Assembly (NCBI GenBank): GCA_964401675.1
Contig: CAYNZD010000002.1
Span: 1-38,506, forward strand
Length of the DNA stretch: 38,506 nt
DNA from: Candidatus Woesearchaeota archaeon
GTDB lineage: Archaea > Nanobdellota > Nanobdellia > Pacearchaeales > GW2011-AR1
Direction: 5' to 3'
The translations under genes were made by a program, and so were the position numbers. The first letter of the stretch is position 1. Each line of letters starts with the position of its first letter. Below, piece by piece: positions 1 to 38,506 of the stretch. The notes under the pieces are model-generated. The model was not told the DNA's origin and did no database searches. It saw nothing but the letters and a program-made list of their open reading frames with translations.

Positions 1-370
1 TAGCTGCATCCTCCAGCAGGATAAACTGGAATTAAACAAAAATGTTTATTTATGAAATTAAAATTTCAAACCCTTTTGCTTCCAAAAGATTAAAGGTAAC
101 CTCTTGGAATTTGCTACTAATAATTAAAACAATTAAAAATATCTAAATTAATTTATACATTCGCACGAATATATTTTATTTAGAAAGATCGCTCCATTGC
201 TTTAAGACATAACTAGAATTAATCATCATCACACTCGATTCAGTGATCGGGCGCTCATTCTAGCCTCAAAATTATCAATTGAAGCTTTGGATATTATCTC
301 CAAAGTTATCATTTTGTAATATTACTGGCAAAAATCCGTTTATAAATCTGTCGTTTAACAAAAAACATTT

Positions 371-2971
371 TTACTGACGACTAGGAAACAAATTATTTCC
401 AATCTTCCACCCCTCAAATACAACTAATCCACTTAATCCAAATAAAACACTCATGCCTAATTGCCAACTAGTCAAAGTCACAAATCCGAACATAGAACCT
501 AGTTCAGAATAAATCAATCCCAAATGCAAACTACCCGAAATTAGAATAGCATAAATTAAATATTTATTATTCAAAATTCCTGTAGCGAATAAACTTCTAC
601 TTGATTTACATGAAAACACAAAAAACAATTCAAAGAAAATAGCCGTACTAATTGCCATTGTTCTTGCGACATCAATTCCAAAGTTGGTCAAACCATAATT
701 AAAAATCCAGAGAGAAGAACATACCATCAAAAATCCGGCAACCACAATCGACTTCCAAATTCCAGAAAGCAAACCACCACTCTTTGGACCGCGTTTCATA
801 ATACCCTTTCCAGCTGGCTCAACAGCCAGTGCTAATGCCGGTAAACTATCTGTTACAAGATTCATCCATAAAATAGCAAGTGGCAAAAAGATGAGGGGCA
901 ATCCAAACATCAAAGCCAAAATAACAACAATCACTTCCCCAACATTTGCCGCTAACAAAAATTTAATTGATTTTTTCAAATTATTAAATACTCGGCGTCC
1001 TTGCCGAACCGCTTTAATAATGGATGCAAAATTATCATCGAGCAAAATCATATCGGAAGAATCTCGAGCAACATCACTTCCTCGAACTCCCATTGCAATT
1101 CCAATATCTGCCCGTTTCAATGCCAAAATATCATTAACGCCATCTCCAGTAACGGCAACTGTCTCATTTTGCTTTTTCAAAATCTCAACAACCTTTAATT
1201 TCTGCTGAGGTGTAATACGCGCAAAAATAGTTTTTGTCCGAACAACCTTATACCAATCATTTTCATCTAATTTATCTAACTCTTTCCCCTCGATAACTTC
1301 TCCTTTTAGTCCAATCTTTTCAGCAATCGTTTTTGTGGTGAAGGCCGAATCACCAGTAATAATTTTAATGCCAATTCCAGCCGCAATAGCTTTCTTAATT
1401 GCATCAGCAACCTCTTTCCTCGGTGGGTCAATCATTCCCATAAATCCGGCAAACACCAAATGATTTTCCGCTTTTTTCTGATTTATATTTACTATATCTT
1501 TATTAGATATGGCCAATTGTTTAAATCCAAATCCAAGAACTCTTAATCCCGAACTCTCCATTTCTTTTGAAATTTTTGCCAATTCATTTTTCCTCTTTGC
1601 TGTCATCAATAAAATCTTCCCATCAACCAATTCCTTAGTGCAGTTGTTCAAAACAAACATTGGTGCACCCTTAACATAGCTTGTTCTAATCTCGCCATCA
1701 CTCCTAATAATGGACATCATTTTTCTCGTCGAATCAAAAGCGAATTCTTTAACTCTAATATTTTTCTCAGTCAAAATCTTTTTGCCTAAACCAAACTTTT
1801 TTGCAACTTTAATCAAAGCAGCCTCAGTCGGATCCCCTAAAACATTGTCCGCTTCATCTCGCGCATTATTACATAAAATTCCAATCTTGAGAATCTGCCT
1901 AATATTACTATTGATATTTTTCAAATTCTCAATAGAAAAATTACTTCTTGCATAAATCTTATCTACGGTCAGAGATTCTTCTGTCAGTGTTCCAGTTTTA
2001 TCGGTACAAATCATTGTCACACGACCTAATGTTTCGGCAGCAGGTAATCGTCGAATCAATGTGTTAACTTTATACATTTGCTTTATTGCAACCGCCAGAC
2101 TAATTGCAATAATGGCGGGCAGCCCTTCGGGAATCGCACCGATGGCCAAACTTACCGAGACCAAAAACATTTCAATAATTTCAATTCCAACCGAAATTCC
2201 AACAATAAACGCAAATATAACAATTATTAAAATTACGATTGAAATATTGCGAGAAAAAATATTAATCTTTTGTTCTAGTGGCATAATTTCATCTTCGGTT
2301 TTTTGTACCAAATCAGCCAATTTTCCAAGTTCAGTTTTATGCCCAGTTTCAACAACAACGGCTGTCGCTTTTCCGCGAACGACAGTCGTTCCAGCATAAA
2401 TCATATTTTTTCTGTCCGCCAAAATTACATCTTCTTCCAAAATTTCAGCTAATTTATCAACTGGAAAACTCTCCCCGCTCAAAACAGCCTCATTAACTTG
2501 CAAATTCTCTAAGCTTAAAATCCGACAATCAGCCAAAATTTTATTCCCTTCGTTCAATAATACAATATCTCCAGGCACTAAAAACTTCGAGTCAATTTCC
2601 CTTTGTACCCCTTTTCTTAAAACTAAAACTTTATATCTCAAACTTTTTCGCAATTTTTCAATAATTTCTTCGGCCTTATATTCTTGCACAAATCCAATTC
2701 CAGCATTCAGCAAAATAATCACTCCGATTACAACAGCGTCAATAAAATGTCCGATTAGAGCAGAAATAATTGTGGCAAGAATTAAAATATAAATCAATAA
2801 TGAATTAAATTGTCCTAATAAAATTCTAAACCTACTTTTTGTTTTAAATTTCCGAAGAATGTTTTTCCCATATTTGGAAAATCTTTTTTGTACATCATCC
2901 TCACTTAATCCATCTTTAGAACTCCCTAATTTTTTTAATACCTCTAATGATTTTGCTGAATGCCAATCCAT
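371..2971 (-). CDS. P-type (P2-like) cation-transporting ATPase
   Basis: 866-aa ORF. Phosphorylation motif CTDKTGTLT, M4 motif AIPEGLPA, hinge TGDGVNDILALKRADIGIAMG, N-terminal Cation_ATPase_N-like segment, multiple hydrophobic helices at both ends. Confidence 0.9.
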   Translation of the reverse strand: MDWHSAKSLEVLKKLGSSKDGLSEDDVQKRFSKYGKNILRKFKTKSRFRILLGQFNSLLIYILILATIISALIGHFIDAVVIGVIILLNAGIGFVQEYKAEEIIEKLRKSLRYKVLVLRKGVQREIDSKFLVPGDIVLLNEGNKILADCRILSLENLQVNEAVLSGESFPVDKLAEILEEDVILADRKNMIYAGTTVVRGKATAVVVETGHKTELGKLADLVQKTEDEIMPLEQKINIFSRNISIVILIIVIFAFIVGISVGIEIIEMFLVSVSLAIGAIPEGLPAIIAISLAVAIKQMYKVNTLIRRLPAAETLGRVTMICTDKTGTLTEESLTVDKIYARSNFSIENLKNINSNIRQILKIGILCNNARDEADNVLGDPTEAALIKVAKKFGLGKKILTEKNIRVKEFAFDSTRKMMSIIRSDGEIRTSYVKGAPMFVLNNCTKELVDGKILLMTAKRKNELAKISKEMESSGLRVLGFGFKQLAISNKDIVNINQKKAENHLVFAGFMGMIDPPRKEVADAIKKAIAAGIGIKIITGDSAFTTKTIAEKIGLKGEVIEGKELDKLDENDWYKVVRTKTIFARITPQQKLKVVEILKKQNETVAVTGDGVNDILALKRADIGIAMGVRGSDVARDSSDMILLDDNFASIIKAVRQGRRVFNNLKKSIKFLLAANVGEVIVVILALMFGLPLIFLPLAILWMNLVTDSLPALALAVEPAGKGIMKRGPKSGGLLSGIWKSIVVAGFLMVCSSLWIFNYGLTNFGIDVARTMAISTAIFFELFFVFSCKSSRSLFATGILNNKYLIYAILISGSLHLGLIYSELGSMFGFVTLTSWQLGMSVLFGLSGLVVFEGWKIGNNLFPSRQ

Positions 2972-3026
2972 AATTTAACGAAGATAAACAAGATTATAAA
3001 ACTTATCCCAACGACAATTCAGAATT

Positions 3027-3965
3027 TTAAACTCCTTCCTTAACTTCTTCTCCGACAGAAATACTCTTTTCAACTTCTTTGGTATCAGCTTGTTCAATCT
3101 TAACTTCCTCGTCTGCCTTCTCGGCCAAAGCTCTCATTTTTTCCTCAATCGCAGATTCTCCAAATTTTAAGTCCTGTTCCTTCTTCTCCCTGGCCAACCT
3201 TTTCTTTCTCGGTTCTTCTAAAATCAATTTTTCTCCAACAAAATCTTCAAGACTAGGCAATGGCTTATCAATATTATGAGCTTTTATATATTCTCTCGCC
3301 ATCAACCAGAAAAATAATCCCATTGATTTATTTGATTTATTATTACCAATTATAACAACATCAATGTCCGCGGTATGATTATTCGTATCACAAATACTTA
3401 TAACCGGAATTCTAATATTTTTCGCATCTGCCAAAGCATTTTTGTCCAGCCATGGGTCGCAAATAAAAATCATTTTAGTCTCAATAAAGTCATCTAGCAC
3501 AGTATTGGTTAAAACACCTGAAGGATATTTCTTTGTATAAGTTCTGACCCCAGTTAATTCGGCAAACATTTTTGCCCCTCTCCATCCAGCCTCTCTTTTA
3601 CAAATTAAAGTCCAGTCGTCAGGTTTAAACTGTTTAATAAAATCAATACCTTCAGCCAACTTTTTATCGACAAGCAGAGTGTTCAAAATCGCCAATCCAT
3701 CTAACCTTCTCCTGTAAACATATTTCCTCATGGTAGGAGTAATAACCTTTGTTCCCAAATATGAAGCTGTTTTAATATAATCCTCAAGAGGGGTTAAGAT
3801 TGTCTGATCTTCTTTAGGCTCATCAGAGTCATCCTTAGTTGGAGACTTATCAACTCCAACGTCTTCGTCGGAAGACACATCTCCTTGCTCAACTGATTCG
3901 CTGACATTTCCCACAATTTCTTTTTCTTTGCCCGATCCAACGGGTATACCTTTTGGTGTTTCCAT
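3027..3965 (-). CDS. rps2: 30S ribosomal protein uS2 (S2/SA type) with acidic N-terminal and charged C-terminal extensions
   Basis: Core LGTKVITPTMRKYVYRRRLDGLAILN ... DPWLDKNALADAKNIRIPVISICDTNN ... GNNKSNKSMGLFFWLMAREY matches archaeal/eukaryotic uS2. At 312 aa it is longer than the ~200 aa usual for archaea. Confidence 0.88.
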   Translation of the reverse strand: METPKGIPVGSGKEKEIVGNVSESVEQGDVSSDEDVGVDKSPTKDDSDEPKEDQTILTPLEDYIKTASYLGTKVITPTMRKYVYRRRLDGLAILNTLLVDKKLAEGIDFIKQFKPDDWTLICKREAGWRGAKMFAELTGVRTYTKKYPSGVLTNTVLDDFIETKMIFICDPWLDKNALADAKNIRIPVISICDTNNHTADIDVVIIGNNKSNKSMGLFFWLMAREYIKAHNIDKPLPSLEDFVGEKLILEEPRKKRLAREKKEQDLKFGESAIEEKMRALAEKADEEVKIEQADTKEVEKSISVGEEVKEGV

Positions 3966-4052
3966 TTTAATAAATTATAATTCCACTCAGGAGTTAATGC
4001 TACTACGGATTTCCGCCCCGCACCTGAACATATAACTGGTGAGAAATTTTAG

Positions 4053-4059
4053 TTTATAA
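4053..4059 (+). promoter_or_regulatory. Possible TATA-like box upstream of the inverted repeat (plus strand)
   Basis: TTTATAA ends 14 nt before the left arm of the repeat. The spacing would place a transcription start inside the left arm, so the assignment is weak. Confidence 0.2.
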
Positions 4060-4072
4060 GGTTAACGTTTTT

Positions 4073-4170
4073 TTCAGATATAAATCTAAATTATTTAGCA
4101 AAAAAATTCAAGGGCTGAAGACGGATGTTTATTGTAAGAGGATTACTAATAATTTAGATTTATGTCTGAA
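4073..4170. repeat. 23-bp near-perfect inverted repeat (98-nt stem-loop) in the SBDS-uS2 intergenic gap
   Basis: TTCAGATATAAATCTAAATTATT (4073-4095) versus AATAATTTAGATTTATGTCTGAA (4148-4170). 22 of 23 positions are complementary; the exception (4079 T / 4164 G) is a G-U wobble only in a plus-strand RNA. The loop is 52 nt. Confidence 0.85.
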
Positions 4171-4190
4171 GAGATTTTTAACAGAACCTA

Positions 4191-4862
4191 TTAACTCTTT
4201 ATTTCCTCACTCAAAACCGAACCTTGCGTTGCTCCATTAACTTTATCATAGAAATCAAAAACCAATCCAGCAGGCATTTCAACTACAACTTCCAAATCCC
4301 CATTATTTTTCCAATTTTCTTCAACCATAAATTCCTTAACAATACCATATGTTTTTCCAGTATGCAAAGCAGGAATAATCAATTTGATTTTTTTCATCTC
4401 AACCTTAATTGGCAATATCTTAGACAGCTGATCCAAAATTTCAGAAACCTGTGATTCAACTGATTTATTTTTAACATTAACATGTGCTTCACTTAGCGCT
4501 TTCGTAATTCTATCAGGGGTATAAGGTCGTCCTTCAGGCGACACAGCATTTCTTGCTAAAAAATCAACAACTTGTTTATATTTTACATCATGTTTTTCCT
4601 TCATCGATTCTGTCGTTTGCACAACTTCACCATCTTTAATAATCTTCTCGGCAGCCATCCTCACATCAGTCGTTCCGAATGCATTTTCTAAATCACTCGT
4701 TCCAGCTTTCTCGCCAGATTTCAAATTATGAAAAATTTCGTCAGTCAAAACCGCAACTCCAAGGTCACCTTCCCCTTTCTTAACCTTCATTGCCTCATTT
4801 AAATCAACAAGTATTTCAAAATTCTTTCCACCTTTTTTTATTCGTGCAGTTGTATTTCCCAT
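4191..4862 (-). CDS. SBDS/Sdo1-family ribosome maturation protein
   Basis: FYSH-domain start ARIKKGGKNFEILVD ... GEKAGTSDLENAFGTTDVRMAAEKIIKDGEVVQT. The ORF is open to 4958, but the conserved domain begins right after the internal ATG at 4862, which has an AT-rich TATA-like element ~23 nt upstream. Confidence 0.85.
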   Translation of the reverse strand: MGNTTARIKKGGKNFEILVDLNEAMKVKKGEGDLGVAVLTDEIFHNLKSGEKAGTSDLENAFGTTDVRMAAEKIIKDGEVVQTTESMKEKHDVKYKQVVDFLARNAVSPEGRPYTPDRITKALSEAHVNVKNKSVESQVSEILDQLSKILPIKVEMKKIKLIIPALHTGKTYGIVKEFMVEENWKNNGDLEVVVEMPAGLVFDFYDKVNGATQGSVLSEEIKS

Positions 4863-4896
4863 ATTATAATCAAATTTTAGATCTTTATTAATCTTG

Positions 4897-5160
4897 TTAA
4901 GCATCAAATTTAAGTTGAAACATTCCTGATAAGTTACAAGTTTCACATTCACCAGCAATTATCAATTCTAGCATTACATGATACAACATATCTTGTGTGC
5001 CACTTATTTCAGAACCAAAACGCTTTTCTACAAGAATATAATCTCTACCATCATCCAAATCTCCCAATCTTAACCCGTCAGAGTTAGAAGTTATTTGGAT
5101 GTTGCCAATACCTCTAATTAAATTAGCATAAATTCTTTTGGTGTATTTAGAAGCATACAT
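4897..5160 (-). CDS. Hypothetical 87-aa protein between psmA and SBDS
   Basis: Same-strand ORF that exactly fills the gap: 1 nt after the psmA stop, ending 34 nt before the SBDS ATG. I recognise no family motif. It contains CETC. Confidence 0.4.
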   Translation of the reverse strand: MYASKYTKRIYANLIRGIGNIQITSNSDGLRLGDLDDGRDYILVEKRFGSEISGTQDMLYHVMLELIIAGECETCNLSGMFQLKFDA

Positions 5161-5161
5161 T

Positions 5162-5857
5162 TTATTCTAACTCCTTCCCACTCAGCTTTTCAATCTTCCC
5201 CTTGCTTAAAATCCCAGCATCAAATCTATTAACATCAAACTCATCACCCTGAACTTCCTTAAAAATTTCCAAAATTAACTTAATTCCCTCTTTCGAACTC
5301 ATGTTTTCCCGATATTTCTCTCTCAATAATTTCTTAAAAGTATCATCATTCTCTCCGATGGCGTTGGCTCTGTGTTTTAAATAATTTCCAGTAATATCTG
5401 TTGTATACAAAACAGGTCCATCATTAATGCCAGCAAACATCATTGAAACACCGAAGGGTCTTGCTCCGCCATATTGCGTAAATTGCTGCTTAATATCAGC
5501 GATATCTCGAACAATCGATTCAGTACTCGGAGCTGAATCATAAGTCATCCTATGTTGCTGTGCTAAAACTCTTGCCTTTTCAATCAAAACTCTCGCGTCA
5601 GAGCTAATTCCCGCCGATACCGCAATAATATGCTCATCAACCTCATTAATTTTATTAGCAGACTCTTCAATTACCAAAGAATCTTTTTTTCGTCGGTCCG
5701 AAACAATCACAACACTATCTTTGCATAAAATTCCAATTGAAGCAGAGCCAAGCCTAATCGTTTTCTCCGCATATTCAACCTGTAAAATATGTCCATCAGG
5801 CGCGAACATCGTAGCCGCTCGGTCATATCCCATTTGTTGGTGTTGTATATCATCCAT
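5162..5857 (-). CDS. psmA: Proteasome subunit alpha
   Basis: N-terminal YDRAATMFAPDGHILQVEYAEK signature of alpha-type subunits. 231 aa. Confidence 0.93.
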   Translation of the reverse strand: MDDIQHQQMGYDRAATMFAPDGHILQVEYAEKTIRLGSASIGILCKDSVVIVSDRRKKDSLVIEESANKINEVDEHIIAVSAGISSDARVLIEKARVLAQQHRMTYDSAPSTESIVRDIADIKQQFTQYGGARPFGVSMMFAGINDGPVLYTTDITGNYLKHRANAIGENDDTFKKLLREKYRENMSSKEGIKLILEIFKEVQGDEFDVNRFDAGILSKGKIEKLSGKELE

Positions 5858-5910
5858 AGTATAATTAAAAAATTTGACTTAATAAGATTTACTATACTGC
5901 ATTTTTAAAA

Positions 5911-6195
5911 TTATCTTTTTAATCCACTCAGTGTTCCACTAACTTTTTCAATCTTAATTCCAGCCAAAGCTAGTGCGGCTCGGATATCTTCCAATGATTT
6001 TACCAAACAACTTCCAACCAGCCAACTAGAAAAATCCTTTGTAGTAACTTTCATATAAGCAGATTTCGCAAAACCAAGAATACCAATATATTCCAAAATC
6101 GCCGCCTCAACTTTCGCGTTACTAGTCTTAACTAAAAAATACCTTCTCTTATCTCGAGCCGATGGCTTAAGCTTAAGTTTTTTTATTTTTGCCAT
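5911..6195 (-). CDS. RNase P protein component 2 (Pop5/Rpp14 family)
   Basis: LKPSARDKRRYFLV at the N-terminus and VSGTLSGLKR at the C-terminus resemble archaeal Pop5. It sits immediately upstream of psmA, as in the conserved archaeal superoperon. Short at 94 aa. Confidence 0.75.
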   Translation of the reverse strand: MAKIKKLKLKPSARDKRRYFLVKTSNAKVEAAILEYIGILGFAKSAYMKVTTKDFSSWLVGSCLVKSLEDIRAALALAGIKIEKVSGTLSGLKR

Positions 6196-9166
6196 GTTTT
6201 TTCTTACGTTTCTTACGTTTCGAAGTTTTTAATTTCTTTCTATTCAATTTTATAACAACAAAAACAACGGACGCTAAAATAATAATCAAAACAACAACCA
6301 CCCAAAAATAATCTTTAATCACTAAGACTTCAGTTTCGACAAATTCTTCTTTAACAACTTCAACAACTTTTGCCTCAATTGGCTCACTAATTAATTGAAT
6401 TGTCAATTTCGCAGAATCCTCAGCAATTTCCTCTAATTTAACAAACAAGTCATAATAATCTGCCGAAGTCAAATTCAATTTAGCCGATTGCCCAACACCT
6501 AATTTCAAGTTTATGGGTTCACTTTCAATAGTTAAATTAACGTAATCGCCGCCAACTTCATTGATAGTCAGCAAATGTTGCCCGCCTTCAAAATCAAAAA
6601 TACTAAAACTTATTTTCTCATCTTTTTTCAAACTTTGAGTATGACCTTTAGCTGCTTCAATAACCGCCACTTCATAAATTTTAGGAGCAGAGGAAACACT
6701 TACGGAACTACCTCCGCCTCCACCTCCCCCGCTCGAAGTTGGAACAACCGGAGGAGAATTTATTATAAATGAAATTGTAGAAGAATTTCCAGTATTTCCG
6801 GTGCCATCACTACAATTAACATAAGCATTATGAGCTATAGCACTCAACCCAGAAACAGAAATAAGATTCGCTCCGGAATTATTAATAATATTTGTATTCA
6901 AGGTTCCAACATTATCAATATAAACGCTACAATTAGAAACAGGATTTAAATCAGAAACATTAAAACTAAATACAATAGTCGTAGATGTTCCAGTTGCAAC
7001 CTCAGATAAATTAATTATAGGGTTGGTCACATCAAAAGTTATACTAAAATTATTTTCAGCCGAAGAATTATATGAATCATTATTAACAGTCAAGCAATTC
7101 CAGGAATAATCTTCCTCCTCGGTAAATGTAAAATTAAATGTGGTAGCATTAGTTATCCCACTAATATTTTTTGTTTCATTTTTAACTAATGCACTAGAAT
7201 TCCAAAGATAAAAAGTTACATTAGAGAGTTCATAAATTTCTTCAGAACTTAAATTACAACTAAAATTAGTTTCATTAACATTAGTATAGATATTATCCGA
7301 GGGGCTGATAAGGTTGACAAAAATTCCACCAATAGTTAAAGTATAATTCGATGTTGCAAAATCAGAATTTCCTACATTATCATAACTAAAACAATTCCAA
7401 TAATAAGTATTATAGGATAAATTTAAAATATTGATTTCCGTTTGATTTTCTGTTCCGGAAATATTAAAATTCGTTTGATTAATTATATCTTTGGAAGAAT
7501 TCCATAAATAAAAAGTTATATTCTTTAATCCGAAAGTATCTACAACATTACAAATAAAAGTTTGATTTTTTATTGGAGTAATTTTATTATTAGATGGAGA
7601 AATAAGAGAGACATTTGGAGCAGTAGTATCTACGGTGAAGGTTCTTGTTTCAGAGGTATTTACTATACCGAAATTATTTTCCCAAAAAATTATATTCCAA
7701 TAATAAATTCCCTCCAATAAATTAAGAATAAATGAATTAGATGTCCCATTAATTACAGAATTGTTTGTTCGATTGAGATGACTATTAATAGTTAAATCGT
7801 AACTTGAACTTGTAGAATTTTTATTATTAATTGTAAAATTAAATGTTGTTTGATTAATCTTCGTAAAATAATTTTGCAAAGGAGAATTAAGGTTTATACT
7901 TGGTTTAAAATTTGGAGGATTTACAGTATCTACATATTGAACGTTATCACCTATATTACAATTCATATCATAACGAACCTTAAAATAACCATTTACCCCA
8001 AGACCAGTAGTTCCCCAACTATTCTTTATAATCCAATAGCTAGTGGAGTCGTTTCCAGTATTATTATATCCCATTAAGACAACTGCATGATTACTCGTGT
8101 TAATAGGACTACAATCCAAGAATCCTTCTTCGTCTATATTATCTGTCATATATAGAGATACAGAAAGTGCCCCATAATCAATAATCCCTTGTTGAAGCTC
8201 ATCATTTGTAAAATCAGAATACACCCCAGGGTAATTTCCGCCTGAAATATTCCACAATCTTTCATTAGAATCAGAACATTTACCCGAGCATAAAGAATCT
8301 TCTGCCGTATAAGGAAAGCAGTTTTCATCAGAGATTCCATTAGTTTTAATAAAATCTAATGCAAGACCAAAATAACCACCACTACAACCACCTTGGTAAG
8401 AATTATTATTGGAAATGTCATAATACGAATTATCACACGAAACCAAATTCTGCTCAGATAAATCAGGATTCAATCGTGAATTATTTTGATTAATATTATA
8501 TTTTGCTTCCACTGCACCAACAGTAGAAAAAGCCCAACAACTTCCACAGCTTCCTTGATTCTTCACAGAAGTCATCCATCCACGAGATACATTATCAAAA
8601 AAAGTGAAATTCGCCTTGCTGTATTTTGTCCCATTCGGAGGATCTCTCCAATCCCAATAAGAAAAATTAGAAGTAGAATATTCCGAACCTACCTCTAAAC
8701 TACTACTAACACTTTCTATATCTTGAGAAACGCTCAAAACTTCAGGCCTTGCGGAATATACATCCGAAATTTTTGTTATAGAACTCTCACTTAATTTTTC
8801 ATCCAATCCCATCATTTTTGTCATAGGAATTTCTTTGTTATTTAACAAATTTGTCCTATCCCTTGATGCCAAATTTTTTTTAGGAACACAAATCGCTTGC
8901 CCATTTCCTGTTTTAGTATCATATCCTTGTTGCGCACAATAAGAGTACGCTTTTCCTACCTTTCCCCTTAAAAAATTCCATTCATCTAGTTTAGCACCAT
9001 CAGGAGTAATACATAAACCCTGTTCTCCTGCAGATATTTTTTTAATTTCATAATTATATCCAAGTTCTTTACAGTAAACCGCTGCAGGATTCTTTAATGC
9101 CGAACATATACCGCCAAGTAAAATTATTCCAAAAAATAAAATTATCAAATACTTAATTAACTTCAT
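6173..9166 (-). CDS. Membrane-anchored secreted papain-like (C1) cysteine protease with N-terminal DUF333 module(s), four beta-sandwich-like repeats and a C-terminal TM anchor
   Basis: Signal peptide MKLIKYLIILFFGIILLGGICSA. DUF333-like NPAAVYCKELGY...CITPDGAKLDEWNFLRG plus a half copy YSYCAQQGY...AICVP. C1 motifs NQGSCGSCWAF (Cys210, nt 8537-8539), NHAVVLMGY (His360), IKNSWG (Asn382). Repeats at residues ~415-803, a G7 linker, a TM segment at residues ~955-973 and a K-rich tail. Confidence 0.85.
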   Translation of the reverse strand: MKLIKYLIILFFGIILLGGICSALKNPAAVYCKELGYNYEIKKISAGEQGLCITPDGAKLDEWNFLRGKVGKAYSYCAQQGYDTKTGNGQAICVPKKNLASRDRTNLLNNKEIPMTKMMGLDEKLSESSITKISDVYSARPEVLSVSQDIESVSSSLEVGSEYSTSNFSYWDWRDPPNGTKYSKANFTFFDNVSRGWMTSVKNQGSCGSCWAFSTVGAVEAKYNINQNNSRLNPDLSEQNLVSCDNSYYDISNNNSYQGGCSGGYFGLALDFIKTNGISDENCFPYTAEDSLCSGKCSDSNERLWNISGGNYPGVYSDFTNDELQQGIIDYGALSVSLYMTDNIDEEGFLDCSPINTSNHAVVLMGYNNTGNDSTSYWIIKNSWGTTGLGVNGYFKVRYDMNCNIGDNVQYVDTVNPPNFKPSINLNSPLQNYFTKINQTTFNFTINNKNSTSSSYDLTINSHLNRTNNSVINGTSNSFILNLLEGIYYWNIIFWENNFGIVNTSETRTFTVDTTAPNVSLISPSNNKITPIKNQTFICNVVDTFGLKNITFYLWNSSKDIINQTNFNISGTENQTEINILNLSYNTYYWNCFSYDNVGNSDFATSNYTLTIGGIFVNLISPSDNIYTNVNETNFSCNLSSEEIYELSNVTFYLWNSSALVKNETKNISGITNATTFNFTFTEEEDYSWNCLTVNNDSYNSSAENNFSITFDVTNPIINLSEVATGTSTTIVFSFNVSDLNPVSNCSVYIDNVGTLNTNIINNSGANLISVSGLSAIAHNAYVNCSDGTGNTGNSSTISFIINSPPVVPTSSGGGGGGGSSVSVSSAPKIYEVAVIEAAKGHTQSLKKDEKISFSIFDFEGGQHLLTINEVGGDYVNLTIESEPINLKLGVGQSAKLNLTSADYYDLFVKLEEIAEDSAKLTIQLISEPIEAKVVEVVKEEFVETEVLVIKDYFWVVVVLIIILASVVFVVIKLNRKKLKTSKRKKRKKKHGKNKKT

Positions 9167-9605
9167 TTAAATTACATTCTCCTCTGTAAAATGCCCATTC
9201 TTCACATTCTGAATTATTTGAAAAAATACAAACTCCATATTGGTTTCCTTGTGCATCATTTCTAATTTCTAATTTATAACCTTGTTTTACACAATAAGTA
9301 GAAGCGGGATTTGCAAATCCAACTTTTTGTTTTTCATCCCAAGCAACCTCACAAGTTCCATCGACAGTCTTACAACTTCCTTGTCCACAATCCAAAGTTC
9401 CTGGCTCACAATTTTCCGTACAAAAAACCCCACTACAATTTGGTGCCTCGCTTGCCGAAACACATTCAGTTGCATGACAACAGCTGGCGGGAACACACTC
9501 AATTTCCTCTTCTCCATTCCATTCCCCGACAAACCAAAAAAATCCTACAACTAACAAAACTCCCATAACAATAATTGTCCCAATCAGTCCCCTTTTATTC
9601 ATCAC
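9153..9605 (-). CDS. Secreted/anchored Cys-rich protein with C-terminal DUF333 (putative hemolysin family) domain
   Basis: N-terminal hydrophobic anchor. Cys-rich module ECVPASCCHATECV...CSGVFCTENCEPGTLDCGQGSCKTVDGTCEV. C-terminal NPASTYCVKQGYKLEI...GVCIFSNNSECEEWAFYRGEC matches the DUF333 pattern. Overlaps the protease gene start by 14 nt. Confidence 0.7.
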   Translation of the reverse strand: MMNKRGLIGTIIVMGVLLVVGFFWFVGEWNGEEEIECVPASCCHATECVSASEAPNCSGVFCTENCEPGTLDCGQGSCKTVDGTCEVAWDEKQKVGFANPASTYCVKQGYKLEIRNDAQGNQYGVCIFSNNSECEEWAFYRGECNLNEVN

Positions 9606-9677
9606 TAACTAAACTTATTTGATATTAAAAACATTACTAAACTTTAAAAACTTCGACGTCTACAATTTTTTAATAAG

Positions 9678-11009
9678 ATGGTGAAAATACATACAGTTGG
9701 CGGGTTCTCAGAAGTTGGAAAAAATATGGTTGTAGTTGAATTAGAGGAAGACGCATTTATTTTTGATGAAGGATTTTTTTTACCAGCAATTGTATCTATG
9801 CAAGAAAGAGATAAAATTATGACCGAACGAAGATTAAAATCTATCAAGGCGGTCCCAGAAGATTCGGTAATTAGTAAAATCAAACACAAAGTTAGAGCTC
9901 AATTTATCAGTCACGCACACCTTGACCACGTCGGCGCAATTCCATTTTTATCCGATAAATATAACGCCCCGATTTATGGAACACCATTTACAATACAAGT
10001 TTTAGATTCTCTATTAAAAGATAACGATATTGTACTTAAAAACAAAACTTTCGAAATAAAGCCAAATACAACATTTTATGTCCAAGGCAAAAATCAAAAA
10101 TATAAAATTGACTTCATAAACACAACTCATTCAACAGCACAATGTCTAATGATTGCAATTCAAACACCGAAAGGAGCAATTATTTATGCAAACGATTTCA
10201 AATTAGACGACACCCCAGTTTTAGGATTAAAACCAAACTATAAAAGACTAAGAGAGATAGCAAAAGAGGGAGTTCTTGCATTTGTAGTAGATTCGCTTTA
10301 TTCAGGCTCAGAAAGAAAAACTCCTTCAGAGAAAGTAGCGAGAGTATTACTCGAAGAAGTTTTATTAACAATTCAAAACAGAAATGCGGGGATGATTGTA
10401 ACAACCTTTTCTTCTCATATTGCCAGATTAAAATCAATAGTTGAATTTGGGAAAAAATTAAATCGGGAAGTGGTTTTTTTAGGAAGAAGTTTGGATAAAT
10501 ATTCAACTGCTGCGAAAAATGCAGGCATCGCTCCATTTCTAAACGACATAAGAATTTCCAAATATCGCAGACAAGTTGAAAAAACTTTAAATAAAGTGGA
10601 AAGAAGAAGAAAAGATTATATGATTGTTTGTACCGGTCATCAAGGAGAACCTGGCTCGATTTTGGAAAGATTATCACGACACCAACTTCCATTCAGGCTA
10701 AACAAGGATGACAATATTGTTTTTTCATCCAGTGTTATTCCAACAGAAATAAATATAGAACAATTTGCCAAAATGGAAGCTCGCCTAAAAAAGAATAAGC
10801 CAAGAATTTTCAGAGATGCCCATGTTTCCGGGCATGCAGGCAGAGAAGATCTTAGAGATATTATGCAAATAGTAAATCCTCAACATGTTATTCCGTCTCA
10901 TGGCGGACTCGACAAAACACAACCAATGGCAGATTTAGTAAAAGAGCTAGGATATAAGCTCGGAAAACAATGCCACCTAATGCAAGATGGGAGAGTTCTA
11001 AAATTGTAA
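9678..11009 (+). CDS. rnj: Archaeal RNase J (beta-CASP metallo-beta-lactamase ribonuclease)
   Basis: GGFSEVGKNMVVVE start, HAHLDHVGAIP (HxHxDH) motif, later HVSGHAGREDL and PSHG beta-CASP motifs. 443 aa. Confidence 0.85.
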   Translation: MVKIHTVGGFSEVGKNMVVVELEEDAFIFDEGFFLPAIVSMQERDKIMTERRLKSIKAVPEDSVISKIKHKVRAQFISHAHLDHVGAIPFLSDKYNAPIYGTPFTIQVLDSLLKDNDIVLKNKTFEIKPNTTFYVQGKNQKYKIDFINTTHSTAQCLMIAIQTPKGAIIYANDFKLDDTPVLGLKPNYKRLREIAKEGVLAFVVDSLYSGSERKTPSEKVARVLLEEVLLTIQNRNAGMIVTTFSSHIARLKSIVEFGKKLNREVVFLGRSLDKYSTAAKNAGIAPFLNDIRISKYRRQVEKTLNKVERRRKDYMIVCTGHQGEPGSILERLSRHQLPFRLNKDDNIVFSSSVIPTEINIEQFAKMEARLKKNKPRIFRDAHVSGHAGREDLRDIMQIVNPQHVIPSHGGLDKTQPMADLVKELGYKLGKQCHLMQDGRVLKL

Positions 11010-11365
11010 TACCATCAGTTCCAAATCAAGAAGAAAAATTAATTGGTGGGCTAAAAAACGCACTCGACAGAGGAGAAACATTAGCAAAAGCAAAACAAAG
11101 TTTAATTAATGCGGGATATAAACCGGCAGAAATAACAGCAGCAGCCCAAAAAATACCAACAGCGACACCAGTAATTGGAAAGCAGGTTGCTGCGCCTTCC
11201 GAAGCTCCAAGTGAAACACAAGTAACGAATCCTTTACCAACAAACTCAGAGGCTATCCAGTCAAAAAAACTTTCAAAAAAACTTGTTATAATTTTAATTT
11301 CTATTTCAGCAATAATCCTAATAGGGGCAGTAGTTCTCGGACTTTTCTGGGACACAGTGTTTTAA
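10970..11365 (+). CDS. Hypothetical tail-anchored small protein
   Basis: 131-aa ORF with a single C-terminal TM segment (LVIILISISAIILIGAVVLGLFW). Its ATG overlaps the RNase J 3' end by 40 nt, and its stop is coupled (TAATG) to the next gene. No recognised family. Confidence 0.45.
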   Translation: MPPNARWESSKIVIPSVPNQEEKLIGGLKNALDRGETLAKAKQSLINAGYKPAEITAAAQKIPTATPVIGKQVAAPSEAPSETQVTNPLPTNSEAIQSKKLSKKLVIILISISAIILIGAVVLGLFWDTVF

Positions 11366-11886
11366 TGGAAATTTATCAGCCAGCCGAAGACTCATATTTT
11401 TTTGTAGATTTTTTAGAAAAATATCTAAAAAAAAATAAAGTTAATTCTTATTTAGATATGGGTACAGGTTCAGGAATTTTATCCAAAACGGCCTCAAAAT
11501 TTCTCAACAAAAAAAATATTTTAGCAACAGATATAAATCCATCTGTAATAAAATTACTAAAACAAAAAAATTTCAATACAGTTCAATCAAATCTTTTTGA
11601 AAAAATTAAGAACAAATATGATTTGATAACTTTCAATGCTCCTTATCTTCCATTTGACCCACGCGAACCAAAATCCTCGCAACTTGCAACAACTGGAGGA
11701 AAATGTGGCGATGAAATATCAATTAAATTTCTAAAACAAGCAAAAAAACATTTAAACAAAAATGGAAAAATATTTTTATTAATTTCCAGCTTAACTCCAA
11801 TGGATAAAATAAAAAAATTCAATCCAAAAATCGTCGCAAGAAAAAAAATATTTATGGAAAAGCTTCTCATACTAGAATTCAATTAA
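11365..11886 (+). CDS. HemK-related/Mtq2-type N5-glutamine methyltransferase
   Basis: YQPAEDSYFFVDFL, SAM motif DMGTGSGIL, ATDINP, and NAPYLP (a variant of the NPPY catalytic motif). 173 aa. Confidence 0.8.
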   Translation: MEIYQPAEDSYFFVDFLEKYLKKNKVNSYLDMGTGSGILSKTASKFLNKKNILATDINPSVIKLLKQKNFNTVQSNLFEKIKNKYDLITFNAPYLPFDPREPKSSQLATTGGKCGDEISIKFLKQAKKHLNKNGKIFLLISSLTPMDKIKKFNPKIVARKKIFMEKLLILEFN

Positions 11887-12446
11887 TGCTTAGCAATTTC
11901 TTTCTTGGCGATAATATAAGTTAATGCAACAACCATAATAATTGTTAACGAAACAGTAATACAATTTCTAACAATTTCATCGATGGCAATAAGCGCCAAA
12001 TTAATAGCATAAACTCCAAAAACATAAAGAATAAAATAATACAAATATTGTGAAAGTGCTTTCCAATCAGTAATCTCACTATCCTCGATAATGCCCCTCA
12101 AATAAATTGCAATTGCAAATCCAATTCCAATTAAAATCAATGCACCGACAAACGCAGGAATAATCAAAAGTATTTTACTAAAAAAGTTCCCAAGAAATGG
12201 AAACGGCAACTGCTTCAAAGCAAGATTAATAAATATAATATAAACAACCCACTTAATCACGGTAATAATTAGCCTTACAAAACTAGGACTAACCTGCTCT
12301 TTAACATCCGTAGCCTTATTGATCCTTTTCAAAATATACGCAACAAACTTGCCCAAGAAAATCCCTGCAAGCAACAATGCAAGTGCTAAAAAAATATCTA
12401 ACAAAAGATTACCCGCCAGTCCATCAAAAATGTTATTCAAATCCAT
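11883..12446 (-). CDS. Hypothetical multi-pass membrane protein
   Basis: 187 aa with 4-5 hydrophobic helices. The start lies 1 nt after the upstream GT2 stop. No family recognised. Confidence 0.55.
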   Translation of the reverse strand: MDLNNIFDGLAGNLLLDIFLALALLLAGIFLGKFVAYILKRINKATDVKEQVSPSFVRLIITVIKWVVYIIFINLALKQLPFPFLGNFFSKILLIIPAFVGALILIGIGFAIAIYLRGIIEDSEITDWKALSQYLYYFILYVFGVYAINLALIAIDEIVRNCITVSLTIIMVVALTYIIAKKEIAKH

Positions 12447-12447
12447 T

Positions 12448-13854
12448 TTATTTTGTTTCAGAGATTGAATTTATTATATCGTCAGAAATTTCTCCTTCCT
12501 CATGGATACTCTTAATGGCCTCATTAATGGACTTAATTTCTTCCATCTCCTTATTTTCAATGAATTTAAGCCCATCATTAATCGCTTCCTCCCATATCTT
12601 TTTTCTTTCGCTCTCTCCAGGGCTATCATAATATCCCATATTAAGGATTTGGCCATCGCCACCAAGCACAAATTGATCATATACCTTTTTCATCCACTTA
12701 GATGCAGCTTTTGCATCTCGTTTATATATCATCCAAAAAAGAGAAGTTATAGAACTGTATGCAACTTTATGAACATCAGTTCTGCACCCAGTATTTTCTC
12801 CAGGAACATTACAAATTTTCATAGCCTTTTTCAAAGAAATTAAACCACCTCTTTTTCTAAACCAATCATTCCCATAAAATTTCTTATCATTCTTCAGCCC
12901 ATAAGATCCATGAACACAGCTAAATTTCGGATCCGGAGAAAGGTATATGCTGTATCCATACTCAAAGACTCTCGAGCCAAATTCAGTATCCATATATCTC
13001 TGGGAAGGCGTTTTAGGGAAACCACCAACCGCAAGAAAAATCTCTTTTGTTGTAATAAAATATCCCCCAGAATTCTTTATCTGAAAAGGCATCAATATTT
13101 GAAAGTCTCCAGGAATAAATTTTTCTCTATATTCTTCTGCTAAATACTCTTCTGGGAAATTCCCCTTTTTACTCGTGAATATTCCTTTTGAGAAATCTAG
13201 TTGTCCGATCTCGGACATTCTACTTATATGCTCCGGAAAAGTAGATCGACTGTATGGTGGAAGATTAACAATACCTACTTTCGCTCCACGATTTTTCAAC
13301 CATTCAAAAGTATAAACTCCCCCGAAAGAAGCATAAGGAGCAACGATAGAATCATCATCGAAGAAGATAGCGTATTTGGAAGAGGCATTTCCAACGCCTA
13401 TATTGATAGACTCCGAATAGCCAAGATTCTTTTTATTCTTGATATATTTTAACGTTATGCCAGCTTTCTCAGCTTTGCTTTTATACGATTCAAAGATTTG
13501 AGAGGTGTAATCAGTACTACAATCATCAACTACAACAATTTCATTAACACTAGGCTTTTGCAATATCGCAGAATCAAGACACCAAGATAATGGATTATTT
13601 TCTTCTTTCATCGTGTCAGGCTTAAATGGACAACGATTATATGTAGGAATAATTATTGAAACATCAAGTTTTTCATAAGGTAATTTAAAATTGTCAAGAT
13701 AAGAAACAATATAATATGGTTTTTTCATTTCCTCGTCAAAGTCTTTCTGAATATCACGACCGCCTGGCTCATCATCATCAGAACTTCCTTTTTTCTTGGA
13801 CTTAACCATTATCCCAACAGCCCAAAACTGCTTAAAAAGCTTCCGAATTACCAT
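12448..13854 (-). CDS. Family 2 glycosyltransferase (soluble, with C-terminal extension)
   Basis: VSIIIPTYNR, VVVDDCSTDYT, FFDDDS (DxD) motifs. The start is uncertain; an internal Met at residue 16 is an alternative. Confidence 0.75.
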   Translation of the reverse strand: MVIRKLFKQFWAVGIMVKSKKKGSSDDDEPGGRDIQKDFDEEMKKPYYIVSYLDNFKLPYEKLDVSIIIPTYNRCPFKPDTMKEENNPLSWCLDSAILQKPSVNEIVVVDDCSTDYTSQIFESYKSKAEKAGITLKYIKNKKNLGYSESINIGVGNASSKYAIFFDDDSIVAPYASFGGVYTFEWLKNRGAKVGIVNLPPYSRSTFPEHISRMSEIGQLDFSKGIFTSKKGNFPEEYLAEEYREKFIPGDFQILMPFQIKNSGGYFITTKEIFLAVGGFPKTPSQRYMDTEFGSRVFEYGYSIYLSPDPKFSCVHGSYGLKNDKKFYGNDWFRKRGGLISLKKAMKICNVPGENTGCRTDVHKVAYSSITSLFWMIYKRDAKAASKWMKKVYDQFVLGGDGQILNMGYYDSPGESERKKIWEEAINDGLKFIENKEMEEIKSINEAIKSIHEEGEISDDIINSISETK

Positions 13855-13893
13855 TTTAATTAAACTTAAATATAGGATTTTTCATCAATTTAC

Positions 13894-14343
13894 ATGGGCT
13901 GTATATTTTGTGAATTTATTAATGGAAAGAAAAATCACGTCTTAGATAACGATTTCGTTAAAAATAAGTCGCCCTATCCACTAATCCCAGTTTTTGAAGA
14001 CAAAAATATTTTTAGTTTTCTCAGTATTCCCGATAACACAAGAGAAACACATCTATTAATCATTCCAAAAGAACACCATGAATTCATAGAAGATATGCCA
14101 GAAGAAGCTCTCAATAAAATATTCCCAACTATAGCAAGAATAACAGGACTTGTAAGAAAAAATTACGGAGATTGTCAAATTCTACTTAATAACGGAAAAA
14201 ATGCAGACCAATATATCAAGCACATTCATTTTCACATTATTCCAAAAAATTCAAGAAAGCTCGTTCTTTGGAATAATCTTTCCCATAAAAAATTTGAAGA
14301 GCTATCGAGCGAATTAATTGATATTTTCAAACACACTCAATAA
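13894..14343 (+). CDS. HIT-family nucleotide hydrolase/transferase
   Basis: N-terminal CIFCEFINGK and the histidine triad HIHFHIIP. 149 aa. Confidence 0.85.
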   Translation: MGCIFCEFINGKKNHVLDNDFVKNKSPYPLIPVFEDKNIFSFLSIPDNTRETHLLIIPKEHHEFIEDMPEEALNKIFPTIARITGLVRKNYGDCQILLNNGKNADQYIKHIHFHIIPKNSRKLVLWNNLSHKKFEELSSELIDIFKHTQ

Positions 14344-14355
14344 ACCACAACTATC

Positions 14356-14364
14356 TTTAAATAT
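14356..14364 (+). promoter_or_regulatory. TATA-like box for mre11-rad50
   Basis: TTTAAATAT centred ~25 nt upstream of the mre11 ATG (14385). Confidence 0.45.
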
Positions 14365-14384
14365 CTCTCACAACTTTTTAAATT

Positions 14385-15581
14385 ATGGTAAAATTCGCAC
14401 ATCTAGCAGATTGTCATTTAGGTAGCTGGAGACAAGAAGAGCTTCAAAAATTAAATTTCCAATCTTTTCAAAAAGTCATAGATAGATGTATTCAGGAACA
14501 AGTAGAATTTATTCTAATCTCGGGAGACCTCTTCGATTCAGCATATCCTCCAATAGAAATTCTAAAAGATTCCTTTGCAGAATTTAAAAAACTCCACGAC
14601 GCAAAAATACCGGTATACTTAATCGCAGGCTCACATGATTTTTCCGCATCAGGCAAAACATTTTTAGATGTTTTAGAAAAAGCGGGTTTCTGTAAAAATA
14701 TAGAAAATTGGCAAATAGAAGAAGATGGCAGAATAAAATTAAAGTCCCACATGCACAACGATATTGCAATTTATGGATATCCCGGAAGAAAATCAGGGAT
14801 GGAAATTAACGATTTATCAAAAGTATATTTTGACTCAACCCATCCATTCACAATTTTTATGATTCATACAACAATTAAAGATGTAGTGGGCACAATTCCG
14901 ATGGAGTCAATTGAAAAAGAAAAATTGCCACTCGCAAATTATTATGCAATGGGGCATATTCATCAACCTTTTCAAGCTTGCGAAAGAAATTCTCATTATA
15001 TTTACCCAGGACCAACATTTCCAAACAATTTTCAAGAATTGTCAGACTTGCGGCATGGCAGTTTTCAACTAGTTGAATTTGATGGCGCAAATATCAAAAC
15101 AGAAAACATCAAAATTCCATTGAAAGAAGTCGCCTCGATAGAATTGGAAATAGATAATGGATTAACTGCGACACAGGAAATAATAAACGAACTTGACAAA
15201 TCAAATTTAAGAGACAAAATAGTTTTATTAAAATTAAAAGGGACATTGCTACAAGGCAAAACGGGCGACATAAGATTTAATGAAATAGAGGAATTCACAA
15301 AAAAGAAAGAAGCATTTATTTTTCTCAGAAATATTTCATCAATCAAAATTCGAGATTCCGAATTTAAGATAGAATCATCTTCGTCAGACAACATAGAAAA
15401 TATTGAACAACAAATTCTAGGAGAATACTCACGAAAAAATCCAGCAGATTTTAATAAATACCTTCCACAATTAATGACGGGGTTGTCCATAGAAAAAAAC
15501 GAAGATGAAAAAACAATTATTTATGAGGAAAGGCTTTTGGCAGAATTAAAAAATATTCTAAACATTGAACAAATATTATAA
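14385..15581 (+). CDS. mre11: DNA double-strand break repair nuclease Mre11
   Basis: Phosphoesterase motifs FAHLADCHLG, SGDLFD, AGSHD, GHIH. Stop overlaps the rad50 ATG (TAATG). Confidence 0.88.
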   Translation: MVKFAHLADCHLGSWRQEELQKLNFQSFQKVIDRCIQEQVEFILISGDLFDSAYPPIEILKDSFAEFKKLHDAKIPVYLIAGSHDFSASGKTFLDVLEKAGFCKNIENWQIEEDGRIKLKSHMHNDIAIYGYPGRKSGMEINDLSKVYFDSTHPFTIFMIHTTIKDVVGTIPMESIEKEKLPLANYYAMGHIHQPFQACERNSHYIYPGPTFPNNFQELSDLRHGSFQLVEFDGANIKTENIKIPLKEVASIELEIDNGLTATQEIINELDKSNLRDKIVLLKLKGTLLQGKTGDIRFNEIEEFTKKKEAFIFLRNISSIKIRDSEFKIESSSSDNIENIEQQILGEYSRKNPADFNKYLPQLMTGLSIEKNEDEKTIIYEERLLAELKNILNIEQIL

Positions 15582-17623
15582 TGTTATTTAAAAAATTAAT
15601 TATTCAAAATATAAGAAGCTATGAAAATTTAACCATCGAATTTCCAAAAGGCTCAATTCTTCTAGCAGGAGAAATTGGCTCGGGAAAAACATCTATCCTT
15701 CTTGGATTACAGTTTGCACTTTTTGGATTACAGCCCGGACAAAAAGGGGCATCAATTTTAAGACAGGGAGCCGACAACGCATATGCATATTTAGAGATGG
15801 AGATAGATGGCGAAATAATAATACTTGAAAGAACAATAAAAAAATCAAAAAGCGATAGCATAACTCAAGATTCAAATATCATTACGACAGGTATGATTCG
15901 CGAAGAACTCTCGACCTCAGAAATGAAAGACAGAGTGATTAAACTTTTGAATTACCCAAAAGAGTTTATTAAAAAATCAAATCTTCTGTATAAATTCACT
16001 GTCTATACCCCGCAAGAAGAAATGAAATCAATTATTCAAGAAAGGCCAGAAATTAGACTTGATACTCTGCGACATATTTTTGGGATTGATCGATATAAGC
16101 GGATTAAAGATAATGTAGAAATACTTTTACATAAACTCAAAGAAACAATAAAACTCAAAGAAGTGTTCGCATCAGAATTAAATCTTTTAAAAGAAAAATT
16201 TACATCTGAAAACGAAAGAAAAATTATGCTAACAAGGAAAACGAATAATCTAAATTTAGAATATCAAAATCTCATTTTAGAAAAACAGAAAATTGAAGAC
16301 ATGTTAATTTCAACTCAAGATGCAATTGACGAAAAAAAAGAAATGAATTCTGAATCGGGAAAATTGACAGCTCTTTTGCAAGGCAAAAAAGATTTAGAAT
16401 CCAGAATGAAAAAAGAAATTAATTTAATGCAAAAACAAATTTATGAGAAATTGAATTTTTCAGAAGAGAAACTAAAAGCAGTTATAGAATTATTAGAAAA
16501 ACATAAACGAATTCTTGACGAGAAAAACTCAGAATTTTTAGAGCTATCCTCTCGCGTTTCTGTTCTTGATTCAAAAAAGGAAAGACCATTAGAGCTTAGA
16601 AATAAAATAACATCTTTGGAAAATTGCCCAACTTGCCTTCAGTCTGTAGGCCAGGACCATAAAAACAGAATTGGGAAACAGACTCAATATGAGATTGAAG
16701 AAATTAATCGAGAACTCGAACAAAAAATTCAACAAAAGCAAATGTTAAATATTGATATTGATATTGAAAAAGAATTAATACAGGAATATGAAGTTGACAG
16801 AAATAACTTTCAACAAGATAAAATAAAATATGAGCACCAAAAAACGATTGAAATAAAAATTAAATCAGACATGTTTATTTTAGAAAGAATTTCAAATGAA
16901 ATTATCGAGTTTGAAAATCAAATTGAACAACTTCAGATAAAAATCCAAACGTTCTCACAATCGCAGGAAATTTTTAATTCAACAAAAAAAGCATTTCGGG
17001 AAATAAGCGAAACTTTACGAATAAATGAAATTACCATAGCTACAAAAAATAAAGAATTAGAAATTTTAAACATAAACCTCGAGGAATTATCTACAGAAAT
17101 TCAAGATAAAGAAAAAATACGAGAACAAATCAATCACTTAAGAGGATTGCAAGATTGGATTCAGGAAAAATTTATAATAATGATAAATCTCACTGAAAAA
17201 AATGTCATGATAAATCTCCGGAATGAGTTTTCAACAATTTTCACCGAGTGGTTTTCAATGCTAGTCTCTGATTCTCTCTCGGTTCGACTCGACGAAGATT
17301 TCACCCCGATAATTACAAACCAAGATTATGAAATTGATTATGATTTTCTATCTGGAGGAGAACGAACCGCAACAGCTTTGGCCTATCGGCTTTCATTAAA
17401 CCAAGTATTAAACTCAATGTTATCAAATATTAAAACAAAAAATATTGTTATATTAGATGAGCCAACCGATGGGTTTGCATCAGAACAAATTGACAAAATG
17501 CGAGATATTTTCGAGCAACTTAGAGCAGACCAAATAATTTTGGTATCTCACGAAGAAAAAATTGAGGGGTTTGTGGACCATGTAATCAGAGTAAGAAAAG
17601 AAGGAGTTTCGAGAATTCAATAA
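15581..17623 (+). CDS. rad50: DNA double-strand break repair ATPase Rad50 (short coiled coil)
   Basis: Walker A GEIGSGKTS, central zinc hook CPTC (nt 16625-16636), signature LSGGE, Walker B ILDEPTDG, K/E/L-rich coiled-coil middle. 680 aa. Confidence 0.88.
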   Translation: MLFKKLIIQNIRSYENLTIEFPKGSILLAGEIGSGKTSILLGLQFALFGLQPGQKGASILRQGADNAYAYLEMEIDGEIIILERTIKKSKSDSITQDSNIITTGMIREELSTSEMKDRVIKLLNYPKEFIKKSNLLYKFTVYTPQEEMKSIIQERPEIRLDTLRHIFGIDRYKRIKDNVEILLHKLKETIKLKEVFASELNLLKEKFTSENERKIMLTRKTNNLNLEYQNLILEKQKIEDMLISTQDAIDEKKEMNSESGKLTALLQGKKDLESRMKKEINLMQKQIYEKLNFSEEKLKAVIELLEKHKRILDEKNSEFLELSSRVSVLDSKKERPLELRNKITSLENCPTCLQSVGQDHKNRIGKQTQYEIEEINRELEQKIQQKQMLNIDIDIEKELIQEYEVDRNNFQQDKIKYEHQKTIEIKIKSDMFILERISNEIIEFENQIEQLQIKIQTFSQSQEIFNSTKKAFREISETLRINEITIATKNKELEILNINLEELSTEIQDKEKIREQINHLRGLQDWIQEKFIIMINLTEKNVMINLRNEFSTIFTEWFSMLVSDSLSVRLDEDFTPIITNQDYEIDYDFLSGGERTATALAYRLSLNQVLNSMLSNIKTKNIVILDEPTDGFASEQIDKMRDIFEQLRADQIILVSHEEKIEGFVDHVIRVRKEGVSRIQ

Positions 17624-17655
17624 TCAAAACACTTATCTCACCAGAAATACCTACT

Positions 17656-17675
17656 GGGTGAAAACCCTGGTTTTT
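17656..17675 (+). terminator. Small GNRA-loop hairpin plus T5 run downstream of rad50
   Basis: GGGT-GAAA-ACCC followed by TGGTTTTT. An overlapping imperfect hairpin TCACCAG...CTGGGTGA lies at 17638-17661. Confidence 0.35.
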
Positions 17676-17724
17676 AAGTAAAATATTTAGAAACACTTAA
17701 AAACCAATTTTATCCCATATATTC

Positions 17725-17979
17725 ATGGAAATTAAAATTTTAAAAGACGAAAAAAGCGAAATGGATATAGAGCTATCCAATTTAACTATAGCAGAAGTCC
17801 TTAGAGTTTATTTAAATAAAGAGGGCGCGAAATTAGCAGTTTGGAAACGAGATCATCCAACAAAGAATCCGATTTTACATATTGAAGGAGACAATCCTAA
17901 AAAACTCTTAAAAAAAGCGATTGCATCGCTTGAAAAAGAAACAGACAAAATTGTTGACGAATTCAAAAAAGCAAAATAA
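17725..17979 (+). CDS. rpoL: DNA-directed RNA polymerase subunit L (Rpo11)
   Basis: 84 aa. MEIKILKDEK...IELSNLTIAEVLRVYL...LAVWKRDHPTKNPILHIEG..PKKLLKKAI follows the archaeal RpoL pattern. Confidence 0.72.
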   Translation: MEIKILKDEKSEMDIELSNLTIAEVLRVYLNKEGAKLAVWKRDHPTKNPILHIEGDNPKKLLKKAIASLEKETDKIVDEFKKAK

Positions 17980-18025
17980 TTCTACAATATAAATTATTAT
18001 AAAGAAAACTTATATCAATAATTTT

Positions 18026-18766
18026 ATGACAACCAAATCTAAAATCTCTACTGGGTCATTCGACCTAAACAAATTTCTTTTCGGCGGATATGAAAATGAT
18101 ATTATCACAACGCTCTATGGACCGGGCGGGTCTGGCAAATCAAACTTTTGCGTGTTGACCGCGACGTCACAATCGAAAAAAGGGAATAAGGTGATTTTCG
18201 TAGATACCGAAGGAGGATTTTCTGCAGATAGGTTCAAGCAAATTCATCAAGGAACAAAGGAAGAAATAGAGACAGCATTGCAAAACATTTTACTCCTAAA
18301 ACCTACATCTTTTAAAGAGCAGGAAGAAGATTTCCAAAAATTATTAACTTATGTAAAACAAGGAGATATATCATTAATTATCATAGATTCGATAGCAATG
18401 CTTTACCGGCTCGAACTCGGCGATGCGATAACGACGAAAGACACCGAAAAAATTTCTGAAGTAAATAGAAAACTTGCAAAACAATTGAGGTCTTTAAATG
18501 AAATTGCAAGAAAACAAAATATCCCAATTATAATTACAAATCAGGTTTATTCGACGTTTTCTCAAAATCAAGAAGATAAAAATTTTGAAAGAAAAGTTTC
18601 CATGGTTGGTGGAGATCTTCTAAAATATTGGAGCAAGTGTTTAATCGAACTCCAAGATTATCACGGCAGAAGAAAGATTATTTTAAAAAAGCATAGAAGT
18701 TTACCAGTTAAAGAATTAGCTTTTGAAATTACTAATGTGGGGATTAGGAAACGGGGATTATTCTAA
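18026..18766 (+). CDS. radB: RadB/RadA-paralog recombinase-like ATPase
   Basis: Walker A YGPGGSGKSNF, Walker B LIIIDSIA. No N-terminal HhH domain. 246 aa. Confidence 0.68.
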   Translation: MTTKSKISTGSFDLNKFLFGGYENDIITTLYGPGGSGKSNFCVLTATSQSKKGNKVIFVDTEGGFSADRFKQIHQGTKEEIETALQNILLLKPTSFKEQEEDFQKLLTYVKQGDISLIIIDSIAMLYRLELGDAITTKDTEKISEVNRKLAKQLRSLNEIARKQNIPIIITNQVYSTFSQNQEDKNFERKVSMVGGDLLKYWSKCLIELQDYHGRRKIILKKHRSLPVKELAFEITNVGIRKRGLF

Positions 18767-18792
18767 TTATTATTAATAAAGAAACTTAATCT

Positions 18793-19740
18793 TTAAGATA
18801 AATAACGTCCAGAGTAACAAAAGTTAATATAATCCTCAGAATAACTAAAATTTGCTAGAGCTTTCACTGGTTTATTAAAAGTTTCTTCAAAATATATTTT
18901 TGCTTCTTCCATAGTTTTTCTTGTATTAACATCTTCATCAAAGAGAACTATCTGTTTTCCCTGACTCAGTACTTGAATATGTTTTTTTTCAGCATCGGTC
19001 AATTGAGGAGCTATATCTTGTTTTTTAGTTTTTGAAAATCTTGCTACATAAAAATCAGAATTTGGATCGTCCAAATAATCACAGTATCTTAAATATACAT
19101 CCATTCCAGGCGCAATACCACCATTACCTAAGGCCAAAAATAGAACATTGTTCCCGTTCGTAAGATCATGAAGATGTTTGGCAGAACCAAAAGATAATTT
19201 TGGGTTAGAAGCCTTCCATGATTTTCGATCCATATCTTGGATCAATCCTTTTTGCAGAATTTTGCCATCTTTGCTTTGATTAATATACGATCTAAAATTT
19301 TCTAATTCTCCCAAAGAAGATTTCGGATCTCTATAGATATTCAACCCGAGTCCAATAGATCTTTTTAAGATTTCCTCGCTATCTCCAGAGCCCTCATTCG
19401 CAATTTTATGTTCCATTGAAGACCTGATAATTCTTGAGGCGTGTAGAGCCAATGACAGATTATTTTTGTGCATTCTATTATCCAAATAACGATGAACCCC
19501 AGGAATATTTTTAATTACAGAATGATAGGCCGAATTCTTGCTGGTAATAATTTTTTCTGTTTCTTTGAGAACTCCATCTAGAGTTCCCCTATATTTCATG
19601 TTTCTAGCTTCCTTAGGATATTCCTTGTCAGTTATAGTAAAACTATCCCATAACGATTCATATTTCATACAGATAGTTGTACAAAGAACTTTATAAAGTT
19701 TACTATTAGTAAGTGACGACAGAGTTTGTATAAGAGCCAC
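18793..19740 (-). CDS. Hypothetical protein with C-terminal phosphoribosyltransferase-like (PRT) domain
   Basis: C-terminal half has VLFLALGNGGIAPGMDVYL ... GKQIVLFDEDVNTRKTMEEA, resembling the type-I PRTase fold and PRPP loop. The N-terminal ~190 aa are unrecognised. The ORF starts with GTG, so the start is uncertain. Confidence 0.5.
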   Translation of the reverse strand: MALIQTLSSLTNSKLYKVLCTTICMKYESLWDSFTITDKEYPKEARNMKYRGTLDGVLKETEKIITSKNSAYHSVIKNIPGVHRYLDNRMHKNNLSLALHASRIIRSSMEHKIANEGSGDSEEILKRSIGLGLNIYRDPKSSLGELENFRSYINQSKDGKILQKGLIQDMDRKSWKASNPKLSFGSAKHLHDLTNGNNVLFLALGNGGIAPGMDVYLRYCDYLDDPNSDFYVARFSKTKKQDIAPQLTDAEKKHIQVLSQGKQIVLFDEDVNTRKTMEEAKIYFEETFNKPVKALANFSYSEDYINFCYSGRYLS

Positions 19741-19810
19741 AATAAAACAGGTGCTTTAAATCATAAAATAAGTAACAGATAATTCAGGTTACCATAAAAT
19801 TTTCAATAAG

Positions 19811-20791
19811 TTATTGACTTTTATTAAGAAAAACTTCTAAGTGTTTTTTATTCTTATTCGCAATCTCTAGATATTTTTCTCTGCTAGTGCTATTAACAGC
19901 ATAAACTGCAGACCACAATAATCTTTCCTTATTAGCAAACTTCTTTTTAAAAATATATGATCCAGAATGACTAATTGCACTCGCCCCATAATCTATTAAG
20001 GGAATATCCCTTGTGACAGCTTCTTCAATAATTCTTAAGTGCAAAAGTTCATTCGCGTGACAATACTGAAACTCTCTCAATGAGACACCTCTTAAATTGA
20101 AAATTTTATTTTTATCAATAATACTAATTCTACCAGCAATAACCCTACCTTCTTTCTTCGCAAGTAAAAATAGTAGTTTATCAGAAGGAACTTTTTCATA
20201 AATACCCTTCCAATAATTCAGCGGTTTTGCAATTGAATTATTTCTTTTCATAGTTTCTTTTTCCAAAGTAAAATAAGACTCTACATCTTCCATAGAAGAA
20301 ACGTTAATAATTTCCAAGTTCTCATTTCTAGCTTTTCTGATTGCTTTCTTTAAGATATTTCTTTTCTTAGTTCTCTCTAAGTTGCTCCAAAAGCCATCAA
20401 TAGAAGATACAGTTAGCTCTGGATAGATGTAAGATGGATAAATAATAAACCCCACTTTAGATAAGGCCCTTGCCTGTTTTTCGGAAATATTATCAATGAT
20501 CACTGTATTGCATTTTAACTTCTTAAATTCTTTAATATATCTTTCAATATTATTTTCAAAATAAATCTTTTCGGAAACAAACCGTGGCATACAATAATAA
20601 TCATTATTGATTCTGGATAATCCAAGAAAAGATGTTATACTTCCATTATTACTTTCATAGAAATAAATAGGGTATTCCTCGTTTCTTTCTAAAAATTTCA
20701 ACCAAAATTTATTATAAAAAAAATTTGTTTTATGCTTCTCGGTAAATTCATCGTAACCTTTGACATCCTTTATTTTATTTGCGACTATCAT
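19811..20791 (-). CDS. FemAB-like / Acetyltransf_6 (CelD-like) GNAT-fold transferase
   Basis: HANELLHLRIIEEAVTRDIPLIDYGASA...GSYIFKKKFA matches the FemAB-family C-terminal hallmark. The ATG at 20791 lies ~26 nt downstream of a TATA-like box; the ORF is open to a GTG at 20809. Confidence 0.55.
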   Translation of the reverse strand: MIVANKIKDVKGYDEFTEKHKTNFFYNKFWLKFLERNEEYPIYFYESNNGSITSFLGLSRINNDYYCMPRFVSEKIYFENNIERYIKEFKKLKCNTVIIDNISEKQARALSKVGFIIYPSYIYPELTVSSIDGFWSNLERTKKRNILKKAIRKARNENLEIINVSSMEDVESYFTLEKETMKRNNSIAKPLNYWKGIYEKVPSDKLLFLLAKKEGRVIAGRISIIDKNKIFNLRGVSLREFQYCHANELLHLRIIEEAVTRDIPLIDYGASAISHSGSYIFKKKFANKERLLWSAVYAVNSTSREKYLEIANKNKKHLEVFLNKSQ

Positions 20792-20811
20792 ATTCCTATA
20801 TCCTAACACTC

Positions 20812-20822
20812 ATTTAAATAAT
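20812..20822 (-). promoter_or_regulatory. TATA-like box for the FemAB-like gene
   Basis: ATTATTTAAAT on the minus strand, centred ~26 nt upstream of the ATG at 20791. Confidence 0.4.
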
Positions 20823-20851
20823 GTGTTATAATCCATAATAGTTAATACAAG

Positions 20852-23101
20852 TCATTTCATATAAAATTCCTTCTTCTTCCGAACAACCTTTTTCTTTTTA
20901 ACACTCTTCTTAACTTTCTCTTTCCCATGGTCAACCACTTTACCGTCAATAATCTCAACTTCACCACTCGCCAACTTCGCCTTAAATTCAGCTCTCTTTT
21001 TCATGGCTTCTTCATTTGTCGGACATTCCGGATTAAAACAAAATCTCCATGGTGCTCCGCCTTTTTTAAATGCAGCAACTTTCGGGAACCCACACTCTTC
21101 ACATTTCTCCAAGGCATTTTCTTCAAGTCCTGCTTCATTAGCCGCCTTCTTTGACATTCGAGCCGGTTTCATCATCCCCTTAGGCGGCAAAGAATAAATT
21201 GTCTTACACTCGGGATAGGCATCACAAGAAACAAAATATCTAGAGAATTTTTTTCCATACATAACTCTCAATTTTCCCTTATGACAAACCGGGCACTCCG
21301 ACATAGTATTAGCTTCTTTTTCCTGTTCCCAAACAATCGCATTCGCATCAGCCAAACTTTTTCCCATGGCATCCAAATTCTCAGTCATTCCTTCCGCAAT
21401 TTTCACCACCGATTTCTTAGCCTCATCCAAAATTATTTTTTCTTCTTTTTCTAAATCTTTATTGGAAACCTCAATCTTATCTAACTTCTCAGTCATTTCT
21501 CTCGTCAGCTTCTCATCTAAAATAATCGGAGCATATTTCTCAAGCGTCTCAGTCATCCTAATCCCAAGCTCTGTGACCTCAATACTTTTTTCTCTAACAT
21601 ACCCACGCGAATACAAGGTTTCAATAATTGCTGCCCGAGTAGATTTCGTTCCAAGTCCTCGCTTTTCTAACTCTTTAACTAACGAAGCGGCAGAATATCT
21701 TCGTGGTGGCTTCGTCTCTTTTTCTTCCGTGCGAATTTCCAAAACATCAACATCGCCATCTATAGTAGGCATCTTAGACTCCTTCGTTGAATGCGGATAA
21801 ACATTCATCCAACCCTTTTCTTTAATTTGTACGCCTCTTGCGCCAAAATTCAAACCATTAACAACAACCTTAATGTGTTTGTTTTCAACCTTTGCCGAAT
21901 CGCAAAAACACGCAATAAATCGCTTAACAATTAAATCATAAATTTTCTTATCTCTTTCAGGAATTTTAACTTTCTCTCCAGTCGGATAAATTGCAGGATG
22001 TGCCGGGTCAACTTTTTTGCCCTCAGTAGGTTTCACATTAACAGCATATTTCACAGCCGTCGTATACTTTTTCAACATTTTCAAAATTTTATCATACCCA
22101 ATAGATTTATCATATTTCTGACTCGAAGTTCTCGGATACGAAATTGCACCAAGTAGATACAAGCTTTGAGCAGTCTTCAAAGTTTGTGAAGGAGTATCCC
22201 CACAATTTTTATAGGCCTCAGTCTGCAAAGTTGTCAAATCAAAAGGAACGGGAGGAGCAACAACATCTTCCTTAATTGTTGTGGTAGCAGCTCCACTTTT
22301 CCCCTGTAAATGTTTGAACTTCAACAGCTCGTTCTCGTTAAAAATATCTTTTGGGTGCTTAACCTCAATTGTTTGATTCTTAATATCCTTCACTTGTAAA
22401 AACACTTGCCAGAAGGGCTCGGACTTAAAATCTCCGATCTCCTTTTCCCTGTCGGCAACAATTTTTAATGCAGGCCCCTGTACCCGACCGATAGACAAAA
22501 TTCTAAAAGTACCAGCAGAAGATAATGCTTTCATCAGCCCTCTTGATAAATTAATTCCATAGAACCAATCAATATAATGCCGAGTCTCTCCAGCAATCGC
22601 CGCGCCCCAATTTAAATTCGGCAACAAATTTTCAAAACTTTCATCCAGAGCCTCTTTCGTTAACAAGGAAAATTTCATTCTCTTAGCATCTTTCTGCTTG
22701 CAAATAAACCGCACAACATTCCATCCAATAACCTCTCCTTCGACATCAAAGTCCGTTGCAACAATAAATTCATCCGCCTCTTTCGCCAACTTTTTCAAAA
22801 CACCAAGATATCTTTTCGTAAAACTTCCACCCTTTTTTTGATGTGCCGGTTGCCACTCAACTTCAAAATTTGGGAAAGGGCCCCGTTTTGCAATTTGTTG
22901 AATCCCAAACAAATGACCAACCGCACACCCGACAATATACTTACGATCGCCTTTGTAGAATTCATAATATGAAACCTTATCCTTATTCGTAATTTTCTCA
23001 TCAGTCGCCCCGCTCAACGCAGCCGCAATCTTTTCAGCCGCTGCCGGTTTTTCTGTAATAATTAAAGTCGCCTTCGAGACAGATTCTTTTTTCTTAGTCA
23101 T
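20852..23101 (-). CDS. topA: DNA topoisomerase IA (TopA)
   Basis: Toprim LIITEKPAAAEKIA and DFDVEGE, active-site ISYPRTSSQ (Tyr). Two C-terminal C4 zinc ribbons (CPVCHKGKL...CDAYPEC; CEECGFP...CFNPECP) and a K-rich tail. Confidence 0.92.
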   Translation of the reverse strand: MTKKKESVSKATLIITEKPAAAEKIAAALSGATDEKITNKDKVSYYEFYKGDRKYIVGCAVGHLFGIQQIAKRGPFPNFEVEWQPAHQKKGGSFTKRYLGVLKKLAKEADEFIVATDFDVEGEVIGWNVVRFICKQKDAKRMKFSLLTKEALDESFENLLPNLNWGAAIAGETRHYIDWFYGINLSRGLMKALSSAGTFRILSIGRVQGPALKIVADREKEIGDFKSEPFWQVFLQVKDIKNQTIEVKHPKDIFNENELLKFKHLQGKSGAATTTIKEDVVAPPVPFDLTTLQTEAYKNCGDTPSQTLKTAQSLYLLGAISYPRTSSQKYDKSIGYDKILKMLKKYTTAVKYAVNVKPTEGKKVDPAHPAIYPTGEKVKIPERDKKIYDLIVKRFIACFCDSAKVENKHIKVVVNGLNFGARGVQIKEKGWMNVYPHSTKESKMPTIDGDVDVLEIRTEEKETKPPRRYSAASLVKELEKRGLGTKSTRAAIIETLYSRGYVREKSIEVTELGIRMTETLEKYAPIILDEKLTREMTEKLDKIEVSNKDLEKEEKIILDEAKKSVVKIAEGMTENLDAMGKSLADANAIVWEQEKEANTMSECPVCHKGKLRVMYGKKFSRYFVSCDAYPECKTIYSLPPKGMMKPARMSKKAANEAGLEENALEKCEECGFPKVAAFKKGGAPWRFCFNPECPTNEEAMKKRAEFKAKLASGEVEIIDGKVVDHGKEKVKKSVKKKKVVRKKKEFYMK

Positions 23102-23182
23102 AATATATTATTAAAAGAAGACTTTATATTTTTAATTGAATTACAAATTATCCTATGATTTTTTCAAGTGAACTATCTAATT

Positions 23183-23776
23183 CTAAATCTCTAAAATTTT
23201 TCCTTTTCTTCCAACTTGCACAACCTTAGTTTTTCCAATCTTGTCTTCAATCCCTTCACATTCGTGTATATGAGCCGCAATCAACAAATCAGGTTTAAAA
23301 TCTTTAACAGCTTTTCTCAAAATTGCATCACCAGGAATTCCTGAAAATTCTGCCGTTGTTCCACTCGCATGCAAATGCGAAACCAAAATTCTTTTTGCCG
23401 GCTTCATTTTTTCAAAATTTCTTTTTATACTACTCAAATCCTCATCATCCAATTCCATTTTCCAATTTGGACTTCCAATTCCCGCAATTCCAACTCCATT
23501 ATAAGTCACATAATAATTATGAATATTTTTCCCCTTCTGCTCCAGCACCTTACACTCTTCATCAAAATCACAATTTCCAGGCACGAAAACAACCTTTTGT
23601 TTCGCCTTTCGAAATGGCTCCAGAAGCCCTCTTTCTTTTCTATCATATCCATAAATATCTCCAGCCAAAACTACCAAATCAACTTTTTCTCGCTCTCCTT
23701 TTGCCGACAACTTTTTCGCAATATCTAAACTACCATGCAAATCTCCCGCCGCCAAAATCCTTAACTTTTTATCCAT
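23183..23776 (-). CDS. Calcineurin-like metallophosphoesterase (YfcE/MJ0936-like)
   Basis: ILAAGDLHG, LAGDIYG, PGNCD, SHLHA, AAHIHE motifs. The start is taken at MDKKLRIL; the ORF is open to 23794. Confidence 0.8.
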   Translation of the reverse strand: MDKKLRILAAGDLHGSLDIAKKLSAKGEREKVDLVVLAGDIYGYDRKERGLLEPFRKAKQKVVFVPGNCDFDEECKVLEQKGKNIHNYYVTYNGVGIAGIGSPNWKMELDDEDLSSIKRNFEKMKPAKRILVSHLHASGTTAEFSGIPGDAILRKAVKDFKPDLLIAAHIHECEGIEDKIGKTKVVQVGRKGKILEI

Positions 23777-23796
23777 ACAAACCACAACCAACATTC

Positions 23797-23807
23797 TTTT
23801 AAATAAA
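23797..23807. promoter_or_regulatory. Shared bidirectional TATA-like element between the metallophosphoesterase gene and valS
   Basis: TTTTAAATAAA is the only strong AT-box in the 48-nt divergent gap. It is centred ~23 nt from the valS ATG (23825) and ~26 nt from the minus-strand ATG (23776). Confidence 0.4.
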
Positions 23808-23824
23808 CTTCTCTCCCAATTATT

Positions 23825-26197
23825 ATGACAGATAAACCTAAGAAGAAAGGCTACGATCCAATTAAAGTAGAAGCAAAAGTAAAAGAATTTTGGGAAAAGA
23901 AGGAGATATTCAAAACAGAAATTAAAGATAATATTTATTCAATCGACACCCCACCTCCAACAGTTTCTGGAAAAATGCATATCGGTCACGCATTCTCATA
24001 TGCTCAACAAGATTTCATAGCAAGATATCGGAGAATGAAAGAAGGAGTTTTTTATCCATTCGGAACAGATGACAACGGACTTCCAACAGAAAGGTTGGTG
24101 GAAAAGCTAAAAAATATAAAGAGTAAAGAGATGAGTCGAGCAGAGTTCATTAAGCTTTGTTTAAAAACAATAGAAGAGATAAGACCAGATTTCATAAATG
24201 ATTGGAAAAAACTAGGAGTAAGTGCCGATTACGAAAAATGTTATTCGACAATAGATGACAATTCAAGAAAGCTCTCACAAAAAGGATTTTTAGATTTATT
24301 TAATAAAAAACAAATATACAAAGCAGAGTTCCCAACGATTTGGTGTTGCGAATGTCAAACCGCAATCGCACAAGCAGAATTAGAGGATAAAGAATTACCT
24401 AGTAAATTTTCTACATTGAAATTTAAAGTAAAAGAAAATAATAGTGATTTATTGATTGCAACGACAAGACCAGAACTACTTCCAGCATGTGTAGCAGTAT
24501 TCGTACATCCAGACGATAAAAAATTCAAAAAGATAATAGGAAAGACCGCAATCGTTCCATTATTTAATCAAGAAGTTCCAATAATCGCAGATGAATCGGC
24601 TGATCCAGAAAAAGGAACAGGAGTTTTAATGATTTGTTCCTACGGTGACAAATTTGATGTAGACGCAATTATCAGACACAAACTAGAACCAAAAATTGTT
24701 TTCGATAAAGATGGGACAGCGAAATACGAAGAATGCGAAGGATTAAATGTTAAGGCCGCAAGAAAAAAGGTTTTAGAAGATTTAGAGAAAGAAGATTTAA
24801 TCACAGAACAAAAAGATATAACACACGCAGTGAACGTCCACGACAAATGCGGAACCCCGATAGAATTCTTGCCAACACCACAATGGTTCATCAAAATTAT
24901 GGATAAGAAAGACAAGCTAATTAAACAAGGAAACAAAATCAACTGGTTCCCAGAATATATGCACAAGAGATACGATAGCTGGGTAAATGGTCTAGAATGG
25001 GACTGGAACATTTCAAGAAACAGACATTTCGGAATCCCAATTCCAGTTTGGGAATGTGAAGATTGTAAAGAAATTATTCTAGCAGACGAAAGCGAACTCC
25101 CAATAGACCCTCTTCAAACAAAAAAGACCTGTCCAAACTGTAAGAAGAAAGCAAAACCAGAAGAAATGGTTTTAGACACTTGGGCAACATCTTCAATTAG
25201 TCCAGCAATAGCAAATGACTTAACAGGAAACAAAGTAGGCACACCATTCTCCCTAAGACCCCAAGCCCACGATATAATCCGAACCTGGGCATTCTACACA
25301 ATCGTAAGATCATATTTACACGAAAACAAAATCCCATGGAATGATATCATGATATCAGGAAATGTAAGTCTTAAAGGAGAAAAGATGAGTAAGTCAAAGG
25401 GAAATGTAATTGATCCAAAAACAATTTTGGAAGAGTATGGGGCAGATGCTCTACGATTCTGGGCAAGCGGATCAAATCTTGGTAACGATTTAGATTATCA
25501 AGAGCAAGATATAATAACAGGCAAGAAAACCATAAATAAATTATGGAATGCCGCAAGGTTTGTGTTTATGAATCTAGAGGACTATAATGGGGAAACAGAA
25601 CCAAAGCTAGAACTAGAAGACAAACTTTTACTTAACAGATTGCAAATGACAGTAAATTCTTCAACAGCAGCCTTTGATAAATATGAATATTCAAAAGCTA
25701 GACAAGAAATCGAGACATTTTTTTGGAAACATTTCACAGATTATTATATAGAGATTAGCAAAGATAGGATTTATAACGCGGAAGGAGATAAAAAGATTTC
25801 AGCTCAACATACTTTATACAAATCACTTTTAACAATTTTAAAATTAATAGCACCAATAATGCCATTTATTACAGAAGAGATTTATCAAACATATTTCAAG
25901 AAGACAGAAGTGGAAGAATCAATCCATATCTCCAACTGGCCTTCAATAAAATCGGCCTCAGAAAAAGATGCAGCTAAATGGGATTTTCTTATAACAGAAA
26001 TAGCCAAAGTAAGACAGGGAAAAACAAAAGCCAAAGAATCAATGAATGCTACGAATATTTACCACATTAATAGTAAAACCTATAAAGAACTAGGAAGCAT
26101 GAGAGAAAGTTTCGCCGCAGTTACCGGAAGCGAATTAATTCCAGTTGAAAAAAAGGAAAGATTAACTTTTGAAGCAGGAACTTCTGTATACATCTAA
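23825..26197 (+). CDS. valS: Valyl-tRNA synthetase
   Basis: DTPPPTVSGKMHIGHAFSY (HIGH), FGTDDNGLPTE, KMSKSKGN. The N-terminal pattern is typical of archaeal ValRS. 790 aa. Confidence 0.85.
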   Translation: MTDKPKKKGYDPIKVEAKVKEFWEKKEIFKTEIKDNIYSIDTPPPTVSGKMHIGHAFSYAQQDFIARYRRMKEGVFYPFGTDDNGLPTERLVEKLKNIKSKEMSRAEFIKLCLKTIEEIRPDFINDWKKLGVSADYEKCYSTIDDNSRKLSQKGFLDLFNKKQIYKAEFPTIWCCECQTAIAQAELEDKELPSKFSTLKFKVKENNSDLLIATTRPELLPACVAVFVHPDDKKFKKIIGKTAIVPLFNQEVPIIADESADPEKGTGVLMICSYGDKFDVDAIIRHKLEPKIVFDKDGTAKYEECEGLNVKAARKKVLEDLEKEDLITEQKDITHAVNVHDKCGTPIEFLPTPQWFIKIMDKKDKLIKQGNKINWFPEYMHKRYDSWVNGLEWDWNISRNRHFGIPIPVWECEDCKEIILADESELPIDPLQTKKTCPNCKKKAKPEEMVLDTWATSSISPAIANDLTGNKVGTPFSLRPQAHDIIRTWAFYTIVRSYLHENKIPWNDIMISGNVSLKGEKMSKSKGNVIDPKTILEEYGADALRFWASGSNLGNDLDYQEQDIITGKKTINKLWNAARFVFMNLEDYNGETEPKLELEDKLLLNRLQMTVNSSTAAFDKYEYSKARQEIETFFWKHFTDYYIEISKDRIYNAEGDKKISAQHTLYKSLLTILKLIAPIMPFITEEIYQTYFKKTEVEESIHISNWPSIKSASEKDAAKWDFLITEIAKVRQGKTKAKESMNATNIYHINSKTYKELGSMRESFAAVTGSELIPVEKKERLTFEAGTSVYI

Positions 26198-26204
26198 CAC
26201 AAAC

Positions 26205-26212
26205 ATTATAAA
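26205..26212 (+). promoter_or_regulatory. TATA-like box for aRF1
   Basis: ATTATAAA centred ~26 nt upstream of the ATG at 26234. Confidence 0.45.
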
Positions 26213-26233
26213 CAATTTTCCCCACATTATACA

Positions 26234-27328
26234 ATGGATGAAGCACAAAAATATGAACTAGAATCTCTTGTTGAAGAATTGGAAGGTTATCGGGGCAAGC
26301 ACACGGAGTTAATTACCGTTTTAATTCCAGCGGGAGCAACACTAACTCAAACAACGAAGCAACTTGAAGACGAAAAAGGAACGGCGACAAATATTAAGTC
26401 AACAGCAACAAGAAAAAATGTAATTAATGCACTTGAGCGAGCTACACGAAAATTAAAAGAAATTGGCAGAACTCCAAAAAATGGGTTGGCATTATTTTCT
26501 GGAAATGTAACAATGGCAGACGGGAAAGAGAGTTTGGAAGTTTGGGTAATTGAGCCCCCAAAAAAATTAAAAATTAAAATTTATAGATGTGACCAAACAT
26601 TTGTTCTTGAGCCATTAAAAGAAATGCTAGAAACAGATGAAGTTTATGGACTTTTAATTATTGAAAGAAATGAGGCATCTATCGGGCTTCTGGACGGAAA
26701 GCACATTAGAATTTTGCAACATATGACATCCGGCATCCCAGGAAAAACAAGAGCAGGCGGACAGTCTGCACAAAGGTTTGCTCGTATCAGAGAATCTGCA
26801 GCAAAAGAATTTTTTAAGCGAGTGGCTGGAGCGATGAAAACACATTTTTGGGATAACAAAAAATTAAAAGGAATTTTAGTCGGAGGACCCATTCCTACAA
26901 AAGACGAATTTTTAGAGCAAGGTCAATTGGTAACTGCGCTAAAAGAAAAAGTAATCGCAGTGAAAGATATCGGCGGAACAGAAATGCACGGACTTCAAGA
27001 ATTAGTTGAACGTTGTCAAGATGTTTTGGCCGAACAAGAAATTACAAAGCAAAGATTAATCTTAGATTTATTTTTTGAGAAACTAGCAAAAGAACCAAAC
27101 AAGGTTTCATATGGAGAAGCTGAAATTGAGGATAGATTAAATAGAGGAGCAGTAGAAAAATTAATTATTTCAAAATCTCTTCCAAGGGAAAAAGTGAAAA
27201 TGCTAGAGAAATTAGCAAAGGCATCGTCCACAGAAATTCATATTGTAACAAGCGAAACCGCAGAAGGAGTTCAATTTGATAATTTGGGTGGCGTTGGCGG
27301 AATATTAAGATTTGAAATTCACGATTAG
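26234..27328 (+). CDS. prf1: Peptide chain release factor aRF1
   Basis: TATNIKS (NIKS), YRCDQTF (YxCxxxF), GGQSAQRFARIRE (GGQ). 364 aa. Confidence 0.9.
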   Translation: MDEAQKYELESLVEELEGYRGKHTELITVLIPAGATLTQTTKQLEDEKGTATNIKSTATRKNVINALERATRKLKEIGRTPKNGLALFSGNVTMADGKESLEVWVIEPPKKLKIKIYRCDQTFVLEPLKEMLETDEVYGLLIIERNEASIGLLDGKHIRILQHMTSGIPGKTRAGGQSAQRFARIRESAAKEFFKRVAGAMKTHFWDNKKLKGILVGGPIPTKDEFLEQGQLVTALKEKVIAVKDIGGTEMHGLQELVERCQDVLAEQEITKQRLILDLFFEKLAKEPNKVSYGEAEIEDRLNRGAVEKLIISKSLPREKVKMLEKLAKASSTEIHIVTSETAEGVQFDNLGGVGGILRFEIHD

Positions 27329-27364
27329 AAAATTATTTCAAATTAATGTAGAGCTAAAAAAACA

Positions 27365-27372
27365 TTTATATA
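27365..27372 (+). promoter_or_regulatory. TATA box for the serpin gene
   Basis: TTTATATA preceded by a purine-rich, BRE-like AAAAAAAC, centred ~29 nt upstream of the ATG at 27397. Confidence 0.5.
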
Positions 27373-27396
27373 CTAGCTAACTTATTATTAAATGAT

Positions 27397-28695
27397 ATGA
27401 ACAAAAAAATATTAACAATTGGAATAGCCTTTCTAATGGTAGCTATCGTAACTACTACAGCAGCATTGTTCCTTTTTCCTTATCAACCAGACCAACCACC
27501 ACAATCTGATAATAATGACTCAACACAAAGTGGAATTCAGCAAGTTGTTAATGCCAATAACCAATTTGCGTTTGAACTGTATTCAGAATTAGACAAATCT
27601 GAAAAAAGTAATATTTTCTATTCTCCTTATAGTATTTCTGCCGCTTTGGCAATGACTTACGAAGGAGCAAAAGGACAAACTGCAGAAGAAATGAAATCTG
27701 TTTTCCACTTTCCAGAAAATGATGTTTTAAGACCTAACTTTGCCGCAATTTACAATAATATAAATAAAGAACCCAAAGAATACCAATTAAGCACTGGAAA
27801 CGCTTTATGGGCTCAATATGATTATCAGTTTCTTGAAGATTACACAAGTAGAGTAGAAAAATACTATGGTGGAAAAGTAGCAAATTTAGATTTTGTTTCT
27901 AAACCTGAAAAATCAAGGCAGACTATCAATTCATTTATTGAAGAACAAACCAATAATAAAATTAAAGATTTAATTCCGGCAGGAATTCTCAATTCAATGA
28001 CAAAATTGGTTCTTACTAATGCTATCTATTTTAAAGGCGCTTGGGAGTGGGAATTCAGCAAATCAGATACGCATGAACAGGATTTCAAAATAACTCCAAC
28101 CAATATTGTAAAAACTCCTATGATGTTTATGGAACCAGAAAAAGCAAGATTCAATTATGCAGATTTAGAAAAATTGCAGATATTAGAACTTCCTTACAAA
28201 GGAGAAAAAATTTCAATGTTAATCTTATTGCCAAAACAAGGAGAAGATTACGATGTTGAAACTGGAAGAAGAATTGTCTCTGATTATACCCTTAAAGATA
28301 TTGAATTGTCTTCTGAAAAACTTAATGAATATAAAACACAAATGCAAAGAACAAAATTAGATTCAATATCATTTCCTAAATTTGAATTTGATACTAAATA
28401 TTTTATGAAAGATGCATTAAGTGCTATGGGCATGCCTACCGCTTTTGGTGCTGCTGATTTTTCAGGTATGAATGGAATCAGCAGTTTATTTATTTCTGCA
28501 GTTATTCATCAAGCTTATATCAAAGTTGATGAAAAAGGAACAGAGGCCGCTGCCGCAACTGCTGTTATTGAGTCATTAAAATCGGCAATGCCTTCAAATA
28601 TATTCAAAGCAGACCATTCATTCGTTTTTATAATTCAAGAAAAAGAAACGGGAAATATTCTATTTATGGGAAGAGTTACTGACCCGAGTGAATAA
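27397..28695 (+). CDS. Serpin (inhibitory type) with N-terminal signal anchor
   Basis: NIFYSPYSISAALAMTYEGAKGQTAEEM. Hinge/RCL VDEKGTEAAAATAVIESLKSAMP (nt 28537-28600). C-terminal ADHSFVFIIQEKETGNILFMGRVTDP. N-terminal TM segment ILTIGIAFLMVAIVTTTAALFLF. Confidence 0.9.
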   Translation: MNKKILTIGIAFLMVAIVTTTAALFLFPYQPDQPPQSDNNDSTQSGIQQVVNANNQFAFELYSELDKSEKSNIFYSPYSISAALAMTYEGAKGQTAEEMKSVFHFPENDVLRPNFAAIYNNINKEPKEYQLSTGNALWAQYDYQFLEDYTSRVEKYYGGKVANLDFVSKPEKSRQTINSFIEEQTNNKIKDLIPAGILNSMTKLVLTNAIYFKGAWEWEFSKSDTHEQDFKITPTNIVKTPMMFMEPEKARFNYADLEKLQILELPYKGEKISMLILLPKQGEDYDVETGRRIVSDYTLKDIELSSEKLNEYKTQMQRTKLDSISFPKFEFDTKYFMKDALSAMGMPTAFGAADFSGMNGISSLFISAVIHQAYIKVDEKGTEAAAATAVIESLKSAMPSNIFKADHSFVFIIQEKETGNILFMGRVTDPSE

Positions 28696-28701
28696 AATAT
28701 T

Positions 28702-29193
28702 TTAAAAAACTCTCACAACCCAATTCGGAAAAATGCCAGTATCTTCACAATGATAAACTTTGTGAAAAAACTGATTCCAAAATAAATTAATCTCAAAATA
28801 ATCTTTCATCCAATTATTCTTATTTGTCCAAGCTAACTGTGGTGGCTTAAATTTTTCAGGAGAAAATCCAAAACATTCTTCAAAAATTTCAATACCTTCG
28901 TTCAAGTATTCTGAATCACGAACAACTCCAAATTCTTCAAATGTATGATAAACTCCATGTATCGCCAATGTCTTACTTCTTTGTGAAATTTCATTACACC
29001 ATTCTTCATCAATAGAAACATTTTCATATTTTGGAATTACATAATAAACATCAGCCAAATTCATTAATTTCTCTTCACAAAAAATACCAGGAGAAACATC
29101 ATCAAGCTGGCTCGGCAAAATCAACCTGACAAAAAATAAAGTTAAAACCATCGCGAAAAGCACAATCACATAATACCACCAATTTTTCATCAA
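28702..29193 (-). CDS. Membrane-anchored DUF2334-like protein (putative polysaccharide deacetylase-fold)
   Basis: N-terminal TM segment. YVIPKYEN ... LAIHGVYHTFEEF ... GIEIFEECFGFSPEKFKPPQLAWTN resembles the HGxxH...EF / F.pP pattern of DUF2334. Short at 163 aa. Confidence 0.4.
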   Translation of the reverse strand: MMKNWWYYVIVLFAMVLTLFFVRLILPSQLDDVSPGIFCEEKLMNLADVYYVIPKYENVSIDEEWCNEISQRSKTLAIHGVYHTFEEFGVVRDSEYLNEGIEIFEECFGFSPEKFKPPQLAWTNKNNWMKDYFEINLFWNQFFHKVYHCEDTGIFPNWVVRVF

Positions 29194-29211
29194 AATACTA
29201 TGTCAGTAATC

Positions 29212-29219
29212 TTTTAAAA
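29212..29219 (+). promoter_or_regulatory. TATA-like box for the scpB-GT2 operon
   Basis: TTTTAAAA centred ~25 nt upstream of the ATG at 29241. Confidence 0.4.
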
Positions 29220-29240
29220 CTCTACCACCTAACAAGTTGT

Positions 29241-29876
29241 ATGGAAGAGCAACCGTCAAGAGTCTGCCCCAACCAATCTAAGGGCTGTATTGGTGAGGGT
29301 ACTACGAATCCCAAGATTATTACTGAATCCACGGCAAAAGAATTAGATAATGTTTTTGAAGACAAAGAAAAAGATTTAGCAGAAAAAGTTGAAGCTACGC
29401 TTTTTATAGCGGGTCGCTTTTTAACCCTTCAAGAATTAATTATGTTAACAGATGTAAATCCAATCATGCTCAAAGAAATACTTCGCCAGCTCGAAAAAAA
29501 ATACTCCATAGGCGTTCTTCGATTAGTAAATAGAAATAATTCATGGAAGATGGATGTCACAGAAAAATATTATTATTTAATTAACAAGCTCGCAACAGGT
29601 AGCGCCGAATTCACAAAAGCAGAACAAGAAACGCTCGCAATTATCGCTTACAAGCAGCCAGTCAAACAATCTATCATAATCAAAATTCGAGGAAACAAAT
29701 CATACGATCATATTAAAAAATTCCGACAACTTAATCTAGTAATTGCAAAACGAGTCGGCCACACTCTTGACCTTTCACTCTCTGAAGAATTTTATAAATA
29801 TTTCAATGTGACTCAGCCGACAAAAGAAACAAAAGAAACCATAGAGATTAATGAACATACAGAGAGGAACGGATAA
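29241..29876 (+). CDS. scpB: Segregation and condensation protein B (ScpB-like)
   Basis: VEATLFIAGRFLTLQEL and ETLAIIAYKQPVKQSIIIKIRG are ScpB winged-helix hallmarks. It has a ~45-aa N-terminal extension. Confidence 0.75.
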   Translation: MEEQPSRVCPNQSKGCIGEGTTNPKIITESTAKELDNVFEDKEKDLAEKVEATLFIAGRFLTLQELIMLTDVNPIMLKEILRQLEKKYSIGVLRLVNRNNSWKMDVTEKYYYLINKLATGSAEFTKAEQETLAIIAYKQPVKQSIIIKIRGNKSYDHIKKFRQLNLVIAKRVGHTLDLSLSEEFYKYFNVTQPTKETKETIEINEHTERNG

Positions 29877-31108
29877 TGGAATTTCTAACAATCTTATATT
29901 TAACATATACATTCATAGCGTTTTATTTTCTAATGATATATGTTCTCACTTACGCCCAGAACCGAAAACAAATGTATGAAACAATAGAACCAGAAAAAAT
30001 TCTTTCATTGAGCATAGTTATTCCCTGTTTCAACGAGGAAAAAAGCATAGCTAAAAACATCGAGGCATTCTTGGCTTCGGATTACAAAGGACTAAAAAAA
30101 TTAATCATTGTCGACGATTGTAGCACGGACAATTCTTATGAAATAATAAAAAAATATGCGAAAAAATATCCAAGAGTCATAGCTCTTCAAACACCAAAAA
30201 ATACAGGAAGAGCATCAGGTGCAAAAAATTTTGGAATTGAATATGTGAAAACAAAATTAATTGGATTTAGCGATGCAGACTCATTACCAAATAAAAACGC
30301 AATTTCAAAAATGGTTGGTTTTTTTAATGACCCAAAAGTTGGTGGAGTTACATCAAGAGTATTTGTGAATAGTCCAAAAAACTATTTAACAAAATCGCAA
30401 GCGATAGAATATAAGATAATTGCATTCACAAGAAAGTTATTGGGATTTTTAGATTCAATTTATGTAACAAATGGACCATTAAGTATTTACAGAAAAAAAG
30501 CATTTGACCAGACCGGTGGGTTTGATGAAAATAACTTGACTGAAGATATTGAAGTAACATGGCATCTTGTATCGAAAGGCTGGAAAATTCACATGTCAAT
30601 TCCAGCAATTGTTCGTTCTTATGTTCCAACCACAATCAAAACATGGTTCCACCAGAGAATAAGATGGAATGTTGGAGGCATTCAGACAGTCGCAAAATAT
30701 AGAAAAAAGTTTTTTCAATGCGGAATGCTCGGATTATTTATTATGCCATTTTTTATGTTCTCATGGTTTCTAGGAATCACAGGGCTTTTTTTCCTAACCT
30801 ATCGCCTCACTAAATATGTCATGATGAAATTTCTTGTAGCTAAATATTCAGTGGCTTCCCAAGTTGCACTAGTCTCAATGAATGACTTTAATTTAAATCC
30901 AAGTATTTTATTTGTTTTTGGAATTGGACTTTTTGCATTGGGCGCACTTTATACAATTGTAGCCATGCTTCATTCAAAAGAACAAGGAAGATTTATAGGC
31001 CATCCTTTTCGCGACATATTTATATACTCACTTTTCTATTTGCTCATGTACCCACCGCTGTTAATTGTATCATTCTATAAATACATGCGCGGTTACAACA
31101 CTTGGTAA
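29876..31108 (+). CDS. Integral-membrane processive family 2 glycosyltransferase (PgaC/IcaA/NodC/chitin-synthase-like)
   Basis: LSIVIPCFNEE, IIVDDCSTDNS, FSDADS (DxD), TEDIEVTW, QRIRW (QxxRW). One N-terminal and several C-terminal TM helices. TAATG coupling with scpB. Confidence 0.82.
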   Translation: MEFLTILYLTYTFIAFYFLMIYVLTYAQNRKQMYETIEPEKILSLSIVIPCFNEEKSIAKNIEAFLASDYKGLKKLIIVDDCSTDNSYEIIKKYAKKYPRVIALQTPKNTGRASGAKNFGIEYVKTKLIGFSDADSLPNKNAISKMVGFFNDPKVGGVTSRVFVNSPKNYLTKSQAIEYKIIAFTRKLLGFLDSIYVTNGPLSIYRKKAFDQTGGFDENNLTEDIEVTWHLVSKGWKIHMSIPAIVRSYVPTTIKTWFHQRIRWNVGGIQTVAKYRKKFFQCGMLGLFIMPFFMFSWFLGITGLFFLTYRLTKYVMMKFLVAKYSVASQVALVSMNDFNLNPSILFVFGIGLFALGALYTIVAMLHSKEQGRFIGHPFRDIFIYSLFYLLMYPPLLIVSFYKYMRGYNTW

Positions 31109-31109
31109 A

Positions 31110-31760
31110 ATGTTAAAAAGTAAAAAACATGTCTTCTGGGAAGCTTTCATTATTACAATAGTAATTTTTTTAGCAGGCATATTTCTAGGAATGTTAGTTG
31201 AAACAAATAACTCAAACAAAATTAGTAATTTATATTTACAATCAGAAATAAGTTTCGCAGACACAGTCGCAAGTTCGGGATTAATTGAAAATTCTGATTT
31301 TGATTGCAATATAATAAAACAAAACAATATTGATTTCGCAAATAGAATTTATGCAGAGGCTAAACTCCTAGAAGAATATGAGGCGTCGGGCAAATTAACA
31401 GAAGGCATGAAATTACTTCATAAAAAATATGATTTATTAAGAACACTTGTTTGGACGAGCAACCAAAAATCTTTAGAGCGATGCAATAACTACAATTTAA
31501 TAGTCTACCTTTACGAATATGAATCTGAAGATATAGCAAAAAAAGCAACACAAAATGTCTGGTCAAAAATCATACTTGATGTAAAAACTCAAAACGACAA
31601 CATTTTACTTTTGCCGATTGCAGCAGATCAAAATTTGATATCATTGGACTTATTAATCGGCAAGCATAATATAACTCATTTTCCAGCATTAATAATTAAT
31701 AACAATAAAGTATTATATGATATTGAAAATACGGCGACAATAGAAGACCTTCTTAATTAA
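31110..31760 (+). CDS. Hypothetical N-terminally anchored membrane protein
   Basis: The ATG lies 1 nt after the GT2 stop. TM segment FWEAFIITIVIFLAGIFLGMLV followed by a ~180-aa soluble domain with no recognised motif. The ORF track extends to 31065, but that part overlaps the GT2 gene. Confidence 0.55.
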   Translation: MLKSKKHVFWEAFIITIVIFLAGIFLGMLVETNNSNKISNLYLQSEISFADTVASSGLIENSDFDCNIIKQNNIDFANRIYAEAKLLEEYEASGKLTEGMKLLHKKYDLLRTLVWTSNQKSLERCNNYNLIVYLYEYESEDIAKKATQNVWSKIILDVKTQNDNILLLPIAADQNLISLDLLIGKHNITHFPALIINNNKVLYDIENTATIEDLLN

Positions 31761-31813
31761 CATATACATCCAACTACATATTTATTTAAAAATAACTTTT
31801 TCCATATAATTTC

Positions 31814-32629
31814 ATGAGATGCATAATATGTAAAAAGACTTCTGATGAAATACAGCTGTATACGGGAATATTGGAAACAGATATGGTGATGGTTTGTAAT
31901 GTATGTGCGGAAGATGAAGGAATTCCCCTGATAAAAAAACCTTCTGAATCACAACTTGATAAAGCAAATGAAAGATATTCTGTTCGCGAACGAATGGAGC
32001 GGATGTCGGGAATGCACGAAACAACTGAAATAAGTAATGACCAGATTACAACACAAGGCAATCTTGCGAAACTTCGAATTTTACCGAAAAAACAATATCA
32101 TATAGACATTCTCGATAATTATTATTGGACGTTAAATCTCGCGCGAAGAAGGGCAAAATTCAGCATTGGACAATTGGCCGAAAAGATGCAGGTTGAATCA
32201 CAGACAATCCAAGGGATAGAAAAAGGAATAATCCCAGAAAATTTTGAAGAAATTTTTATTAAGCTTGAAGTTTTTCTCGGAATTAAACTTTTGAAAGACC
32301 ACGAAAGAAAACTGAAATTCACGCGAACCAGAGACGAAGAACAAGAAATTCTAAATAGTGTTAAGAAAAAAATGTCCCACGTTTCAATTGAAGAACCAGA
32401 AGATGAAATTATGTCAGAAATTCAATTAGAAAAGAAAAAAGAACAGTTAGACAAATTATCAAAAGGGGAAGTTGATTTTTCAAGAAGAGAAGATTTGTCA
32501 GATGTAACAATCAGTGATTTATCCAGAATGAAAAAAGACAAAGAATCAAGATCGGAAAAAAGAAGAGCTAAAGCAAGGGAAGATGCGATGCTTGGCGATG
32601 ACTTAGATTTAGAGATTGAAGAATTGTGA
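31814..32629 (+). CDS. Zinc-ribbon plus XRE-type HTH protein (aMBF1-like) with long charged C-terminal tail
   Basis: CIICKK-x21-CNVCAE zinc ribbon. HTH FSIGQLAEKMQVESQTIQGIEKG. The C-terminal ~110 aa are K/E/D-rich. Confidence 0.5.
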   Translation: MRCIICKKTSDEIQLYTGILETDMVMVCNVCAEDEGIPLIKKPSESQLDKANERYSVRERMERMSGMHETTEISNDQITTQGNLAKLRILPKKQYHIDILDNYYWTLNLARRRAKFSIGQLAEKMQVESQTIQGIEKGIIPENFEEIFIKLEVFLGIKLLKDHERKLKFTRTRDEEQEILNSVKKKMSHVSIEEPEDEIMSEIQLEKKKEQLDKLSKGEVDFSRREDLSDVTISDLSRMKKDKESRSEKRRAKAREDAMLGDDLDLEIEEL

Positions 32630-32652
32630 ACTGATTTTAAAAAATTAAATTT

Positions 32653-33321
32653 TTATCCAAGATATCTCAATCGCCCAGGCCTTGGCTCATAGATTAAGCC
32701 CTCTTCTAATAGTTTCTTAATCTCTGTATTAATAGCATCAGGACTCGCTTCAATATCCATAATTATTGTATCGATATCAATACCGCCATCAGTTTCCGCA
32801 TCTTTAATTTTCTGCATAATTTCATTCTTCAAACTTGAATCCCCGCTCTCTGCAATTGGCATATCTTTTCTTGCATTTTGTATTTCTAATTTTCTAACCA
32901 ATAGCCATTGAGTATCCACTTTTTTTACAATTTCAGGAATCACATATAATTCACCGTTCCACTCCCTCACATTCCCAATAATTTGCAAAGTATCTCCCTG
33001 TAAAATCTCTTTCAGTGGACCAATTTCCTCGCCGAACGCCTTTAGCCTCAACTGTCCCGATGCATCGTCAACCGTCAAAGACGCAAACTGCTTCTCGCCC
33101 TCCTGAACAAACTTATCAACACAATTCGCCAAAATATTAACTCGCACAACTTTTTTATCTCCCAACTCTAAAAATAAAAACCTTCCTTCATTTATCATTG
33201 GCACGCCCTTTAAAATATCGCCAATTCGCAATTTGTATGCGATATTTCTTTTTCTTTGCTCACTAAGAGTTACGGGAGCATCATCTTTAATATTAGGGGC
33301 AGGGACATTTTCTCCTTCCAT
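32653..33321 (-). CDS. OB-fold plus winged-helix protein (RPA32/Stn1-like ssDNA-binding subunit candidate)
   Basis: OB pattern VRVNILANCVDKFV...FASLTVDDASGQLRLKAFGE...LQIIGNVREWNGELYVIPE. C-terminal wH-like IDIDTIIMDIEASPDAINTEIKKLLEEGLIYEPRPGRLRYL. Lies directly downstream of mcm. Confidence 0.5.
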   Translation of the reverse strand: MEGENVPAPNIKDDAPVTLSEQRKRNIAYKLRIGDILKGVPMINEGRFLFLELGDKKVVRVNILANCVDKFVQEGEKQFASLTVDDASGQLRLKAFGEEIGPLKEILQGDTLQIIGNVREWNGELYVIPEIVKKVDTQWLLVRKLEIQNARKDMPIAESGDSSLKNEIMQKIKDAETDGGIDIDTIIMDIEASPDAINTEIKKLLEEGLIYEPRPGRLRYLG

Positions 33322-33398
33322 ATTTCAAAATATCTTCTTGGGTTTATAAGGATTATTGGGATTGAGTATTATCTGATAATTATTTTTTAAAAGGAATA

Positions 33399-35450
33399 TT
33401 ATACTCTCTGCACAAACCCTCGTTTCGGCCTAAACAAATCCCCAGCCTTCAACAGTTTCCCAACAATCTCATCAACCTCACTCTCTTTCACTTTCCCATC
33501 AAGCATTTTGGAAACTTCTTCCAGCGGAATTACTTTTCCAACCCTTTTTTCCAACTCCTCAATCGCATCCTGAACAACACGAATTTTATTTCTCGCCGAA
33601 GCCGGATTCCCAGTGACTATATCCATATCAAAAGTTTTTGTATCCTTATCATATCCAACTTGCATCAAATAACTCTTTACTAAATCAATCGCCGCAATAG
33701 CATCTCTAACTTTAACTTCCTTTGACAATCTCATTCTAGCGTGCGCCTCTGATAATCGAACCATCGCCTCCAGCTGCCGAGCTCCAATCGGAATTGGCTT
33801 GCTTGGCCCATCTCCAATTTGTGGCATATTTCTAAGGCTAACATAAAAATCTTTCATCACCTCCATTGCTTCATCGCTTAAAGTCGGATTATATTTTTGT
33901 TTAGCATATGAAATATATTTTCTTAGCAAATCCTTTTCAATAACATCATGTTTTGCTTCTTGTTTGTGCTCCATTAAAACATGTGCTGCGATTGCCTCGT
34001 CATCTTTCCGACTCGGAATATCCCTCATGATAAAAATTGCATCAAAACGAGAAAGCAACGATGGTGCCAAATTAACCTGTTTGGGAATAGATTGTAGAGG
34101 GTCAAACCTTCCGAATTTAGGGTTTGCTGCTGCCAAAACAGAAGTCTGAGCTCGCAAAGTAGCTTGAACAGTTGCTTTCGAAATTGTTACAGTTTGCTGT
34201 TCCATTGCCTCATGCATTGTCGACCTGTCTTCCTCATCCATTTTGTCAAATTCATCAATACAAACAATACCCTTATTCGCAAGAACCATAGCCCCAGCTT
34301 CTAATCCCCAGCCCTTTAAAATATCATCTTTAACAACAGTAGCGGTTAATCCGGCAGCGGTAGACGATTTACCAGAAACATATCTAGCCTTAGGTGCAAC
34401 GCCGGCAATAAATCCAAGCATAACCGACTTAGCGACTCCTGGGTCACCAACCAGTAAAACATGAATATCTCCTCTCATTTTTGTTCCATCGCTTCGCGTT
34501 TTTTTCACTCCGCCGAACAATTGAAATGCCAATGCTTTTTTAACATCATGATGTCCCCAGATGGATGGGGCAATACTATCAACCATTTTCTTCAAAAACT
34601 CAGGATTTCCAGCCAGCTCTTTAATTGATCGCTCGTCTTCTTCGTCAATATCAATATCTTCAAAACTTTCTTCTAGCGGAATAATATTATTTGACTCAAC
34701 CGCCAAATCAAACCTAGTCAGCATTGCTCCGCTGGAAGATGTTATAGCAATTTCCTTTAAAATTCCAATAACTTTAATACGGCTACCAGGAGTAGTTCTC
34801 ATTTCCATGTTAGGATCAACCAAATCTTCCTTGAGAAAAATAGTCATTCTTTTGGGCTGCTCACCCCCATGCAAATTATCAGATGCCTCTTCAATTGTTA
34901 AAACCTGCGCATCAACCATATCTTTTGAAATTTCTTTAAATCCTCCGCGACGACCACATGAACAACGCGACGGCTCTTTGAATTTCTTGTCAATTTGCAA
35001 AACCGAAATTATTGTTCCACAACTCGGACATTCAAACTTAGCATTTGTAACCAGCGGCCGAACTTCAGTTGCCTGCCTAACAATTCCTTCAAGCGCAATC
35101 ATCTTTCCTAAATGTTTTGACCGAATATGCCGAATATAAAATTCTTGCCGTTTCTCAATACTGGTAAAACGAACTCTCGCATCATTAGGCGCGTACTCCA
35201 ATTCCTCAAGCGCAACTTCTAACAATTGAATCGTTTCTTCTGGTCTATCAATTAAGTTCTCCGCCAACTTAGGAGAATGTCCAGAAAAATTATCGAAATC
35301 AATAGAAACAACTTTCCCTCCTGCCTTTTTAACACCGCCGATTCCTATCTTATTAATTTCAAAAAACTCCTTTGCGTCATTCAAAAAATCATCTTGATTA
35401 ATTGTATCTGGGTCAAAATTCTTATCAATTGTCTCATCATTCTCTTCCAT
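33399..35450 (-). CDS. mcm: Replicative helicase MCM
   Basis: Zinc finger CPSCG...CSCG, Walker A GDPGVAKS, Walker B CIDEFDKM, arginine finger SRFD. 683 aa with no intein. Confidence 0.93.
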   Translation of the reverse strand: MEENDETIDKNFDPDTINQDDFLNDAKEFFEINKIGIGGVKKAGGKVVSIDFDNFSGHSPKLAENLIDRPEETIQLLEVALEELEYAPNDARVRFTSIEKRQEFYIRHIRSKHLGKMIALEGIVRQATEVRPLVTNAKFECPSCGTIISVLQIDKKFKEPSRCSCGRRGGFKEISKDMVDAQVLTIEEASDNLHGGEQPKRMTIFLKEDLVDPNMEMRTTPGSRIKVIGILKEIAITSSSGAMLTRFDLAVESNNIIPLEESFEDIDIDEEDERSIKELAGNPEFLKKMVDSIAPSIWGHHDVKKALAFQLFGGVKKTRSDGTKMRGDIHVLLVGDPGVAKSVMLGFIAGVAPKARYVSGKSSTAAGLTATVVKDDILKGWGLEAGAMVLANKGIVCIDEFDKMDEEDRSTMHEAMEQQTVTISKATVQATLRAQTSVLAAANPKFGRFDPLQSIPKQVNLAPSLLSRFDAIFIMRDIPSRKDDEAIAAHVLMEHKQEAKHDVIEKDLLRKYISYAKQKYNPTLSDEAMEVMKDFYVSLRNMPQIGDGPSKPIPIGARQLEAMVRLSEAHARMRLSKEVKVRDAIAAIDLVKSYLMQVGYDKDTKTFDMDIVTGNPASARNKIRVVQDAIEELEKRVGKVIPLEEVSKMLDGKVKESEVDEIVGKLLKAGDLFRPKRGFVQRV

Positions 35451-35503
35451 ATCTAAGTCAAGAAAACTTTACTTAAAAACAAATCTATATTCTAATCTAT
35501 ATA

Positions 35504-36349
35504 TCAATTAAATACAAATTCGCTTCTACCAAAAATCAATTCTTCGGTCGTCCTTCGATAAATCCCAATAAATTGATTCCCATAAAAAACTGCAAACCTA
35601 TCATTAGTTTTAATTTCATCAACATCGCTAATTATGCTATCTCTAAACAATGGTCTTCCAATATGCAATCCCTTAACAGCCTTTTTCTCAATTTTAACAA
35701 AAGGCAAAACTTTCTTAATCGCATTTTCAGCAGGAATCAGCATTTTTCGTAAATCTTCCTCATTTCCATCCTTATATTTATCAACTGCGGATTTGAAATC
35801 AAACAAATTAATAATAGTTTTCTCGTTAAATATTCCAGCATCAGTTCTTCTTAATTCTCCCATATGTGCTCCATTAATCATTTCACCTAAGTCGGAACAT
35901 ATCTTTCTAATATAAGTTCCCCCTTCAACTTTACATTCAAACAAAAAACTACGTTCATCTTTCGAAGCCTCCAAAAGTTTCCAACTGTAAACAAATCTTT
36001 CTCTTTCCTCTCTTTTCACGGCTGATCGGTGCGGAGGAGTCTGTTTAATTTTTCCAACAAAATTATCATCAATCAATTTCTGTAATTCAATAATATTTTG
36101 TTCTTTATGCGTGTGCAAAATACCAACATAACTCTTATCGTGTTTAATAAAATAATCCGCCAACTTACAAGCCCTCCCTAATGTAATCGGCAAAACCCCA
36201 GTCACCTTCGGGTCAAGCGTTCCCATGTGCGATGTCTTATTCAATTTAAGTTGTCTCTTAATAAATTCAGAAACAGAATAAGAAGTAGGTCCTGTAGACT
36301 TATCTATATTTATCAAACTAAAATTCAAAAATTCATCAATAGGCTTCAT
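35504..36349 (-). CDS. cbf5: H/ACA RNP pseudouridine synthase Cbf5 (TruB family)
   Basis: INIDKSTGPTSYSV, HMGTLDPKVTGVLPI (catalytic Asp), C-terminal PUA-like region. The ATG at 36349 lies ~26 nt downstream of GATATAAAAAC; the ORF track start at 36364 is a TTG. Confidence 0.85.
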   Translation of the reverse strand: MKPIDEFLNFSLINIDKSTGPTSYSVSEFIKRQLKLNKTSHMGTLDPKVTGVLPITLGRACKLADYFIKHDKSYVGILHTHKEQNIIELQKLIDDNFVGKIKQTPPHRSAVKREERERFVYSWKLLEASKDERSFLFECKVEGGTYIRKICSDLGEMINGAHMGELRRTDAGIFNEKTIINLFDFKSAVDKYKDGNEEDLRKMLIPAENAIKKVLPFVKIEKKAVKGLHIGRPLFRDSIISDVDEIKTNDRFAVFYGNQFIGIYRRTTEELIFGRSEFVFN

Positions 36350-36369
36350 AAATAAAATTACCAAATTGA

Positions 36370-36380
36370 GTTTTTATATC
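36370..36380 (-). promoter_or_regulatory. TATA-like box for cbf5
   Basis: GATATAAAAAC on the minus strand, centred ~26 nt upstream of the ATG at 36349. It overlaps the stop of the upstream membrane-protein gene. Confidence 0.4.
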
Positions 36381-36862
36381 TAATCAATGTCTATCTTCTT
36401 TTCAAGACCATTCTTTTCTTTTGATCGAATATTTCCTGTAATTTTTCCAATTGGGAAGATAGCTGCAAGTAATATGGGATAAGAAATAGCATCTGCATAT
36501 AATGAAGATTGAGAGGGATTAAAACCAGAATCTAAAAATTCTTTTGCCAAAAAAGGTCTTCCAATTAAATATCCTAAATCGAATAAAGCAAAAGCTCCTG
36601 CCAATTTTATTTGATCTTTTATAAAATTTTTATATTTAAATTTTCCTTTTTCTGTTCTATAAATGTCTTGGTTATCTTTCGCATGTAAAGGCAAAAAAGC
36701 ACCATATATTGTAAAATACTCACTAGCTGTAGAAATTACTGAAGTAATAGTTTTATTATCTGTAAATAAATTTGATAATTCAGCAGCTCCAGCTCCAGCT
36801 GCTAAACCAGCTGCTGAAGCGATTACAACGTTTTTTGCGAATAAAAAGGACTTATTCTTCAT
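36380..36862 (-). CDS. Hypothetical membrane protein
   Basis: 160 aa with an Ala/Gly-rich N-terminal hydrophobic segment and further hydrophobic segments. No recognised family. Confidence 0.5.
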   Translation of the reverse strand: MKNKSFLFAKNVVIASAAGLAAGAGAAELSNLFTDNKTITSVISTASEYFTIYGAFLPLHAKDNQDIYRTEKGKFKYKNFIKDQIKLAGAFALFDLGYLIGRPFLAKEFLDSGFNPSQSSLYADAISYPILLAAIFPIGKITGNIRSKEKNGLEKKIDID

Positions 36863-36950
36863 AATTTATAAAAAAAATTAAACTTTATAAAAGTTCCCAT
36901 TTGTAATTACTAATAAGTTAATATAAATTAAAGAATTAATATATTTCTAA

Positions 36951-37664
36951 TTATATATACTGAATTTCTCCCTTTAGCCACTTCTTCCTTTCATTTTCCT
37001 CAAATTTTTCAATTGCATATCTAAGTGTAGTTCTTGGTAATTCAGAATAATTATCTTTCAAAAATTTCTCTAATATTTTTTTATCTCTTTTCCCAACTTC
37101 CCTTAACATCCATCCCACCGCTTTATTAATCAAATCATGCTTATCTTTTAATAATATTTTAGAAATTTTTAATGTGTCATTATATTGCTCATTTCGAATA
37201 AAAGAAAATGTTGAGATAATTGAAATTCTTTTTTCCCACAAATTTTCAGATTTCGCAAACTCATATAAAATTTCTCTATTATTTTTCTTCACTAAATAAT
37301 TACCAACAATTTTCGGCGCAGACAAATCAACCAAGTCCCAATTATTCACATTTTTTCCATTCGCTAAATAAAAATTATAAATAACTTTTTTATTTTTTTC
37401 GTCAGCTTTTCTATATTTCTCAACCAAGATTAAAACACCGGATAACCTTTCTTCGTGAATTCCTGACCTCAGCAGTTCTTGTATATTATCCAAAGAAAAT
37501 CTATCAACAGCCCCTTTTACAACATTTCGAATATTTAGCACACTTACTCCAAGAAAAACATCACCCTTGCCATATTGCCCTTCTCCTGTTTTAAAAAATC
37601 CCTGAAGAATTTTCGCTTTTACTTTATCAGAATAATTTCGTAAATCTTTTTTAAATTTCTTCAT
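36951..37664 (-). CDS. DNA alkylation repair protein (AlkD-like HEAT-repeat family)
   Basis: KAKILQGFFKTGEGQYGKGDVFLGV, WDLVDLSAPKIVG, LWEKRISIISTF, INKAVGWMLREVGKRD, LPRTTLRYAIEKF. Confidence 0.82.
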   Translation of the reverse strand: MKKFKKDLRNYSDKVKAKILQGFFKTGEGQYGKGDVFLGVSVLNIRNVVKGAVDRFSLDNIQELLRSGIHEERLSGVLILVEKYRKADEKNKKVIYNFYLANGKNVNNWDLVDLSAPKIVGNYLVKKNNREILYEFAKSENLWEKRISIISTFSFIRNEQYNDTLKISKILLKDKHDLINKAVGWMLREVGKRDKKILEKFLKDNYSELPRTTLRYAIEKFEENERKKWLKGEIQYI

Positions 37665-37693
37665 AAAATTAAATGGAGTTAAGGATTATAAAC

Positions 37694-38440
37694 TTACTTT
37701 TTCAAAGCTTTTCGAACCGGCATAGATTTCTTTACATGTTTTCCCTGAGCAGTATGCTTCTGAGTTTTAACTGCCGCCTTTTCAATCTTAGTTGCCTTTT
37801 CAGCACCTGCCTTCTTGGTTTCTTTTTCTTCAACTTTGTTATCAACGCCATCCTTATTTTTATCAGCATCAATAACTTCTTTTTCCTTCTTAGTGACCTT
37901 CGTCTTTTCGGTAGCAACTTTATTTTTTTGTTTCTCGGCCCAATCCATCTTGTATTTAACAGCCTCAGGAACATCAGCTAGTTCAACATAAACAAGTCCA
38001 TCAATTTTTTTAGCTTTAACTTTAATTTTATTAGCCGGTTTTTTAATTCCTCTAAACCATAATTCATTATTCAAATATATATCAATTTTAACTTTCTTTA
38101 GATCTCTATCTCGAACTTTCATATGCTTAACCATAAATTCCTTCAAAATTCTGATGGCCTTTTTTGCTCTCCGATAACGCGGAACGTTCAAAACTCCTTT
38201 TTTTAAAGGCACAATATATTCTCTTTCTAACTCAACAACTCCTTTTTTATCTTCTTTCTTAACTTTAGTCTTTTTTCCAACAGCAGGCATTGATTCTTTT
38301 TTGTCCTTCTTTACTCCAACATCTTCTTTAAATTCCTTTACTTCTTCAGACTCACCACTATCATCACTTGAAGAAATAACTTCTTTTTTCTCATTTTCCT
38401 TAAAATCTTCTAATTTCTTAACTTCTTTTTCTTCTACCAT
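37694..38440 (-). CDS. rpl31e: 50S ribosomal protein eL31 with long K/E-rich N- and C-terminal extensions
   Basis: Core REYIVPLKKGVLNVPRYRRAKKAIRILKEFMVKHMK...VKIDIYLNNELWFRGIKKPANKIKVKAKK. 248 aa against a core of ~90 aa. The ATG overlaps the eL39 stop (TAATG). Confidence 0.82.
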   Translation of the reverse strand: MVEEKEVKKLEDFKENEKKEVISSSDDSGESEEVKEFKEDVGVKKDKKESMPAVGKKTKVKKEDKKGVVELEREYIVPLKKGVLNVPRYRRAKKAIRILKEFMVKHMKVRDRDLKKVKIDIYLNNELWFRGIKKPANKIKVKAKKIDGLVYVELADVPEAVKYKMDWAEKQKNKVATEKTKVTKKEKEVIDADKNKDGVDNKVEEKETKKAGAEKATKIEKAAVKTQKHTAQGKHVKKSMPVRKALKK

Positions 38441-38506
38441 TATCCTAGATGTTTCTTAGCCATTTTCCTTGGCTTAATTTTTAATTTACTTCTCTGCCAC
38501 GCCCTC
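38440..38506 (-). CDS. rpl39e: 50S ribosomal protein eL39, C-terminal fragment (N-terminus lies beyond the window)
   Basis: The minus-strand frame reads ...RAWQRSKLKIKPRKMAKKHLG*, resembling the eL39 ...HWRRxKL C-terminus. It sits in the conserved rpl39e-rpl31e order. Confidence 0.55.
   Translation of the reverse strand, partial: RAWQRSKLKIKPRKMAKKHLG

Follow-up and report, generated by a model that had tools for sequence, protein, structure and literature searches.

We find that a DUF333-based module of one and a half copies, here called the D-d unit, is dedicated to one clade of prokaryotic papain-family (C1) peptidases, to which it is either fused or supplied on a separate anchored protein, as judged from homologs and gene neighborhoods. 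The window, by which we mean the whole 38.5-kb stretch of DNA analyzed, encodes a fused example, an extracellular papain-family (C1A) endopeptidase of predicted activity that is stalked and anchored at its C terminus, together with a small Cys-rich partner. We found no paper describing the architecture of this protease/partner locus. The explanation that best accounts for the whole, a surface C1A protease with the D-d unit as a prodomain-like element, a swapped catalytic head, and a partner acting near the membrane, has in our judgment an even chance of being correct.

Locus and protease architecture

The gene pair occupies a conserved slot heading a pop5-psmA-SBDS string, with RNase J on the other flank (Table 1). 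Both originally described ORFs are present, with overlaps of 14 nt between the partner and the protease and of 23 nt between the protease 3′ end and the start of pop5, and these overlaps, together with synteny, point to co-transcription of the partner, the protease, and pop5. The 94-aa ORF downstream of the protease has no match in Pfam, but its ortholog profile matches archaeal RNase P component 2 structures (6k0a_A, 3wz0_C, and 2av5_A; E values of 1e-12 to 1e-10, best 1.2e-12), identifying it as Pop5, as had been proposed. It adjoins psmA, with synteny kept across relatives, and the reading of the locus as a two-gene surface module joined by overlaps to pop5-psmA describes an arrangement that relatives also retain.

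Table 1. Features of the locus, with window coordinates and, for domains of the protease, residue numbers
Feature	Position	Strand	Residues	Description
Partner gene	9153..9605	-		150 aa from GTG, probably 149 aa from ATG at 9602; signal anchor + 10-Cys module + DUF333
Partner signal anchor	9525..9602	-		MNKRG/LIG...VGFFWFVG, highly conserved (alignments); Arg-Gly at the cleavage position of archaeal prepilin-type (class III) signal peptides
Partner 10-Cys module	9339..9500	-		CVPASCCHAxEC...CEPGTxDCGxGxC...C; no Pfam model
Partner DUF333 domain	9174..9320	-		Classical 4-Cys type
Protease gene	6173..9166	-	1-997	Papain family, stalked, C-terminally anchored
Signal peptide	9098..9166	-	1-23	Sec type (sequence and hydropathy)
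D-d unit	8786..9097	-	24-127	Full DUF333 (24-71), half copy (73-97), conserved helical LMxLxEK motif (107-126)
Ser-rich linker	8690..8785	-	128-159	Predicted disordered, pLDDT below 50
C1 catalytic domain	7931..8689	-	about 160-412	Pfam, cathepsin C alignment, homologs, structural model
Gln204	8555-8557	-	204	
Cys210	8537-8539	-	210	
His360	8087-8089	-	360	
Asn382	8021-8023	-	382	
Four repeats	6776..7909	-	420-506, 513-611, 617-710, 712-797	About 90-100 aa each, each predicted Ig-like (iterative profile)
G7 linker	6710..6730	-	813-819	
stalkC	6317..6655	-	838-950	Membrane-proximal C-terminal domain, common to S8 proteases of sister genomes
TM helix and tail	6176..6310	-	953-973, 974-997	Lys/Arg-rich cytoplasmic tail
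pop5	5911..6195	-		RNase P protein component 2
psmA	5162..5857	-		Proteasome alpha subunit; next gene after pop5 in the conserved string

Pfam places Peptidase_C1 (PF00112) at residues 192 to 411 of the protease (E = 9.8e-43; 147.2 bits against a cut-off of 20.7). The four residues originally named as a complete catalytic set fall on the C1 columns in the alignment with cathepsin C, where they correspond to the motifs NQxSCGSC, NHAV, and KNSWG, and all four are invariant in 36 homologs. The AF2 model of the protease matches cathepsins K, C, L, and S (Foldseek E value of about 1e-14, probability 1.00); its pTM is only 0.62, and it shows a disordered segment directly before the mature domain, whose DWR start is found at about residue 172. 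The I29 propeptide (PF08246) gave no Pfam match in the protease at E < 0.1; it is present in eukaryotic homologs, and the prokaryotic relatives have PF03891 (DUF333) instead. The suggestion that a Ser-rich linker takes the place of I29 held only in part, in that I29 is absent and residues 128 to 159 are disordered, but the stretch from 96 to 190 is not one linker, as residues 107 to 126 form a conserved and confidently modeled helical motif.

The rest of the predicted architecture (four repeats, G7 linker, C-terminal domain, TM helix, and Lys tail) is all present. The four-repeat region contains 34 N-glycosylation sequons compared to 17.6 ± 3.2 in shuffled sequences, and this part of the stalk is probably glycosylated. 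With a signal peptide, a stalk of about 550 to 585 residues, a single C-terminal TM helix, and a basic tail, the protease is therefore predicted to hold its catalytic head away from the cell surface.

Coupling of the D-d unit to C1 peptidases

Pfam detects DUF333 at residues 25 to 68 of the protease (E = 1.7e-14; 54.3 bits against a cut-off of 25), and a purpose-built HMM finds the full copy followed by a partial one (HMM positions 5 to 33; E = 1e-3), in agreement with the 1.5 copies noted at the outset. The same 1.5-copy pattern recurs in most homologs of the protease. The full copy retains C32 and C52, whereas Leu and Val replace the other Cys pair, which most homologs keep.

The D-d unit is N-terminal to C1 in 116 of the 120 best homologs, while their C termini are variable, and it has ten invariant positions across 36 sequences. 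Fusions of this kind span DPANN, Methanosarcinales, Halobacteriota, Archaeoglobus, CPR bacteria, Chloroflexota, Acidobacteriota, and others. An exhaustive search with the D-d unit returned 2108 clusters; of the 150 best, C1 is present in 60, and small TM-anchored D-d proteins make up many of the others. At six loci (L048, L064, L085, L175, L177, and L180) the gene for such an anchored D-d protein comes immediately after a C1 gene, with an overlap or a gap of at most about 20 nt, and the C1 genes concerned lack both DUF333 and an anchor and have the C1 domain at the extreme C terminus. Four anchored D-d proteins were looked up, and all three on adequate contigs follow a C1 gene, the 1.2-kb contig of the fourth (P0333) being too short to judge. 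Since prokaryotic genomes seldom contain C1A genes (PMC10380794), chance adjacency of C1 and anchored D-d genes is very unlikely. In a crude neighbor-joining tree, without support values and with sampling biased toward similarity to the query, the cis and trans C1 domains group together, apart from most C1 domains that lack DUF333. Given the fixed place of the D-d unit in front of C1 and the separate anchored D-d proteins at six loci, we therefore conclude that it is coupled to C1 both in cis and in trans, in numerous uncultured archaea and bacteria, with fused forms outnumbering split ones. The DUF333 family as a whole is much wider than C1 and includes multi-copy proteins, stand-alone lipoproteins, and, for the partner type, neighbors of S8 proteases.

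Head exchange and the Cys-rich partner

In sister genomes the protease encoded at the corresponding position, between the small protein gene and pop5-psmA and with RNase J as the outer flank, is an S8 subtilase whose stalk is homologous to that of our protease. Residues 510 to 955 of the protease are 47% identical to residues 425 to 867 of the syntenic S8 protease, whereas the flanking genes are far more alike (86-88% for RNase J, 74-83% for psmA, and 67-74% for pop5). That close relatives have an S8 head on this stalk at the corresponding location indicates an exchange of the catalytic head in situ. The layout of a Cys-rich gene, an S8 protease with repeats and stalkC, pop5, and psmA is seen at about 30 loci, and the pairing of a Cys-DUF333 gene with a DUF333-C1-stalkC gene recurs at L095 and L096 in a different genomic context. 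The stalked S8 subtilases (for example, L089 of GCA_018693315.1 and L094) share with our protease the slot, the upstream Cys-rich gene, and the pop5 overlap, as well as a homologous stalk, C-terminal domain, TM helix, and tail (35-52% identity), but they carry a serine protease head with its own N-terminal pro-region, and their partners usually lack DUF333. The D-d unit takes the position that this pro-region has in the S8 versions, among which L092 has a recorded I9 propeptide.

Translation of the partner most likely begins with the ATG at 9602 and not with the GTG at 9605 first assumed, as all homologs start with MNKRG. Its expected signal anchor, dozen or more cysteines, and C-terminal DUF333 were borne out: there are 14 cysteines, ten in a separate module and four in DUF333, where both pairs are present, and Pfam locates DUF333 at residues 96 to 143 (E = 4.5e-21; 75.3 bits against a cut-off of 25). 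The 10-Cys module is a new family, and DUF333 is an unstudied module. The former occurs alone (about 90 aa), duplicated, or joined to DUF333 in either order. The AF2 model of the partner has a pLDDT of 89 (about 90 for the 10-Cys module), and a PDB fold search with it gave a best match at E = 0.29, with no solved relative and no inhibitor or prodomain fold for either DUF333 or the Cys module, which is weak evidence because small domains score poorly in Foldseek.

Relatives of the partner mostly lack DUF333; at 23 loci their genes precede an S8 subtilase gene, and at 7 they immediately precede pop5. No recognized protease is downstream of 17 of the 55 Cys-rich genes, pop5 comes directly after 7, and the partner therefore does not strictly need a protease. 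Across these loci the new family usually accompanies stalked proteases of either catalytic class, and since it goes with S8 or C1 and sometimes with no protease, the partner is not a dedicated C1 inhibitor. A reading of the partner as a small C1-specific DUF333 protein is not supported: the core of the partner is the Cys-rich module, and a separate small DUF333 gene is directly upstream at fewer than 10 of roughly 50 C1 loci (fused or DUF333-adjoining). The functional tie proposed between DUF333 and the protease is supported for the 1.5-copy unit of the protease itself, but not for the DUF333 of the partner.

Proposed mechanism and alternative explanations

In the mechanism that we favor, the D-d unit would bind the C1 domain in the manner of a prodomain, as a folding chaperone and/or an inhibitor that keeps the enzyme latent, working in cis at the present locus and in trans at the split loci. 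The disordered Ser-rich linker may be the site at which the unit is released, and the partner may be translationally coupled to the protease. Because it is tethered only a few residues from the membrane, the partner is likelier to work near the membrane, at the stalk base or in export, than on the active site of the mature enzyme.

The D-d unit could instead be a targeting or adhesion module for a substrate, glycan, or host-surface ligand, with no regulatory part, and the stand-alone anchored D-d proteins adhesins that share an operon by chance. Its placement at the far N-terminal end of stalked proteins would suit this role, as would the occurrence of DUF333 in multi-copy arrays and many protease-free proteins, the association of partner-type DUF333 with S8 as well as C1, and the failure of the fold search with the partner model to detect an inhibitor-like fold. 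A general adhesin should, however, turn up beside many kinds of enzyme and at many positions, whereas the order and spacing of the D-d unit relative to C1 are strict in hundreds of proteins whose other domains vary, and anchored D-d proteins adjoin anchorless C1 genes at all six informative loci, so we regard targeting as unlikely. A pure docking connector, comparable to cohesin-dockerin, that holds a secreted C1 enzyme on an anchored scaffold and survives in fused proteins as a leftover of gene fusion is a slim prospect. At the trans loci the protease has no anchor while the D-d protein has a stalk and a TM helix, and the C-terminal C1 domain adjoins the D-d N terminus encoded by the next gene, as such a connector would have it; in fused proteins, which are the majority, a connector would be redundant, yet there the unit is strongly conserved.

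For the partner, an analogy with staphostatins and propeptide-like inhibitors would have its DUF333 domain act on the C1 head as a cognate inhibitor or in imitation of a pro-region, as first suggested. DUF333-bearing partners are found at 3 of 3 C1-type loci, and none of 23 Cys-only partners is paired with C1 (Fisher P = 0.017, for loci that are not independent); the gene overlap suggests coupled translation, and small DUF333 genes also precede fused proteases at L005, L007, and L068. We nevertheless consider this role quite unlikely, given that DUF333-bearing partners also precede S8 proteases at 6 loci, that the DUF333 of the partner is of a different subtype from the D-d unit, that a small DUF333 gene is missing from most fused C1 loci, and that the partner domains sit by the membrane while the head is on a long stalk. 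Least probable, in our view, is a type IV pilin-like partner with a class III signal peptide cut after Arg-Gly, its helix in or on a pilus-like structure that carries or organizes the protease. By eye, MNK-R-G followed by LIGTIIVMGVLLVVGFFWFV and about 20 hydrophobic residues in all conforms to the archaeal rule, in which position -2 is charged and position -1 is G, A, or S (PMC4371748), and the hydrophobic domain is nearly invariant across the partner family, as reported for co-assembling Haloferax pilins (PMC4371748). The best PDB profile match is a type IV pilin helix, at a nonsignificant E value of 0.45, but any signal anchor can resemble a class III signal, no pilin-like globular fold was detected, and the 38.5-kb window holds no prepilin peptidase, PilB, or PilC genes.

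The prodomain-like reading of the D-d unit can be set beside known systems. Papain/cathepsin L-type C1A zymogens with I29 have the same catalytic fold and Gln-Cys-His-Asn set as the present protease and likewise an extension that separates the signal peptide from the mature DWR start; here, however, that extension is a disulfide-bonded 1.5-copy DUF333 unit, a helix, and a disordered linker, and a long stalk and TM anchor are added. Of the solved structures, the one closest in sequence is cathepsin C (dipeptidyl peptidase I; 3pdf_A, E = 2.7e-28 over the catalytic domain alone). Its exclusion domain is a precedent for a retained non-I29 N-terminal domain that shapes access to C1, although no similarity was found outside the catalytic domain and this soluble, tetrameric enzyme has a separate propeptide as well. 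Cwp84 of Clostridioides difficile is a surface-located C1A protease that matures the S-layer and, by description, resembles our protease in having extra C-terminal domains that hold it at the surface; it differs in its propeptide, in anchoring through cell wall-binding repeats, and in having no known DUF333 or comparable partner gene. A hydrolase gene followed by one for a dedicated binding protein, the layout of the trans loci, is also seen for lipase with the membrane-anchored Lif foldase and for staphopain with staphostatin. Staphostatins work in the cytoplasm and Lif on lipases, and we found no sequence or fold relation to either system; the function of the D-d unit is inferred.

More broadly, the D-d unit may represent an unrecognized class of prodomain or steric chaperone-inhibitor for a large clade of prokaryotic papain-family enzymes, in cis or anchored in trans, with DPANN-type archaea swapping whole S8 or C1 heads, and the accessory domains that match them, on a surface stalk that is conserved. 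We put this forward tentatively, as somewhat short of an even prospect; if true, it would provide the first function for part of DUF333. The enzyme would most likely degrade external protein for a metabolically reduced cell or trim surface proteins of its own cell or a host. A host- or prey-directed role is speculation, and a nutritional one is at least as likely. In DNA-SIP, Woesearchaeota took up label from protein despite encoding few extracellular peptidases (PMC8359207).

A predicted stalked papain-like protease

Both open reading frames of the original prediction, a 150-aa Cys-rich partner and a 997-aa protease, were recovered as described, and the overlaps of 14 nt between partner and protease and 23 nt between the protease and the following ORF proved exact. 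A Pfam search of the 997-aa protein identified Peptidase_C1 with an E of 9.8e-43, and alignment placed Gln204, Cys210, His360, and Asn382, the proposed catalytic set, on the catalytic motifs of cathepsin C. These four residues are invariant in an alignment of 36 sequences, and an AF2 model of residues 1 to 420 matched cathepsins in Foldseek at an E of about 1e-14. Pfam likewise found DUF333 on both proteins, and an HMM built from homologs resolved the "1.5 copies" of the protease into one full and one truncated copy, a pattern seen again in most of its relatives; the full copy has lost one of its two Cys pairs. The Ser-rich linker held for a disordered stretch, but residues 96 to 190 do not form the single linker proposed, as they include a conserved helical motif modeled at a pLDDT of about 91 (alignment and AF2 model). 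We refer to the full DUF333 copy, the half copy, and an LMxL helix (residues 24 to 127) as the D-d unit. The mature domain begins at a DWR motif.

Features of the locus and of other genes in the window
Feature	Window position (strand)	Protein residues
Cys-rich partner ORF	9153-9605 (-)	150 aa
Partner ATG (MNKRG...)	9602 (-)	
Partner 10-Cys module	9339-9500 (-)	
Partner DUF333 (Pfam)		96-143
Protease ORF	6173-9166 (-)	997 aa
Protease DUF333 (Pfam)		25-68
Full and truncated DUF333 copies (HMM)		24-71, 73-97
Conserved helical motif		107-126
Disordered Ser-rich linker		128-159
DWR, mature start		about 172
Insertion after DWR	8597-8674 (-)	about 165-190
Peptidase_C1		192-411
Repeats R1-R4	6776-7909 (-)	420-506, 513-611, 617-710, 712-797
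G7 run		813-819
TM helix		953-973
Basic tail		974-997
Pop5 ORF	5911-6195 (-)	94 aa
Conserved ORF between psmA and SBDS	4897-5160 (-)	87 aa
FemAB-like/GNAT protein	19811-20809 (-)	
Serpin	27397-28695 (+)	432 aa

The four predicted repeats, the G7 run, the TM helix, and the basic tail were all located. The repeats are invisible to plain self-BLAST and required an iterative profile, and a Pfam search of residues 413 to 997 returned no match at E < 0.01; an NCBIfam search with three proteins gave nothing useful. The repeats contain 34 N-X-S/T sequons versus 17.6 ± 3.2 in shuffles, an excess expected of a glycosylated archaeal surface protein. The protease can be described as a complete, exported, stalked, and membrane-anchored C1A enzyme, as predicted from its sequence.

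A conserved operon slot and a Cys-rich companion

Sister genomes show the same order as the window, a divergent RNase J gene followed by a small Cys-rich gene, a large protease, pop5, psmA, and SBDS, with a Peptidase_S8 of about 910-1000 aa as the protease in this slot. Identity to the sister proteins is 86-88% for RNase J, 74-83% for psmA, and 67-74% for pop5. One sister subtilase aligns over its residues 425-867 with residues 510-955 of the window protease at 47% identity. Of the four repeats, the aligned region takes in R2 and R3, and it extends through the linker, C-terminal domain, and TM helix; the sister protein has a different domain where R4 stands. Stalk identity between genomes is only 35-52%, far below the 67-88% of the flanking housekeeping proteins, which indicates that the stalk evolves fast. 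Since the stalk is shared and the head differs, we conclude that a swap with S8 exchanged the catalytic head and, along with it, the first repeat; the stalk that carries the head is conserved but evolves fast, and the operon slot is conserved as well.

The overlap between the protease 3' end and pop5 is also conserved (loci L089 and L094, for example), and an identical protease is present on at least 24 metagenomic contigs with gene order unchanged. The proposed transcriptional continuity with pop5-psmA agrees with these overlaps and with synteny, which are what the claim rests on. The nearest named relatives of the window proteins come from Pacearchaeota, Nanoarchaeota, and other DPANN MAGs. 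The 94-aa ORF after the protease had no Pfam match at E < 0.1 and was identified as Pop5 by an ortholog profile matching the solved archaeal RNase P component 2 (PDB 6k0a_A, E 1.2e-12); the Pop5 of this lineage was recognized only through that profile.

The partner probably starts at an internal ATG, judging from its sequence, as this start matches every homolog. Its conserved core is a 10-Cys module, CVPASCCHAxEC...CEPGTxDCGxGxC...C, distinct from DUF333, in which all ten Cys and the His are invariant and which follows a nearly invariant signal anchor (MNKRGLIG...VGFFWFVGE). No Pfam model exists for this family, whose relatives are encoded on at least 380 metagenomic stretches, with the module solo, doubled, or joined to DUF333 in either order. 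Among the best 120 partner relatives, the Cys module stands alone in 82 (about 90 aa), follows DUF333 in 15, precedes DUF333, as in the window, in 3, and is doubled in 1; the other 19 have DUF333 only (14 with one copy and 5 with two). The partner AF2 model has a pLDDT of 89, and its best match to PDB folds had an E of 0.29; the partner sequence had no match in the PDB and the Cys-rich profile nothing significant.

The gene after the Cys-rich gene, in 55 distinct evaluable metagenomic loci, encodes an S8 protease in 29 and a DUF333-C1 protease in 2; in 7 it is pop5 directly, with no protease, and in 17 it was not recognized. A DUF333-bearing partner occurs at all three C1-type loci (the window, L095, and L096) and also at six S8 loci, and none of 23 Cys-only partners is paired with C1 (Fisher p = 0.017, with loci that are not independent). 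The expected conservation of the gene pair was borne out by L095 and L096, where the same pair lies in another genomic context, so partner and protease move together as a module. The fused proteases of L005, L007, and L068 are likewise preceded by a small DUF333-only gene, which most fused loci lack. A conserved Cys-rich companion accompanies the protease.

The D-d unit in cis and in trans

The D-d unit is N-terminal to C1 in 116 of the 120 best protease homologs, with a linker of roughly 80-110 residues between the two, and the C-termini of these homologs are highly diverse (Ig-like, beta-helix, PKD, TSP3, and P-domain, among others). When one genome per species was scanned, the DUF333-C1 module turned up in Nano-, Nanohalo-, Aenigmat-, Micr-, Pace-, and Woesearchaeota, in Methanosarcinales, Halobacteriota, and Archaeoglobus, and in bacteria that include CPR groups, Chloroflexota/Anaerolineae, Ignavibacteria, Zixibacteria, Acidobacteriota, and Gemmatimonadota.

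An exhaustive search with protease residues 22-130 as the query found 2108 D-d clusters. The best 150 of these comprise 60 with C1, 41 with multicopy DUF333, and 49 with the D-d unit only. Many of the latter are proteins of 160-330 aa with a signal peptide, D-d, an LMNL motif, a TM helix, and a basic tail, often with a Cys-rich stalk (CGDGxC...CPxDC) ahead of the TM helix. Wherever context is visible, the anchored D-d gene comes directly after a Peptidase_C1 gene, with an overlap or a gap of at most about 20 nt, and this C1 gene encodes a signal peptide, accessory domains, and a catalytic domain at the extreme C terminus, with neither DUF333 nor an anchor. This layout was found in L048, L064, and L085 from the genome scan and in three of four hits that were inspected from the exhaustive search (L175, L177, and L180), the fourth contig (P0333, 1.2 kb) being too short to judge. 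Prokaryotic genomes have about 0-3 C1A genes each (PMC10380794), so the adjacency is very unlikely to be due to chance. In a crude NJ tree with biased sampling and without support values, the six trans-type C1 domains group with the cis-type domains, away from most of the C1 domains that lack DUF333. A C1-dedicated D-d module exists both fused to the protease (in cis) and on a separate anchored neighbor (in trans).

We considered and rejected the insertion of roughly 15 residues between DWR and NQGSCGSCW (PPxGTxYxxxNFxFFDxxxxGW) as a docking-site marker of D-d-associated C1 domains. The gap from DWR to the active site is 27-28 residues in the DPANN-type subclade versus 12 elsewhere; the insertion is confined to that subclade and missing from trans-type and most cis-type enzymes.

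Several further loci were observed. The anchored D-d proteins of L048 (6726-7793, Moraniibacteriota), L064, L085, L175, and L177 have stalks of repeated CGDGxC...E.Y..CP.DC modules, and that of L048 weakly matches the LPXTG anchor (PF00746, E 1.4e-5). In L072 (3813-6208, Methanosarcinales), a 124-aa DUF333 protein overlaps the start of a DUF333-less C1 protease by 4 nt, a sign of either a genuine split of the fused form or a frameshift in the assembly. Micrarchaeota contigs OY970229.1 and CAILMQ010000031.1 encode very large DUF333-C1 proteins (L013, L014, and L015; 2262, 2021, and 1255 aa); L014 and L015 share one contig, and in L013 the gene immediately after also starts with D-d, which suggests tandem arrays of such proteases.

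Possible roles and other genes of the window

We propose that the D-d unit would bind the C1 domain in the manner of a prodomain, as a foldase and/or a latency inhibitor. This reading is suggested by the constant position of the unit between signal peptide and catalytic domain, which is the place of the S8 pro-region (an S8 version, L092, has an I9 pro-region on record), by the disordered, cleavable-looking linker that joins it, and by the split loci, where the anchored neighbor of an anchorless protease carries it. The split layout resembles that of a lipase with its Lif foldase or of staphopain with staphostatin. A targeting or adhesion module is a rather unlikely alternative to the prodomain-like role, and a mere connector or docking element is highly improbable, as it leaves unexplained the strong conservation of D-d in proteins where a covalent link is already present.

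Tethered no more than about 10 residues from the membrane, the partner more likely acts at the base of the stalk or during export than on the mature head. The inhibitor role first suggested for it seems improbable to us. Its N terminus conforms to the archaeal prepilin-type cleavage rule (PMC4371748), which gives a lead toward a pilin-like protein, the reading we find least probable of all. The package as a whole, with a prodomain-like D-d unit in cis or trans, a head swap, and a companion partner, we regard as evenly balanced between right and wrong.

The enzyme family itself is known. Databases already show the domain combination, under labels such as "C1A family cysteine protease/putative hemolysin" or "DUF333 domain-containing protein." Full-text literature searches on DUF333/PF03891/COG3042/IPR005590/yoaF found no functional study, nor did we find a paper discussing the DUF333-C1 architecture; a review of papain-family evolution covers multidomain prokaryotic C1 proteins, including those of DPANN, and does not mention DUF333 (PMC10380794). 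Three features appear to be undescribed: the dedicated coupling of D-d, in cis and trans, to a C1 clade; the replacement of an S8 head by a C1 head on a common stalk where the pop5-psmA string begins; and the family of Cys-rich companions.

A prokaryotic genome encodes few C1A peptidases, and these enzymes have received little study. The D-d module, which accompanies C1A in archaea and bacteria alike, both in cis and in trans, is a concrete, testable candidate for keeping I29-less prokaryotic C1A enzymes latent, and DUF333, a family without known function, gains a first functional context. DPANN-type archaea depend on external nutrients or hosts, and their one surface protease on a stalk probably serves as a key interface; it is wired into the pop5-psmA-SBDS string. 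The exchange of a subtilase for a papain head in place, on a fast-evolving stalk, shows how such an interface diversifies, and the companion is a new family worth characterizing.

The window (GC about 33%) contains archaeal housekeeping genes, among them those for PsmA, SBDS, an RNase J-like nuclease, MCM, aRF1, and RadA, a Mre11/Rad50-like pair, a topoisomerase, and ValRS. About 18 kb from the surface protease lies a serpin gene (PF00079, E 2.7e-113), whose product could regulate the reduced archaeon's own or foreign proteases. A FemAB-like/GNAT protein (PF13480, PF02388, and PF04339) is also encoded in this archaeal window; the FemAB-like family is linked to peptidoglycan peptide bridges. 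The conserved ORF between psmA and SBDS has no Pfam match, and an ORF of equal size occupies this position in L001 and L094.
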